The notes beneath the pieces are model-generated. The model made no database searches. It had not been told where the DNA came from and worked only from the letters and a program-made list of their open reading frames with translations. The position numbers were made by a program, and so were the translations under genes. 64,000 nucleotides of DNA from Nostoc sp. DedSLP01 (GTDB taxonomy: Bacteria > Cyanobacteriota > Cyanobacteriia > Cyanobacteriales > Nostocaceae). This document shows positions 1-64,000 of the stretch, piece by piece (positions within the stretch are counted from its first letter, which is position 1; each line of letters starts with the position of its first letter). The stretch is taken from contig JAVRCJ020000003.1 in NCBI GenBank assembly GCA_034530875.2, forward strand, positions 160,001 through 224,000. Reading direction: 5' to 3'.

Positions 1-501
1 CCCATCGATGTTTGGCAATACCATTCACCCGATAGTAACTACACCATTGAAGAATCCCTGACACCAGTCAAAGAAGCAGTAGAAGCAGGTTTGATTCGGT
101 TTGTGGGAGTATCTAATTTCTCCGTCGAACAAATTAAGCGGGCGCAGGATGTGGTAGATATTGTCTCGGTGCAAAATCAATACAGTCCTTGGGTACGACA
201 GCCAGAATTTGACGGTGTGCTGGAGTATTGCGAAGAACAAGGATTGACTTTTTTACCCTGGAGTCCTTTTGGTGGTAGGCGTCGTCATCAGGACTTACAA
301 GATATCCCAGCGATCGCTAACTTGGCTCAAAAAAAAGGCGTATCAGCGTATAATATTGTTCTGGCGTGGTTGCGTTCCAAGTCTCCTGCTATTTTGCCAA
401 TTCCTGGAGCTAGCAAAATCTCTAGTATTGAAGATTCAGCACGAGCTATCAATGTGAAACTATCTGAAGAAGAAGTGCAAAAAATTGATGCGGCAACTTA
501 A
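1..501 (+). CDS. Aldo/keto reductase (5' partial, begins before the window)
   Basis: IRFVGVSNFS, VQNQYSP, LPWSPFGG and ILPIPGAS are AKR family motifs; the frame is open to the left edge. Confidence 0.9.
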   Translation, partial: PIDVWQYHSPDSNYTIEESLTPVKEAVEAGLIRFVGVSNFSVEQIKRAQDVVDIVSVQNQYSPWVRQPEFDGVLEYCEEQGLTFLPWSPFGGRRRHQDLQDIPAIANLAQKKGVSAYNIVLAWLRSKSPAILPIPGASKISSIEDSARAINVKLSEEEVQKIDAAT

Positions 502-667
502 TTATTATCTGGGAATTCAGAATTCAGGAGCCAGAAGTCAGAATCGATGTGGGTTTGGCTTGATTACGAAGGAAAGAAGATAAATGCAAAATTAATTTTT
601 TTGACTTTCTGATTGCTGAATTATTACATCGTTATTCCACAGTAATAGACTTGCTAAATACTATAGC

Positions 668-698
668 AACCCGGTTTCTTAAAAAAACCGGGTTTTTT
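668..698. terminator. Hairpin AACCCGGTTT-N7-AAACCGGGTT followed by T tract; possible terminator or small palindromic repeat
   Basis: 10-bp perfect inverted repeat at 668-677/685-694. Confidence 0.5.
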
Positions 699-766
699 AT
701 CAAGTAGGCTATCCATCAAATTAAACTGGATATGGCACTATTATCCAAGTAATTAAACTAAAATTT

Positions 767-1603
767 ATGCAGTCAAATTTTGCAAACAATAGACTAAAGC
801 AGATAGTGAAAGCTTTTGCTATTTTGCTACTGCTTTCTCCCTTGTATTTACAAAATCCAGTAGAAGCACAACCACAGCAAAATACCAAACTTCTACCATT
901 TTTTGATAATGTAGATAATCCGGTTCCTGTTCGTTTTCCTTCAGAACAACAGTTAGATATCACACCGCCACAACCGCAGTTAAATTCTTTTGACCAAGCT
1001 GTATTAAAAATTTGTGGCTCTATTGGTACGAAAGTTAATGCTAATAGTTTTAAACAGTTATTATCTTCTTATCCAGATGTCTTACAGAAAGTTCAGCAAG
1101 CTAGTGGTGGCGAACTACTTCCTGGACGTAAGAAGAAAGCACAATTTTTGGATGATTTAACTAATATTTGGTTTAAACGTCGCGGGTTTGAACATATCTT
1201 TTGTGGCGAAATTTATAATCCTAATGATATTGGCGGTTTACATTTTTATGGTAGATATTTACAGTTACAAAATGAAGGCATAGGCGGACGGCTACCGAAT
1301 AATCAAGGGCGGGAGGAAGTTGTTCCTGGGGTAATTTATACAATGGGTGTGATAATTAAACAGAAAAATCGTACAGTCACAGATGTCATCAAAGGCTATG
1401 GCTATCTCAGCAATGCAGAAGAAATGCTTTTAGATGCTACTAAAATATTTAAACTTCAAGGAAATAAAGAGGGAGCGTGTATTTATAATGTAAGCGATCG
1501 CGAAACTGGTAAATCCTTTCCTACAGTTTTTGTCAGAGAACAAAAAGCAATTATTACTTATTATCCTGATGCTACTCCTCAGGGTGCAAAATGTAAAAAT
1601 TGA
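767..1603 (+). CDS. Secreted bacterial EndoU-domain nuclease
   Basis: Hydrophobic N-terminal segment ending VEA (signal-peptide-like); GFEHIFCGE and GGLHF carry the EndoU histidine pair. Confidence 0.8.
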   Translation: MQSNFANNRLKQIVKAFAILLLLSPLYLQNPVEAQPQQNTKLLPFFDNVDNPVPVRFPSEQQLDITPPQPQLNSFDQAVLKICGSIGTKVNANSFKQLLSSYPDVLQKVQQASGGELLPGRKKKAQFLDDLTNIWFKRRGFEHIFCGEIYNPNDIGGLHFYGRYLQLQNEGIGGRLPNNQGREEVVPGVIYTMGVIIKQKNRTVTDVIKGYGYLSNAEEMLLDATKIFKLQGNKEGACIYNVSDRETGKSFPTVFVREQKAIITYYPDATPQGAKCKN

Positions 1604-1673
1604 ATTAGAGATGGGACGAAATCAATCCTAAGCCATTAGCCCTCTATATTAAAATCTATCTGGGATAAGTACG

Positions 1674-2222
1674 ATGATATTAGAAACAAATCGCTTGCTA
1701 ATGCGTGAGTTTATAGATACAGATTGGCAGGCAGTTTTTGCTTATCAATCTGACCCTTTATACTTACTTTATACTGACTGGACGCATCGTACAGAAAATG
1801 ATGTTTGCGAGTTTGTCCAAATGTTTATTAATCAGCAAAAAGAGGAACCAAGGACAAAATTTCAGTTAGCTGTCGTTCTCAAAGAAGAAAATCGGCTAAT
1901 TGGCAATTGTGGTATTCGCGTCAACGACCTAGAACTAAAAGAAGCAAATATCGGTTATGAAATAAACTCTCAGTATTGGGGACAAGGTTATGCAACAGAA
2001 ACAGCACAGGCAATTTTAAAGTTCGGCTTTGACAAGTTGGGAATGCATCGTATTTGGGCATGGTGTGTTACCGAAAATATCGGCTCTGTAAGAGTATTAG
2101 AAAAAATTGGGATGCATCGTGAAGGTCATCTAGGAGAAAAAGAGTTAATTAAAGGTAGATGGTATGACAATTTTATTTACGCTATCCTTGAATCGGAATG
2201 GAAAATCTCACTCAATAATTAA
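1674..2222 (+). CDS. GNAT acetyltransferase, RimJ/RimL family
   Basis: ILETNRLLMRE, EANIGY, YWGQGYATE and NIGSVRVLEKIGM motifs. Confidence 0.9.
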   Translation: MILETNRLLMREFIDTDWQAVFAYQSDPLYLLYTDWTHRTENDVCEFVQMFINQQKEEPRTKFQLAVVLKEENRLIGNCGIRVNDLELKEANIGYEINSQYWGQGYATETAQAILKFGFDKLGMHRIWAWCVTENIGSVRVLEKIGMHREGHLGEKELIKGRWYDNFIYAILESEWKISLNN

Positions 2223-2231
2223 ACGCAATTA

Positions 2232-2927
2232 CTAGATTGCACCAGAAGCAATCGCATCTAATTTTTTCGCATCAAGTATTGTAATCTTTCCACCCCGACT
2301 ATAATTAATTACTGACTTAAGACTTTTAATTAACCGCACGCATTCTTCGTAAGTAATGCCGCTACTCCGAGCTATACGGTAATAAGATAATCTGACTTTT
2401 AGACACTCTCCCTGTGGAGTTAAATCAGTTCCTGATTCAGTAGCAAAATATTGAATTAATCTCGCAATACGAACAATAGCTCTTTCAGAAACTAATCCGT
2501 GGACTGTTTCATGTAATTGCTGAATCCGATTATTAAAAACCATCAACATTCGTAATGCGATTTCGGGATTTTTCTGAATAGCTTTTAATAAAGCATCTCG
2601 CTCTACTGTCAAAATCTCACAATCAGATTCAGCCGTCACAGTTGCCGGAGAAATGCCATTTCCTAACAAAGCAGGAGCAGCAAAAATTTCTCCAGCAGCT
2701 AGAACGCGGAAAATCGTTTCTTTCCCAGTTGTTGCTGTTTTGCTAACTTGAATCGATCCACTGACAACAGCATACAGTTTGGCTGGTAAGCGATCGCCTT
2801 CATGCAGAATAATTTCTCCTTTGTAATAGCGATGCACCTGAGTGTAAGGTTGCAAAGTTACTGTGTCTGCTATTTCCAAACCTGCAAACACAGTAATTTG
2901 TAAAAGTTGTTCCACCGATGCCTGCAT
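2232..2927 (-). CDS. Crp/Fnr family transcriptional regulator
   Basis: cNMP-binding fold (ILHEGD, LYAVVSGSIQV, GEIF, ATVTAESDC) and C-terminal HTH; ATG at 2927 lies just after the amidase stop and is preferred over the overlapping ORF start at 2969. Confidence 0.85.
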   Translation of the reverse strand: MQASVEQLLQITVFAGLEIADTVTLQPYTQVHRYYKGEIILHEGDRLPAKLYAVVSGSIQVSKTATTGKETIFRVLAAGEIFAAPALLGNGISPATVTAESDCEILTVERDALLKAIQKNPEIALRMLMVFNNRIQQLHETVHGLVSERAIVRIARLIQYFATESGTDLTPQGECLKVRLSYYRIARSSGITYEECVRLIKSLKSVINYSRGGKITILDAKKLDAIASGAI

Positions 2928-2929
2928 AA

Positions 2930-4333
2930 TTAGCCTGATATTGCAAAGGCTGGACGATGCCCAATCCAAGGTTTAGCTGCTTCTATTTGTGCTGCAAGGC
3001 TGATAAGTGTTGCTTCAGCCGCAGGTTTGCCAATTAGCTGCACGCTGATGGGTAAACCATTATTATCAAATCCTACAGGAATTGCGATCGCTGGTTGTCC
3101 AGTTGCATTGGCAGGAGGACAAGGGGCAACCCATTGCACGATATTTTGAAATGTCTCTTCTGGACTCAAATCAGCCCATTCTCCAACACGGATGGGCGAA
3201 TGTAAATAAACTGGTAATACCAGCACATCCACGGTATCGAAAAACGCCACAATTTGCCGTGCCACTATCTGCATTTTGGCAACTGCTTGCAAATACTCAG
3301 CGACGGAACCCGTGCGGGCAAATAGCCAGCGATTCAACGACTGTAAAGCTTCAACGGGAAGTCCTGAGGCAGCTACCCCAGCTTGCCAGACGATTTGAAA
3401 TGGTTCAACTAAACCACTGAAATCTGGAGATTTCTGTTCGACTTGATGGCCTAGTTCTTCTAATAACTTGACTGTTTCGCAGACACCTTGCTGACAGTTG
3501 GCGTCAGCTTCTCCCAAAGGGCTGATGCTAGTGTCAAAGGCAATTCGCAAAGTGTCAGGTTTCGTTTTGCTGGCGGCCAGAAATGGTATTTCGGGATCTG
3601 GTAACCAGTAAGGATCGCCTGTGACATAGCCAGATATGACATCTAAAAGGGCAGCAGCATCACCTACAGTCCTAGCTATCGGGCCGTTGACGGCAATTCC
3701 GGCGAGGCGTTCGCCTACGGGTGCTTTACTCACCCTACCTCGTGAGGGTTTCAGCCCCACCAAACCACAACAAGCCGCAGGGCCTCGAATCGAACCGCCA
3801 CCATCAGAACCTTGGGCAATGGCACATAATCCTGCTGCTACCGCCGCCGCCGCACCACCACTAGAACCACCAGGAGTATATTCTAAATTCCACGGATTTC
3901 TCGCTGGCGGAAAGCCCGTAGGTTCGCTGTAAGGGAATGAGCCTAATTCGGAAGTAGCAGTTTTACCGAGAATCGTAAACCCAGCTTGCTTAATCCGGGT
4001 GACAACGCCATCATCATAGTCAGGGACATTATTTATTAATGCTGGATTTCCATAAGTACACGTAACACCTGATAAAGCATTTAAGTCTTTAATGGAAATC
4101 GGCACGCCAAAAAATGGCGGTAGTTGTGAGGTAGTTGTCAATAATTCTGTTTTGGCTTTGGCATCTGCGATCGCCATTTCTGCCGTAACTGTAAAATAAC
4201 TCCCTAATTGCGGATTTAACTGGCTAATCCGTTCTAAATATATTTCTACTAATTCTAGCGGTGATACTTCCCGCCGACGGATTAATTCGGCTAACTCTAG
4301 TACTGGAGTAAATGCTAAATCAACTTTATTCAT
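2930..4333 (-). CDS. Amidase (amidase-signature family)
   Basis: GVPISIKD, TPGGSSGGAAAAVAAG and GSDGGGSIRGPA signature. Confidence 0.95.
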   Translation of the reverse strand: MNKVDLAFTPVLELAELIRRREVSPLELVEIYLERISQLNPQLGSYFTVTAEMAIADAKAKTELLTTTSQLPPFFGVPISIKDLNALSGVTCTYGNPALINNVPDYDDGVVTRIKQAGFTILGKTATSELGSFPYSEPTGFPPARNPWNLEYTPGGSSGGAAAAVAAGLCAIAQGSDGGGSIRGPAACCGLVGLKPSRGRVSKAPVGERLAGIAVNGPIARTVGDAAALLDVISGYVTGDPYWLPDPEIPFLAASKTKPDTLRIAFDTSISPLGEADANCQQGVCETVKLLEELGHQVEQKSPDFSGLVEPFQIVWQAGVAASGLPVEALQSLNRWLFARTGSVAEYLQAVAKMQIVARQIVAFFDTVDVLVLPVYLHSPIRVGEWADLSPEETFQNIVQWVAPCPPANATGQPAIAIPVGFDNNGLPISVQLIGKPAAEATLISLAAQIEAAKPWIGHRPAFAISG

Positions 4334-4541
4334 AGGTTAGTGAAAGGGTCATTTTCTCTTTCTCTAGGATTTTTAAACTGAAATTGTTACTTTAGCAGGA
4401 TTTAAGGGAAATATAAATTCTATAGTTACTAAAATTTGTCATTCATTTAGGATAGTCAGATGCAATAAGCGTGGTTATGTTCATACTCCTGTCATTTTCA
4501 TTGTTTCGCATATACTTTCGACAAATCCCTAAGGGGTATTT

Positions 4542-6005
4542 ATGACTAACCTAGAATTGCTTGTTAGCGATCTACCAAAATTGATTGGGAATCTCAAGCT
4601 TACTATTGGGGATTCTCATGAAATCATGCAACAAATTATTCCCATTGATAATACTCAAGAAAAGCTGCGCGAAATTCAAAAGTTAATCCTTCAGGAATTA
4701 CAAGTTAACAACATTAAAAATTCTGCGATCGCTACACTTCCTCGAACTGCTACAGTAGCTAGTTTATTTATTCCTAATATTGGATTAATAGAGCCACCCC
4801 TAGCTGCAAAATTTGGTAACTGGGAAACTCATATTTCTTTGAATGATTTACAAAAAAAAATTGATACTTGGATTGAGTGGGGTTATTTTTTGCAAGCTTT
4901 AGCGGCTGATATTCTCAGTGATATTCCCTTAGTCAATCAACTTAACTCTGATATTAACCATGTCAGTCTACCCCACAAATTTCAAGCGCTCAGAGAAGAT
5001 TTAAAAATTAATTTAGCTGTTAACAATCCTAAAAAATTACAATATCAATTTCAAAAAATCAGTATTTATCAGAAAGATTTATTACAAATACAGCAAAAAA
5101 TTGATTGTATTTTTACTACTATTAAAAATAGTCATAGTTTGTTAAATATTTTATTAGGTGTTTCTGCTTTTTGTGGTAAATCTGGGTTTACCTTGGAATG
5201 GTTAGATGATGACCACGAATTAATTATATCAAGCGATGGTAGATTTCAAGAGTTAACAGATATTTTGAATGAATGCGATTTTTTTCAAGAAGAAATTGCT
5301 GCTTTAATCGTTAAATGTGAAACTTTAATCGAGCAAGCAGAACAAATTTTAATAAAACTCGAGCAGCAAAAAACTAAAAAAATAGTTATTAATAATGAAC
5401 AATTAGAATTTTTACCAAAATTTGCCATCAAAAAAAAAGTAAAAACAGCTTTTATCTTAGCTTCAAGTTTAATAGTTTTAGGTTTCGGTAGTTGGAAAGT
5501 TCAACAGCATAGTCAAAAATTACATAATCTTAACCAAGAAACAAGGGCGATCGCCAATTTAAAATCTGCACAAAAACTTGCTACAGAAGCTGCTTCTTTA
5601 GCTCAAAAACCGCCACATTCTCTGCAAGTCTGGCAGCAAGCAGAAACTAAATGGTATCAAGCAATAAACTTATTAAATAGCATTCCTGCTCAAACCTCAG
5701 TTTACGACCAAGCAAAGAATAAATTAACTTACTACCGAATTAACTATGAAGCTATTAGCCAAAGAGTTTTAATTGAAAAAAAAGCAGTCGCCAACCTAGA
5801 ATTAGCCCATAAGCTAGCAATAGAAGCTACTCTGCTTGTACAAAATTCGCCTTATTCAACCAGAACTCGCCAGCAAGCAAAAGAGAAATGGAAAGAAGCA
5901 ATCAATTTATTAGAAGTTATTCCAGAAAATAGCTATGTTTCTATACAAGCTCAAGAAACGCTTTCTATTTATAAAAATATTTATGCAGCTATTAGAGTCA
6001 GATAA
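4542..6005 (+). CDS. Hypothetical membrane-anchored helical protein with a duplicated C-terminal repeat
   Basis: 487-aa ORF; one hydrophobic segment (AFILASSLIVLGFGSW); two copies of AxxL..P.S...QQA..KW..AINLL..IP..S.Y..A. Confidence 0.7.
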   Translation: MTNLELLVSDLPKLIGNLKLTIGDSHEIMQQIIPIDNTQEKLREIQKLILQELQVNNIKNSAIATLPRTATVASLFIPNIGLIEPPLAAKFGNWETHISLNDLQKKIDTWIEWGYFLQALAADILSDIPLVNQLNSDINHVSLPHKFQALREDLKINLAVNNPKKLQYQFQKISIYQKDLLQIQQKIDCIFTTIKNSHSLLNILLGVSAFCGKSGFTLEWLDDDHELIISSDGRFQELTDILNECDFFQEEIAALIVKCETLIEQAEQILIKLEQQKTKKIVINNEQLEFLPKFAIKKKVKTAFILASSLIVLGFGSWKVQQHSQKLHNLNQETRAIANLKSAQKLATEAASLAQKPPHSLQVWQQAETKWYQAINLLNSIPAQTSVYDQAKNKLTYYRINYEAISQRVLIEKKAVANLELAHKLAIEATLLVQNSPYSTRTRQQAKEKWKEAINLLEVIPENSYVSIQAQETLSIYKNIYAAIRVR

Positions 6006-6274
6006 TCCAAAATTAAAAAAGCATTGGTTCTCAATCTAACCACGAACATGAAATTTCGATACTCATCGAATGACTGATAATTAAGGATTCAGTACAGTGA
6101 TTCTACTAAATTTAATATTTTATTTATATTCTCAGGGGTTTTCCGTAGCGATGCCCAAAATCCTTGCAAATCAAGCTTTTACGATAAATAGTTTGTGTTT
6201 AGCGTATAGCGCTATACATGAAAAATGATCTTTAGAATACTTTTCTGTTCAAGTAAAAACTATATATTTTGCAC

Positions 6275-6476
6275 ATCTAGCACAGTAGGAAACGCCGAGG
6301 GGGAGACTAGGTAAAAGGTACAAGGTAAAAAGTACAAAGTAATTAAGGTAAGTTTCCTTCTTCATTTTTGCCAGCTTTCTATCCTTGTGGCGCAAGCATT
6401 TTCCCTGCTCCGTCTCGGCGTTTTGATTTTTCCTTCATCCGTTGCAGCAAGCTCACAACAGCTGCGACGGATTTTT
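6275..6476 (+). ncRNA. Candidate small non-coding RNA
   Basis: Long-range stem 6290-6305/6408-6423, a 12-bp terminator-like hairpin 6437-6472 with T tract, TATATT upstream (~6263) and no ORF; family not identified. Confidence 0.45.
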
Positions 6477-6695
6477 GCTTTCTCTAGTTTCTTAGTTCTC
6501 AACTATTAGTTTTTGCAAACCTTAGTTGGTAACCTAAGTAAATAACTTTATTCTAGTGATTTGTCAATATTTTTGTAAAAATATTTTATGAGATTTATTA
6601 GATTGCAGATGGACAATTGGGCATTGGTCATTAGTCATTAGTTTTCCCCTGCTCCCCCTGCCCCCCCTGCTCCTCTGCCCCTTGTCCCACTATCC

Positions 6696-7979
6696 CTATT
6701 CCTGCGCCCCAGCGTTTTGCAAACACCGCACCACGCTTTGATAACCATTAAATTCTGCGATCGCCAAAGCAGTATAACCGCCGCGGTTTTTTAAATTTAC
6801 GTCTGCTCCGGCTTGGAGTAATAACTCCACAATCTCTGCGTAACCGGCTGAAGCTGCCCACATTAATGCTGTTGCTACTGCTGAGTCTTGAAAATTCACA
6901 TCTGCCCCCTTTGTTAAGAGCATTTGTATCACCTCTGTATGCTGGCGTTCGGTTGCTTTAATCAAAGCACTTTTGCCATCATCTGCTGGAAGATTGGCAT
7001 CAGCGCCATAATCCAGCAATGCTTTCACAGTTGGGACATGCCCTTGTGATGCAGCCAGCGTTAAAGGTGTTTCACCGAGGTTTTTTCCATTAATATCTGC
7101 CCCCGAACGCAACAGCGCTTCAACAATTGGGCTGTGCCCCTGCAATGCTGCTACTAGCAATGGTGTATCACCGAGGTGGTTTCTAATTTGGACATCCGCA
7201 CCTTTGTTGAGCAAGACTTCCACCACATCAACGTGGCCTTCAACAACGGCAAGATGTAAAGCAGTTTCACCATCTTGGTCTTGAAGATTAATCTGGGCAC
7301 CTCGATCTAGTAAAGCAGATGCGATCGCACTGTATCCCGCCGCCACCGCCGCCGATAACGCAGTCGCACCATCGGCATTTTTCGCTTTGACATTAGCCCC
7401 CGCCGCCAGCAACGCTTGCACAACTTCTAGATATCCCGAGTCAGCCGCTAACATTAGCGGTGTTTCGCCCTCTTCATCTGCAATATTGACATCAACACCA
7501 GTTTGGAGAATTGCTTTGATAACTTCTACGTGTCCGTGCTTCATTGCCAGTTTCAAAGCCGTATCATCATCTTTGTCGGCAATATCCACCAACGCACCAG
7601 CAGCTAATAAAGCTCGTACTACATCCAGATGACCTTTAACAACTGCTGCCATTAAAGCTGTGCTGCCATCTTCATTAGTGGCGTTGACATCAGCACCTTT
7701 TGAAACTAAAAGTTGCACAATGTCAAGCTGTTTGGCACTCGCTGCTAACATCAAAGCTGTCAAACCATAGAGTTTTCTTTTTAAATTGATATTAGCCCCA
7801 GCATCCAACAGCGATCGCGCAATTTCGGTGTAGCCTAAATTCGCAGCAAACATCAATGCCGTAGTGCCTTGGCGATCGCACGCATCCACAAAGGCTCCAT
7901 CAGCCAGTAACGCACACAGCCCCTTGATATCCCCATTTTTAGCAGCTTTCAGCAGCAAACTATGCTTGTTTTCAATCAT
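6696..7979 (-). CDS. Ankyrin repeat protein
   Basis: About a dozen G.TAL..AA..G...IV..LL..GADVN repeats. Confidence 0.95.
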   Translation of the reverse strand: MIENKHSLLLKAAKNGDIKGLCALLADGAFVDACDRQGTTALMFAANLGYTEIARSLLDAGANINLKRKLYGLTALMLAASAKQLDIVQLLVSKGADVNATNEDGSTALMAAVVKGHLDVVRALLAAGALVDIADKDDDTALKLAMKHGHVEVIKAILQTGVDVNIADEEGETPLMLAADSGYLEVVQALLAAGANVKAKNADGATALSAAVAAGYSAIASALLDRGAQINLQDQDGETALHLAVVEGHVDVVEVLLNKGADVQIRNHLGDTPLLVAALQGHSPIVEALLRSGADINGKNLGETPLTLAASQGHVPTVKALLDYGADANLPADDGKSALIKATERQHTEVIQMLLTKGADVNFQDSAVATALMWAASAGYAEIVELLLQAGADVNLKNRGGYTALAIAEFNGYQSVVRCLQNAGAQE

Positions 7980-8183
7980 CGATGAAGTCCCACCCAGGGA
8001 AGTTTTATTCGTCTACCCTCAAAATTCAGCTTAAGCCAAAACAAGCCCCAACGATTGACTCAACTTTCTACGAAACGCCCAATAAATTGCATTGTGAATT
8101 CTTTTTTAATTTGTGCAACTTTAGGCACAGAAAATAGAATTATGCTAACTTTTATGAAGATTTAATAATTGGGCGAGGACACG

Positions 8184-8654
8184 ATGAGTCTGGAACTTTC
8201 TCCGTCGGTGAAATATTGGCTGAACTTCTTTCATCCAGTGATGATGTGGGCGCTGTTAGTAGTCTCAATATATGCTGCCTATTTGGGGTTGCAAGTACAG
8301 CGCACTAGAAATGCTCAGGGCGAAGAAAAGAAAGAACTAATTAAAGGTAGATATAACGTTAGACATTACCAAATCGGGTCTATACTCCTAGCTTTGATGG
8401 TGGCAGGCGCAATTGGAGGGATGGCTGTCACTTACATCAATAATGGCAAGTTATTTGTAGGGCCTCACCTACTAGCAGGCTTGGGGATGACAGGTCTAAT
8501 TGCATTTTCTGCGGCTTTGTCTCCCTATATGCAAAAAGGAGCAAATTGGGCGCGTGCAACTCACATTTTGTTGAATTTCACGCTTTTAGGGCTTTTTGCT
8601 TGGCAAGCTGTCAGCGGGGTGCAAATTGTCCAAAAAATTCTTACTCAAGCTTAA
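8184..8654 (+). CDS. DUF4079-type membrane protein (cytochrome b561-like His pattern)
   Basis: Four hydrophobic helices with His in FHP, RHYQIG, GPHL and ATHI; ATG 8184 follows GAGG. Confidence 0.75.
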   Translation: MSLELSPSVKYWLNFFHPVMMWALLVVSIYAAYLGLQVQRTRNAQGEEKKELIKGRYNVRHYQIGSILLALMVAGAIGGMAVTYINNGKLFVGPHLLAGLGMTGLIAFSAALSPYMQKGANWARATHILLNFTLLGLFAWQAVSGVQIVQKILTQA

Positions 8655-8777
8655 TTAAGTAGTCATTTTTCATCTATAATATTTGTCCTTTGTCATCAAT
8701 CAATGACAAAGGACAAATTTTGTTTATGCTTGACCTGTAGTGTGTGAGAAAAACATAAAATCTACAAATCGCTGGAC

Positions 8778-9461
8778 TCACCGTTTTTTCTTGGAATTGG
8801 GAGGAAAGGGTATTTCCAAAGTTTTATGAAAATCTTCTTGGACTTTGCGAGTTAAGCGGCGGGAGACTTGACGGACAATTTGGTTAAGTAAGCGATCGCC
8901 TGTAGATTGAATTAAAGACTTTGGTAATCGCTGAATAAATCTAGGAAAGTGTATGTAAACTACTAAATCTAACTCCCATTCAACTTTTGTCACCTGCTCG
9001 ATACCCGTAGAAACATCACTTGCGGCGTTTTCTGTTAACCTCAGTGATGCTCGGTAATCTACGTCATAACCAGGCGGATGGTAATCGGGAATGGGAATTG
9101 TGCGGATGCGGTAAATACCCTCATCTGGAGGTAATAATTCCAAACCAATTTTCGGTTCTACCTCATAACCAAAAGAACCAAAACGACCAATTACTAGAGC
9201 ATAGCCATTTTCCCCCAACGGTTGCACCGTCATCGGTTCGGCGCAGCGTGAAAACCATAAACTGTGAGAATTTAGATACTCAGCAACTTTGGCTGCTGGA
9301 GCAAACATTTCCATACAGTCTTGATAACGACCGTTAAATTTTGTGAGCGTCGCTACATTCTCTTGTGTTAATGTCTCGTTTGCTTCTTCTGGGCTAGATG
9401 CTACTGGTAAGACTGTTTCTGTGATTTCCAAGGATTGGTATTCGCCGTTTCTTAAAAGCAT
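8778..9461 (-). CDS. DUF1997-type protein
   Basis: WFSRCAEPM, FGSFGYEVEPKIGLELLP and LPKSLIQSTGDRLLNQIV resemble the conserved cyanobacterial family. Confidence 0.75.
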   Translation of the reverse strand: MLLRNGEYQSLEITETVLPVASSPEEANETLTQENVATLTKFNGRYQDCMEMFAPAAKVAEYLNSHSLWFSRCAEPMTVQPLGENGYALVIGRFGSFGYEVEPKIGLELLPPDEGIYRIRTIPIPDYHPPGYDVDYRASLRLTENAASDVSTGIEQVTKVEWELDLVVYIHFPRFIQRLPKSLIQSTGDRLLNQIVRQVSRRLTRKVQEDFHKTLEIPFPPNSKKKR

Positions 9462-9639
9462 AAATACATGACTGTATACTTTGGCGTTTGTCTATATTAA
9501 TGATTCCCTGCTAACTTAGCTCGTTTCGCACAAGTATCCTATTTTGACAGAAACCTCAATAATCTTCCATCAACTCCATAGAATTACTAAAATAAAGAAC
9601 TGAACAAGCACACAATAGTTTCCCAGGATAGCATTTCTC

Positions 9640-10296
9640 ATGAAAGCATTTGTAGCAGGGGCAACAGGTGAAACAGGTCGCCGCATCGTGCAAGAATTGG
9701 TAGCGCGGAATATTCCCGTCCGCGCTCTAGTGCGGGATATAGAAAAAGCTAAGGGTATTGTGTCTCCGGAAGCTGAATTGGTAGTAGGTGACGTGTTACA
9801 ACCAGAAACTCTGACTGCTGCGTTGGGAGATAGCACAGTTGTGTTGGTTGCAACTGGGGCAAAACCTAGCTTTGACCCCACTGGCCCCTATAAAGTCGAT
9901 TTTGAAGGTACGAAAAATTTAGTCGATGCTGCTAAGGCAAAGGGAATTGAGCATTTTGTCTTGGTTTCTTCTTTGTGTACGTCTCAGTTTTTCCATCCAC
10001 TGAATTTGTTTTGGTTGATTTTGGTGTGGAAAAAGCAAGCTGAAGAATACATCCAAAAAAGTGGTCTTACCTATACGATTGTCCGGCCTGGTGGCTTAAA
10101 GAATGAAGATAATACTGACTCCATTGTGATGCAGGGTGCTGATACTCTGTTTGACGGTAGCATTCCTCGGCAAAAAGTCGCCCAGGTTAGCGTCGAAGCG
10201 CTGTTGGAACCAGCCGCGCGTAATAAAATTGTTGAGATTGTTGCTAAACCTGAAGCAGCGTCGAAAAGTTTTGCAGAGCTATTTCAACAGTGTTAG
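9640..10296 (+). CDS. NAD(P)-binding atypical SDR (TIC62/Ycf39-like)
   Basis: VAGATGETG Rossmann motif, VDFEGTKNLVDAAK and TIVRPGGL. Confidence 0.9.
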   Translation: MKAFVAGATGETGRRIVQELVARNIPVRALVRDIEKAKGIVSPEAELVVGDVLQPETLTAALGDSTVVLVATGAKPSFDPTGPYKVDFEGTKNLVDAAKAKGIEHFVLVSSLCTSQFFHPLNLFWLILVWKKQAEEYIQKSGLTYTIVRPGGLKNEDNTDSIVMQGADTLFDGSIPRQKVAQVSVEALLEPAARNKIVEIVAKPEAASKSFAELFQQC

Positions 10297-10486
10297 GTGG
10301 AAAAAGGGAGTAGGGAATGGGGAATAGGGAGTAGGGAAGGAATTTAGAAATTAGAGTTATGGCGATCGCTTTTTGGTCTGAAGGCGATCGCTCTTTATCT
10401 TATTCTGATTAAAAAAAGAATTGCATTATATTTATTTTCTACTCTTTTTTTGAAGAATAATTAAATAAGCAGTAGTTGAGGTAGCT

Positions 10487-11050
10487 ATGTCTGTGCAATT
10501 ACTAAGACGGAAATTCACAGTTGAGCAATATCACAAAATGGTTGATTCGGGGATTCTGAAAGAAGATGACCGAGTGGAATTAATTCGGGGAGACATTATT
10601 GAAATGTCGCCTATTAGTACAAAACATGCTGCTTGTGTCAGGCGATTTAATAATATGTTAGGGCAGCGTTTGGGAAACCGCGTTATACTTTCTGTTCAAA
10701 ATCCCGTAGTTCTGGATAATAACTCAGAACCTCAGCCAGATGTGGCATTACTCAAACCCCGTGATGATTTCTACGCTAATGCACACCCCCAACCCCAGGA
10801 TATTTTTTTATTAATTGAAGTAGCTGATTCAACTATCGAGTATGACCGGGAAGAGAAAATCCCTTTATATGCACAAGCAAACATAATTGAAGTTTGGTTA
10901 GTAGATATTAACGAGAAAATTGTGGAAGTTTATCAACAACCAACAGCCGCAGGATATCAGCTTATGCAAAAGTTCGGTAGCAGTCAAACTTTATCAATTA
11001 AAGCCTTAAGCGATGTGAGTATTACCGTCAATGAAATCCTTGGCAGATAA
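10487..11050 (+). CDS. Uma2 (DUF820) family PD-(D/E)xK endonuclease-like protein
   Basis: RVELIRG..IEMSP...H, SEPQPDV, LLIEVADST, DREEKIPLYA and EVWLVD. Confidence 0.9.
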   Translation: MSVQLLRRKFTVEQYHKMVDSGILKEDDRVELIRGDIIEMSPISTKHAACVRRFNNMLGQRLGNRVILSVQNPVVLDNNSEPQPDVALLKPRDDFYANAHPQPQDIFLLIEVADSTIEYDREEKIPLYAQANIIEVWLVDINEKIVEVYQQPTAAGYQLMQKFGSSQTLSIKALSDVSITVNEILGR

Positions 11051-11052
11051 AA

Positions 11053-12273
11053 TTACTTCTCCTTTGATTCCTCTCTCATCCCTTCAAAACGCAAAAAATG
11101 CACCCTACCTGATTCTTCTCCTGCCACAATTGTCATGCGATCGGGTGCAACTGCACAGCAATTAATGGAACTTTCGCCTGTGAAGGTGGCAATGACCTCC
11201 ACTGTTGCCAGATTCCAGACTTTGAGGGTGTTGTCATCAGAGGCAGAAATCACCTGTTGCCCATTGGGGGTGACGGCGACGGCATTTACCGAGTAACTAT
11301 GACCATTGAGGGTGAATAGTTCCTCCCCTCTTGCCAGATTCCAGACTTTGAGGGTGTTGTCATCAGAGGCAGAAATCACCTGTTGCCCATTGGGGGTGAC
11401 GGCGATGGCATTTACCCAGTCACTATGACCCTTAAGGGTGAATAGTTCCTCCCCTGTTGCCAGATTCCAGACTTTGAGGGTGTTGTCAGAGGAAGCAGAA
11501 ATCACTTGTTGCCCATTTGGGGTGACGGCGACAGCATTTACCGAGTAACTATGACCCTTAAGGGTGAATAGTTCCTCCCCAGTTGCCAAATTCCAGACTT
11601 TGAGGGTGTGGTCATCGGATGCAGAAATCACCTGTTGCCCATTGGGGGTGATGGCGATGCCTTTTACCCAGTCACTATGACCAGTGAGGGTGAATAGTTC
11701 CTCCCCAGTTGCCAAATTCCAGACTTTGAGGGTGTTGTCAGAGGATGCAGAAATCACCTGTTGACCATTGGGGGTGACAGCGACGGCATTTACCGAGTCA
11801 CTATGACCAGTCAGGGTGCGGAGTAAGCGTCCCCCTGGTGGCGTTAAGCTTGGGGTCAAGGGACGCAGCCAAGCAGTAGCTGTCTTTTGCTTTATCTGTG
11901 TTAATAATGCCTGAATCTCCTCTGATGCTTTCTGATGTAGTAACCTTCCGTATAATTGAGTTGCTAACTGTTGCTTATCTGTTACTAAAATATGCCCTGA
12001 TAGTCTTAATGCTCCTTGAATCAATTTAAGGCTTTTGACTTTTTTAGGGTTATTTAATGCTTCTGCATCATCAATCAAATCATAATCTTCAATTAGCGCC
12101 TGTACCCCAAACTCAGGATGATTAATCTTTGCCGTTAAAAATGCAAAATCAGTCAGCGTTTGATAATATTTTTCTAAATTTCCCGAAATTACCAAATTAT
12201 AAGGAAACCTGCCCAGAAAAGCTTTGCGGGAGTAGGATTTTTTTCCTCTTGATTTCTTCTCAGTCTTCGTCAT
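11053..12273 (-). CDS. WD40-repeat protein with N-terminal helical (APAF-1/NWD-like) domain
   Basis: Five near-identical 42-aa GHS...KVWN repeats plus one divergent terminal blade; N-terminal LTDFAFL.AK / LIEDY / QLATQLYGRL segment typical of the region after NACHT domains; ATG at 12273 overlaps the upstream stop. Confidence 0.9.
   Translation of the reverse strand: MTKTEKKSRGKKSYSRKAFLGRFPYNLVISGNLEKYYQTLTDFAFLTAKINHPEFGVQALIEDYDLIDDAEALNNPKKVKSLKLIQGALRLSGHILVTDKQQLATQLYGRLLHQKASEEIQALLTQIKQKTATAWLRPLTPSLTPPGGRLLRTLTGHSDSVNAVAVTPNGQQVISASSDNTLKVWNLATGEELFTLTGHSDWVKGIAITPNGQQVISASDDHTLKVWNLATGEELFTLKGHSYSVNAVAVTPNGQQVISASSDNTLKVWNLATGEELFTLKGHSDWVNAIAVTPNGQQVISASDDNTLKVWNLARGEELFTLNGHSYSVNAVAVTPNGQQVISASDDNTLKVWNLATVEVIATFTGESSINCCAVAPDRMTIVAGEESGRVHFLRFEGMREESKEK
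11191..11820 (-). repeat. 5 x 126-bp highly conserved tandem repeat encoding WD40 blades
   Basis: TTCCAGACTTTGAGGGTG recurs every 126 bp. Confidence 0.95.
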
Positions 12274-13711
12274 CTTCGTCGTTCTCCCGTTCCCAGTAAT
12301 CAACAATCCGTTGATTCACCTCTTTAATTAGCTGACGCTTTGTATCCAAAATTGGTTTTGATTTGAGAAAATCTAGAAAACTAGCATGGTAGATGCTGTA
12401 ACAAGTGTCTTCATCTATTGTTTGTTGCTTTAAATATTCAAACCACTTATTTAAAATTTGTTGCACCTCATATTCATCTTCCTGGGCAATATCAGCAATC
12501 ATCTCACAAGGAATCGGCGTACCAATTTCTACTAAAATATACAGGATAATCACCATAATTTTATTAGGTGCAGAATCCATCTTCATCCGCACCCAATGAG
12601 TTTGATAATATTGCTGAAGACCATCTGGTAATTGCTTTAAATTAAAATCATTATATTCACCTTTAGCAATTCCCGGTAAGACATACCGCAAGTACATGAA
12701 ATTACTTTCACTTTTTGCCGCTACCTGCTCAACAAAAGCCTCACGGTTGATATTGCGGTCTTGAATCCACTTGAGCAATCCGGCTTTATAATCTACATCA
12801 TCATTGAGAAAAAAGCTAATATATTCTTGAATATCATCACGATTGTCTTTATTATATCGGCTTGCGTTTAAATCTAACTCTACCTGCTCGACACCTTCAG
12901 TATATAATCGCTTTTTACCCGGTTCATAGCGTCGCCTCGTCAGCAAAAAATAAACTTTATCTGGCAGAGTCTTAGGCAAATATAAGATATTTTCTCCCCC
13001 TGGTGCTTGCTCTACTTCATCCAACGCATCAATTACAATTACCAAGGGTTCATTCTTAGGAATTTTGCTACTAGCTTTAATTAACAAAGCTGATAAATCA
13101 TCATTATCGGCATTTTCTAAGTGATAGCGGTTAATTAGCTGCTGACGAATACTTTTGAGAAACAATTCTGGGCGATTGTTTCTTTCTTGCAAAACATTAA
13201 AGTAACAAATGGCTTTATTTTCATCAATATACTTTGCAGCTATAGCACTTTTCCCCATCCCCGCATCCCCGATTACCGTAAAATAACCTTTGGAATATTT
13301 ATTCAAGAAATCTTTAAAAGCATCAAACACAAATTTACGTCCGCAAAACGAGCGAATCTTTTCTTGAATGAGTACTTCAAACTCTGTGGAAATTTTTGAG
13401 GATGTAACAGGGTTAACAACTGGTATATTTTTATTTAATTGATAATAAGTTTCCTTCATATAAGTTCGCAAAATTTCAAATTTTCCTGCTCCTTGCTGCT
13501 TTGTCAGGTCAGGACAGCTAACTTGAAATTTTTTGTAGATACCTGCAAATCTACTTTTGACGGTAGCTTCAGTTATGTTGAGGTCTGAAGCAATCTTTAC
13601 TTGATTAATTTGTGCGTCTTCTTTCGGTAGTGCAGCTAATAAAGTTTCTTTCTGCTCAGGTGACAAACCGTGTCTACCTGCCTCTTGACTCAGAAAATCT
13701 CCCCAATCCAT
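12260..13711 (-). CDS. STAND/NACHT-type P-loop NTPase with N-terminal HTH
   Basis: FCGR motif, Walker A GDAGMGKS, Walker B LVIVIDALDE, sensor FLLTRR, NFMY, winged-helix YHASFLDFL; N-terminal KIASDLNITEATVKSRFAGIYKKF resembles a LuxR/sigma4-like HTH. Confidence 0.85.
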   Translation of the reverse strand: MDWGDFLSQEAGRHGLSPEQKETLLAALPKEDAQINQVKIASDLNITEATVKSRFAGIYKKFQVSCPDLTKQQGAGKFEILRTYMKETYYQLNKNIPVVNPVTSSKISTEFEVLIQEKIRSFCGRKFVFDAFKDFLNKYSKGYFTVIGDAGMGKSAIAAKYIDENKAICYFNVLQERNNRPELFLKSIRQQLINRYHLENADNDDLSALLIKASSKIPKNEPLVIVIDALDEVEQAPGGENILYLPKTLPDKVYFLLTRRRYEPGKKRLYTEGVEQVELDLNASRYNKDNRDDIQEYISFFLNDDVDYKAGLLKWIQDRNINREAFVEQVAAKSESNFMYLRYVLPGIAKGEYNDFNLKQLPDGLQQYYQTHWVRMKMDSAPNKIMVIILYILVEIGTPIPCEMIADIAQEDEYEVQQILNKWFEYLKQQTIDEDTCYSIYHASFLDFLKSKPILDTKRQLIKEVNQRIVDYWERENDEDDED

Positions 13712-13785
13712 TAAAATGCTTCCAAAGTCAATTTAGCAAAAATTATAACCGATTTGTTGCTTTTATTTCATGATTTTACTTATCT

Positions 13786-13863
13786 CTACCTTGAATAGAC
13801 CTTAGTTCTACGTCTCTTATATCTACTTTAATTAGGCCTATATTTATACCTTCATTAAACTTA
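13786..13863. promoter_or_regulatory. Phased imperfect direct repeats (core ACCTT) in the divergent promoter
   Basis: CTACCTT 13786, AGACCTT 13797, CTACGTC 13808; CTACTTT 13823, AGGCCTA 13834, ATACCTT 13846, AAACTTA 13857 (11-12 bp spacing). Confidence 0.4.
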
Positions 13864-13942
13864 AGCCTTAAAAAAGAATGACACGATAAAAGTGTGGATA
13901 AAAACTACAAAAAATATTGAATAAAAATCAAGGCAGGTAATT

Positions 13943-14236
13943 ATGGCTGTTAATTCTAGAAATACAACACAAAGAAATCACAACAGTAATAATATGAAAC
14001 AGGAATTGATGCAAGAATTATTACGCCAAGCTAAATTAACGTTTAACCTTGCTTTGAGTGTCACCGCTGCTTCTGCCATGATGACGTTAGGCGGTGTAGG
14101 ATTGCTCTATTTCAACAAAGTTTCTGAAGCCAGTCTCACAGCTGGAGGCGGCGCACTGGCTACTATCACCAGCGTTCAACTCGCCAAGCAAACCAAAGAA
14201 GAATTATTGGAGATTATAGAAAAATCAAATGGTTAA
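13943..14236 (+). CDS. Small two-helix membrane protein, resembling cyanobacterial TRADD-N-associated 2TM domain proteins
   Basis: RBS-like AGGCAGG; LRQAKLTFNLAL followed by two hydrophobic, Gly/Ala-rich segments; family resemblance is from memory, not searched. Confidence 0.65.
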   Translation: MAVNSRNTTQRNHNSNNMKQELMQELLRQAKLTFNLALSVTAASAMMTLGGVGLLYFNKVSEASLTAGGGALATITSVQLAKQTKEELLEIIEKSNG

Positions 14237-14313
14237 ATTTAGAAAAGATGTAGCGATTATCCCTAAAATAATCTCAAACATGGAACAATTGCCTACCCGT
14301 TTCAACTTCTAAA

Positions 14314-14544
14314 CTCAACTTTGACCTTCTGAGGCTCGACGTTGACCTTTTGAGGCTCGACGTTGACCTTCTGAGGCTCGACGTTGACCTTCTGAGGCTC
14401 GACGTTGACCTTCTGAGGCTCAACATTGACCTTCTGAGGCTCGACGTTGACCTTCTGAGGCTCGACGTTGACCTTTTGAGGCTCAACTTTGACCTTCTGA
14501 GGCTCGACGTTGACCTTCTGAGGCTCGACGTTGACCTTCTGAGG
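14314..14544. repeat. 11 x 21-bp tandem repeat, consensus CTCGACGTTGACCTTCTGAGG
   Basis: Eleven contiguous units with 0-2 substitutions each and no spacers. Confidence 0.95.
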
Positions 14545-14603
14545 TTCAACTGCGGCAATATTAACACCAATTTAATTAATGATGGCAACACATCTTTGGG
14601 TCA

Positions 14604-14627
14604 AGATGCGATTCATCGCGTCTCTAC
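14604..14627. repeat. REP-like palindrome (GTAG-type) AGATGCGATTCATCGCGTCTCTAC
   Basis: Related copies at 42239-42297 (interrupted) and 60225-60251. Confidence 0.75.
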
Positions 14628-14870
14628 AAATGGTCTATTTGTCGGTGTTGCATTATTGTGGGATGATTTTGGAATTTGCATCAACCATAATCCCTGGGTT
14701 CACGTGTCTACGTGTCCCCGTGTCAGGCTCAATCATCCCCTGATTCAGCAACGCCCTTTTTTCTAATGGGTATAACCTTGCAACCACATACATGCTTGGA
14801 TTTTTCAAGATGGCCGTGTATGGTATAGAAATGTATAGAATCTTGAAAAGATATAAAATATAGTTTTTAA

Positions 14871-15587
14871 ATGCAAACCTTTTCAGCATCTTCCTCAATG
14901 CAGCTGTCTGTACCACCAAAACACTTGCAGCCAAGAAAGATTGTCGCACTGGGAGACAGCTTAATATATGGATTTGGCGACCCGGAAAAAGGCGGTTGGA
15001 TTGAGCAACTACGGCGCTGGTGGATGTTGCCGGATAGTGCGGGTCACGTTCTTTATAATTTAGGGGTCAGGGGCGATTGCACGCAACAAGTAGCCCAAAG
15101 GTTAGAAGTTGAATTTCGCCATCGCGGTGAACTGCGAAATCGGGTTCCCGACTTGATTATTTTATCAGTAGGCGTCAACGATTCAGCGCGTTTGGCGCGT
15201 CCTGATGGGCGAAGTTACACAGATTTCAACGTCTTTGAAAAGGAAATCGCTTCTCTGTTGGATTTGGCACAACAACTCTGTCCTGTGTTATTTGTCGGCA
15301 TGGTGCCAGTAGATGAAGCTAAAATGCCATTTTTAGATTGTTTTTACTATAATCATGCAGATCAGTACCGCTACAAAGAAGCAACGCGCATCGCTTGCGA
15401 TAAACGGCAAATTCCTTATTTAGATATTTTTGATATATGGATGGAACGCAGTGAAGCTTGGCGACGCAAACGTTTGAGCGATGACGGACTTCATCCCAAT
15501 ACACTAGGTTATCAAGCCTTGTTAGAAGATGCCATAAATTGGGATGCCATTGCAAATTACCATTCTCTAGATTTGATTGCTACCTGA
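14871..15587 (+). CDS. SGNH/GDSL hydrolase
   Basis: ALGDSL, NLGVRGD, GVND and DGLHPN blocks. Confidence 0.92.
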   Translation: MQTFSASSSMQLSVPPKHLQPRKIVALGDSLIYGFGDPEKGGWIEQLRRWWMLPDSAGHVLYNLGVRGDCTQQVAQRLEVEFRHRGELRNRVPDLIILSVGVNDSARLARPDGRSYTDFNVFEKEIASLLDLAQQLCPVLFVGMVPVDEAKMPFLDCFYYNHADQYRYKEATRIACDKRQIPYLDIFDIWMERSEAWRRKRLSDDGLHPNTLGYQALLEDAINWDAIANYHSLDLIAT

Positions 15588-15694
15588 AACGATACCAATG
15601 TTAGATTTTAGATTGCAACTCTACTGTGCTGACAGCGCAACTTGGATTTTGAATTCAAGCAAAAATCCAAAATCTAAAATCTAACACTACTTCT

Positions 15695-16129
15695 ATGACA
15701 CCAACTTTACTTGGTCGCTGGCAAACTCGATTATTATTACTTGCAACCGTAGGCGTACTCGTATCTTTACCCTTTGCAATGGGTTTGATTGGTTCTGGCG
15801 CTAACTCGGTTTATTTTTGGATACTTGGTTATGTCGCCATTTTTGGTTTAGGTTGGGATGTACTTTATAATTATCTGCAAAAATTTCGCTGGGACAGAGA
15901 TTGGCCAGCAGCTTATCAACTTTTAGCTGGTATTTGGGAATTATTCTTTGTGTTCTGTGGAATTAAAGTATTTGGCTTTTTACCAATACCTTTACCGAAA
16001 GAAGAACTGTCACCAACAGATTTTTTGCTGCACTATAGCGTTGTGTGGTTAGCAGTTTTTATTAGTTCGCAAAGCCTGATGCGAATTATATTTATGCGTT
16101 GGCGTTTTCGGGGTGGAGAGTGGTTGTAA
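15695..16129 (+). CDS. Conserved hypothetical membrane protein
   Basis: Four hydrophobic segments; QKFRWDRDWP motif. Confidence 0.75.
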   Translation: MTPTLLGRWQTRLLLLATVGVLVSLPFAMGLIGSGANSVYFWILGYVAIFGLGWDVLYNYLQKFRWDRDWPAAYQLLAGIWELFFVFCGIKVFGFLPIPLPKEELSPTDFLLHYSVVWLAVFISSQSLMRIIFMRWRFRGGEWL

Positions 16130-16233
16130 TTCATAATTCGTAATTGATAATTAGTCATTTTTGAAAGTCAGATTGGATGTACGTTTGTAAATACTTGTAT
16201 TTTTAGTCTTGTCTTAAAGCAATTTTCACCAGA

Positions 16234-16265
16234 GTAGGGCTGTACAGCTAGCTGTACGCCCCTAC
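16234..16265. repeat. REP-like palindrome GTAGGGCTGTACAGCTAGCTGTACGCCCCTAC
   Basis: GTAG...CTAC-bounded imperfect palindrome in intergenic DNA. Confidence 0.65.
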
Positions 16266-16475
16266 CTTTATATATTCACTTTAATACCAGTCAGAAGTCA
16301 GCAATAGAGCCAGGAAGATTCTATCTGACTTCTTCTCTATAGAAGCCGAATGAAGACTATTTTCGGGTTCTACCTGGAAATTAGATTTTTTGCTGGGCGA
16401 AACAGATGAAGTACTTTATACTTTTTACACATCCTCTGAAAATTTCCAATTTTAATTTCTACTGAAGAAACTAGA

Positions 16476-17765
16476 ATGTCAAATTTTGATTTAGTTATTA
16501 AGCTTTTTCTGCAACTCACAGTAATTTTAGCTACTTGTCGCATCGTTACGATTTTAGGACGCCGCTATCTTGGTCAAACGGATGTTGTTTGCGAAATGAT
16601 AGCAGGTGTGATGTTAGGGCCATCACTTCTAGGTTTGATTGCACCAGATTTTCAGCAATGGCTATTTCCTAAGCTACCGATTATCACTGCTTTAGGAGAC
16701 AAGATACCCAATCCATCGATGTCGATTTTATATGCTATCAGTCAAATTGGATTAGCAATTTATATGTTTTTGGTTGGTCTAGAGTTCAACACAAAACTCT
16801 TGAAACACCATATTAAAAGTGCAGGTTTATTATCTGCGGCAGGAATTATTACTCCTTTTGTCTTAGGAGCGATCGCTTCTTTTTTCTTATATCACAATGA
16901 CAATTTCTTTCAACCAAAAGTACTGCCTTGGTCAGCCGCTTTATATCTAGGCGCGTCGATGACAATCACCGCTTTTCCAATGTTAGCTCGCATTATTTAC
17001 GAACGCGGACTTGCACAAACTCGCTTCGGTACTTTGGCTTTAGGCGCAGCATCGGTAGATGATGGAGTTGCTTGGTGTTTGCTGGCGATCGTTCTTGCTA
17101 GCGTAAAAAATTCTATAAATATCGCCATCTTAGCAATTGGTGGTGGCATTTGCTACGTTCTATTTGCTATTTTTATCGGGCAACGTCTACTTAAAGTCTT
17201 TACCCATATAACAAAACGCGATGCAGGTGTGAATAGACAAACCCTGACTTTATTGTTGATAGTTTTGATGTTTTGTACGTGGTTTACTGATATCACAGGT
17301 ATCTATGCAATATTCGGTGCATTTGTGTTGGGAGCAATAACACCACGCGGGGAATTTGCTCAACAAATTCGCCAATATACAGAGTTTTTCACAACTTCTT
17401 TTTTACTGCCGATATTTTTTGTCTTTTCTGGATTGAATACCCAAATCGGATTAGTCAACACACCTTTGTTATGGGGAATCACTCTGTTAATTTTAGCGAT
17501 CGCAATTCTCGGTAAAGGTATTGCTTGTATGTTAGCAGCTAAATTAGCAGGAGAAAATTGGCGCGAATCAGCAACTATCGGCGCTCTAATGAATGCTCGG
17601 GGTTTAATGGAGTTAATCATCCTTAATATTGGCCTCGAACAAGGTATAATCACCCCCACTTTATTCACTATTATGGTTATTATGGCTGTGGTTACTACAC
17701 TTATGGCATCACCGTTAATTGCCTTCTTCTTGAAAGGTACAAGTTACGATAAATTTCACGTTTAA
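16476..17765 (+). CDS. Cation:proton antiporter (CPA2, Kef/CHX-like)
   Basis: EMIAGVMLGPS, TAFPMLARI, ASVDD and LMNARGLMELIILNIG. Confidence 0.92.
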   Translation: MSNFDLVIKLFLQLTVILATCRIVTILGRRYLGQTDVVCEMIAGVMLGPSLLGLIAPDFQQWLFPKLPIITALGDKIPNPSMSILYAISQIGLAIYMFLVGLEFNTKLLKHHIKSAGLLSAAGIITPFVLGAIASFFLYHNDNFFQPKVLPWSAALYLGASMTITAFPMLARIIYERGLAQTRFGTLALGAASVDDGVAWCLLAIVLASVKNSINIAILAIGGGICYVLFAIFIGQRLLKVFTHITKRDAGVNRQTLTLLLIVLMFCTWFTDITGIYAIFGAFVLGAITPRGEFAQQIRQYTEFFTTSFLLPIFFVFSGLNTQIGLVNTPLLWGITLLILAIAILGKGIACMLAAKLAGENWRESATIGALMNARGLMELIILNIGLEQGIITPTLFTIMVIMAVVTTLMASPLIAFFLKGTSYDKFHV

Positions 17766-18172
17766 GCACGTCTATTCTAGATAGAAGATTAAAAATTAAT
17801 TACTGGCATCTAACTATAGTAAAGCGTTATTAACCGTAGCAAAGCGTTTAGTAGGTTAAGAGTTATTTACCCTAATCTCTTACTCTGCGGTAAGCTAAAA
17901 CTATATCTCGTGAATCTCTGCGATCTGCCATTAACAGCACTTAAGATGACAAATAAGTGCAAACTAACTTTGAGTATATCTAGCAAACTTGACTTAATAA
18001 TTTCCAATTAAAAAATCAATCTTTCAAGCTGATAAATTGATTTATTTAGCTAGCAATCGCTGAATATTGAATTTCTAGTTTTTGTAGTCGAGCGCCAAGA
18101 GCAGGGGTTGACATTTTTCAGTCTCTGAAACAATTATCTTAGGAAAACCAGATAGTTACTTTTGAGGAAACC

Positions 18173-20410
18173 ATGCACACAGTTGTTTTCGTTCTGGTTG
18201 AAGTTCTTATTGTTATTGGACTTTCACGGCTAGTAGGGCTAGGATTTCGTTCTATTAAGCAACCGCTAGTAATTGGTGAAATTGTTGCTGGGATTATGCT
18301 TGGGCCATCTTTATTTGGCTTAGTTGCTCCCCATCTAGCAGTTACTCTATTTCCACCAGAAACTATTCCTTTTTTGAATGTTTTGTCTCAGGTGGGACTA
18401 ATATTTTTCATGTTTCTGATTGGACTAGAACTAAATCCAAAATACCTCAGCGGTCAACTAGAAGTGGCAGTTTTAACTTCTCATGTCAGTATTTTGGTGC
18501 CTTTCTCCTTAGGAACATTACTAGCGGTAGTGCTTTATCCCTTGGTTTCCAATGCTAGTGTCTCGTTTACCGCCTTCGCTTTATTTTTAGGGGCGGCGAT
18601 GTCGATTACTGCCTTTCCAGTGTTGGCACGAATCATTACTGAGAGTAACTTACAAGGAACGCGCTTAGGAACATTGGCGTTAACTTGTGCGGCGGTAGAT
18701 GATGTGACAGCTTGGTGTGTATTAGCAGTAGCTATTGCTGTTGCTCGAACTGGTGATTTTGCTGGTGCAGTACCGACAGTTATTGAGAGCATAGCCTACA
18801 TCGGCTTCATGCTGACGGTAGGACGTTGGATACTTCAAGGTCTTGCCAAACATTATCAGCGTGCGGGACGCCTCAGCCAATTGGTGCTAGCTGGGATTTA
18901 TATGGGAGTGGTTGCATCTGCATTAATTACCGAACTGATTGGCATTCACTTAATTTTTGGGGCATTTTTACTGGGAGCAGCAATGCCCAAAAATGAAGAT
19001 TTAGTGCGGGAATTGGCAGTAAAAACCGAAGATTTTGTCTTGATATTCTTGCTGCCGATATTTTTTGCCTACAGTGGTTTGCGGACGCAGATTGGCTTGC
19101 TCAATCGTCCAGAATTATGGCTGTTGTGTGCATTGGTTTTAGCAGTAGCGATCGCAGGTAAATATTTTGGCACTTATATAGCGGCTCGTGTTAGTGGTAT
19201 CAATAAACGCGAAGCCTCGGCACTCGGTTGGTTAATGAATACGCGCGGCTTAACCGAGTTGATAGTACTAAATATCGGTCTCGAGTTAGGAGTAATTTCT
19301 CCCTTAGTATTTACCATGCTGGTGATTATGGCACTGGTAACTACATTTATGACTTCGCCACTGTTGGAATGGACATATCCGAAAAAGCTAATCAGGTTAG
19401 ATGTTGTAGAACCTGAGTTAAAACCAGAAACCAATATCCGTTTAGATACACAAGATAGTACTGTTGAAGATGAAACTTATACTCGTTCCTACCGGATTTT
19501 GGTACCAGTAGCTAATCCGAATACCCAAAAAGGTTTGGTACAGTTGGCAGTAGCCTTGGCGCAGCCAGCCGTAGATATCGCTTTCAACCATCGCCAGTCG
19601 GCTGTTGTGCATCCCCTCAGCTTGATTGAATTTCAAGAAGACTATGCCTTTGAAAGCACTCCTGTGGAAGCAGACCGCTTAATTACCCAACGCCGCCAGC
19701 AGCTAGAAGAATTAATTAATACTCTCGAACCTCCAGAAATACGCTCTTGCGTCCATCCCATCGTTCGCACATCTAGTAATGTTGCACGAGAAACAGCTCA
19801 GATTGCTTTACTAGACCAAGTTGATTTAATTCTCGTAGGATGGCATCGCCCGGCCTTTAGTAGCAACCGCTTAGGAGGGCGAGTTGGTCAAATTCTTACT
19901 ACTGCGCCTGTGGATGTAGCCGTGTTTGTAGACCGGGGAAGCGATCGATTAGAAAGCTTGTTAGTACCTTATTCTGCAAATATCCACGATGACTTAGCAT
20001 TAATACTTGCTTTGAGATTGCTAATTAACCATGAAACTTGTATGTTGCAGGTTTTACACGTTTTACCAGAAAATCACCTCAAGGATGAATTGAGTTACGA
20101 ACTGGGCATGATGATGGAGCAATTACCGAGTAGTGTACGCGATCGCATAGAAATCAAAGTTGTCCAAGCTCTAGATCCCATCCAAGCCGTAGTTGAAGCC
20201 TCAAAAAATGTAGACCTGACAATTGTCGGCACTAGCCGCACTTGGGGTATTGAGCGTCAAACATTAGGAAGATATACAGATCAATTAGCCATACAATGCA
20301 GTTCCTCTCTACTGATTACCCGCCGTTACAGCCAAGTTACTGCTCATCTGGCTTCCGTGCTGCCAAAGATTAGCAATCAACAGTCAACAACTCAAGAGTT
20401 GAGATTATGA
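18173..20410 (+). CDS. Cation:proton antiporter (CPA2) with C-terminal USP-like domains
   Basis: Same CPA2 motifs (TAFPVLARI, AAVDD, LMNTRGL) plus RILVPVANP...DLILVGW. Confidence 0.92.
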   Translation: MHTVVFVLVEVLIVIGLSRLVGLGFRSIKQPLVIGEIVAGIMLGPSLFGLVAPHLAVTLFPPETIPFLNVLSQVGLIFFMFLIGLELNPKYLSGQLEVAVLTSHVSILVPFSLGTLLAVVLYPLVSNASVSFTAFALFLGAAMSITAFPVLARIITESNLQGTRLGTLALTCAAVDDVTAWCVLAVAIAVARTGDFAGAVPTVIESIAYIGFMLTVGRWILQGLAKHYQRAGRLSQLVLAGIYMGVVASALITELIGIHLIFGAFLLGAAMPKNEDLVRELAVKTEDFVLIFLLPIFFAYSGLRTQIGLLNRPELWLLCALVLAVAIAGKYFGTYIAARVSGINKREASALGWLMNTRGLTELIVLNIGLELGVISPLVFTMLVIMALVTTFMTSPLLEWTYPKKLIRLDVVEPELKPETNIRLDTQDSTVEDETYTRSYRILVPVANPNTQKGLVQLAVALAQPAVDIAFNHRQSAVVHPLSLIEFQEDYAFESTPVEADRLITQRRQQLEELINTLEPPEIRSCVHPIVRTSSNVARETAQIALLDQVDLILVGWHRPAFSSNRLGGRVGQILTTAPVDVAVFVDRGSDRLESLLVPYSANIHDDLALILALRLLINHETCMLQVLHVLPENHLKDELSYELGMMMEQLPSSVRDRIEIKVVQALDPIQAVVEASKNVDLTIVGTSRTWGIERQTLGRYTDQLAIQCSSSLLITRRYSQVTAHLASVLPKISNQQSTTQELRL

Positions 20411-20910
20411 GTCATTTCAACTTCAAATCCTTAGCTTTTTACGGAATAGCTATCGCTTCAGTGCTAGTACTGTTTAGAACGGTAACAGTGTATGGAGAAA
20501 ACAATCTCAAAGCTCCTGCTGTAGTTAGCGATCGCTATCGCCTAACCCTAGATGAAAATTTGCCTAACTGCGAAAAACCAGACACCCTGGCATTAAACAT
20601 TGAGCAATCAGGTATCTACTTAAATGCCTCTTTATCACCAGCAAACTCTAACGCTGATTTTAATGAAAAGCATTCTCTCATAGGCATTTTGAAAAATCAA
20701 CAGTTAAATTTATCTGGCAACATTAACAGGTCGATACTTTGCAATATCCCTCAGTCTCAGGAGAACTCTCTTAACTCAGTCACAATTCAAATGCAATTGG
20801 CCGAGAGAGGTAGCGTACCAGGGCAATTAACTGTAAATGGCATTCCACAAACTCTAAAATTCACTGCTGTGCCAGAAAAAGTTTCGGAAAAATCTCAAAA
20901 CAGCCATTAA
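20407..20910 (+). CDS. Hypothetical protein with N-terminal membrane anchor, translationally coupled to the antiporter
   Basis: ATGA overlap with the upstream stop; hydrophobic LAFYGIAIASVLVLF. Confidence 0.75.
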   Translation: MSHFNFKSLAFYGIAIASVLVLFRTVTVYGENNLKAPAVVSDRYRLTLDENLPNCEKPDTLALNIEQSGIYLNASLSPANSNADFNEKHSLIGILKNQQLNLSGNINRSILCNIPQSQENSLNSVTIQMQLAERGSVPGQLTVNGIPQTLKFTAVPEKVSEKSQNSH

Positions 20911-20952
20911 GAAAATCGAAAGAGGACAAGGGGACAAGAAAGCAGGAGGTGT

Positions 20953-21048
20953 GGGAGGTGTGGGAGGATGGGGAAGAAATCTTTCCCCCCTCTCTCCCCA
21001 TACTCCCCACACTTCCCTATCTCCTCTTCTCCTCTGCTCCCCATCTCC
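20953..21048 (+). repeat. ~90-bp dispersed repeat (copy 1)
   Basis: Closely matches the reverse complement of 22136-22222. Confidence 0.8.
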
Positions 21049-21235
21049 TCATCTCGCCACTTTTTAGTAACTTTTTGATACGTTTTAGTCTACGCAACTC
21101 GTTATGCCTACTTAAAACACAAGTAAGTGTATATATTTATAGTGACAACTGAGGAATTAAAACTTAAAAGTATAATTTAATTCTTAGCTTATACTAGAAA
21201 TTCCTCAGAACTTAATATTGAAGGCATAATTCACA

Positions 21236-22135
21236 ATGTCTCAGAGATTAAAGACCGGGCATTGCCACTGGAGCAAAAAGCTACTTAGCTTCAGTGTATT
21301 CAGTTTTTATGCAGCGATCGCGCTTGAAACTTCCACCACTGCTGCTACAGCACTCGCAAAGCTAGATAAATGGAGTTTTTCCCCCAAAACCCAACGACTT
21401 GAAATAACTCTCTCAACAGCTACAACCCCTCGTTATTTTTACCTTGCTCAACCACCTCGTTTAGTTGTAGATTTACCGAATACTAAGTTAGGCCATATTA
21501 CAACTCAGCAAAATTACTCTGGCGCCATCAAAAGTATTCGTATTTCTCAACTCAATGAAAACGCCACACGCATTGTTCTAGATTTAGCACCAGGAACTGT
21601 TTTAAATCCCAAGCAGATACAGCTGCAACCTGTTTCCCGAAAAAACCCCACTCGCTGGGTGCTACGTCCGATTATTTCTGGGAAAAATACTGCCGTCAAG
21701 CCAGCAAATTCAACATCTTCACCCAAAAAACCATCTCAAAAACCGCTTACTAAGCCGCCCCAAAATACTAAATCTCAAGCGACTAGTAATTTACCCGTAC
21801 TTACTCCTATTTCACAACCGTCTAATAATTTACCCGTACTTACTCCTAATTCACAAGCACCCTTACTCACAATTCCACCTATATCGAGTCAGCTACCTTC
21901 AACAACTATTACTAACTCAAGTCAACCTTTTGTAAGTGTACCTCCCCTAACTCCGAATACACCCTCTCAACAACAACCTAGCTTCATTCTTCCCCCTCCT
22001 TCTTTTCCAAATCAACCAAGCACGTCAAATAGCACTCCTACTTTTGGTATATCTGAATTTCCAGTCCCAACAGTTCCCAATGTTCCCGATGCCCAAATCA
22101 TTGAGTTTGGTCAACCCCTTCCTAAAAGTAAGTAG
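21236..22135 (+). CDS. AMIN-domain protein with Pro/Ser-rich tail
   Basis: PPRLVVDLPNT and IRISQLNENATRIVLDL AMIN motifs; C-terminal IIEFGQPLP. Confidence 0.85.
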   Translation: MSQRLKTGHCHWSKKLLSFSVFSFYAAIALETSTTAATALAKLDKWSFSPKTQRLEITLSTATTPRYFYLAQPPRLVVDLPNTKLGHITTQQNYSGAIKSIRISQLNENATRIVLDLAPGTVLNPKQIQLQPVSRKNPTRWVLRPIISGKNTAVKPANSTSSPKKPSQKPLTKPPQNTKSQATSNLPVLTPISQPSNNLPVLTPNSQAPLLTIPPISSQLPSTTITNSSQPFVSVPPLTPNTPSQQQPSFILPPPSFPNQPSTSNSTPTFGISEFPVPTVPNVPDAQIIEFGQPLPKSK

Positions 22136-22222
22136 GGAGATGGGGAGCAGAGGAGACAAGGAAGTGTGGGGAGTGTGGGGACTAGGGGGGAAAGATTTCT
22201 TCCTCATCCTCCCACACCTCCC
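22136..22222 (-). repeat. ~90-bp dispersed repeat (copy 2, inverted)
   Basis: Reverse complement aligns with 20953-21048. Confidence 0.8.
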
Positions 22223-22263
22223 GCTTTGCCCCATGTCCAATGCCCCATGCCCTATTCCCAAAT

Positions 22264-22803
22264 CTAAAATCTATCAGTTTCTTGCGGTGTTCCAACTGCC
22301 CCTGGCGAAGCTGTAAACAAGTTTTGAGCAGCTTCATTCTGATATATACATCTGATATCAGGGTTATCACTGTCCAAATTACCCGTAAAGCCAAAGGTGT
22401 TTAAGCGGTTCTTGCAATCTCTTACCTGATCGGATGTCACCAGCTTACGCTGCTCTAAAATTGCCCAGTTATTTTGTCGGATAACGCATCCAGGACGCAT
22501 ACTTGGCTGAGAAACATAAACATTAAAGGGGTTGAGAGTGACGAACAGCCTAGCGTCCATCACCATAGCACTGGCTCCATACTGCACGCAGATTTCCGGG
22601 TTCGGCGCTTTGGTGTCAATAAATTCACGGGAAGCCACATTTGCTGGAGCCAATGTAGTTGTAGAACTAAAAGCAATGCCAATCCCAATACCCAAAATCA
22701 AGACTCCTCCCATAATTGCTATGGTGAAAAGGTTAAACATGGGGGATTGAAAACCAGAGGGTTTAGAAGTGGTAGCTGACCTACCAGTAGATTTACGTCT
22801 CAT
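22264..22803 (-). CDS. DUF3172-type conserved cyanobacterial membrane protein
   Basis: TM helix followed by NVASREFID..APNPEICVQYGASA. Confidence 0.75.
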   Translation of the reverse strand: MRRKSTGRSATTSKPSGFQSPMFNLFTIAIMGGVLILGIGIGIAFSSTTTLAPANVASREFIDTKAPNPEICVQYGASAMVMDARLFVTLNPFNVYVSQPSMRPGCVIRQNNWAILEQRKLVTSDQVRDCKNRLNTFGFTGNLDSDNPDIRCIYQNEAAQNLFTASPGAVGTPQETDRF

Positions 22804-23408
22804 TGTTGCTTAATCACCTTCACGCAAATTGGGTTGGGAGTAGTCTAAAGTTTTCTCCCTCTTTTTAGTATGCCTAGTCTTGACTGTGATTGTCTGGAAT
22901 TTTTTGTGCAAGATTCTTGTTAAATGACTAAAATAGCAAATTATTTACATGTTTGAATATAATTTTAACCCTAGTTACTGATAGTTTCCATCATCAAAAA
23001 TATCCAACTAATATTTTCTCTTCTTTAATTAATAAATTTCTATTATTTATTAAGCTAATACCCTTAAATTGGTTAATTACAGATTAAAATCATTGAAATT
23101 GCGTTCAAAACCATTGATAATATATAGCTATTATTTACAGATAGTCTCTTTTAAATTGAGAAATAGAACAAAATTAGAAAAATCTTAGATTGTTTAGTAA
23201 AAAATCTCTAATACTAATTGATAGTTCGCAAATTATAATTTGTTAATACTGTTAAATTAATGCACCGTAATCCATGACTTAAAAAATTGCCGAGTTCTGA
23301 ATTTTCAATTCTATTTATAAAGGTAGAAATTTTTGCTAACCCTAGTAATTAATGTATAAAACAATGTAAATTAAACTTGAATACAATTTCAAAACTAACT
23401 AGAAGCAA

Positions 23409-24236
23409 GTGAAATTTCAAACAGGGCTGCTATCAAGCAAGAGGTTCAAAACCTCCCAACTTCAAGTTTTCCTAGCTGATAGTTTAACTATTTTTTGGGG
23501 AGACTGGCTAAAATTACGTGCAAGGCTTGTGCAAGTTGCTGCATCAGGCTTAATATCTCCATTGATATATATTTTAGCTTTTGGCTTAGGTTTGGGTAGT
23601 TCTATCAAACCAGGCTCAGCAATTAGCGGTAACTACGACAACTATTTAGAATTTATATTACCAGGGATGGCGGCGCTGTCATCAATGACGATTAGCTTTG
23701 GTGGAACGACATTTTCCATTTGTGGAGACAGATTATTTAGTAAAACTTTCGAGGAATTGTTGTTAACTCCGATACATCCATTAGCATTGCATATCGGCAG
23801 AATGCTGGCGGGAATAGTGCGGGGTTTGATGACATCTGGTTCGGTGATTTTAGTAGCGATACTCTTGACTGGAAACTGGAATTTTCTCAACCCGCTATTT
23901 CTACTTTTACTTGTCCTGAATTGTGCTGTATTCGCTGGTTTAGGGGTAATTGTGGGATTGAGCGTGCGATCGCTCGAATCAGTCGGACTCTACAACAACT
24001 TTATAATTATCCCCATGTCTTTTTTAGGGGCGACCTTTTTTGACCCTGCTACATTACCAGCAGCCCTAAAAGTTGTAGTTTACCTGTTACCGCTAACTTA
24101 TGCCAGTATGGGACTGCGTGCAGCTGCTAATTTACCCTTGTCAGAGTTTCCTTGGTACAGCATACCGATTTTGTTATTAGTGGCGATCGCTCTTTCTCTG
24201 TGGGGTGGTTATAAATTTGCTCGCCAACAGGATTAG
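23409..24236 (+). CDS. ABC-2 type transporter permease
   Basis: YLEFILPG, FEELLLTPI, PMSFLGATFF and LPLTYA; six hydrophobic helices. Confidence 0.88.
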   Translation: MKFQTGLLSSKRFKTSQLQVFLADSLTIFWGDWLKLRARLVQVAASGLISPLIYILAFGLGLGSSIKPGSAISGNYDNYLEFILPGMAALSSMTISFGGTTFSICGDRLFSKTFEELLLTPIHPLALHIGRMLAGIVRGLMTSGSVILVAILLTGNWNFLNPLFLLLLVLNCAVFAGLGVIVGLSVRSLESVGLYNNFIIIPMSFLGATFFDPATLPAALKVVVYLLPLTYASMGLRAAANLPLSEFPWYSIPILLLVAIALSLWGGYKFARQQD

Positions 24237-24404
24237 AAACTTGATATATAACAATGCTGTTAGGAGTTACAAATAAATCTACTCCCCACTCCCCATTCCC
24301 TACTCCCTCCCTGCACGAGTAGTTTGGAAATCAAATAGGATTCCTATAGATTCACAAAATCGTAGATATGCCAGCAGGATTCCCAATCTCAAATCGAAAA
24401 TACT

Positions 24405-24899
24405 ATGATGCAGATTCGCCAAGCTACCACAACTGACGTGCCCGCAGTTTTACCAATGGTTGCTAAAATCTGTGCTTTGCACGAGTCTTGGGATTCTGCC
24501 AAATATGGTTTTCTAGCCAATCCAGAACAGCGCTATGAAAATTGGTTAACCCGGTTGGCAAATAGTGATGGCTTCGCCAACGCTTCCAGCGTACAAAGTG
24601 TATTTTTGGTAGCCGAAAACCAAGGCCAACTTGTTGGTTTTTTAGTGGCAACAATTGAAAAAGAAATCCCAATTTATCGTTTAAAAGAATTTGCTTTTAT
24701 CCACGACCTTTGGGTTGAACCAGAGTATCGACGAAACGGAATTGCCCGACAAATGGTAATACAAGCTGTAGAACGCTTTGAACAAATGGGCATCAAGCAA
24801 ATTCGGCTAGATACAGCAAATGCAAACGAACCTGCGCGGCGGTTGTTTGCATCTTGCGGTTTTCGGATTAGTACTATTGAAATGTTGAGAGAGTTATAA
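24405..24899 (+). CDS. GNAT N-acetyltransferase
   Basis: LWVEPEYRRNGIA and NEPARRLFASCGF. Confidence 0.9.
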   Translation: MMQIRQATTTDVPAVLPMVAKICALHESWDSAKYGFLANPEQRYENWLTRLANSDGFANASSVQSVFLVAENQGQLVGFLVATIEKEIPIYRLKEFAFIHDLWVEPEYRRNGIARQMVIQAVERFEQMGIKQIRLDTANANEPARRLFASCGFRISTIEMLREL

Positions 24900-24982
24900 A
24901 TTAGGAGTTAGGAATTAAGAGTTAGAAGTGAGGAATTAAAAACTTTTAACTCATAACTCATAACTCCTAACTTTTTTAACTC

Positions 24983-25459
24983 CTAACTAGCTAACAGAGT
25001 CTTTTCTAGAGAAGTCCAACGGAAACTGCGATCGCCACCCCTCTCGATGACTACCCTCACCCGTGGTTCTAGCTTAGGCAAGTTAGCTAAATATTCAATT
25101 TCCTGATCGGAAAGAATATTTCCTTCAATAATCCACAACACCAGCCCTTTTGACTTTGGTGGTAGCTGTTCTAAATGACTGCCCAGAAGTGGTGGCGCGT
25201 AGTATACATAACCTACCGCTGCACCGCTACCAGTACTTTTTTTGCCCAGATGAGGAGGTCTAACTCCGTGAACTCTTGTGAGATACGCAGCTACGTCCCC
25301 CAGTCCTTTAGCAGTAATGTGCAGCATAGTATAGCCAGCTGCACGAAGTCGCCGCTGATACCGACCTTCATAACCTCCTTCCAGAGGTACATATACTCCA
25401 AGAGCGCCAAATTTTTCCAGATCCCGGATTAAAGCGTTGCCAGTGGTAATTAGTGCCAT
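24983..25459 (-). CDS. ndhN: NAD(P)H-quinone oxidoreductase (NDH-1) subunit N
   Basis: GALGVYVPLEGGYEGRYQRRLRAAGY and HGVRPPHLGK; divergent from rplC as usual in cyanobacteria. Confidence 0.93.
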   Translation of the reverse strand: MALITTGNALIRDLEKFGALGVYVPLEGGYEGRYQRRLRAAGYTMLHITAKGLGDVAAYLTRVHGVRPPHLGKKSTGSGAAVGYVYYAPPLLGSHLEQLPPKSKGLVLWIIEGNILSDQEIEYLANLPKLEPRVRVVIERGGDRSFRWTSLEKTLLAS

Positions 25460-25674
25460 AGATTTTCGTCTTATCCCACCTTAGTTATTTCTATTATTTA
25501 CCGTGAACCGTATAGATAGAGCATTTTTTTCAGAATTCGGCATTGGGTATAGGAATGGGGAAAGGGAAAGATTAAATTTATTCCTTTTCCCTTTTCCCTT
25601 TAACCTTTTCCCCTGCTCCCTGCTCCTCCTGCCTCCCCTGCCCAATACCCCATCCCCACTTCAAAAAAAATTAC

Positions 25675-25703
25675 TAGACAATCATAAATAAATGATTTAT
25701 ATT
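25675..25703 (+). promoter_or_regulatory. Putative sigma70 promoter of the ribosomal protein operon
   Basis: TAGACA (25675) - 17 nt - TATATT (25698). Confidence 0.5.
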
Positions 25704-26448
25704 ATTAGATTGTGACCAAACGCGCAAATTAGCTTGCCTTAGTAATGTCATTCTGAAAAGAGTGTTAGCATCAAAGGCTGATTAGTCAATTTAAAGATGA
25801 TAATCTAACGAAAGATTGTTCATAGACTGGTAAACTAAGAAAGCTTTTAGGTTAACATTGGAGCTTGTGAAGGAAGAAGCAAAGCCAATCCTCAGCTTCA
25901 GACTAAATTGACTCCTGCGCCTCTCATAAAAAGGCAAAACCTTAAACAGTTAGTTTAAGTTGTTTAGGAAAGTAAAAACTGAGCGGCAATGCTGGTTTAT
26001 TAGCATTACCTCAGTCTCAGTTAACGGATACTGGGTGGTAAAAGCCGCTTAAGTCCAACTGCAACAAGGCAGTCGCCAACCTCAGGGAAGCCGTCCTTTG
26101 GGCAGATACAAATCGAAAACCCAGCGGCAACGCTGCCTGCAAAAAGTGCCACAGCAATTGCTTGGACAAAAGCATTGCTGCACACAGCTTAAAGCTGTAG
26201 CGCCTTGCATTGATTCCAGAAGTTACTCCTTCCCAAGGGGAAGAGACTTGTGGCTGTTCTGGCGGTCTAGTCAGTGAAACTAAACAGATTCGCTAAGCAG
26301 TACGGACACGGTTTGTTGTGTCCCAAAGTATTTGGAAGGGTTGAAACCGTTCCAAATTTCCCAGGCTGTAGCCTAAACTGACGCGTACAAAGCGTGTCCT
26401 CTAGAGTCGGATTCCAAGGTCAGCAAGTAGAAAGGAGAACCAGTAACT

Positions 26449-27084
26449 GTGTCTGTAGGTATTCTCGGCACCAAGCTGGGCATGACCCAAATATTTGACG
26501 AGGCAGGAGTAGCCATTCCTGTCACCGTTATCCAAGCAGGGCCATGCACTGTTACACAAGTTAAAACAAAACAAACCGATGGTTACGCCGCCATTCAAGT
26601 TGGTTATGGCGAAGTTAAACCAAAGGCACTAAACAAACCATTGTTGGGCCACTTGGCTAAATCATCTGCTCCAGCAGTGCGTCATTTAAATGAGTATCAC
26701 ACTGATGGCTCTAACGATTATGCTTTAGGTCAACAGATTAAAGCAGATATTTTTAGTGCAGGTCAAATAGTAGATGTAATCGGTACAAGTATCGGTCGCG
26801 GCTTTGCAGGTAACCAAAAGCGTAACAACTTTGGTCGGGGGCCGATGTCACACGGTTCTAAAAACCATAGAGCGCCTGGTTCCATTGGTGCTGGTACTAC
26901 GCCCGGTCGTGTCTATCCAGGTAAGCGAATGGCAGGACGCTTAGGCGGTAGCCGCGTCACAATTCGCAAGCTGACTGTAGTGCAAGTAGACGCAGAACGC
27001 AACTTATTGCTAATTAAAGGAGCCATTCCTGGTAAACCAGGCGCTTTAGTAAATGTTGTACCTGCCAAGCGAGTTGGTAAGTAG
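26449..27084 (+). CDS. rplC: 50S ribosomal protein L3
   Basis: [28 protein letters not shown]. Confidence 0.98.
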
Positions 27085-27115
27085 TCACTAGCCAATAGTC
27101 AAAGGTCAACACTTG

Positions 27116-27170
27116 GACTAATGACTAATGACTAACGACTAATGACTAATGACTAATGACTAAGGACTAA
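27116..27170. repeat. STRR heptamer run (GACTAAT)n
   Basis: Tandem 7-mers between rplC and rplD; similar runs, often as inverted pairs, near 29462-29555, 30752-30833, 33649-33679, 34613-34701, 35250-35336, 41324-41400 and 60918-61010. Confidence 0.9.
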
Positions 27171-27172
27171 AA

Positions 27173-27805
27173 ATGGTTGAAAGTGTAGTTAAAAATTGGC
27201 AAGGAGAACAAGTCGGCCAGACGAGCTTTGAGTTGCGAGTTGCCAAAGAGGAAACAGCGTCTCATATTGTACACCGTGCTTTAGTACGGCAAACGACCAA
27301 CGCTCGTCAAGGAACTGCCAGTACCAAGACTCGTTCGGAAGTCCGAGGTGGCGGACGCAAACCTTGGCGGCAAAAAGGTACTGGTCGCGCTCGTGCTGGG
27401 TCGATTCGTTCCCCCCTATGGCGTGGTGGTGGTGTGATCTTTGGGCCTAAGCCCAGAGACTTCAACCTGAAAATGAACCGCAAAGAGCGCCGTTTAGCAC
27501 TGCGGACGGCATTCATCGGTCGCATTGACGATTTAATCGTGGTTGAAGAATTTAGCGAACAGCTATCGCGTCCCAAAACCAAAGATTTGGTAGCAGCATT
27601 AGCTCGTTGGGGAGCAGCACCAGAAACTAAGACATTATTAATATTGTCTGAGTTTCCGGAAAACGTTTATTTGTCAGCCCGCAATATCGAGAATTTAAAG
27701 CTAATTGCAGCTGACCAGTTAAATGTTTACGATTTACTGCACGCTGACAAGATTGTGCTGACAACATCAGCCCTAGAAAAAATTCAGGAGGTCTACGGTG
27801 CCTAG
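27173..27805 (+). CDS. rplD: 50S ribosomal protein L4
   Basis: [30 protein letters not shown]. Confidence 0.98.
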
Positions 27806-28112
27806 CTTTGACCCCCGTTACCTTGCCGATTTAGTGCGTCGCCCAATTGTCACCGAGAAAGCGACTATTCTAATGGAGCAGAATAAATACACCTTTGAAG
27901 TAACTCCAAAAGCGTCTAAGCCAGAAATTAAGGCTGCGATCGAAGACTTATTTCAAGTAAAGGTTGTAAAAGTTAATACCGCAGTACCACCACGTAAAAA
28001 ACGTCGTGTTGGTAAATTTGTTGGTTTTAAGCCCCTATATAAGCGAGCCATTGTTACCGTCGCACCCGGGGATGTAGAGAAGATTAGACAAGTTCTATTC
28101 CCAGATGTCTAA
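27798..28112 (+). CDS. rplW: 50S ribosomal protein L23
   Basis: [19 protein letters not shown] and KRAIVT; operon position. Confidence 0.97.
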
Positions 28113-28229
28113 AAAAGTTACGAGTTAAGAGTTGCGAGTTACTAGACTCAAAACTCAGCACTCAAAACCAAAAAATCAGCACGCGGCTCAATGCCCTGCT
28201 TCTGCTAACAAGACTCAGCACTTAAAAAT

Positions 28230-29093
28230 ATGGGTACTCGTTCTTATCGCCCTTATACCCCCAGCACTCGCCAGGTTACGATTTCTGACTTTTCAGAAAT
28301 CACCAAAACCGAGCCAGAAAAATCTTTAACCACATACGTACATCGCGCCAAAGGTCGCAATAATCAAGGGCGGATAACCAGTCGTCGCCGTGGTGGGGGA
28401 CACAAACGGCTTTACCGGATTATTGATTTTAAAAGAGATAAACGGAATATTTCCGCGCAAGTCACAGCAATTGAATACGATCCTAACCGTAATGCCCGGA
28501 TTGCACTGTTGCAATACGAAGACGGCGAAAAGCGCTATATTCTTCAGCCGAACGGCTTGAAAGTCGGGACAACAATTATTGCTGGCCCTGAGGCTCCTTT
28601 TGAAAATGGAAATGCCCTACCGCTATCCAATATTCCTTTAGGTACTAGCGTTCACAACGTAGAACTGACTCCCGGTAAAGGCGGTCAAATTGTACGTGCG
28701 GCTGGTGCTAGCGCCCAAGTAGTAGCAAAAGAAGGTAATTACGTAACTCTCAAGTTACCTTCAGGAGAAGTCCGGTTAATTCGGCGTGAATGCTACGCCA
28801 CCATCGGACAAGTAGGCAACACCGACGCGAGAAACTTGAGTGCGGGTAAAGCAGGACGAAATCGCTGGAAAGGCCGTCGTCCTAAGGTCAGAGGTAGCGT
28901 CATGAACCCAGTGGATCACCCACATGGAGGTGGTGAAGGTAGAGCGCCTATCGGTAGATCCGGCCCTGTCACACCTTGGGGTAAACCGACTTTGGGTGCT
29001 AAGACACGCAATCCTAAGAAACTCAGCAGTAAATACATTGTGCGTCGTCGCCGTAAGTCTTCTAAACGCGGTCGCGGTGGTCGTGAATCTTAA
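28230..29093 (+). CDS. rplB: 50S ribosomal protein L2
   Basis: [25 protein letters not shown]. Confidence 0.99.
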
Positions 29094-29185
29094 AAAGTTA
29101 GGAGTTATGAGTTATGAGTAAAACCTCATTCCTAACTACTAACTCCTCACTCCTCACTCCTTACTACTAAATCCAAAATTGAACT

Positions 29186-29464
29186 ATGGGTCGTTCTCTT
29201 AAAAAAGGTCCATTTGTTGCGGATCATCTCCTTAAGAAAGTTGAAAAGCTCAACGAGACTAACAGAAAAGAAGTTATTAAAACTTGGTCAAGAGCTTCGA
29301 CAATTTTGCCTCTAATGGTTGGTCATACCATAGCTGTTCATAACGGACGCCAACACGTTCCAGTTTTTGTAAATGAACAAATGGTAGGACACAAGTTGGG
29401 TGAATTCGCCCCAACACGTACTTACAGGGGTCATGGCAAAAGTGATAAAAAATCGGGTAGGTAG
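29186..29464 (+). CDS. rpsS: 30S ribosomal protein S19
   Basis: [19 protein letters not shown]. Confidence 0.99.
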
Positions 29465-29566
29465 TCATTAGTCATTAGTCATTGCTCATTGGTCATTAGT
29501 CCTCGAGATCGGGACAAAGGACAAATGGCAAATGACAAAAGGCAAATGACAAAAATGGAGAAAATT

Positions 29567-29923
29567 ATGGCTACTGATACTACTGAAGTCAAAGCGATCG
29601 CCCGTTATATACGCATCTCTCCCTTGAAAGTGCGTCGCGTACTCGACCAAATCCGGGGGCGATCTTATCGAGAAGCGCTAATCATCCTCGAATTCATGCC
29701 CTATCGCGCTACCGAACCCATATTGAAGGTTCTCAGAAGCGCTGCTGCTAACGCCGAACACAACGCTGGATTAGATCGGGCTGAACTAGTGATTACTCAG
29801 GCTTATGCCGATCAAGGGCCAGTCCTAAAACGCTTCCAGCCAAGGGCACAAGGTAGAGCTTACCAAATTCGCAAGCCGACGTGTCATATTACTGTGGCCG
29901 TTGGAGCCGCCCCAGGAAAATAA
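29567..29923 (+). CDS. rplV: 50S ribosomal protein L22
   Basis: [16 protein letters not shown]; start at ATG 29567 after GGAG, because the longer ORF start reads through STRR repeats. Confidence 0.97.
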
Positions 29924-29956
29924 CGATTTAGTCAGAAATTTTTAGAGGAACCATTC

Positions 29957-30748
29957 GTGGGACAGAAAATTCATCCAGTTGGTTTTCGCCTGGGTATCAC
30001 ACAAGAACATCAATCCCGTTGGTTTGCCGTTCCAGAACGCTATCCAGAACTTTTACAAGAAGACCACAAACTCCGTACATACATAGAACAAAAGCTCGGT
30101 AGACTCGCTCAAAACAACGCCGGAATTTCCGAAGTCCGGATTGAGCGCAAAGCCGACCAAATCGATTTAGAAGTACGCACAGCTAGACCAGGGGTAGTAG
30201 TGGGTCGTGGCGGACAAGGTATAGAATCCTTGCGTACTGGACTCCAAACACTATTGGGTAGCAATCGTCAAATTCGCATTAACGTAGTTGAAGTCCAACG
30301 AGTTGATGCTGATGCCTACCTGATTGCCGAATACATAGCTCAACAATTGGAACGCCGGGTTTCGTTTCGTCGCGTAGTGCGACAAGCGATTCAACGCGCC
30401 CAACGCGCTGGCATCCAAGGTATTAAAATCCAGGTCAGCGGTCGGCTCAACGGTGCAGAAATTGCCCGGACAGAGTGGACTCGTGAAGGTAGAGTACCCC
30501 TACATACCTTACGGGCTGACATTGACTACTCTTATTGCACGGCAAAAACTGTTTATGGGATTTTGGGCATCAAAGTATGGGTGTTCAAAGGAGAAATTAT
30601 TCCCGGACAGGAAGAAACTGCACCACCACCCGCAGCCCGCAACGAACGTGGGGATCGTGGGGATCGGGGCGATCGCGATCGCGAACCCCGTCGCCGTCAA
30701 CAACAACGCCGTCGCCAACAATTTGAAGACCGTTCAAATGAAGGATAA
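29957..30748 (+). CDS. rpsC: 30S ribosomal protein S3
   Basis: [27 protein letters not shown]. Confidence 0.99.
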
Positions 30749-30835
30749 ATCGTCATTAGTCATTAGTCATTAGTCATTAGTAAATGACAGATGACAAATG
30801 ACCAATGGCAAATGACAAATGACAAGTGACAAACC

Positions 30836-31261
30836 ATGTTAAGTCCTAGAAGAACTAAATTCCGCAAACAACAACGCGGACGGATGGAGGGACTAGCCAG
30901 CCGTGGTAGTACCCTGAACTTCGGTGATTTTGCACTCCAAGCTCAAGAACCTGCTTGGATTACCTCCCGGCAAATAGAAGCTTCTCGTCGGGCAATGACT
31001 CGTTATATTCGCCGGGGCGGACAAATCTGGATTCGGATTTTCCCTGATAAACCCGTAACCATGCGTCCTGCGGAAACCCGTATGGGTTCCGGTAAAGGTT
31101 CGCCAGAGTTTTGGGTAGCTGTAGTGAAGCCAGGGCGGATTATGTTTGAAATTGCTGGCGTTTCTGAAGAAATCGCCCGCGAAGCCATGCGCTTGGCTGC
31201 ATATAAACTGCCAATAAAAACCAAATTTATTGTGCGCTCTCAACCACAGGAGCAGGAGTAG
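30836..31261 (+). CDS. rplP: 50S ribosomal protein L16
   Basis: [22 protein letters not shown]. Confidence 0.99.
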
Positions 31262-31264
31262 GTC

Positions 31265-31492
31265 ATGCCTCTTCCCAAAATTTCAGAAGCAAGAGAATTA
31301 AGCGACGATAAACTTTCTGAGGAAATTCTCGCTGTCAAAAGACAACTATTTCAGTTGCGCTTGCAAAAAGCTACAAGACAGCTAGACAAGCCCCACCAGT
31401 TCCGACATGCTAAGCACCGCCTAGCCCAATTGCTGACGGTCGAGGGAGAACGCAAACGGGCAGCAAATCAAACGCCGCAAGCACAAGAGTAG
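31265..31492 (+). CDS. rpmC: 50S ribosomal protein L29
   Basis: LFQLRLQKATRQL; operon position. Confidence 0.96.
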   Translation: MPLPKISEARELSDDKLSEEILAVKRQLFQLRLQKATRQLDKPHQFRHAKHRLAQLLTVEGERKRAANQTPQAQE

Positions 31493-31498
31493 GAGATT

Positions 31499-31747
31499 AT
31501 GGCAGTCAAAGAACGAGTTGGTTTGGTAGTGAGCGACAAAATGCAAAAAACGGTGGTAGTCGCCGTAGAGAACCGCGCTCCTCATCCCAAATACGGCAAG
31601 ATTGTAGTCAACACCCAGCGCTATAAAGTTCACGACGAAGAAAATCAGTGTAAAGTGGGCGATCGCGTCCGCATTCAGGAAACTAGACCCCTGAGTAAAA
31701 CCAAACGCTGGAAAATCACAGAAATCCTGAACGTCAAACCCACTTAA
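31499..31747 (+). CDS. rpsQ: 30S ribosomal protein S17
   Basis: [25 protein letters not shown]. Confidence 0.98.
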
Positions 31748-31794
31748 ACCTCATAGTTGTTAGTTTTCTAACAACATTACAAGGGAGTAAAATC

Positions 31795-32163
31795 GTGATT
31801 CAACCCCAGACTTATTTAAATGTTGCAGATAATAGCGGTGCTAGAAAACTAATGTGCATCCGCGTATTGGGCGGAGGCAACCGCCGTTATGGTTTTATTG
31901 GCGATAAGATTATTGCTGTTGTTAAAGATGCTACACCCAATATGGCTGTCAAGAAGTCTGATGTGGTGGAAGCAGTAATTGTCCGGACTCGCAAAGCCGT
32001 AAAGCGTGATAGCGGTATGAGTATTCGCTTTGACGATAACGCGGCTGTAATTATTAACAAAGACGGTAATCCCAGAGGCACGCGGGTTTTCGGCCCAGTT
32101 GCTCGGGAACTCCGCGATAAAAACTTTACCAAAATTGTTTCTCTGGCTCCGGAGGTGCTGTAA
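31795..32163 (+). CDS. rplN: 50S ribosomal protein L14
   Basis: [20 protein letters not shown]. Confidence 0.99.
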
Positions 32164-32513
32164 TGGTAGCCAAACAGACACCCAAAGTATTCCACAAAAT
32201 GCACGTCAAAACTGGCGACACCGTACAAGTAATTGCTGGTAAAGACAAAGGAAAAGTTGGTGAAATTATCAAAGCACTTCCCCAACTGAGTAAAGTTGTA
32301 GTTAAAGGTGTCAATATTAAAACCAAGCACGTTAAACCGCAGCAAGAAGGAGAATCAGGGCGCATCGTCACCCAAGAATTCCCCATTCATAGCTCCAACG
32401 TTATGCTCTATTCCACTAAGCAAAACGTCGCCAGTCGTGTTTGTTACAGCTTTACGCCAGAAGGCAAAAAAGTCAGAAAGCTCAAGAAAACTGGCGAAAT
32501 TCTCGATAAATAA
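32163..32513 (+). CDS. rplX: 50S ribosomal protein L24
   Basis: KOW motif [16 protein letters not shown]. Confidence 0.98.
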
Positions 32514-32626
32514 CCAGAATTAGCCAACTTGAAATTTTAGATTTTTAATTTAATCCCAAATCCAAAATCTAAAATCCAAAATTAAAGGTTCCCTGACCAA
32601 GCCCAGGGATATCAGGACAAAAAATT

Positions 32627-33175
32627 ATGGCGACAACAAGACTCAAAACCTTATATCACGAGACAATTGTCCCTAAACTGACCCAGCAGTTTCAATTTAC
32701 CAACGTTCATCAAGTACCGAAGTTGGTCAAAATTACTGTTAACCGAGGTTTGGGCGAAGCGGCTCAAAACGCCAAGGCGTTGGAAGCATCGATCAACGAA
32801 ATTGCGACGATTACCGGTCAAAAACCAGTAGTGACGCGGGCGAAAAAAGCGATCGCTGGCTTTAAAATTCGTCAAGGTATGCCTGTGGGTATTATGGTCA
32901 CCCTCAGAGGCGAGAGAATGTATGCCTTTCTCGACCGACTAGTTAGCCTATCGCTGCCCAGAATTAGAGATTTTCGCGGCGTCAGCCCCAAAAGCTTTGA
33001 CGGACGCGGTAACTATACTCTGGGCGTTAGAGAACAGCTAATTTTTCCAGAGGTCGAGTACGATAGCATCGATCAAATCCGTGGTTTGGATATTTCCATC
33101 ATCACCACAGCGAAAAACGACGAAGAGGGTCGCGCCTTACTCAAAGAATTAGGAATGCCCTTTCGCGATCAATAA
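32627..33175 (+). CDS. rplE: 50S ribosomal protein L5
   Basis: [22 protein letters not shown]. Confidence 0.99.
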
Positions 33176-33195
33176 GTTCATCTATAGAGGGAACG

Positions 33196-33597
33196 ATGGC
33201 GGCTAACGACACAATTGCAGATATGCTGACGCGCATCCGCAATGCCAACCTGGCACGGCATCAAACTACACAAGTGCCAGCGACAAAAATGACCCGTAGT
33301 ATTGCCAGAGTGCTGCGGGAGGAAGGTTTTATTGGTGAATACGAAGAAGCAGGTGATGAGGTAAAACGCAATCTGGTGATTTCCTTGAAATACAAGGGTA
33401 AGAATCGTCAGCCTTTAATCACCGCCCTCAAGCGAGTTAGTAAACCTGGTTTGCGTGTTTACTCCAATAAAAAAGAATTACCAAGAGTATTAGGCGGCAT
33501 CGGCATCGCCATTATTTCCACATCCAGTGGCATTATGACTGACCGCGAAGCGCGGCGTCAAAACTTGGGTGGCGAAGTGCTTTGCTACGTTTGGTAG
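33196..33597 (+). CDS. rpsH: 30S ribosomal protein S8
   Basis: [21 protein letters not shown]. Confidence 0.99.
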
Positions 33598-33697
33598 TCA
33601 ATAAAAGTGAAGAGTTAGGAATGAAGAGTGAAAAGTTAGTCATAAAAACTCATAACTCATAACTCATAACTCATAACTCCATAAAGGACAAAAAGTT

Positions 33698-34246
33698 ATG
33701 TCTCGTATTGGTAAACGTCCAATTACTATTCCCGCCAAAGTACAAGTGGCGATTGATGGCACTAAAGTTGTGGTGAAAGGCCCCAAAGGAGAACTTTCTC
33801 GCAATTTACCTGCTAACGTTATAGTCTCCCAAGATGGAGAAATATTACAAGTAACTCGTCGTGATGATACCCGTACTTCTAGGCAATTACACGGCTTGAG
33901 CCGTACTTTAGTTGCCAACATGGTTGAGGGAGTTTCCCAAGGTTTTCAACGCCGTTTGGAAATTCAAGGGGTTGGTTACCGGGCACAAGTTCAAGGACGT
34001 AACTTAGTTTTGAACATGGGTTACAGCCATCAGGTGCAAATTGAACCACCAGAAGGAATTCAGTTTGCAGTAGAAGGTACCACTAACGTTATTGTCAGCG
34101 GCTACGACAAAGAAATTGTCGGTAACACAGCAGCTAAAATCCGTGCTGTTCGCGCACCAGAACCTTACAAAGGCAAAGGTATTCGCTATGCCGGTGAAGT
34201 GGTACGACGTAAAGCTGGTAAGACTGGTAAGAGTGGTAAGAAGTAA
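33698..34246 (+). CDS. rplF: 50S ribosomal protein L6
   Basis: [20 protein letters not shown]. Confidence 0.99.
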
Positions 34247-34248
34247 AA

Positions 34249-34611
34249 ATGAAACTTACTCGTAGAGAATCAAAACAGCGTCGCCATCGACGCGTTCGTG
34301 GCAGAGTTATTGGCTCCCCAGAACGCCCACGTTTAGCAGTATTTCGTTCTAATGAGCATATTTATGCTCAGGTGATTGATGATACACAGCATCACACCAT
34401 AGTGGCAGCATCAACTGTAGAACCAGAGTTGAAATCAAGTTTAGCTTCAGGCGCCAACCGCGACGCATCGGTGCAAGTTGGTAAGTTGATAGCAGTGCGA
34501 TCGCTAGAAAAAGGTATTACCAAAGTAGTCTTCGATCGCGGTGGTAACCTATATCATGGTCGTGTCAAAGCCCTAGCTGATGCAGCCCGCGAAGCCGGTT
34601 TGGATTTCTAA
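34249..34611 (+). CDS. rplR: 50S ribosomal protein L18
   Basis: [28 protein letters not shown]. Confidence 0.99.
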
Positions 34612-34718
34612 AGTCATTGGTCATTAGTCATTGGTCATTTAGTCATTGGACAAATGACAAAGGACAAATGACAAAGGACAAATGACAACTGACAAATGAC
34701 ATTAAGAGAACATTGATT

Positions 34719-35246
34719 ATGGCAACAGAGCGTAAAAGTAGAACCAAGCGTGCCAAAAAAGAAGAAACTACTTGGCAAGAACGGGTAATTCAAATCCGGC
34801 GCGTGAGTAAGGTTGTTAAAGGCGGGAAAAAACTTAGCTTCCGGGCGATCGTAGTAGTTGGTAACGAACGCGGTCAAGTTGGTGTTGGAGTAGGCAAAGC
34901 CTCAGATGTAATTGGAGCAGTGAAAAAAGGTGTAGCCGATGGCAAAAAACACCTCATTGATATTCCAATCACTAAATCTAACTCCATTCCCCATCCGATT
35001 GATGGTATCGGTGGCGGTGCAAAAGTGATTATGCGTCCAGCTGCACCCGGTACTGGTGTAATTGCGGGTGGTGCTGTACGTACAGTATTGGAATTAGCAG
35101 GAGTTCGCAACGTCCTAGCTAAGCAACTTGGCTCCAACAATCCGCTTAACAATGCTAGAGCCGCAGTCAACGCTTTGTCTACACTGCGTACTCTTTCTGA
35201 AGTTGCCGAAGATCGCGGTATTCCTATTGAAAATCTCTACATCTAA
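34719..35246 (+). CDS. rpsE: 30S ribosomal protein S5
   Basis: [21 protein letters not shown] at 34719. Confidence 0.98.
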
Positions 35247-35347
35247 TTTAGTCATGAGTCATTAGTCATTGGTCATTGGTCATTTGCAAATGACAAATGG
35301 CAAAGGACAAATGGCAAAGGACAACTGACAAAGGACACTTTTAGCTT

Positions 35348-35791
35348 ATGAGACTCAACGATGTTAAGCCCCAAAAAGGCTCAAAGAAACGCCGCCGCCG
35401 CGTAGGTAGGGGTATTTCTGCTGGTCAAGGTGCTAGTGCTGGTCTAGGTATGCGGGGTCAAAAATCTCGCTCTGGTAGTGGTACAAGACCAGGTTTTGAA
35501 GGTGGTCAACAGCCATTGTACCGCCGCTTACCAAAACTCAAGGGCTTTCCGATTGTGAATCGCAAGATTTACACTACGATTAATGTAGAGAAGCTAGCCT
35601 CCCTTCCCGCTAATACCGAAGTAACTTTGACCTCATTACAAGCAGCAGGTATTATCACTGGTGCTAAAGGCCCATTGAAAATTCTGGGTAACGGGGAATT
35701 GAGCGTTGCGCTCAAGGTACAAGCGGCAGCTTTCACAGGTACAGCTCGCAGCAAAATTGAGGGAGCTGGTGGGAGTTGTGAAGTCGTATGA
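35348..35791 (+). CDS. rplO: 50S ribosomal protein L15
   Basis: [20 protein letters not shown]. Confidence 0.99.
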
Positions 35792-35865
35792 GTGAACTGG
35801 AATAGGGCACTTAGATGCAAGCCAACTCGCAGCCAGCGCCTGGTTCACACTAAAGGTAGCACTCT

Positions 35866-37179
35866 ATGATCAGTCGAGATAAAGCCCCAACGGCTCAAGA
35901 AACTTTTATGCAGATGGCACAAGCAGCCGGGCTGAGAGGTAGGCTGCTTGTCACCGTCGGTATTTTAATTTTGGTTCGCTTAGGCATCTTTTTGCCTGTG
36001 CCAGGGATTGATAGAGGTAGGTTTGCCGCAGCCATCTCAGGCAATAATGCCATATTTGGTTTGTTGGATATCTTTTCCGGGCGAGGACTTTCAACTCTGG
36101 GGGTCTTTGCTTTAGGAATTTTGCCCTTCATTAATGCGTCCATTATCATCCAATTGCTCACGGCTGCGATTCCATCTTTAGAAAATTTACAGAAAAATGA
36201 AGGTGAAGCAGGTCGGCGAAAAATATCCCAAATTACCCGTTATGTATCTTTGGGGTGGGCAATTATTCAAAGTACGGCTTTTTCGGCATTGTTTTTGCAG
36301 CAGTTTGCCTTAAATCCAGGGCCGCTGTTTGTAGCTGAAACTGCGATCGCTCTGACTGCTGGTTCCATGTTCGTCATGTGGGCATCAGAACTGATTACAG
36401 AACGGGGGATCGGAAATGGAGCATCATTGTTGATTTTTGTCAATATTGTCGCATCATTACCAAAAGCTTTAGGGGATACCATCGATTTGGTGCAAGTGGG
36501 CGGTAGAGAAACAGTAGGTCGCGTGATCGTACTAATCTTAGTTTTCCTGGCAACAATTGTTGGTATTGTGGTTGTGCAGGAAGGAATGCGTCGCATCCCA
36601 ATTATTTCAGCTCGTCGCCAAGTAGGTCGTCGAGTTTTGGCAGAGCAACGTAGTTTCTTACCTTTGCGCCTGAATCAAGGCGGCGTAATGCCAATTATTT
36701 TTGCTGCTGCAATCCTCAGTTTGCCATTGTTAATCGCCAATTTCACTAAAAATGCTGAATTGGCAAATATAGTTAACACTTATCTGAGTCCCAGCGGTTC
36801 TGGTTCTTGGGTTTATGCCCTAGTTTACATGATTTCTATCATTTTCTTCAGCTACTTCTATTCTTCGTTGATTCTCAACCCAGTAGATGTGGCGCAAAAC
36901 TTGAAGAAAATGGGTTCCAGTATTCCTGGTATTCGTCCTGGCAAGGCAACTAGCGAGTATATCGAACGTGTATCGAACCGACTCACTTTTTTAGGTGCTA
37001 TCTTTTTGGGCTTAGTTGCTATTATCCCAACCGGCGTGGAAAGAGCTTTAGGAGTGCCGACATTTAAGGGATTGGGTGCTACCTCTTTGTTAATTTTAGT
37101 TGGTGTGGCGATCGATACGGCAAGACAAATCCAAACTTACGTTATCTCTCAGCGCTATGAAGGAATGGTGAAACAATAG
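35866..37179 (+). CDS. secY: Preprotein translocase subunit SecY
   Basis: ALGILPFINASII, GIGNGASLLIF, GVMPIIFA and IPGIRPG. Confidence 0.99.
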   Translation: MISRDKAPTAQETFMQMAQAAGLRGRLLVTVGILILVRLGIFLPVPGIDRGRFAAAISGNNAIFGLLDIFSGRGLSTLGVFALGILPFINASIIIQLLTAAIPSLENLQKNEGEAGRRKISQITRYVSLGWAIIQSTAFSALFLQQFALNPGPLFVAETAIALTAGSMFVMWASELITERGIGNGASLLIFVNIVASLPKALGDTIDLVQVGGRETVGRVIVLILVFLATIVGIVVVQEGMRRIPIISARRQVGRRVLAEQRSFLPLRLNQGGVMPIIFAAAILSLPLLIANFTKNAELANIVNTYLSPSGSGSWVYALVYMISIIFFSYFYSSLILNPVDVAQNLKKMGSSIPGIRPGKATSEYIERVSNRLTFLGAIFLGLVAIIPTGVERALGVPTFKGLGATSLLILVGVAIDTARQIQTYVISQRYEGMVKQ

Positions 37180-37730
37180 TGACGCGACTAATCTTCTTGG
37201 GACCGCCTGGAGCTGGTAAAGGAACACAAGCTAAGACATTAGCTGACCATCGGCAAGTTCCCCATATTTCTACGGGTGACATATTGCGTGAAGCATTATC
37301 TAAGCAAACCCGTTTGGGCTTGAAAGCTCAAAGTTATATGGATAAAGGGGAACTAGTCCCAGACATTCTAGTACAGGAAATGGTACAAGAACGGCTGAGT
37401 CAGTCAGATGCCAAGCAAGGTTGGATTCTTGATGGTTTTCCCCGGACTGTCAAGCAAGCAGTCTTTCTTGAGGAATTACTCGAACAGCTAGACCAGTCTG
37501 GTGAAAAAGTAGTCAGCCTGGAAGTCCCAGATGAGGTAGTAGTAGGGCGTTTACTGGCACGAGGACGAAAAGATGATAGCGAAGACGTGATTCGTCGTCG
37601 TTTAGAAGTTTACCGTGCTGAAACTGCTCCTTTAATTGATTATTACCGCGATCGCCAAAAACTTTTAACAGTCAATGGCAATCAGTCCCAAGAAGAAGTC
37701 ACTGACGAGTTGCAAAAGATAATCGCTTAA
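37179..37730 (+). CDS. adk: Adenylate kinase
   Basis: GPPGAGKGTQA; ILDGFPRT. Confidence 0.98.
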   Translation: MTRLIFLGPPGAGKGTQAKTLADHRQVPHISTGDILREALSKQTRLGLKAQSYMDKGELVPDILVQEMVQERLSQSDAKQGWILDGFPRTVKQAVFLEELLEQLDQSGEKVVSLEVPDEVVVGRLLARGRKDDSEDVIRRRLEVYRAETAPLIDYYRDRQKLLTVNGNQSQEEVTDELQKIIA

Positions 37731-37916
37731 AAAGTAGAGGGAGTAGAGAGTACAGATTTTACCACTCCTGACTCCCCACTCCCGATCCATTCAGGAAGCT
37801 GAACAAATTTAGCTAAAATATATTAAGAAAATGTTGATATATTTCTCAAAGTGTGTTCTCTTGCAGATGAAGTGCTGCAAACGAACAGGAGATTGTTGAG
37901 TTGAGGAAAAAATAAG

Positions 37917-38141
37917 TTGTCTAAGCAAGATTTGATTGAAATGGAAGGCACAGTTACAGAGTCTTTGCCCAATGCGATGTTTCGCGTTGACTTGGACAAC
38001 GGCTTTAACGTGCTGGCACACATTTCTGGCAAGATTCGCCGTAACTATATTAAGATTTTGCCTGGCGATCGCGTCAAGGTAGAGTTAACCCCCTACGACT
38101 TGACCAAAGGCAGAATTACCTACAGACTGAGAAAGAAGTAA
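37917..38141 (+). CDS. infA: Translation initiation factor IF-1
   Basis: [20 protein letters not shown] start. Confidence 0.98.
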
Positions 38142-38257
38142 GTATATGTAGACAATTTTACCATAAAACCATCTTTTTGGCTGTTTTCCAGACACTTAGC
38201 TGAAAAAATTCCCAAGAAATGTTATAATTTACTATTTGGAGTCAAAGTAGAAAAGGC

Positions 38258-38371
38258 ATGAAAGTCAGAGCCTCAGTCAAGAAAATCTGTGAAAAGTGTA
38301 ATGTGATCAAACGCCGTGGTCGCGTTATGGTGATTTGCGTCAACCCCAAACACAAGCAACGTCAAGGATAA
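38258..38371 (+). CDS. rpmJ: 50S ribosomal protein L36 (not in ORF track)
   Basis: Manual translation [37 protein letters not shown]. Confidence 0.98.
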
Positions 38372-38486
38372 CGCTCTCAATCAAAAGAGTAGAGTTGCAG
38401 CACGCATATCATTATTAAAACCAAAAGATGCGAACGATCGCGTTTTTTACTACTAGTAACTGCAAAAACAATAGGGAGAGTTGATT

Positions 38487-38867
38487 GTGGCACGTATTGC
38501 CGGAGTAGACCTTCCACGCGATAAGCGCGTCGAGATTGGTCTGACTTACATTTACGGAATAGGGTTATCGCGATCGCAAGAAATTCTAGCGACTACAGGT
38601 GTAAACCCAGACACCCGCGTTAAAGAATTAAGTGACGCCGATGTAGCCAGTCTGCGGGCAGAAATAGAAACCAACTATGAAGTTGAAGGGGACTTACGGC
38701 GCTGGGAGTCGATGAACATCAAGCGCCTAGTTGATATTGGCACCTACAGAGGGCGTCGTCATCGTATGGGCTTGCCAGTTAGAGGACAGAGGACTCGCAC
38801 CAATGCCAGAACCCGTCGAGGCAGAAGGCAGACAGTGGCCGGCAAGAAGAAGGCACCAGGTAAATAA
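38487..38867 (+). CDS. rpsM: 30S ribosomal protein S13
   Basis: [27 protein letters not shown] start after GGGAG. Confidence 0.98.
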
Positions 38868-38921
38868 ATTAACAACGCTTGCTAAACTAAGCAAGTTTTA
38901 CTTTAAATCAATTACACAAGT

Positions 38922-39317
38922 ATGGCGAGACAACCAACTAAAAAAAGCGGGAGCAAAAAGCAGAAACGGAACGTCCCCAATGGGATGGCGTATATCCAGT
39001 CTACTTTCAACAATAGCATTGTCACCATTACCGATCAAAATGGAGATGTTATCTCCTGGGCTAGTGCTGGTTCTAGCGGTTTTAAGGGAGCCAAAAAGGG
39101 AACTCCCTTTGCAGCGCAAACCGCAGCTGAAAGTGCAGCTCGTCGAGCCATCGATCAAGGAATGCGCCAAATTGAGGTAATGGTTAGTGGCCCGGGAGCA
39201 GGTAGAGAAACAGCTATCCGCGCACTTCAAGGAGCAGGACTGGAAATTACACTGATTCGGGATATTACCCCGATTCCTCATAATGGTTGCCGTCCGCCCA
39301 AACGCCGTCGTGTTTAA
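38922..39317 (+). CDS. rpsK: 30S ribosomal protein S11
   Basis: [24 protein letters not shown]. Confidence 0.99.
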
Positions 39318-39887
39318 GCGTTAAAACTTGACCAGTGAGGACGAAAAGTTGCAGTTAAAGTAAGATCGCCTCACTTGCAATAACCGCTTGGGCATCTGGT
39401 GTCGAAACTGGATTGAATCGGAGCTTGAACTTTGGATGGCTTGGGCGACCGGAAGTGCCTCAGATTTCCCCCAAGGAAAGCTGTTAAACTTCAGCCAAGC
39501 CAAAATAGTATCAATCAATTTTCGATTTTAGATTTGCGATTTGAGATTAATCCCGAACAAAGCTGGACACTTCAGGAATTTTAAATTGATGATAGCGCAG
39601 TCAAGCACATCAAAGCTCTTTGAGATTTGTTCTGCCGAGAAAAGGGAGGAAATGAACCGAAAAAGCACAATCCAAAATCAAAAATCCGTCTTCAAAAGCT
39701 TTGAACGCTCGAAGTCCGCGTTTAACGCCGGTATTCTGCGAGAAGCCGCCCTCCGGGAGTCTACGTGCAAGTCGGGCAACCCGCTTTGAAGAAAGGCTCA
39801 ACTTTTCGCAGAATCGAAAATTGACACTCAATTCGGGAGGTAATTGATTTGTCTGCAAGCAGCACCTTAAAAAAGGGAGGCTAATCC

Positions 39888-40835
39888 GTGGCGCAGTTTC
39901 AAATTGAATGTGTAGAATCTAATACTGAAGAAAGCCGCAACCATTACAGTAAATTTGTTTTGGAACCTCTAGAGCGCGGTCAAGGAACAACGGTTGGCAA
40001 CGCGCTACGGCGAGTTTTGCTGTCCAATTTAGAGGGTACGGCAGTTACAGCAGTCCGGATTGCAGGCGTTTCACATGAGTTTGCTACAGTTCCGGGCGTG
40101 CGGGAAGACGTGCTGGAAATCCTCATGAGAATGAAGGAAGTTATCCTGAAAAACTATTCCTCACAACCCCAGATTGGTAGATTACTCGTTAACGGCCCAA
40201 CAACAATCACTGCCGCACATTTTGATTTACCTAGTGAAGTAGAAGTCATCGATCCCACCCAGTATGTAGCCACCATTGCCGAGGGTGGAAAACTGGAAAT
40301 GGAATTTAGGATCGAGAGAGGTAAAGGTTATCGCACGGTAGAGCGAGGACGTGAGGAAGCTACATCGTTGGACTTTCTCCAAATCGACTCGATATTTATG
40401 CCGGTGCGAAAAGTAAATTATAGTGTCGAAGAAGCTCGTGGGGATGGCTCAATTACCAAAGACCGACTGTTGTTGGAAGTTTGGACAAATGGCAGTATCT
40501 CTCCCCAAGAAGCACTATCCTCTGCTGCTGGAATCTTGGTAGATTTATTCAATCCGTTGAAAGACATTTCCTTAGAACCAACAGATACAGGTTCGGAAAT
40601 TTCAGAAGACCCAACTGCTCAGATTCCCATCGAAGAGTTGCAACTTTCTGTACGGGCATATAACTGTCTCAAACGGGCACAAGTTAATTCTGTGGCCGAC
40701 TTGTTGGATTATACCCAAGAAGATCTCCTAGAAATTAAAAACTTTGGTCAAAAGTCAGCAGAAGAAGTTGTAGAAGCTTTGCAGCGTCGCTTGGGCATCA
40801 CCTTGCCACAGGAAAGAGGCTCGAAACACCCTTAA
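39888..40835 (+). CDS. rpoA: RNA polymerase alpha subunit
   Basis: EPLERGQGTTVGNALRRVLL; LSVRAYNCLK. Confidence 0.99.
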   Translation: MAQFQIECVESNTEESRNHYSKFVLEPLERGQGTTVGNALRRVLLSNLEGTAVTAVRIAGVSHEFATVPGVREDVLEILMRMKEVILKNYSSQPQIGRLLVNGPTTITAAHFDLPSEVEVIDPTQYVATIAEGGKLEMEFRIERGKGYRTVERGREEATSLDFLQIDSIFMPVRKVNYSVEEARGDGSITKDRLLLEVWTNGSISPQEALSSAAGILVDLFNPLKDISLEPTDTGSEISEDPTAQIPIEELQLSVRAYNCLKRAQVNSVADLLDYTQEDLLEIKNFGQKSAEEVVEALQRRLGITLPQERGSKHP

Positions 40836-40836
40836 G

Positions 40837-40942
40837 TGATATCAAGTCTAGTTGATTACTTGTCATTGAAACAGACACGGAGACGCGGAGACGCGGGGAC
40901 GCGGAGAGTTTTTTGACAAGCGATCGTTAAGACATGATATGA
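40837..40942. mobile_element. Small MITE-like element with imperfect 29-bp terminal inverted repeats and internal 8-bp repeats
   Basis: 40837-40865 matches the reverse complement of 40914-40942 at 21/29; interior GACGCGGA-type tandem. Confidence 0.5.
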
Positions 40943-40972
40943 AAACCGTTTGTAGTTCATAAGTGCTTAATT

Positions 40973-41323
40973 ATGCGTCACCGCTGTCGCGTTAAAAAAC
41001 TTAGTAAACCAGCAGATCAGCGTCGCGCTTTATTGCGATCGCTCACCACCGATCTGATTCGTCATGGTAAAATCACCACCACTTTAGTTCGCGCTAAAGT
41101 TCTCCGCAGTGAAGTAGATAAAATGATTACCCTAGCCAAAAACGGCTCCTTGGCAGCACGCCGTGAAGCCCTTGGCTATATCTTCGACAAAGCCCTAGTT
41201 CATGCTTTATTTGAGCAAGCCCCCACTCGTTATGGTAATCGCCAGGGCGGTTATACCCGCATCGTGCATACCGTACCGCGTCGGGGCGATAATGCTGAAA
41301 TGGCAATCATTGAATTGGTTTAA
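40973..41323 (+). CDS. rplQ: 50S ribosomal protein L17
   Basis: [23 protein letters not shown]. Confidence 0.99.
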
Positions 41324-41411
41324 GTCATTGGTCATTAGTCATTATTCATTAGTCATTTGCAAAAGACAAAGGACAAATGACAAAAGATAAATGACAAAGG
41401 GCAAAGTCTGT

Positions 41412-42239
41412 ATGTTAGAAAGCCACCAGCCTAGACAACCTCATCGAGTAGCCTTGGTAATCCAATACCTGGGCACTCATTTTCATGGCTGGCAACGGCA
41501 AAAGAACCAGCGTACAGTCCAAGAAGAGATCGAAAAAGCGATCGCTACTATTCTTGGATATCACGTGACATTACACGGCGCAGGACGAACCGATGCCGGA
41601 GTTCACGCTGCTGCTCAAGTCGCCCATTTTGAAGCAACAGGTTTTATTCCACCTCACAAATGGGCAACAATCCTCAACAGCTATTTGCCATCAGATATAT
41701 TAATCAGGGCTTCAGCTGGTGTAGACTCCCGTTGGCACGCTCGTTTTAGCGCAGCCTATCGGCGATACCGCTACACAATATACACTGAAGATCGGCTTAA
41801 CTTGTTCGTGAAACCCTTCAGTTGGCATTATTATTATGCACCCCTGGATGAATCATTAATCCAAGCTGCTCTCAAACCTCTCTTGGGAAAGCATCACTTA
41901 GCTGCTTTTCACCGTGCAGGTTCAAAGCGATCGCATTCCTGGGTAGAGGTACAAGCAGCAGAGTGTCGTCGCAGTGGGTCATTTATCCATATTGAAATAC
42001 AGGCAGATGGATTTTTGTATGGCATGGTACGGCTGTTGGTAGGAATGTTGGTACAAGTAGGTTCGGGAGAACGGACACTTGCCAACTTCACCGAACTCTG
42101 GAAAGAGGAACGTCGGCAAGAGGTTAAACACGCCGCACCAGCTCAAGGTTTGTGCTTGTTGCGAGTCGGTTATCCAGATTTTCCCTTTCCCAAAGAGATT
42201 TGGTACGATACCCTGCCAAAGTTGGTCATTGGTCAGTAG
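41412..42239 (+). CDS. truA: tRNA pseudouridine(38-40) synthase
   Basis: GAGRTDAGVHA; FLYGMVR; start at 41412 (upstream ATG lies in STRR). Confidence 0.97.
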   Translation: MLESHQPRQPHRVALVIQYLGTHFHGWQRQKNQRTVQEEIEKAIATILGYHVTLHGAGRTDAGVHAAAQVAHFEATGFIPPHKWATILNSYLPSDILIRASAGVDSRWHARFSAAYRRYRYTIYTEDRLNLFVKPFSWHYYYAPLDESLIQAALKPLLGKHHLAAFHRAGSKRSHSWVEVQAAECRRSGSFIHIEIQADGFLYGMVRLLVGMLVQVGSGERTLANFTELWKEERRQEVKHAAPAQGLCLLRVGYPDFPFPKEIWYDTLPKLVIGQ

Positions 42240-42297
42240 TAGAGACGCGATTATACTCTGACGAGAAGCCGCTCTTCGAGCGTCTACGCGTCTGTAC
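42239..42297. mobile_element. REP-like palindrome interrupted by a 32-bp SDR-like insertion
   Basis: GTAGAGACGCGATTAT-[32 bp]-CGCGTCTGTAC versus the intact copy GTAGAGACGCGATTCATCGCGTCTGTA at 60225. Confidence 0.75.
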
Positions 42298-42360
42298 AAT
42301 AGTCATTGGTCATTAGTGAATAACAAATGACAAGGTACACAGGACAAGGACAAATAACAA

Positions 42361-42822
42361 ATGACAATAGTTAAAACCTACCTTCCTCCTCAAGAATCCC
42401 TTGAGCGTGAGTGGTACGTAGTAGATGCCACCGATAAACGCCTTGGACGCCTAGCCAGTGAAATCGCTCAAGTTCTCAGAGGCAAAAACAAACCCGAATT
42501 TACACCCCACCTAGATACAGGTGACTTCGTGATCGTTGTTAATGCCGAGAAAGTAGCAGTCACAGGCAAAAAGCGCACTCAAAAAGTGTACCGACGCCAT
42601 TCTGGGCGTCCCGGCGGGATGAAAACGGAAAGCTTTGCTAAGCTGCAACAGCGCTTACCAGAGCGAATTATAGAACACGCTGTCAAAGGTATGCTACCCA
42701 AAAATAGCCTGGGTAAGCAGTTATTCACCAAGCTGAAAGTTTACGCCGGCCCTACGCATCCTCACGACGCTCAAAAGCCCAAAGAACTAAAAATTAATAC
42801 AATTCCTGGAGCAGAAGATTAA
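42361..42822 (+). CDS. rplM: 50S ribosomal protein L13
   Basis: [27 protein letters not shown]. Confidence 0.99.
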
Positions 42823-43238
42823 TGGTAGCAGTAGACACCAATAGCGGTCGCGCCATGTACTGGGGTACTGGTCGTCGGAAATCCGCAGTAGCAAGAGTAC
42901 GCTTGGTTCCGGGTACTGGTAAACTGACTGTAAATGGTAAAGATGGAGATTTGTATTTCCAATTCAATGCCAATTACCTGGGAGTCATAAAAGCACCCTT
43001 GGAAACTTTGGGACTAGAAAACGAATACGACATTTTGGTAAAAGCAGAAGGCGGCGGCTTGACCGGACAGGCTGATTCTGTTCGCTTGGGAGTTGCTCGG
43101 GCTTTGTGTCAACTAGACCCAGACAACCGCCCACCTTTGAAAACCGAAGGTTATCTCACTCGCGATCCTCGGGCAAAGGAACGGAAAAAATATGGTTTAC
43201 ACAAAGCCCGGAAAGCGCCTCAGTACTCTAAGCGTTAG
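42822..43238 (+). CDS. rpsI: 30S ribosomal protein S9
   Basis: [31 protein letters not shown]. Confidence 0.99.
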
Positions 43239-43349
43239 GGCATTGGGCATTGGGCATTGGGTTAGGAAAACTCTTTCCCAGTCCCTAGTCCCTAGTCCTA
43301 ATTTCAATCAAAAAGTTATAATTTTTATAGATTCACCACAGAAGGAACA

Positions 43350-43589
43350 ATGGCTAAATCTGATATTCACCCCAAGTGGTATCCAGATGCTAAAGTCTAC
43401 TGTAACGGTCAAGTTGTAATGACTGTTGGCTCTACTAAGCCAGAATTACACGTAGATGTTTGGTCTGGAAATCACCCATTTTACACTGGTACTCAGAAGA
43501 TTATCGACACCGAAGGTCGAGTTGAACGTTTCCTCCGCAAATACGGGATGTCCAGCGAACAAAGCTCCGGCACCAAAAAGAAAAAGTAG
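43350..43589 (+). CDS. rpmE: 50S ribosomal protein L31
   Basis: IHPKWY; HPFYTG; GRVERF. Confidence 0.98.
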   Translation: MAKSDIHPKWYPDAKVYCNGQVVMTVGSTKPELHVDVWSGNHPFYTGTQKIIDTEGRVERFLRKYGMSSEQSSGTKKKK

Positions 43590-43694
43590 CGGCTTGGCTC
43601 TGCTGTTAACGACGACCCTGCATTTTTCGGGGTCGATTGTCATTTATATGCTCGAGCCAATTTGTTATTTTTTTAAGGAGCGATCGCACTCGTC

Positions 43695-44792
43695 ATGGCT
43701 GAATCATACTTACTGGACAAACTAAAATCCGTTGAACAAACCTTTAATGAATTAACCCGTCGTCTTGGCGACCCCGATACCGCTAGCAACCCTGATGAAT
43801 ATCAACAAATTGCTAAGTCTCGTTCTTCTTTGGAAGAGGTAGTTAATACCTATGAAATTTGGAAAACAGCCCAACAAGACTTGATCGGAGCGCGTCAGGT
43901 ACTTAAAGAATCTGCAAGTGACCCAGAACTGCAAGAAATGGCAGCACTGGAAGTAGATGAACTTGAGGAAAAAATAGAATATTTAGAGACTCGTTTGAAA
44001 GTTTTATTGCTGCCTCGCGACCCCAATGATGAAAAGAATATCATGTTGGAAATTCGCGCTGGTACGGGTGGCGATGAGGCCAGTATTTGGGCTGGCGATT
44101 TGATGCGGATGTATACTCGCTACGCCCAAACTCAAGGTTGGAAAGTTTCCCTAGTGAGTGAATCTCTGGGAGAAATGGGCGGCTGGAAAGAAGTAATTCT
44201 AGAAATTAAAGGTGACGACGTTTACAGTCAGCTAAAGTTTGAAGCTGGAGTGCATCGCGTACAGCGGGTGCCGCTTACAGAAGCAGGCGGACGCGTTCAC
44301 ACTTCCACTGCTACGGTGGCAATTATGCCAGAGGTGGATGATGTAGAAATCCACATTGACCCGAAGGATATTGAAATGACCACGGCTCGTTCCGGTGGTG
44401 CTGGCGGACAAAACGTCAACAAGGTGGAAACAGCCGTTGACTTGATGCACAAACCAACGGGAATTCGTATTTTCTGTACCGAAGAACGCAGCCAGTTGCA
44501 AAACAAAGAACGGGCGATGCAAATTTTGCGGGCGAAGTTGTATGAAATGAAGTTACGCGAGCAACAAGAAGCTGTAACTTCCATGCGGCGATCGCAAGTT
44601 GGTACGGGATCGCGATCGGAAAAGATTCGCACCTACAATTATAAAGATAATCGCGTTACCGACCATCGTTTAGGTCAAAACTTTTCTCTTAACCCTGTCT
44701 TGGAAGGCGATTTAGAAACTATTATCCAATCTTGCATCTCCCAAGACCAACAGGAACGTCTAGCTGAATTGGCGACTGCTAGCGCCAATTAA
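43695..44792 (+). CDS. prfA: Peptide chain release factor 1
   Basis: GAGGQNVNK; PxT specificity motif (VPLTE). Confidence 0.98.
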
Positions 44793-44798
44793 TTTTTA

Positions 44799-45248
44799 CT
44801 AGTAAAATTTCTGAAAAACCGCTTGTTGTGTTGTTATTTTTAGCACAATCAGGTGGTTTTTTAATGCAGCTTGGAGTGCATCTTCCATTTTGCTGGGATA
44901 GTTATAATAAGCAAATTCGTACTTCATAACGTAATTTATCCTTGCCCATTCCTTCAAACTCTGGCAAGTATAAATTAATTTTTCTGCTTCTTGTTGCCAA
45001 CGCCGAAAAATCCGATAGCTGAAAAAGCTACTACACACGTTACCTGCTGTATCCAAGTAAGAAATACACACCTGATGCTTCAGACAGTGGATTTTCTTGA
45101 TTTGCTTAATTTCATAGCCTTTGGTTTGGAGAGCTTCTTTTACCTCACGGTTTGAAATTTGCCACTGTCCTGGTTTGAGCTTATTAGCGGCTATGAGATT
45201 TCGTCCTTTGCGACGATATTTTTTTATTTGGCGTGGCTTGCAAAACAT
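44799..45248 (-). CDS. Hypothetical basic protein
   Basis: 149-aa ORF with RBS-like AAGGTG, divergent from the XRE gene; no family recognised. Confidence 0.65.
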   Translation of the reverse strand: MFCKPRQIKKYRRKGRNLIAANKLKPGQWQISNREVKEALQTKGYEIKQIKKIHCLKHQVCISYLDTAGNVCSSFFSYRIFRRWQQEAEKLIYTCQSLKEWARINYVMKYEFAYYNYPSKMEDALQAALKNHLIVLKITTQQAVFQKFY

Positions 45249-45266
45249 GATGCACCTTTTGTATCA

Positions 45267-45350
45267 TTGGCACTAGTGCCAAATAACCTAGCAACGTCCA
45301 TAATCCATAATTAAAATGAATGTTGCTTGTTTAAAAGCAAGATTTTAATT
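45267..45350. promoter_or_regulatory. Operator-like palindromes between divergent genes
   Basis: Perfect 16-bp palindrome TTGGCACTAGTGCCAA (45267-45282); TTGCTT-N6-AAGCAA (45323-45340) flanked by AATTAAAAT/ATTTTAATT. Confidence 0.5.
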
Positions 45351-45440
45351 TACCATTAACAACAAAACTTGTAAATATAAAATTAAAATTTTAAGCTTTC
45401 TCACTAAACTAATAAATGCAGTTGACTAGCTACACAAGCA

Positions 45441-45803
45441 GTGAACATCGAAAGCAGAGAAAAACTGATTGAAATCATCAAACTAGCTCGTGGTTCCATG
45501 AGCCAGCGAGCTTTTGGCAAGCTTTTGGGAGTTTCTGCTACTGCTGTCCAGTTGTGGGAAAAGGGTGTGAATGTGCCAGACACCGAATATCTGGCAAAAA
45601 TCGCAGCGAGGGCGGGTTACACACTCCAAGAGTTACTTAGTTGCTTGGATGGCAAGCCAATACAAGAAACCTCAGATTTGAGTTTGATTCTCAGACAAAT
45701 ACAGCACATGCCTCTTAGTCAAGTGGCTCAAATTGTGCAAGCTGCGGCGGATAGGTTCGCTGCTGTGGCTGAAGCATCAGGCGATGAAGCAAAGGCCAGT
45801 TGA
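45441..45803 (+). CDS. XRE/Cro-like HTH transcriptional regulator
   Basis: MSQRAFGKLLGVSATAVQLWEKGVNVP. Confidence 0.9.
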   Translation: MNIESREKLIEIIKLARGSMSQRAFGKLLGVSATAVQLWEKGVNVPDTEYLAKIAARAGYTLQELLSCLDGKPIQETSDLSLILRQIQHMPLSQVAQIVQAAADRFAAVAEASGDEAKAS

Positions 45804-45878
45804 ATATTTGTTCAAAATTGAATTTAAATACTTAAATAAGCTCGTGGTTTGTTGGTGTCAAAATTCTTTTATATAGAT

Positions 45879-46337
45879 ATGGACAAACCTTGTTTGTATA
45901 ACGAAGACTTTTATGGCTGGACGCAGCAGCAGGCGAAAGCCTTAGAGCAGAGGCTAGTTACAGAACTCGACTGGCAACACCTGCAAGAGGAAATTCAAGC
46001 TTTGGGCAGACAGGAATATCGGGAACTTGTGAGCCGTTTGAGTGTATTACTCGGCCATCTCTTAAAGTGGGAATATCAACCCGAACAACGCTCCCGCAGT
46101 TGGTTTTTAACAATTCGAGAACAGCGTCGTGCCATCCACAGGCATTTGCGACAGAACCCTAGCTTAAAGTCTCGAATAGAAGAAGCTTTGTTAGATGGCT
46201 TTGAAGCAGGAGTAGATTTAGCGTTACGAGAAACGAACTTACCATTACGAACTTTTCCAGAGTCTTGCCCATATTTATTTGATGATGCGATCGCAGACAA
46301 TTTTCTGTGCGATACTCATCAAGACTGGGAAGGATAA
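45879..46337 (+). CDS. DUF29 family protein
   Basis: LYNEDFYGWTQQQA, LDWQHLQEEI, HLLKWEYQP, SW..TI.EQR, NPSLK and FPESCPY. Confidence 0.92.
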   Translation: MDKPCLYNEDFYGWTQQQAKALEQRLVTELDWQHLQEEIQALGRQEYRELVSRLSVLLGHLLKWEYQPEQRSRSWFLTIREQRRAIHRHLRQNPSLKSRIEEALLDGFEAGVDLALRETNLPLRTFPESCPYLFDDAIADNFLCDTHQDWEG

Positions 46338-46389
46338 TTCCTGCAATTTTTCTTACGATCGTTTGTTATTTGGAGACACGTTATATTTG

Positions 46390-47127
46390 TCAATAAGTAA
46401 TAGAAATTAACCTGTCAAAATCTTGGTAATTAAAGCTTTGCTGCTTTTTAGCATATTTACCATATACGTCATAATACACATTGTTATCTTGAAATTTGAA
46501 GAAACACCCTGCTATAGGAAATTGCTCACCCTTAAGTCTAAAAATTATTATATTTAAAGCATATTTTCCATACTTTTTAGCAAGGTAATGAAAGTTATCA
46601 AAACTTCCATTTACAGCTTTTTCAAATTCTAGTAAATCGTTCTCTGTGCTATTAGCATTTTGTAAGATTAAAGGTGGTATATCTCCAAGGCTATTGAGAT
46701 ATTTACTAGTAAATACTACATCTTTTTTTATATACGTAATTATCTGATGATAATTATATAAAATACCAATTTCTGAGCAAGATTTTATTAAGTATCTTTC
46801 AATCTGCTTCTCGTGATTATGTAAGTTTTCTTCTTCTCGCTTTACTTCCACAATCATCAGGGGAGGGTAATATGGTTTAAAATCCTTATTTTTGATAGTT
46901 TTATATAATTCTATATCATGATTATTAGACTCAACTTTGATATCAATTACATTTGGAAATAAACCACTTTGATTTATCAAAAAGTAGAGAAATAATTGTC
47001 TAACTTTTTCTTCTGGTCTTCCATCAAGAATAATTTCTTTGCGCCTAAGTAAACATTTTGTATATTTTGTATAATTCCTTTTGTAGATATTTAGTTTTTT
47101 GGATATTTCTTCACTTAGGCTAGTCAT
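46390..47127 (-). CDS. Type I restriction HsdR N-terminal-like PD-(D/E)xK nuclease
   Basis: PEEKVRQ, HDI, IVEVKR and QIERY (QxxxY) motifs; no helicase domain. Confidence 0.8.
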   Translation of the reverse strand: MTSLSEEISKKLNIYKRNYTKYTKCLLRRKEIILDGRPEEKVRQLFLYFLINQSGLFPNVIDIKVESNNHDIELYKTIKNKDFKPYYPPLMIVEVKREEENLHNHEKQIERYLIKSCSEIGILYNYHQIITYIKKDVVFTSKYLNSLGDIPPLILQNANSTENDLLEFEKAVNGSFDNFHYLAKKYGKYALNIIIFRLKGEQFPIAGCFFKFQDNNVYYDVYGKYAKKQQSFNYQDFDRLISITY

Positions 47128-47225
47128 ATATCATAATATTTATTTAGTGGAAATATAATATTAGGGACACAATAAGATAGCATCCCTTTATAGTTACGAT
47201 GCAATTTAAAATCGCTAGATGTCTA

Positions 47226-49235
47226 TTATTGTCCAAAAAACTTTAGTATTTTAGTAACTAATTCTGCCCAATACTGTCCTGCTTTAATCTCTAAAAATGT
47301 ATTTAAGCTAGGCTCAGTTTCTAGTTCACGCTTCCAAGTCTGACATACGTTATCTCCATATTTTTCGCCTTTACGCTTTTCTCTACCCTTTTCATTAATT
47401 AGAGCCGTCCAGAATTCAGAATCTTTGCTTTGAGGTGATAGTTTTCTTCTAGCTTCGTGTTCGATTTCTACCCCTACTTCAGTGATAAAATCGTCATACA
47501 ATGAGTTAAATTTTATGACTAATTCAGGGATAAATGTCTTTAAAGATTCATTTGCAGATGTAAGCTCAGTGAGAATATTTTCTAATTCATTTTTTGCTTG
47601 TTTTGTAAATTTTTTCAACATTTCATCTTCATCTGTTCCTTCGGCAACAACCCTCATATCGTAATATACGTCTATATTCCTTGGCTCATAGTATCCGAAG
47701 TTTCTATGGATAGCGTGTTTAGTGTTCCATGCTCGATAAACGATACGATAGTATTCAACATATTTATCAATGAATTCTTGATAAACAAAACTAGGTACTC
47801 TTTTATTTAAATAGCGTAAATCCTTAATCTTATGAATGGCATTTTCAATTGCTTTAATTTCTGATGCTGTCAAAGCATCACCATTTTTTATCCTTGTAAA
47901 GCTTTCTTGGATATTCTTTATTTCGTCCAATAAAAGATTTCGTCTACGTTCTATTACACCCGCTATGGCTTTGATAAATTCATTTTTATCTGCTTGTACA
48001 TCTTCTTGACTGTAAATATCAGTATTGAGCTTGACTATATCATCACGGTAGTATCTCAAAGCATCATAGAACAAAATATTTTCTAGAAAAAATTCTAACT
48101 TTAAATTCCTGAATGTAGCTTGAATTTCTTTTTTTCTGATTTGAATTCCTGTATCATAATCTCCGTCACATTCATTCACTTTTTCAGGTTCATTTTTTTT
48201 AGGTAATACTAAAGTTACAAATCTGTGGTGAAAATCTTTGGATTTAGATGCAAGATGATAAACTATTAATTTACTAATATTAGCTTCAGGAGCAGCATTA
48301 AAGGGAGTTACAAAGAGACAGATAGTATCCTGATTCTCAATATATTTCTGTAAGTCTTTACGAATTGGATTTTCATCAAGTCCTTTAGTATCCACAACAG
48401 AATCGAACTGAGACAAGTTTGAGCCAGATAAAACATCATAGCTCACATAAAGATATATTTTTCTGGGGATAGCGAACTCTTGAAACTCAACATTATTAAC
48501 AGCGGCAAAAGTATTTTTTATCCATTCTTGTTCATTTCTTTTATTGTCAAATTCAATCTTATTCGTAGTTCTAGATTCTAGCCTTGCATTATTTAAAGCA
48601 AGCTTTTTAAATTCATCTAATCCTAATTTCTCAAATTCTTCCTGAGCTACATCTATTTCAGTTTTCTTTTTGTCACCCTCAGAAATTGTTTGATACCGTG
48701 ATTTCATCTCTATAATATTTCTAATCGCTCTTTCAACTTCTTTAGAAATAATTATCTTCTGATCTGGGTTAGGATTATCCTTATTGGCAATAGATTCGCA
48801 AAAATCAAAAATAAGATTTTCCATCTCATCTACTGCATAAGGCTCTATCTCTATATAAGTTTTTTCTGCGGCTTTGATAATTACTTCACATATAGTAGTT
48901 TTGCCTCCTCCAGTTGATAGCAACTCTTTGGTTTCGATTACATTTCGAGACTTATTAGCAATAGTTTTAGAAACATTGAAATCGCTTATCAAGTTAAAAA
49001 GATGGCAAATAGCTGTCGTCTTTCCTTGACCAATAGTACCTATAAAAGCAATTTTATATTTTTCTATACTAAGAATTTTTTCTATTTCATCTAATCTCTC
49101 TAACTTTGATTTCAGGTTATTTATACAAATATGATTAGGTATATTAATATCAGAACTACGTGAAATTTTATTTATTTGATTCTTCAAATCTTGTTTCAAG
49201 GATGCAATTTCTTCTTGCCAAGTTATGGTTAACAT
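47226..49235 (-). CDS. Dynamin-like GTPase
   Basis: N-terminal helix, G1 GTIGQGKT, LLSTGGGKTT.C, G3 VDTKG, long helical C-terminal region. Confidence 0.75.
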   Translation of the reverse strand: MLTITWQEEIASLKQDLKNQINKISRSSDINIPNHICINNLKSKLERLDEIEKILSIEKYKIAFIGTIGQGKTTAICHLFNLISDFNVSKTIANKSRNVIETKELLSTGGGKTTICEVIIKAAEKTYIEIEPYAVDEMENLIFDFCESIANKDNPNPDQKIIISKEVERAIRNIIEMKSRYQTISEGDKKKTEIDVAQEEFEKLGLDEFKKLALNNARLESRTTNKIEFDNKRNEQEWIKNTFAAVNNVEFQEFAIPRKIYLYVSYDVLSGSNLSQFDSVVDTKGLDENPIRKDLQKYIENQDTICLFVTPFNAAPEANISKLIVYHLASKSKDFHHRFVTLVLPKKNEPEKVNECDGDYDTGIQIRKKEIQATFRNLKLEFFLENILFYDALRYYRDDIVKLNTDIYSQEDVQADKNEFIKAIAGVIERRRNLLLDEIKNIQESFTRIKNGDALTASEIKAIENAIHKIKDLRYLNKRVPSFVYQEFIDKYVEYYRIVYRAWNTKHAIHRNFGYYEPRNIDVYYDMRVVAEGTDEDEMLKKFTKQAKNELENILTELTSANESLKTFIPELVIKFNSLYDDFITEVGVEIEHEARRKLSPQSKDSEFWTALINEKGREKRKGEKYGDNVCQTWKRELETEPSLNTFLEIKAGQYWAELVTKILKFFGQ

Positions 49236-49704
49236 ACTGTCTACTCCTTTTTGATGCTACTCACTTGATATTTAGAGTATGCCCAGTATAGTTAAATATC
49301 TAACGTAAGCTTAACAACACTACGTAATATAAATACATGATTACAGGTATTTAGGGATTAACAAGGCGATCGCTAATTTTGCTTGAATTATGTTTATTAG
49401 TATAAATACTTAAAAAATCTCAAGTGCAACTACATAAACCTAGCGCCATTTAACCCGGACTTACTTAGATATAGCTCCTGTGGATAAAGCTTTGCTCATC
49501 AGTTAGTGAGTTCGAGTTTTTGGCGCATATAGTACCAGCGATTAGCAAAAGTGAGATGCTTTCAAATAATCTCTACTGATGATGGGAAATTACACTTACT
49601 TTAACAATTGATGTTTTTAAATATATGACAAAAATCTAAGCACTGGCAGGTAATAAAAAATGGTTTTAAAATGGTGAAATCTTAAATAATTTAAAGGGGT
49701 ATCT

Positions 49705-50190
49705 ATGTCGCTACGTAATGAGCCTTTAGATTGGCAATTTGAAGTCAACAATGCTTATATACCAATATACCATCAAGGCAATTTAGTTGGATTTTTTAAA
49801 CAAGAGTATGCAAGTGAAATAATTACTTTTTTGAATGATGAAGAAGTTTTTAGAAAAGCACTTAAACTAGCTTGTACTGATTTAATAAAAAAAATGGGTG
49901 GTGACACGAATCAAGTAAATCATTTAATTCACAAATATGTAAAAAGTAGCGAACGTCCGAAATATGGAACTAGAGCGATCGCTCTTTTGCTGCGCGATCG
50001 GCAAAAGGAACTCGACCTGAGTAACCAAGAGTTTGCTAAATTCTGCGATACTTTTAAATTATCTCCCAGTGAACTGAATAATATTTATGCTGGTGAAGTA
50101 TTTGATGATAGTTTATTAGCACCACTTTCAAGGATATTAGGAATAGCAAAAGAACGCTTACTACAAGTGCGAGATGGTTCAGAAAAATAA
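49705..50190 (+). CDS. Hypothetical protein with probable C-terminal XRE-like HTH
   Basis: LLRDRQKELDLSNQEFAK...LSPSELNNIYAG...LSRILG. Confidence 0.7.
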   Translation: MSLRNEPLDWQFEVNNAYIPIYHQGNLVGFFKQEYASEIITFLNDEEVFRKALKLACTDLIKKMGGDTNQVNHLIHKYVKSSERPKYGTRAIALLLRDRQKELDLSNQEFAKFCDTFKLSPSELNNIYAGEVFDDSLLAPLSRILGIAKERLLQVRDGSEK

Positions 50191-50237
50191 AGTAACGTAT
50201 GAGTAGTAAACCCTAAGTTGATGAATGGTAAAAAATT

Positions 50238-51020
50238 ATGAAGACAGACAGTATTTTTTACCGTCTCTTTCAAGAATTTCCTAGTATCTTTTTTGAACTG
50301 ATTGGCAATCTGCCTGAAAAAGCTAGCCTTTATCAATTTTCATCAATTGAAATCAAACAAACGGCTTTCAAAATCGATGGTGTATTTTTTTCCACACAAG
50401 GGAATGAAAACCAGATTTATTTTGTTGAAGTAGAGTTTCAGCCTGATGCATAAATTTATTCACGGCTATTTGCGGAAATCTGTTTATACCTGCGTCAAAA
50501 CTAACCTCAAAATAACTGGAGTGCTGTGATTTTACACCCCAATAGAAGTGTAGATATAGGAAATATTAAGCATTATCGTGAATTCTTTGACAGTCAGCGA
50601 GTTAGACGAATTTATTTAGATGAATTAGGTGAAACTGCATCGCTTCCTATTGGCATTGCAACTGTTAAATTAGTAGTTGTAGCGGAAGATATAGCAATCC
50701 GAGAAGCAAGGGAATTGATAGACAGAACCAAGTCCGAAATCAACTCGCCACTGAAACAGCAGCAATTATTACAATTTATAGAAACTATTGTGGCTTACAA
50801 GTTTCCAACAATGAGTAGGGAGGATATGGAAAAAATCTTTGGTTTAAGCGAGTTAAAACAAACCAAATTTTATCAGGAAGCCTTTCAAGAAGGTATTCAA
50901 CAAGGTAAACTGCAAGCAGTACGACCCATGTTGGCAGCAGGTCTGACTGTAGAGTACATAGGACAAGCGTTAGATTTAAGTGTAGAAGAAGTTAGACAAG
51001 TAACACAAAGTCAGTCTTAA
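50238..51020 (+). pseudogene. Rpn family (DUF2887) nuclease/putative transposase pseudogene
   Basis: MKTDSIFYRLFQEFP, EIKQTAFKIDG and FVEVEFQ; in-frame TAA at 50451 and 50502; same frame continues to 51020. Confidence 0.88.
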
Positions 51021-51175
51021 CAAGGATCCGGCAATTTTAATACCTCACTCCAGCCAAATTTGATTTCGAGTTGGAGAACTTTCTAGCGACAAATTTATAG
51101 TTAATTTTTGTTAATATTGGAAGCGGTGTTATTACTTCGTCTTCAATCACCCACTCCCTACCTGAGAGAAACTTA

Positions 51176-52870
51176 ATGCTGCGACTCGAACATATTAGTA
51201 AAATTTATCCTACAGGCGAAGTTCTCAAAGATATCAACTGGGAAGTTAAACCAGGCGATCGCATTGGCTTAGTCGGTGTCAACGGTGCTGGAAAATCCAC
51301 CCAACTCAAAATCATTACTGGGGAAACTGAACCTAGCTCAGGGGAAATCATTCGTCCTGCCAGCTTACACATAGCTTACCTCAACCAAGAGTTTGAAGTA
51401 GACCCTACACGCACCGTTAGAGAAGAATTTTGGACTGTTTTCAAAGAAGCTAACCAAGTACAATTATCTCTAGCGGAAGTACAACGCGACATGGAAACGG
51501 CTACTCCAGAGGAACTGGATAAGCTAATCAACAAATTGGATCGTTTACAGCGTCAATTTGAAGCTTTGGATGGTTATGGCTTAGACGCACGCATTGGGAA
51601 AATCTTACCAGAAATGGGATTTGGAGTAGAAGATAGCGATCGCCTTGTCAGCGCCTTTAGTGGCGGCTGGCAAATGCGGATGAGTTTGGGTAAAATTCTG
51701 TTGCAAAAACCAGACTTATTACTGCTAGACGAACCAACTAACCATCTGGATTTAGAAACCATTGAGTGGCTGGAAAATTACCTCAAGGGATTAATTACTC
51801 CGATGGTTATAGTCTCCCATGACCGGGAATTTCTTGACCGTCTTTGCACTCAAATTGTAGAAACTGAACGCGGTGTTTCTAATACTTACCTGGGCAATTA
51901 TTCCGCATATTTGCAACAGAAAGCTGAAAATGAATCTGCACAACTTAGTGCTTACGAACGCCAGCAAAAAGAATTAGAAAAACAACAAGTTTTTGTCGAT
52001 AGATTCCGTGCCAGTGCTACTCGTAGTACCCAGGCAAAAAGTCGAGAAAAGCAACTGGAAAAAATCGAGCGCATTGAAGCACCTGTAGCTGGAGTAAGAA
52101 CTTTACACTTCCGCTTTCCTCCTGCACCCCGCAGCGGACGCGAAGTCGTTAATATCAAAGATTTTGCTCATATCTATGATGATAAGATTTTGTTTTTGGG
52201 AGCGAATCTCTTAATTGAAAGAGGCGATCGCATTGCTTTTCTTGGCCCCAACGGCGCTGGAAAATCTACACTTCTGCGCTTAATTATGGGTATGGAATCA
52301 CCCACAGAAGGTACTATTCAATTAGGGGATCATAATGTTATTCCCGGTTACTTTGAGCAAAATCAAGCCGAAGCTTTGGATTTAAATAAAACAGTCATGG
52401 AGACAATCCATGATGAAGTTCCCGATTGGAAAAATGAAGAAGTCCGCACGCTTTTAGGACGATTTTTATTTAGTGGTGACACAGTATTTAAGGCAGTTGG
52501 GGCATTAAGTGGAGGAGAAAAAGCTCGTTTAGCATTAGCAAAAATGCTTTTACGCCCTGCCAACTTATTAATCTTGGATGAGCCTACAAATCACCTAGAT
52601 ATTCCAGCTAAAGAAATGCTGGAAGAAGCACTGCAAAATTATGATGGTACGGCAATTGTTGTATCCCATGACCGCTACTTTATCTCTCAAGTAGCCAACA
52701 AAATTGTCGAAATTCGTGATGGAGAATTCCGGGTTTATTTAGGAGATTATCATTACTATCTCAATAAAATTGCTGAAGAAAAAGAGCAAGCAAGGTTAGC
52801 TGCTATAGAAGCTGAAAAAGCTGCTAAGAAAGCTGCTAAAGCTGCTAAATCTGCGGCAAAACGAAAATAA
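51176..52870 (+). CDS. ABC-F family ATP-binding protein
   Basis: Two ABC domains (GVNGAGKST/FSGGW/LDEPTNHLD; GPNGAGKST/LSGGE/LDEPTNHLD) and no TM segments. Confidence 0.95.
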   Translation: MLRLEHISKIYPTGEVLKDINWEVKPGDRIGLVGVNGAGKSTQLKIITGETEPSSGEIIRPASLHIAYLNQEFEVDPTRTVREEFWTVFKEANQVQLSLAEVQRDMETATPEELDKLINKLDRLQRQFEALDGYGLDARIGKILPEMGFGVEDSDRLVSAFSGGWQMRMSLGKILLQKPDLLLLDEPTNHLDLETIEWLENYLKGLITPMVIVSHDREFLDRLCTQIVETERGVSNTYLGNYSAYLQQKAENESAQLSAYERQQKELEKQQVFVDRFRASATRSTQAKSREKQLEKIERIEAPVAGVRTLHFRFPPAPRSGREVVNIKDFAHIYDDKILFLGANLLIERGDRIAFLGPNGAGKSTLLRLIMGMESPTEGTIQLGDHNVIPGYFEQNQAEALDLNKTVMETIHDEVPDWKNEEVRTLLGRFLFSGDTVFKAVGALSGGEKARLALAKMLLRPANLLILDEPTNHLDIPAKEMLEEALQNYDGTAIVVSHDRYFISQVANKIVEIRDGEFRVYLGDYHYYLNKIAEEKEQARLAAIEAEKAAKKAAKAAKSAAKRK

Positions 52871-53320
52871 AAAACTCGAAAATTCCGTACAGTGAAGTTC
52901 AACAGTTATTATTTGTCGATTATCTGACTTGGCTAACAGCCTCTTTGTTCTACAGTTACCAATCACCAGCTTTACTGATAACTGTTGACTCTTCACTAAT
53001 TTAAGTTTTTAATATACAGCTAATAGCTGTATATTAGATTAATGATGCTAAAGTTAATGCGCCTATGTCATTGGTCATTAGTAATTTTCAAATCACAAAA
53101 GACAAACTCACGAATTAGCAACTTAAATGGATGACACCTTACTAAGTAATCATTGATTATTCAAGATCGAAAACATCATCGAAAAATTACCAATATTTAA
53201 AAAATGTCTCAAAAAGCTGCAAGTAGTTCATAAAACAATTTAATAAGCAGAAATTCACTTGCGGCGGCGATTAGCAATGGTATCATTCGGGTATTACAAA
53301 AAGTAAAGGGCAATTTTACT

Positions 53321-54919
53321 ATGACCAAAGCACCTGTTGCTCCTGTGGTGCTAGTCATTTTAGACGGATGGGGCTACTGCGAGCAAATGCGAGGAAACGC
53401 TATTCTTGCTGCTAAAACTCCGATTGTGGATAGTTTATGGGCAGCTTACCCGCATACCCTCATCCACACATCAGGAAAAGCCGTAGGGTTGCCAGATGGT
53501 CAGATGGGCAACTCAGAAGTTGGCCATTTGAACATTGGTGCTGGGCGAGTGGTACCGCAAGAACTAGTACGCATTTCCGATGCCGTCGAAGATGGTTCTA
53601 TTAAATCAAACCCAGCACTTGTCAAAATTTGCCAGGAAGTTCGCTCTCAAAATGGCAAGCTACATCTAATAGGGCTTTGTTCTGAGGGAGGGGTACATTC
53701 CCATATTACCCATCTATTTGGACTACTTGACTTAGCTAAAGACCAGCGGATTTCAGAAGTTTGTATCCACGCGATTACTGATGGTCGTGACACCGCCCCA
53801 ACGGACGGCGTAAAAGCGATCGCCGAGCTGGAAGATTATGTAGACCGCATCGGAATTGGGCGCATAGTCACCCTCAGCGGTCGCTACTACGCGATGGATC
53901 GCGATCGCCGCTGGGATCGCGTAAAACTTGCTTACGATATCATGACACAAGATGGTGCGGGTGATGGTCGCAAAGCTGTGGAAGTTGTGCAAGCATCTTA
54001 CGCCGAAGGAGTAAAAGACGAGTTTATTAACCCGACTAGAATTGCTCCCGGTGCGATAGAACCAGGCGATGGAGTCATATTTTTCAACTTCCGTCCTGAC
54101 CGCGCTAGACAACTAACTCAAGCCTTTGTCAGTCCTGAATTTACAGGTTTTGAAAGGCAGCAAATTACACCATTGTCATTTGTAACGTTTACCCAGTACG
54201 ACCCAGATTTACCAGTTGCTGTAGCTTTTGAGCCGCAAAATCTCAATAATATTCTGGGACAAGTGATAGCCGATCGCAATCTCAAGCAATTCCGTACTGC
54301 CGAAACAGAAAAATACGCCCACGTCACGTACTTCTTTAATGGAGGTTTTGAGGAACCTTTTCCTGGAGAAGACCGAGAATTAGTCAGCAGCCCAATGGTA
54401 GCGACTTACGACCACGCCCCAGCCATGTCAGCAACAGCAGTTACAGACGTAGCGATCGCTGCCATTGAAAAGGGTATATATTCTTTAGTTGTGATTAATT
54501 ATGCCAACCCAGACATGGTAGGGCATACCGGTCAGATCGAAGCCACCATTACAGCCATTGAAACAGTAGATCGCTGTTTGGGACGGTTATTAGAGAGCGT
54601 TATTAAAGCCGGCGGCACAACAATTATTACTGCCGATCATGGCAACGCTGAGTATATGCTAGATGAAGAGGGTAATCCCTGGACAGCTCACACAACTAAT
54701 CCAGTCCCCTTTATCCTCGTGGAAGGAGAAAAAGTCAAAATCCCTGGATATGGTACAAATGTCGAACTGCGAAGCGATGGCAAGCTAGCCGACATCGCCC
54801 CCACCATTCTAGAGATTTTACAGCTGCCTCAACCACCAGAAATGACAGGGCGATCGCTGCTAAAAACAGCAGAATATGACCTGCAACGCCCTCGCACCCC
54901 CGTACAAGTAGGCTTGTAA
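53321..54919 (+). CDS. gpmI: 2,3-bisphosphoglycerate-independent phosphoglycerate mutase
   Basis: LVILDGWG; GQMGNSEVGH; NPDMVGHTG; TADHGNAE. Confidence 0.98.
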   Translation: MTKAPVAPVVLVILDGWGYCEQMRGNAILAAKTPIVDSLWAAYPHTLIHTSGKAVGLPDGQMGNSEVGHLNIGAGRVVPQELVRISDAVEDGSIKSNPALVKICQEVRSQNGKLHLIGLCSEGGVHSHITHLFGLLDLAKDQRISEVCIHAITDGRDTAPTDGVKAIAELEDYVDRIGIGRIVTLSGRYYAMDRDRRWDRVKLAYDIMTQDGAGDGRKAVEVVQASYAEGVKDEFINPTRIAPGAIEPGDGVIFFNFRPDRARQLTQAFVSPEFTGFERQQITPLSFVTFTQYDPDLPVAVAFEPQNLNNILGQVIADRNLKQFRTAETEKYAHVTYFFNGGFEEPFPGEDRELVSSPMVATYDHAPAMSATAVTDVAIAAIEKGIYSLVVINYANPDMVGHTGQIEATITAIETVDRCLGRLLESVIKAGGTTIITADHGNAEYMLDEEGNPWTAHTTNPVPFILVEGEKVKIPGYGTNVELRSDGKLADIAPTILEILQLPQPPEMTGRSLLKTAEYDLQRPRTPVQVGL

Positions 54920-54982
54920 AAAAGTTAGGAGTGAAAAGTTAAGAGTGAGGAGTTAATAATTAAGATTGAGCAATTAAAATTT

Positions 54983-55031
54983 TCCTAACTCCTAACTCCT
55001 AACTCCTAACTCCTAACTCCTAACTCCTAAC
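54983..55031. repeat. 7 x TCCTAAC perfect heptamer repeat
   Basis: Direct count; complementary GTTAGGA-like units at 54924-54955 allow a hairpin. Confidence 0.92.
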
Positions 55032-55070
55032 TCCTCTTTTTTAAAACTTGTTATAAACGAGATTGCTACC

Positions 55071-55304
55071 ATGACAGTTACTAATATCGTGCAAGGCATT
55101 TGGGCCTTTTCTGCCGTTGGTCTAATTATCTTAGTTTTGCTGCATAGCCCCAAAGGTGATGGTATTGGAGCCATTGGTGGACAAGCTCAGCTATTTAGCA
55201 GTACCAAAAGTGCAGAAAACACCTTAAATCGAGTTACTTGGGCTTTAACAGCCATTTTTCTTGGTCTAACAATAGTTTTAAGTGCCGGTTGGTTGCCTAA
55301 ATAA
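55071..55304 (+). CDS. secG: Preprotein translocase subunit SecG
   Basis: LVLLHSPKGDG; AENTLNRVTW. Confidence 0.96.
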   Translation: MTVTNIVQGIWAFSAVGLIILVLLHSPKGDGIGAIGGQAQLFSSTKSAENTLNRVTWALTAIFLGLTIVLSAGWLPK

Positions 55305-55322
55305 AGATGGGGCGAAGGGTAG

Positions 55323-56144
55323 ATGAGGAATAAAACGCAATACCCAATACCTAAAACCCCGAAAAATTTAATTAGACGGCGATTATTAGCAGCTCTTGCC
55401 TTAATTATTGGCACAGGGCTGCTACTTATTTTTACTAATGGGGTATGGGGCATTGGGGAAGCAGGGAGTGTGGGAGGTGTGGGAGGTGTGGGAGGATGGG
55501 GGGAAAGAAGAATTACTTTGTCCTCGACTCCTTTATTTTCCTCATCTATAGCAAAACCTCATCCCTTGCCGCCCACACTCGCACAGTGGCAAGATAAAAC
55601 CAACAGTGGCGACTACTTTTCCCAAGTTACAACAACTCAAGTTGGTTATTTAGTGTGGTCACAATTTCCGATTAAAATTTACGTAGAAAAGCCAAAAGCT
55701 GTTAGCGAACAACAAGCTCAAACATGGGTTAACAGTGTTTTACAGGCTGTGCAGGAATGGAATACTTATTTGCCTTTGACAGTAGTCCAACAGCCAGAAG
55801 TTGCTGATATTAAAATTATGCGGAAAGCCCCACCTCTACAAATTTCTCCAGGTAGTAGTATACCCCGTGCGCGATCGGCACAAACGACTTACGAGTTATA
55901 CGCTAACAATAAAGTTTTATCTCACCGCTTTACCATCTTACTAAGTCCCAGCCAAACGGGTGAGTATATCCAAGCAGCAGCCCGCCATGAATTGGGGCAC
56001 GCTTTAGGAATTTGGGGTCACAGTCCGCTACAAACTGATGCTTTATACTTTTCCCAAGTTCGTAAACCTTCGCCTATTTCTGTTAGGGATGTCAATACTT
56101 TGAAGCGGGTTTATGAACAGCCAACTGCTTTGGGTTGGCCTTGA
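55323..56144 (+). CDS. Matrixin-like zinc metallopeptidase
   Basis: HELGHALGIWGH (HExxHxxGxxH); N-terminal TM helix. Confidence 0.88.
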   Translation: MRNKTQYPIPKTPKNLIRRRLLAALALIIGTGLLLIFTNGVWGIGEAGSVGGVGGVGGWGERRITLSSTPLFSSSIAKPHPLPPTLAQWQDKTNSGDYFSQVTTTQVGYLVWSQFPIKIYVEKPKAVSEQQAQTWVNSVLQAVQEWNTYLPLTVVQQPEVADIKIMRKAPPLQISPGSSIPRARSAQTTYELYANNKVLSHRFTILLSPSQTGEYIQAAARHELGHALGIWGHSPLQTDALYFSQVRKPSPISVRDVNTLKRVYEQPTALGWP

Positions 56145-56195
56145 GTCGATAATTGAAAGATAAATTTTTTCCTGCAAATAATCATATATGTAGGT

Positions 56196-56634
56196 TTAAG
56201 GTAACCAATTTTTATCCAAAATTTGCTCCAAGGTATATGGACATAATTCAGGTAAATTGGTTACTTTGTTTTAGCCTTAACATAATCTAAGGCATGACTG
56301 TAAATTTTGTTGAAATTATCCTCTAAATGGTTGCGTAAATTGGCAGTTAAATATTCTTTGATTTGATTACAAAAACTAATAATTTCAGATGTCCAATGGT
56401 TAGCATTTATTGGCTTTTCTAAATCCCAATATTAATTAAGTATAAATGTCTGATAATCTATTCCAACAGACTTCTAACTCGCCTTTTCTCGTTTTTCGCC
56501 AAATCTTCCAGTTCTTCTATTAAGTTTTCATAGTCAATCTCTTCTAATTGCCTAGCTTTAAGACATTTAATAGTCTGCTCTAACTATTGTAGGTAATTAG
56601 ATTCATATAATTCTGGAGTCAGTCAAACAGTCAC
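56196..56634 (-). pseudogene. DUF29 family pseudogene (not in ORF track)
   Basis: Manual translation LYESNYLQ*LEQTIKCLKARQLEEIDYENLIEELEDLAKNEKRRVRSLLE*IIRHL, then frameshifted NHWTSEIISF...TANLRNHL and LPELCPYTLEQILDKNWLP*. Confidence 0.85.
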
Positions 56635-56757
56635 AACTTCACTTTGAGACATCAAGAACTTTTCTTCAATCGTTGATTCTAGCTTTGTGTATATGATGTA
56701 CACAAGGGAATAGTGATGAAAAAAAGGTGTATCCATAGAGAGTAAAAAGTTAAAAAT

Positions 56758-56786
56758 GCGTAGGCGCAGCCCGCCGTAAGGATCGC
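56758..56786 (+). mobile_element. 21-nt SDR5-like element inserted into a HIP1 site
   Basis: GCG-[TAGGCGCAGCCCGCCGTAAGG]-ATCGC; removing the 21 nt restores GCGATCGC. Confidence 0.8.
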
Positions 56787-56801
56787 ATTTTTTCCTTTTT
56801 A

Positions 56802-57950
56802 TTACGCTCTACGACTAAGCGGTAAAGGTTGCTGTGTTAAAACTTCTTTATAAAGTTCTTCCAACAGAGTCACATTCTTACTGAGGGTATAGCGGTCTAA
56901 TACACGCTGTCTAGCTTTTTGCCCCAATAATGTAGTTAATTCTGGATGGTCTTGTAAAACTGGTAAGAGAGTCCGCAATTGCGATCGCACTGTTTTGGTA
57001 TTAATAACTATACCTGCTCCCTTTTCTAACACTTCTCCATCTGCACCAACATCTGTAGCCAAACAAGCTATCCCAGATGCCATTCCTTCTAACAAAGACA
57101 AAGATAGCCCTTCTACTAATGAAGGCAAAATAAATACATCTGCGCCCCGCAAAATTTCAATACGCCGATCTTCATCAGCAACAAATCCTAACCAAATAAT
57201 GCCGTATTCCCAACCATAAAAAGGCTCTAATGAAGACTTTAAAGGACCATCGCCAACAATCAAAAGCTTGCTACTAGCATTCATTGGTGATTGTTTCCAA
57301 GCTCTGAGCAAAGCTTCGACATTTTTCTCTGGTGCGATGCGACCTTGATAAACGAACAAGCGTTCGGCTTGAAATTCTGTTTTGACTTGAGAATAGCCTG
57401 GAGAATACTTGATGGTATCGACACCATTGGGAATGATTGCAATATTTTCTTCCCTTACACCCATACGTGCCAATAATTCCCGTTGAATTTGGGAAAATAC
57501 AATCACGCGATCGTAGTTAACCAAAAAAGGCGCGTAGAGTTGATAAGCCAAAAGCTGTGTCCCTGAGATTAATTTTGCTCCTTTACCAGCAAAAGGCGTA
57601 TGAAAAGTAGCAATTAAAGGTAACCCCAGTTCCTCACAAATTTCTGGTAGAACAAAGTCCAGCGGAGATAAAGTTAAGGAAGCATGAACAACATCTGGCT
57701 TAATTTCTCGCAGCGACTCAGTTAAAACTTTGGTCGCTTTCAAAGTAGGAATTGTGTATACCTGAGATTTGTAAATAAAAGGTAGGGGAACCTCTTGGAG
57801 ATTTGGCCAATTATTTGGTTCTGATTCTTCTTGAGCAAAGTGAAGAAAGCTAACTTTATGTCCCCTATCTAGCAAGGCATTTGTAATTTCTCGACTGTAG
57901 GTGACATTACCGCAAAAGGGCGATTTTTTTCCAATCCAGGCTATACGCAT
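56802..57950 (-). CDS. Glycosyltransferase family 4
   Basis: IPNGVD; GRIAPEKN; FILPSLVEGLSLSLLEGMASG. Confidence 0.95.
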   Translation of the reverse strand: MRIAWIGKKSPFCGNVTYSREITNALLDRGHKVSFLHFAQEESEPNNWPNLQEVPLPFIYKSQVYTIPTLKATKVLTESLREIKPDVVHASLTLSPLDFVLPEICEELGLPLIATFHTPFAGKGAKLISGTQLLAYQLYAPFLVNYDRVIVFSQIQRELLARMGVREENIAIIPNGVDTIKYSPGYSQVKTEFQAERLFVYQGRIAPEKNVEALLRAWKQSPMNASSKLLIVGDGPLKSSLEPFYGWEYGIIWLGFVADEDRRIEILRGADVFILPSLVEGLSLSLLEGMASGIACLATDVGADGEVLEKGAGIVINTKTVRSQLRTLLPVLQDHPELTTLLGQKARQRVLDRYTLSKNVTLLEELYKEVLTQQPLPLSRRA

Positions 57951-58296
57951 TCTTTATTTAGCTGTAAGAAAAGCGGGTTTAATGTATTAATTTAGCGTCC
58001 TTTGTTACTTTTATCGTTGTATACTTGCTGAATTTTTATTTATTAAAAATATGTGCCAAAAATTAGTTTAAAAAGCTAATTTTTAGCTAATTAAACTGGT
58101 AAATTGATGGCTTTACTGATTATACTTATAAGTTGCCAATCTCTTAATATTTAAACAACTTATTCCGAACAATGTCAGATTGATATCCAGCAAGTATGCG
58201 ATAAATTTTGACTGGCCTTAGTTTACCACGAATATGAATGTTTTCAGTAAATTAGTAATTACTTCAAGGTAATGAATAATAACTCCTTGTTGATAA

Positions 58297-59952
58297 TTAC
58301 TGATGCGAACTATACCAGGTTAATATTCCTCCCGAAAAGGCGATCGCTGCTAATCCCAAAAAAACTGTCTGTAGCCCTACAAAAGTTTCTGCTATACCAG
58401 CTAATGCCAAAGGTAAAGACAAAGCAATATTAATTACATTGTTCTGTAGACCAAAAACTTTACCACGCATTTCTGGAGGTGTTTCTGTTTGAATCGCAGT
58501 TTGCATCGGAATGCCTACTAGTGAGCCAAAGATACCTAATAAGGTAATCAGTAATAAAACCAACCACAAATGTGTTGTAAATAGCGAAATACCAATTAAC
58601 GATGCTGCCATACCTAAACAACCGCACAGACTAAGCTGGGTATAAGAGAAGCGTTGACCAAATTGACCGAGAATTGTTGCTCCGGCTGCAATGCCAACAC
58701 CACCTGCTGCGAGTAAAAAGCCAAATTGAGAGGCTTTCATATTAGGAATTATTTCAGCCATCCGAACAGCTAAAACAGTTAACGCTGCAAAGACAGAAAA
58801 CAAGATAATTAGCTGGAGTAAAGCATTACGGACTCGATGATTGTCTTTGAGGTAGGAGAAACCATCCCGCAAATCAGAAAATACGTGAGGGAATTCTGTT
58901 TCGGGTGCGTGGGGTTTTTCGTTAGTTCTTAAGAGGAACAAAATGATTCCAGCGATCGCATAACTCCCACCAACTAAAAGTTCTTTGCCCAAACCATTAC
59001 TACCACTAAATTGCAACCAAAGTCCATCAGCGATCGCTAATAACGGTTCCCCAACGGCAAACCCAATAATTACTGATGCCATCATCGTCGTTGTATAAAG
59101 GGAATTCGCTGAGAGCAAATGCTGTTCTTCTACTATTAAAGGAATTGCTGCCTGTTCTGCTGGGGCAAAAAACTGCGTCAGTGTGGAAACTAAAAAAGTC
59201 ACGCCTAGAATAATTAAAAATCCTACTGGCAAAACTCCTATGGGTTGCCAATCATGAGTTAACCACAAAAGAAAAGGAATTGACAAAACCAAGATACCGC
59301 GCCAAACATTCGTCGCCACCAGTACAGCCTTTTTCGACCAGCGGTCTACAAATACGCCAGCAACGGAACCAAATAATACTGCTGGGATTGTAAAAGACAT
59401 CATCAAGGCTGATACCCATCCACTAATACTTTGATTTCCACCTTGAAACTGAGTATTAATCAAAGCAATCATCAGTACCAAATAAACTTTATCTGCTAGT
59501 TGGCAGAAAACTTGACCGCCCCAAAGAGCCAGGAAATTAAAGTTTCTTAATACTGGTAAAAAACCCCGCTGTTTTACATCTTCTGAACCAGCTTCATCCA
59601 AATTTGCTGCTTCTGTTTCTGGAATAGTTGTTACTGGCAAATTCTTCCCATTGCGGAGTTCTAACCCGTCACAGGCATCGTTATTTTTATCTGCCTCGCC
59701 GGTTAATGGTTCTTTTGGCGTTTCTGATTGATTTGGAACATTAGTTTTTGGTACTTCTTGTGTCCAATTGCGATCGCTTTTTGAAACGTCTTTTGGAGAC
59801 ATTTCTTGGCCATCAATTTGATGAGGTGTAGGCTTAGGGACAGCACTTAGGTGATTAGTTACTGTACGCTCTGATGCCCTATTATTTTTGTTGACGAGGC
59901 TTGGTGATAAAGGCAGGATTTTTTTATTATCCAAATCAGACGATTGCATCAT
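58297..59952 (-). CDS. MFS transporter with disordered N-terminal extension
   Basis: [20 protein letters not shown] and MRGKVFG; about 12 TM helices; start uncertain (59952/59949). Confidence 0.9.
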
Positions 59953-60922
59953 GGTTGGCAGCAAAATAAGAGTCAATCAAAGTAGCAGAGCGAATAGGGC
60001 GGCCTAATTGATACTGAGCATACTGGCGTAAAATCTGCTCAACAGATAACCAGTTCAGATCTCTAGCACCATCAATTTGTACGATTTCTGGTTGCGATAG
60101 ATGTTGCAGCACAGCTAGTTCCATTGCACCAGGACGACTATAAATCACAGGTATTTCTTGCCGATGGACAACAACTGTTGGGGCATCGGGCATTGGGGAT
60201 TGGACATTGGGAGTGTTGATTAGAGTAGAGACGCGATTCATCGCGTCTGTAGAAGAGTGAGGAGTTACTATTTTCCCCTCTGCCCCTCTGCCCCTTTGCC
60301 CCTCTGCCCCTCTGCTCGTTATCTCCCCTTCTCTTCGCAAACTTTCCCAAGCTTCTAAACAAACCGTTCCACCCGCAGGGATACTAAATCCTACCTGCCA
60401 GTTGGGGTCTGTAAAGTCTGGCGTCAGGGGTCGTCCAGACAAGCAACAAATTTGCACTTGCGGCGTCAGTCCTGCTAAAGCTAAAAGGTGAAATACTCCG
60501 TGAGCCAAATGAGCCAAAACACCAGATGTATTTCCGCTGGGTAATACCTCCAATCTATGGAGATGTTCGTTGAATAATTCATAAAGTTCTTCTTGGGGTT
60601 GTTCGCTCAAAGCCTGACACAGTACTATTTCTGCTAAATACTGACCAGCAGCCAACTTCCCCAAATCTTTAGCTAGACCTGGATAAGCTTTTAACGTTTG
60701 TGCTTGAGTAATTTTATCGAGCGATCGCCCTTTAGCAATCAATAACTCATTAACAACGAACATAGCGCTTCTGCCGCCCAAACTAGAGTTGTGCTTGCGC
60801 GCCCCTGGAGCCACTGCTCGAATTAAACCGAATTCTGGTGTCAAAATTGTCACAATTTTATCTGACTCTCCAAGGGCCTGGGTTTTAAGATTAATTCCGG
60901 TTGCTTTATAGGTTCTACTCAT
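59936..60922 (-). CDS. recO: DNA repair protein RecO (with repeat-derived insertion)
   Basis: [26 protein letters not shown]; conserved deoC-recO-MFS-GT order. Confidence 0.95.
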
Positions 60923-61008
60923 TAGTCATTAGTCATTAGTCATTGGTTATTGGTCATTTTCATTGGTCATTAGTAAACAACAAAGGACAAATGACGAAAG
61001 ACAAATGA

Positions 61009-61689
61009 CTACTCACCCTTTTCCAGGTTATCGCGCTGGCGGATCAAATCGATACCGCGAGATGTGCCTAATCTAGTAGCACCCGCTAAGATTAAATCTA
61101 GAGCTTGATTGATAGTACGGATACCACCTGAGGCTTTAATTCCGACTCTTTCTTTTGCTAATTCCTTCAAAAGTTGTACATCTGCTACTGTCGCACCACC
61201 ATTCCAACCAGTACTGGTTTTTAAGAAACTTGCTCCCGCATCCATAGAGATTTCAGCAGCTATTTTTTTCTCTGCATCTGTCAGTAGATTGGTTTCCAGA
61301 ATTACCTTCACTGTTTGTCCAGTCTCCTCGCAAATTTCAGCAATCTCGCGATGAACTTGTTCTGTTTTGCCAGCTTTTAACCAGCCCAAGTTGATTACCA
61401 CATCCAACTCAGTAGCTCCATTTTCTACTGCTTCTTGAGCCTCATACAACTTGGCTGCTGAAGTCGTCGCACCAGCAGGAAAGCCAATCACCGTACAGAC
61501 TTTCGGATTCTTACCGTGAAGGAGTTCAACTGCTTGCTTGACATAAGCAGGGTACAGGCAAACCGCAGCAAAATTGAATCTGTATGCTTCTTCACACCAT
61601 TGTTCAACTTGCTCTGGAGTAGCTGTTGGCGTTAACAGGGCGTGATCGATAAATGGCGCAATATCAATATCTGGATAGTCTGCTGCCAT
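61009..61689 (-). CDS. deoC: Deoxyribose-phosphate aldolase
   Basis: [34 protein letters not shown] and RLGTS. Confidence 0.97.
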
Positions 61690-61859
61690 CGTGTCTTCTG
61701 CCAGTGATTGATTATTAAAGTTTATAAAAAATTAAAACATTTCTTATATATATATTAAACCACATTTATTACGAGTTTATTCTGAAAATAAGCTACTGAA
61801 CAATACGCGGTGTCAGCTTTGCAGATCTCCTAAAATTAATGTGAGTATTTAACTTGACA

Positions 61860-63038
61860 TTAAGTGCTAGTAATGTGAGAAATATCAACAGTGTTTGTTA
61901 CGCCAGTCGCTAAGAAGTGAATAATAGTTTGAGCTAAAGCTTTCGATGCCAAATATGGTACACCGTTACCAATAGTTTTAAACATATTTGTCAACGACAT
62001 ATTTTCTGGAAGTGAAAAATTTGCAGGCAAAGATTGGATAGCTAAAGCTTCTGCAACAGAAATTCGCCGGACTTTGTAAGGATGTAAATGTACTTCATTA
62101 TTGCCATAGCAAGCTGTTGGAGAATAACGCCATCTGTGCAGACGTTTAAAAGATTTCTTAGAATCATCGCCTTCATCAACAGCAGCAAATTTTGCGATAC
62201 CTGCTTTTGGTTGAAAGTAATGTTCGGCATTTGGATGCTTGAGAACATTATTTTTTTGAAACCAATATTCAACTGTTAATTCTTGAGGAATATTGTTAGG
62301 ACAAGCCAGAATAGAATTTGCTTGAAATGGCTCGCACTTAGGCCAAGGATAGGCAAAAATATTTTCTTGCTGATATAAAATGTTTTTTTCCCAAAGCAAA
62401 GCCTCTGAACCTTGTAATTTTTCTTGCTGAAATTCTATTTCCATATCCTGAATAAAATTACTTCGGAACCCAATCAGAATAATTCTTTCCCTATTTTGAG
62501 GCACACCATATTCAATAGTATTAATCAGCCTTTCTGTAAATATATAACCTGTTTGCTGTAATTGTTGCTTGAGCGATTGAAAGAATAAACGATGTTTTTT
62601 CGTCTTCCACAAACCTTTAACATTCTCAAATAAAAAGAAATCTGGAAGATGATGGCAAATTAATTCAATATAAGCGGCGGAAAGCTTGCCGTTATCTCCT
62701 AAATGTCCTTTATTTTTTCCGCCAATCGAAAAATCAGGACAGGGAGGGCCGCCAATAAAGCCAATAAGATTATGAGATTTGCGACAGTCTTTGATTAATT
62801 CTTGAAAGCGTTGTCCTGCGCTTTCTGTAAATAGTTTGGTTACGTCTCCTGCTTCACCCTCATAATATCCGTATTCTGGCAACCCTAAATTGAGAAGCTG
62901 CCGTGAATAACGGTATGCTGCCATAAATGGAGGAAATATTTCATTAACATAAACAATGTTAAAACCACTGGTTTCAAAGCCTAAATCTAAGAAACCTGAG
63001 CCAGCAAAAAAAGAGAAAATACAAGGGCGATCGCTCAT
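61860..63038 (-). CDS. C5 DNA cytosine methyltransferase (orphan)
   Basis: Motif I FFAGSG, IV GGPPCPDFS, VI FENVKG, VIII PQNRER, X IGNGVP. Confidence 0.95.
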   Translation of the reverse strand: MSDRPCIFSFFAGSGFLDLGFETSGFNIVYVNEIFPPFMAAYRYSRQLLNLGLPEYGYYEGEAGDVTKLFTESAGQRFQELIKDCRKSHNLIGFIGGPPCPDFSIGGKNKGHLGDNGKLSAAYIELICHHLPDFFLFENVKGLWKTKKHRLFFQSLKQQLQQTGYIFTERLINTIEYGVPQNRERIILIGFRSNFIQDMEIEFQQEKLQGSEALLWEKNILYQQENIFAYPWPKCEPFQANSILACPNNIPQELTVEYWFQKNNVLKHPNAEHYFQPKAGIAKFAAVDEGDDSKKSFKRLHRWRYSPTACYGNNEVHLHPYKVRRISVAEALAIQSLPANFSLPENMSLTNMFKTIGNGVPYLASKALAQTIIHFLATGVTNTVDISHITST

Positions 63039-63323
63039 TTAATGACTAGTATTATGAAATTCTTGTCTTTAGATCGTGAAATTTAGGGTTTTTACTTACG
63101 TACCAATCATAAATAAACAGTTCCAATACAGCCTAGTATAGTAAAAAATATTCATCAATTATGTAAGTAAATAATATCAAATTTTACTCAAACTTTAAGA
63201 AAAATCCCTGACATAAAAACACTCTGAAGCCACAATTAAATATAAGAGTTTCCAAGCTCCCAGAAATATTTGAGACAAATATTGTCATTAAATAAAAAAC
63301 CGGGGTACTTCAGAGTATTTTCT

Positions 63324-64000
63324 ATGCGGATTTTAATTTACTCGTACAACTATCATCCAGAACCAATTGGTATTGCCCCACTAATGACTGAATTAGCAGA
63401 GGGACTAGTAAAGCGGGGACACCAAGTGCGCGTAGTCACTGCTATGCCTAACTATCCTGAACGTCAAATTTACGAAGAATATCGCGGCAAGTTGTATCTT
63501 ACTGAATACAAAAATGGCGTTGAAATTCAACGTAGTTACGTTTGGATTCGTCCACAACCCAATTTACTAGATCGAGTCTTACTAGATGCTAGTTTCGTTG
63601 TTACTAGTTTTGTACCAGCACTCATCGGTTGGCGTCCAGATGTTATTCTCTCAACCTCACCATCGCTACCAAGCTGTGTACCAGTTGCTCTTTTAGGATG
63701 GTTACGTGCGTGCCCTGTAATTTTAAATCTACAAGACATACTACCAGAAGCAGCCGTTCACGTCGGTTTACTTAAAAATAAATTGCTTATCCAGTTATTT
63801 ACATTATTGGAAAAATTCGCTTATCGCAGTGCCAATAAAATTAGCGTTATAGCCGATGGATTTGTAGAAAATTTACGAGCTAAAGGCGTAGAGCCTAACA
63901 AAATTGTGCAAATTCCCAACTGGGTTGATGTCAATTTTATCCGCCCGTTACCTCAAGAAAATAACCCTTTCCGCACAACACATAATTTAAATGACAAATT
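63324..64000 (+). CDS. Glycosyltransferase family 4, WcaI-like (3' partial; not in ORF track)
   Basis: Manual translation MRILIYSYNYHPEPIGIAPLMTELAEGLVKRGHQVRVVTAMPNYP...NLQDILPE...IPNWVD, open to the window end. Confidence 0.9.
   Translation, partial: MRILIYSYNYHPEPIGIAPLMTELAEGLVKRGHQVRVVTAMPNYPERQIYEEYRGKLYLTEYKNGVEIQRSYVWIRPQPNLLDRVLLDASFVVTSFVPALIGWRPDVILSTSPSLPSCVPVALLGWLRACPVILNLQDILPEAAVHVGLLKNKLLIQLFTLLEKFAYRSANKISVIADGFVENLRAKGVEPNKIVQIPNWVDVNFIRPLPQENNPFRTTHNLNDK

Follow-up and report, generated by a model that had tools for sequence, protein, structure and literature searches.

Does an NLR-like protein whose parts are encoded by two genes act through transcription of the small membrane gene that it faces? 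This question is raised by a locus in the 64,000-nucleotide stretch of Nostoc sp. DedSLP01 analysed here (contig JAVRCJ020000003.1; hereafter the window), which consists of a NACHT-type STAND NTPase gene, an overlapping gene for a helical/WD40 protein and a divergent gene for a PF20712 membrane protein (2TM; Table 1). The initial annotation proposed that WD40 sensing drives oligomerisation of the NTPase and that its clustered helix-turn-helix (HTH) domains switch on the membrane protein. The transcriptional link in this proposal gained support from repeat arrays that are specific to the HTH type and anchored to the 2TM promoter, whereas the accompanying argument from the absence of HIP1 sites proved weak.

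Table 1. Features of the locus, in positions of the window.
Feature	Positions	Strand
Sensor half, 406 aa: APAF1_C-like helical domain (aa 1-145), then WD40	11053..12273 (ATG at 12273)	-
Array of 126-bp WD40 repeats (4.9 copies with 86-93% identity)	11196..11818	-
14-nt overlap of NTPase stop and WD40-gene start	12260..12273	-
NTPase half, 483 aa: HTH, NACHT-type nucleotide-binding domain, HD1, winged helix	12260..13711	-
Walker B with NACHT D[GAS]hDE signature (aa 225-232), ending DALDE	13016..13039	-
Walker A GDAGMGKS (aa 148-155)	13247..13270	-
LuxR/NarL-like HTH domain, type A (aa 1-95)	13427..13711	-
TATAAT, predicted -10 of NTPase operon; recognisable by eye at the majority of type A loci	13742..13747	-
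Putative operator array of direct repeats, box consensus A[AG]GTATA	13785..13862	-
Predicted extended -10 (TGnCACGAT) of membrane gene, 34 nt past the box at 13845	13879..13887	+
PF20712 CyanoTRADDas_TM membrane hairpin protein, 97 aa; predicted target gene	13943..14236	+

Domain composition of the three proteins

The full STAND/NACHT motifs claimed for the NTPase were all present, as was the winged-helix His442, and with its Walker A, Walker B and HD1 the protein fits the NACHT clade of STAND NTPases. The D[GAS]hDE motif is described as the NACHT signature (Kibby et al., bioRxiv 10.1101/2022.07.19.500537), and residues G153, K154, D228-E232 and H442 were invariant in an alignment of 17 homologues. 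In Pfam, NPHP3_N scored above its cut-off and NACHT below it (E 5e-5). A model of the NTPase half (pLDDT 86) contained HD1 and the winged helix and matched the folds of APAF-1 (the top match), CED-4 and NLRs. PADLOC and NCBIfam returned no family call for the locus.

The N-terminal domain had been read as an HTH rather than an enzyme, and it is one: it has the tetra-helical fold and matched the ChrA profile (E 5e-5). Superposition of its model (pLDDT 92) on NarL gave Z 8.1 and an rmsd of 2.1 over 64 residues, a tie with Spo0A-C (Z 8.2). Its precise subclass is less certain, as the match to Pfam GerE (E 0.0016) was below the cut-off. A Foldseek query restricted to the HTH returned nothing at E up to 0.001. 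A scan of genome contigs with this domain as the query recovered three loci only. Across cyanobacteria, 614 cluster representatives matched the HTH profile (E up to 0.001), and at least 46 of the 60 scanned carried a STAND-type NTPase. N-termini vary among related NTPases, comprising NNH5, EAD4, EAD10 and HTH domains.

The second gene supplies the helical and WD40 content expected of an NLR arm and sensor, as annotated. Its N-terminal domain matched APAF1_C (E 0.003) and is followed by five near-identical WD40 repeats and a degenerate one, which is one below a closed seven-blade propeller, so this allele may be contracted or assembly-collapsed. Repeat number varies widely between loci, and differences among the repeats are concentrated at a few positions. 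At these positions, which were chosen after inspection, pN/pS reached 0.88 and did not exceed 1, giving no support for positive selection on the WD40 repeats.

The divergent gene, 231 bp from the NTPase gene, had the annotated size and orientation, and the HMM search suggested for all three proteins, including TRADD-N-associated 2TM models, assigned it to PF20712 (E 4e-17; 62.4 bits against a gathering score of 24.3). Its two-helix description was only partly upheld: the 19-residue mean hydropathy was 1.4 for helix 1 and ~0.8 for helix 2, and because helix 2 is weakly hydrophobic, the description rests partly on the Pfam name. SLATT had no Pfam match in the locus proteins, and the hydropathy of the 97-aa protein was modest. 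TRADD-N (PF20694) matched none of the three proteins and was matched by other 2TM partners. An ESM Atlas search returned PF20712 clusters only, plus one unnamed lead at 0.85. Within the genus, 38 of 79 PF20712 genes face an HTH gene, four are unclear and about half do not; some are fused to GAF proteins.

The gene split and the HIP1 gap

A frameshift error was a possible source of the split, and it was ruled out. None of the 111 loci examined in the genus has a fused NTPase-WD40 gene, and contigs of other strains cross the 14-nt overlap with no listed indel. The RNA-run data consist of assembled contigs only; as these reach 117-163 kb in those runs, they probably hold DNA. The division into two genes is real, with probable translational coupling across the overlap. 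The three NLR parts are thus not on one polypeptide at any of the 111 genus loci, and natural fusions are rare elsewhere (3 of 16 long homologues). The WD40 protein aligned to the C-terminal half of P0011, a homologue in which the two parts are naturally fused (hhalign E 1.6e-51).

The absence of HIP1 sites from ~10390 to ~16870, noted by eye, was confirmed for 10391-16869, and gaps this long are uncommon in the genome (19 of 7496). Half of this gap covers core genes, and the chance of finding no site in the 3.2-kb module alone is ~0.06. Of 29 other genus loci, 28 have a HIP1 site in the adjacent GDSL gene, a site that the gene has lost in the window. The gap is weak as a mark of recent foreign origin; the paralogous locus on C10 carries a site.

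Linkage of the membrane gene to two HTH types

Two unrelated HTH types, A and B (the latter Cro/XRE), were distinguished among the 111 genus loci, and the 2TM gene adjoins all 11 type A/B loci and none of the other 100. The proposed linkage of 2TM to HTH-STAND genes thus recurs in many genomes. The family sample added 15 type A loci, of which 14 have the 2TM gene and the exception also lacks boxes; outside the genus, 8 of 13 type B loci have it. HTH-NTPase loci without 2TM were also found (L140, L146 and L223-L227). A PLD-like gene takes the place of 2TM at two loci; the divergent gene of L226, considered NYN-like by eye, turned out to be PLD-like.

Types A and B are intermingled in three clades of the NTPase tree that have strong support. 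The swap to a Cro/XRE HTH, which brings a different predicted operator, recurs several times on the tree; the HTH-versus-NNH5 contrast corresponds to only one or two tree events. The predicted operator changes with the HTH type while the flanking genes on both sides stay related. Genomes differ at one chromosomal site, where the module may be present, swapped, decayed or missing. Copies of the cassette also occur on plasmids; culturable carriers are Trichormus variabilis ATCC 29413 (plasmid D) and Leptolyngbya boryana (pLBX). The HTH-facing-2TM cassette is also carried by NACHT, NB-ARC and TRADD-N bodies and once by a DRT8 reverse transcriptase, an HTH-DRT8 fusion facing the cassette's 2TM (PADLOC E 5e-125). 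DRT8 is protective against T5 (PMC9226505).

Putative operator arrays and probable control of the 2TM promoter

The intergenic direct repeats are phased at 11 bp, with boxes starting at 13785, 13796, 13807, 13822, ~13833 (degenerate, by eye), 13845 and 13856. With a matrix built from other genera, this array was the only site scoring >22 among 17.1 million positions of genome G000. The box array was found at 4/4 type A loci, 0/7 type B loci and 0/100 others. In turn, AGGGCA half-sites were present at all eight new type B loci that have 2TM, where 0.23 would be expected per 700 bp. The transcription start of the 2TM gene would lie near 13894. For each HTH type the spacing from box to predicted -10 is fixed, measuring 34 nt at 13 of the 15 type A loci and 28 nt at 9 of the 15 type B loci. 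Where insertions place the HTH start as far as ~590 nt away, the predicted operators keep with the 2TM start. A conserved ACTT-N16-TGACA element considered as an ECF-sigma promoter was set aside, as its ACTT is in phase with the array and is thus read as the most proximal box. In a generic test for 11-bp periodicity, 18 of the 33 intergenic regions that face an HTH gene were positive, as were 5 of 45 controls. The test was negative for the DRT8 locus and for type B loci, and its rows are related, so that the comparison is descriptive only. Judged from this co-variation of sequence, the HTH very probably controls the 2TM promoter, and the predicted boxes upstream of the target promoter would correspond to an arrangement of the MalT/LAL type.

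The direction of control is less certain, and activation is the likelier mode. The HTH-NTPase might instead repress 2TM in a guard or toxin-antitoxin fashion, with a ligand, proteolysis or host shut-off lifting repression. Cro/XRE-type HTHs are often repressors, and type B and most other partner HTHs are of this type. Stand-alone XRE genes also face 2TM (L179-L182 and L207), and the most proximal site covers the -35 position with both HTH types. However, the promoter has no -35 hexamer and the boxes avoid its -10 and start site. Furthermore, an intact 2TM persists beside a broken NTPase gene at five loci (L002, L005, L142, L149 and L151), which would be costly if loss of a repressor freed a toxin. 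The HTH part is, however, still encoded at most of these five loci. We regard repression as unlikely.

Proposed switch and its possible biological role

We propose a MalT-like, ligand-gated transcription switch with NLR anatomy spread over two genes, a model that we consider as a whole to be evenly poised. The WD40 protein would serve as arm and sensor by binding the NTPase protein, and a ligand on its variable face would open the closed state; this ligand is most likely a non-self protein, for example from a phage. The NTPase would then oligomerise, as known from STAND biology, and its clustered HTHs would occupy the phased boxes that precede a weak promoter, as the co-variation of HTH and operator suggests. 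The geometry of the region is consistent with the single divergent gene being switched on as a result. The output would be an induced membrane hairpin, most plausibly damaging or isolating the cell within the filament. This is the weakest step, and a toxic or pore-forming 2TM product is only a tentative suggestion.

Defence or non-self sensing is a fairly probable role, suggested by the DRT8 partner, the PLD-like replacement, the turnover of WD40 repeats and the patchiness of the module. The same switch could respond to a host, symbiotic or developmental cue, with the membrane protein acting as a signal or modulator in filament differentiation. The STAND transcription factors MalT, GutR and AfsR are classed as non-immune, defence libraries do not recognise the system, and the 2TM family is concentrated in a few families (40 genomes of a 401-genome phylum sample). 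Patchiness, allele swaps, decay, repeat turnover, plasmid copies and the DRT8 partner nevertheless fit conflict better, making a non-immune role rather doubtful.

A feedback function, in which 2TM turns off or tethers the switch by binding either the HTH-NTPase or the WD40 protein while the real output lies elsewhere, appears improbable. It fits a one-gene regulon, the mild hydrophobicity of 2TM and the inactivation of MalT by protein inhibitors such as MalY (PMC4381067). However, near-identical 2TM proteins serve unrelated HTHs, the 2TM family serves unrelated sensor bodies, and 2TM is replaceable by other peptides or a PLD-like enzyme. G000 has no further array-bearing target, so that such a loop would have nothing else to control. 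Finally, it is most improbable that the 2TM and HTH genes merely co-travel and the repeats only autoregulate the NTPase; although relatives are not independent and periodicity occurs in some controls, where insertions intervene the arrays track the 2TM promoter and not the start of the NTPase gene, and they differ by HTH type between related flanking genes.

The proposed ligand-gated switch suggests that the sensor would answer a threat through gene induction rather than enzyme action. To our knowledge, tested bacterial NLR-like proteins act via fused enzymes or membrane domains. The parts are already known; the complete circuit was not found in the published literature. The portable cassette comprises an HTH domain, its own operator array and a divergent small gene, and the sensor bodies named for it are split NACHT-WD40, NB-ARC-TPR, NACHT-HEAT, AAA_35, TRADD-N-pentapeptide and DRT8. 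Filamentous cyanobacteria may possibly possess a general immunity layer running from NLR to transcription to effector, in which this cassette is mounted on unrelated sensors, HTH and operator are exchanged as a unit and oligomerisation of the sensor leads to transcription of a death or isolation gene. For HTH-headed cyanobacterial STAND proteins, the locus offers a predicted target gene, a predicted operator and a built-in specificity swap; the role of cyanobacterial NLR expansions thus becomes testable by a promoter reporter, which could also screen ligands. If the immune role is true, the system would be a bacterial counterpart of NLR-driven transcription and would bear on the way in which a multicellular bacterium restricts harm to itself, with the effector left unexpressed.

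Comparison with known systems

MalT of E. coli shares with this locus a STAND NTPase, a repeat sensor and an HTH. MalT chains were among the fold matches of the NTPase (8bob), and the NF003420 model scored 19.9 bits against 537 (E 1.5e-4). The MalT HTH is C-terminal and LuxR-type; in contrast, the HTH of the locus is N-terminal and swappable, and its Walker B is NACHT-type. MalT also governs a metabolic regulon rather than one adjacent divergent target. In MalT/LAL proteins, the sensor, which is of TPR type (PMC4381067), is on the same chain as the HTH, unlike the WD40 sensor on a second gene here, and the locus thus does not have the architecture of that family. Multimerisation of MalT is needed for cooperative binding to several boxes and polymerase recruitment (PMC4381067).

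Bacterial NACHT/NLR-related and Avs proteins have in common with the locus the NACHT signature, the tripartite effector-NTPase-sensor plan and a variable N-terminus. Kibby et al. (bioRxiv 10.1101/2022.07.19.500537) include DNA-binding domains among the adaptors that they predict to give a transcriptional response. The locus differs in its split between winged helix and arm and in a non-enzymatic head with an identifiable predicted operator and target. It also falls far under the Avs1b cut-off (33.8 bits against 1500; E 3e-14, NTPase core only), which places it outside the Avs types modelled in PADLOC and NCBIfam.

The HTH+TRADD-N+pentapeptide systems of Kaur et al. (2021; PMC8195603) involve the same 2TM family, which is named after its TRADD-N association, and such genes face 2TM at many of the loci surveyed here; the present locus has no TRADD-N. 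In section 9 of that work, an ECF-like HTH "points to a transcriptional response"; 2TM, its divergent placement and operators were not found in the available sections and supplement (Kaur et al. 2021).

With APAF-1 and the fungal HET-E/D NWD proteins, the locus shares an APAF1_C-like arm and WD40 repeats. Its repeats are highly similar to one another and vary at few positions and in number, as do those of HET-E. Compared with these proteins, the locus is divided into two genes, and a DNA-binding head replaces the CARD or HET death domain.

Architecture of the Split Module

The initial annotation had placed three genes in the window, and their coordinates, overlap and divergent spacing were confirmed (see table). 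Nostoc sp. ChiSLP01 and Nostoc calcicola FACHB-3891 gave the nearest named records, which makes a Nostoc host very likely. The Uma2-family gene is also found where the module is missing (L260, L265), and repeats similar to the tandem array are frequent in sequenced runs. The NTPase model (pLDDT 86) had matches including APAF-1, CED-4, plant NLRs and MalT.

Features of the module and its flanks in the window
Feature	Position	Strand	Length	Description
NTPase	12260-13711	-	483 aa	Pfam NPHP3_N, AAA_22, NACHT below threshold
Helical and WD40 gene	12273-11053	-	406 aa	Pfam WD40; start 14 nt inside NTPase end
Membrane (2TM) gene	13943-14236	opposite to NTPase	97 aa	Pfam PF20712 CyanoTRADDas_TM; 231 bp away
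Uma2-family gene	10487-11050			Tail-to-tail with WD40 gene; PADLOC PDC-S03 model, E 1e-18
Tandem repeat	14314-14544			Repeat unit 21 bp, itself made up of 7-bp units, in 11 copies; follows 2TM gene

A search of 127 genus genomes (E up to 1e-40) gave 204 NTPase matches in 90 genomes, and the best-scoring 111 loci were examined. No NTPase–WD40 fusion occurred among these 111. At 103 loci the NTPase is followed, at a measurable gap, by a gene encoding this same helical domain, and at 85 of them the gap is between -14 and +14 nt. A paralogous pair in the window's genome shows the same split, and two other studies' contigs run across the junction; the matches listed contain no indel. The split is therefore genuine rather than a frameshift error. 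The paralogous pair (G000:C10:28747-34136) bears NNH5, an alternative helical head, and is followed by a Uma2 gene and a head-less second NTPase homologue, an order seen again in many genus genomes.

Natural fusions running from NTPase through helical domain to WD40 occurred in 3 of 16 long homologues; the partner aligned with one of them at E 1.6e-51. Because such rare fusions continue the NTPase into these domains, sequence comparison identifies the separate WD40 gene as the arm-and-sensor part of an NLR-like protein, and the two halves presumably associate physically. An acidic NTPase tail (12260-12290) is paired with a basic N-terminus at the WD40-gene start, and at loci with the other tail type the partner start differs too; the two ends may dock with each other, or the match may simply follow from the overlapping purine-rich frames. 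A 30% identical NTPase homologue lies among transposases on a Bradyrhizobium barranii plasmid (L289), overlapping a gene annotated as a serine protease and the next two genes.

A stretch free of HIP1 sites, which are frequent elsewhere, had also been noted. The gap exists but says little, because the GDSL gene inside it has lost a site that 28 of 29 other genus loci retain, and because the module spans only 3.2 kb, with a chance of about 0.06 of holding zero sites.

HTH Heads and Their Link to the Membrane Gene

Profile matches and structural alignment bore out the reading of the NTPase N-terminus as an HTH. The profile of this LuxR/NarL-like head (type A; 27 homologues) matched ChrA, CviR and GerE, and its model (pLDDT 92) aligned with Spo0A-C and NarL at a Z of about 8, which is middling yet consistent with the profile matches. 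Among the 111 genus loci, the same NTPase core carried type A heads at 4, unrelated Cro/XRE heads (type B; Pfam HTH_26 over cut-off) at 7, EAD4, EAD10 and other heads at 6, and NNH5 at most of 94, a label based on a Pfam run for one locus and on N-terminal sequence for the others, a few of them broken or cut by contig ends. The head is thus swappable. One NTPase (L223:1240-2865) has tandem HTHs, LuxR type then Cro type, and faces a 93-aa one-helix protein.

The 2TM gene lies head-to-head with the NTPase at all 11 type A or B genus loci and at none of the remaining 100, which include one with a weak XRE-like head (L140). An NTPase tree of 53 rows, in which 27 of the 94 loci labelled NNH5 were retained, separates HTH from NNH5 heads by only 1-2 changes, and this contrast is statistically weak. 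The 251-genome family sample added 15 type A loci, of which 14 have the 2TM gene, the exception (L146) being truncated and also lacking the repeats. In the 401-genome phylum sample, the 2TM gene was present at 8 of 13 type B loci; of the remaining five, three lie opposite other small ORFs and two opposite a PLD-like gene. The proposed tie between the 2TM gene and HTH-STAND genes thus recurs in other genomes. In those last two loci (L226, L227), the gene opposite the distant type B HTH-NTPase encodes 267 aa, with an N-terminus rich in cysteine and a PLD-like domain, and a different inverted repeat separates the pair (by eye).

The census from the PF20712 side offers independent support. Among 79 of 87 genus matches viewed, 38 face an N-terminal-HTH gene, 37 do not and 4 are unclear; in the phylum sample, 25 of the best 30 of 57 matches, a set biased towards the window's subfamily, face an HTH-type gene (by eye). 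The HTH partners include NACHT, NB-ARC, AAA_35 and TRADD-N with pentapeptide or STAS, an XRE gene standing alone ahead of a PIN gene, and a fusion of a type-A-like HTH with DRT8 reverse transcriptase, several being called HTH by homology to weak Pfam matches. The XRE regulator opposite PF20712 precedes a PIN_3 protein at L179-L182 and L207. The 626-aa DRT8 fusion (L214:7641-10062, G048:C43), divergent from its PF20712 gene, neighbours an integrase-like gene and genes resembling nifK, nifE and nifN (by eye); its intergenic region showed neither the type A array nor the 11-bp signal. PF20712 also ends a 1199-aa GAF protein and lies inside 255-aa multi-helix proteins (L174, L038, L041, L042).

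Predicted Operators and Cassette Exchange

The type A intergenic region holds direct A[AG]GTATA boxes spaced 12, 11, 15, 11 and 11 bp. When trained on 10 loci of other genera, a matrix scored 47-66 at each of the 4 type A loci and no higher than 11 at the 107 others; across 17.1 million positions of the window's genome, the only site above 22 was the window's own (47.5). Type B loci instead have paired inverted AGGGCA half-sites. This motif, defined on genus loci, occurred in all 8 new type B loci with the 2TM gene, in 2-5 exact copies against 0.23 expected. Measured from the 2TM start, both operators lie at about 70-165 nt, also across repeat-element insertions, whereas measured from the HTH start they lie anywhere between about 70 and 594 nt away. 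Operators thus appear to be specific to the HTH type and tied in position to the membrane gene.

On the NTPase tree, three clades with strong support each mix types A and B, and the 2TM tree requires at least three changes between the types; HTH and operator have therefore been swapped as one internal cassette of a gene pair that remained linked. In a sister clade, a 40% identical HTH on NB-ARC-TPR, with three related boxes, faces a different one-helix peptide. There (G000:C47:25100-27867, L157-L170), the boxes are 11 bp apart and the peptide, conserved and 50-100 aa long, had no Pfam match.

In type A, 34 nt separate a box from an extended -10-like TGn[C/G]AnnAT at 13 of 15 loci, the other two being in register; in type B, 28 nt separate the last half-site from a -10-like TAnGAT at 9 of 15. 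No conserved -35 hexamer was seen in the loci compared, and the proximal operator site sits in its place.

Proposed Mechanism and Role

The sequences show that the STAND motifs are intact, that the two halves are coupled, that the head has an HTH fold, and that the arrays are specific to the HTH type and linked to the 2TM promoter. MalT is described as multimerising on its inducer, binding several boxes cooperatively and recruiting polymerase (PMC4381067, in part). Similarly, a ligand would trigger the switch, an NTPase oligomer would bind boxes on one DNA face, as boxes one helical turn apart suit, and activate the 2TM promoter, whose product may act as the output. We give this full model, a ligand-gated activator with an immune role, roughly an even chance. 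Repression of the 2TM promoter by the HTH-NTPase is rather unlikely, activation being favoured because operator spacing is rigid and the promoter lacks a -35.

Several observations count for a conflict role of the activator. Complete WD40 partners vary in length between 73 and 826 aa, and their repeats are 86-93% identical, with differences concentrated at few positions, where pN/pS is 0.88 against 0.17 elsewhere (sites chosen post hoc; the pattern filter lowers 0.17). At the site beside the GDSL gene, 30 loci hold HTH modules (5), NNH5 modules (8), remnants (2) or nothing (12), with 3 unjudgeable. Stops and frameshifts are common, and DRT8, one of the HTH partners, is an anti-phage system that has been tested (PMC9226505, in part). 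A 2TM fragment alone between Uma2 and GDSL genes (L259) is a scar of module loss. Against this role count the lack of any defence-library model naming the system, the weakly hydrophobic second helix of the 2TM protein, and the window's six-repeat WD40 allele (a strain in another sequencing run has two more). The same switch in a non-immune role is unlikely, and the 2TM protein as a mere feedback element is improbable.

Comparison With Known Systems

In the sections covered here, Kaur et al. 2021 (PMC8195603) predict a transcriptional response for HTH-TRADD-N proteins, with no mention found of the 2TM gene, its orientation or the operators; Kibby et al. (bioRxiv 10.1101/2022.07.19.500537) report DNA-binding heads among NACHT adaptors; and a STAND survey (10.64898/2026.01.04.697583) counts transcription-regulating STAND proteins as non-immune and mentions APAF-1 homologues from cyanobacteria. 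The circuit does not appear in the covered parts of Kaur et al. 2020, that survey, PMC11897194 and PMC13236601, the last of which has a separate repressor as its regulator. Nor did searches of the open literature find it, although supplements of two bioRxiv papers may list such neighbourhoods. The parts are already known; a portable HTH–operator–target cassette was not found described. That it serves the immune sensors of cyanobacteria in general as a transcriptional output layer is conceivable, at somewhat less than even chances. On the features tested, the window system falls outside MalT/LAL, Avs and TRADD-N systems; it is built like an NLR and would work like MalT.
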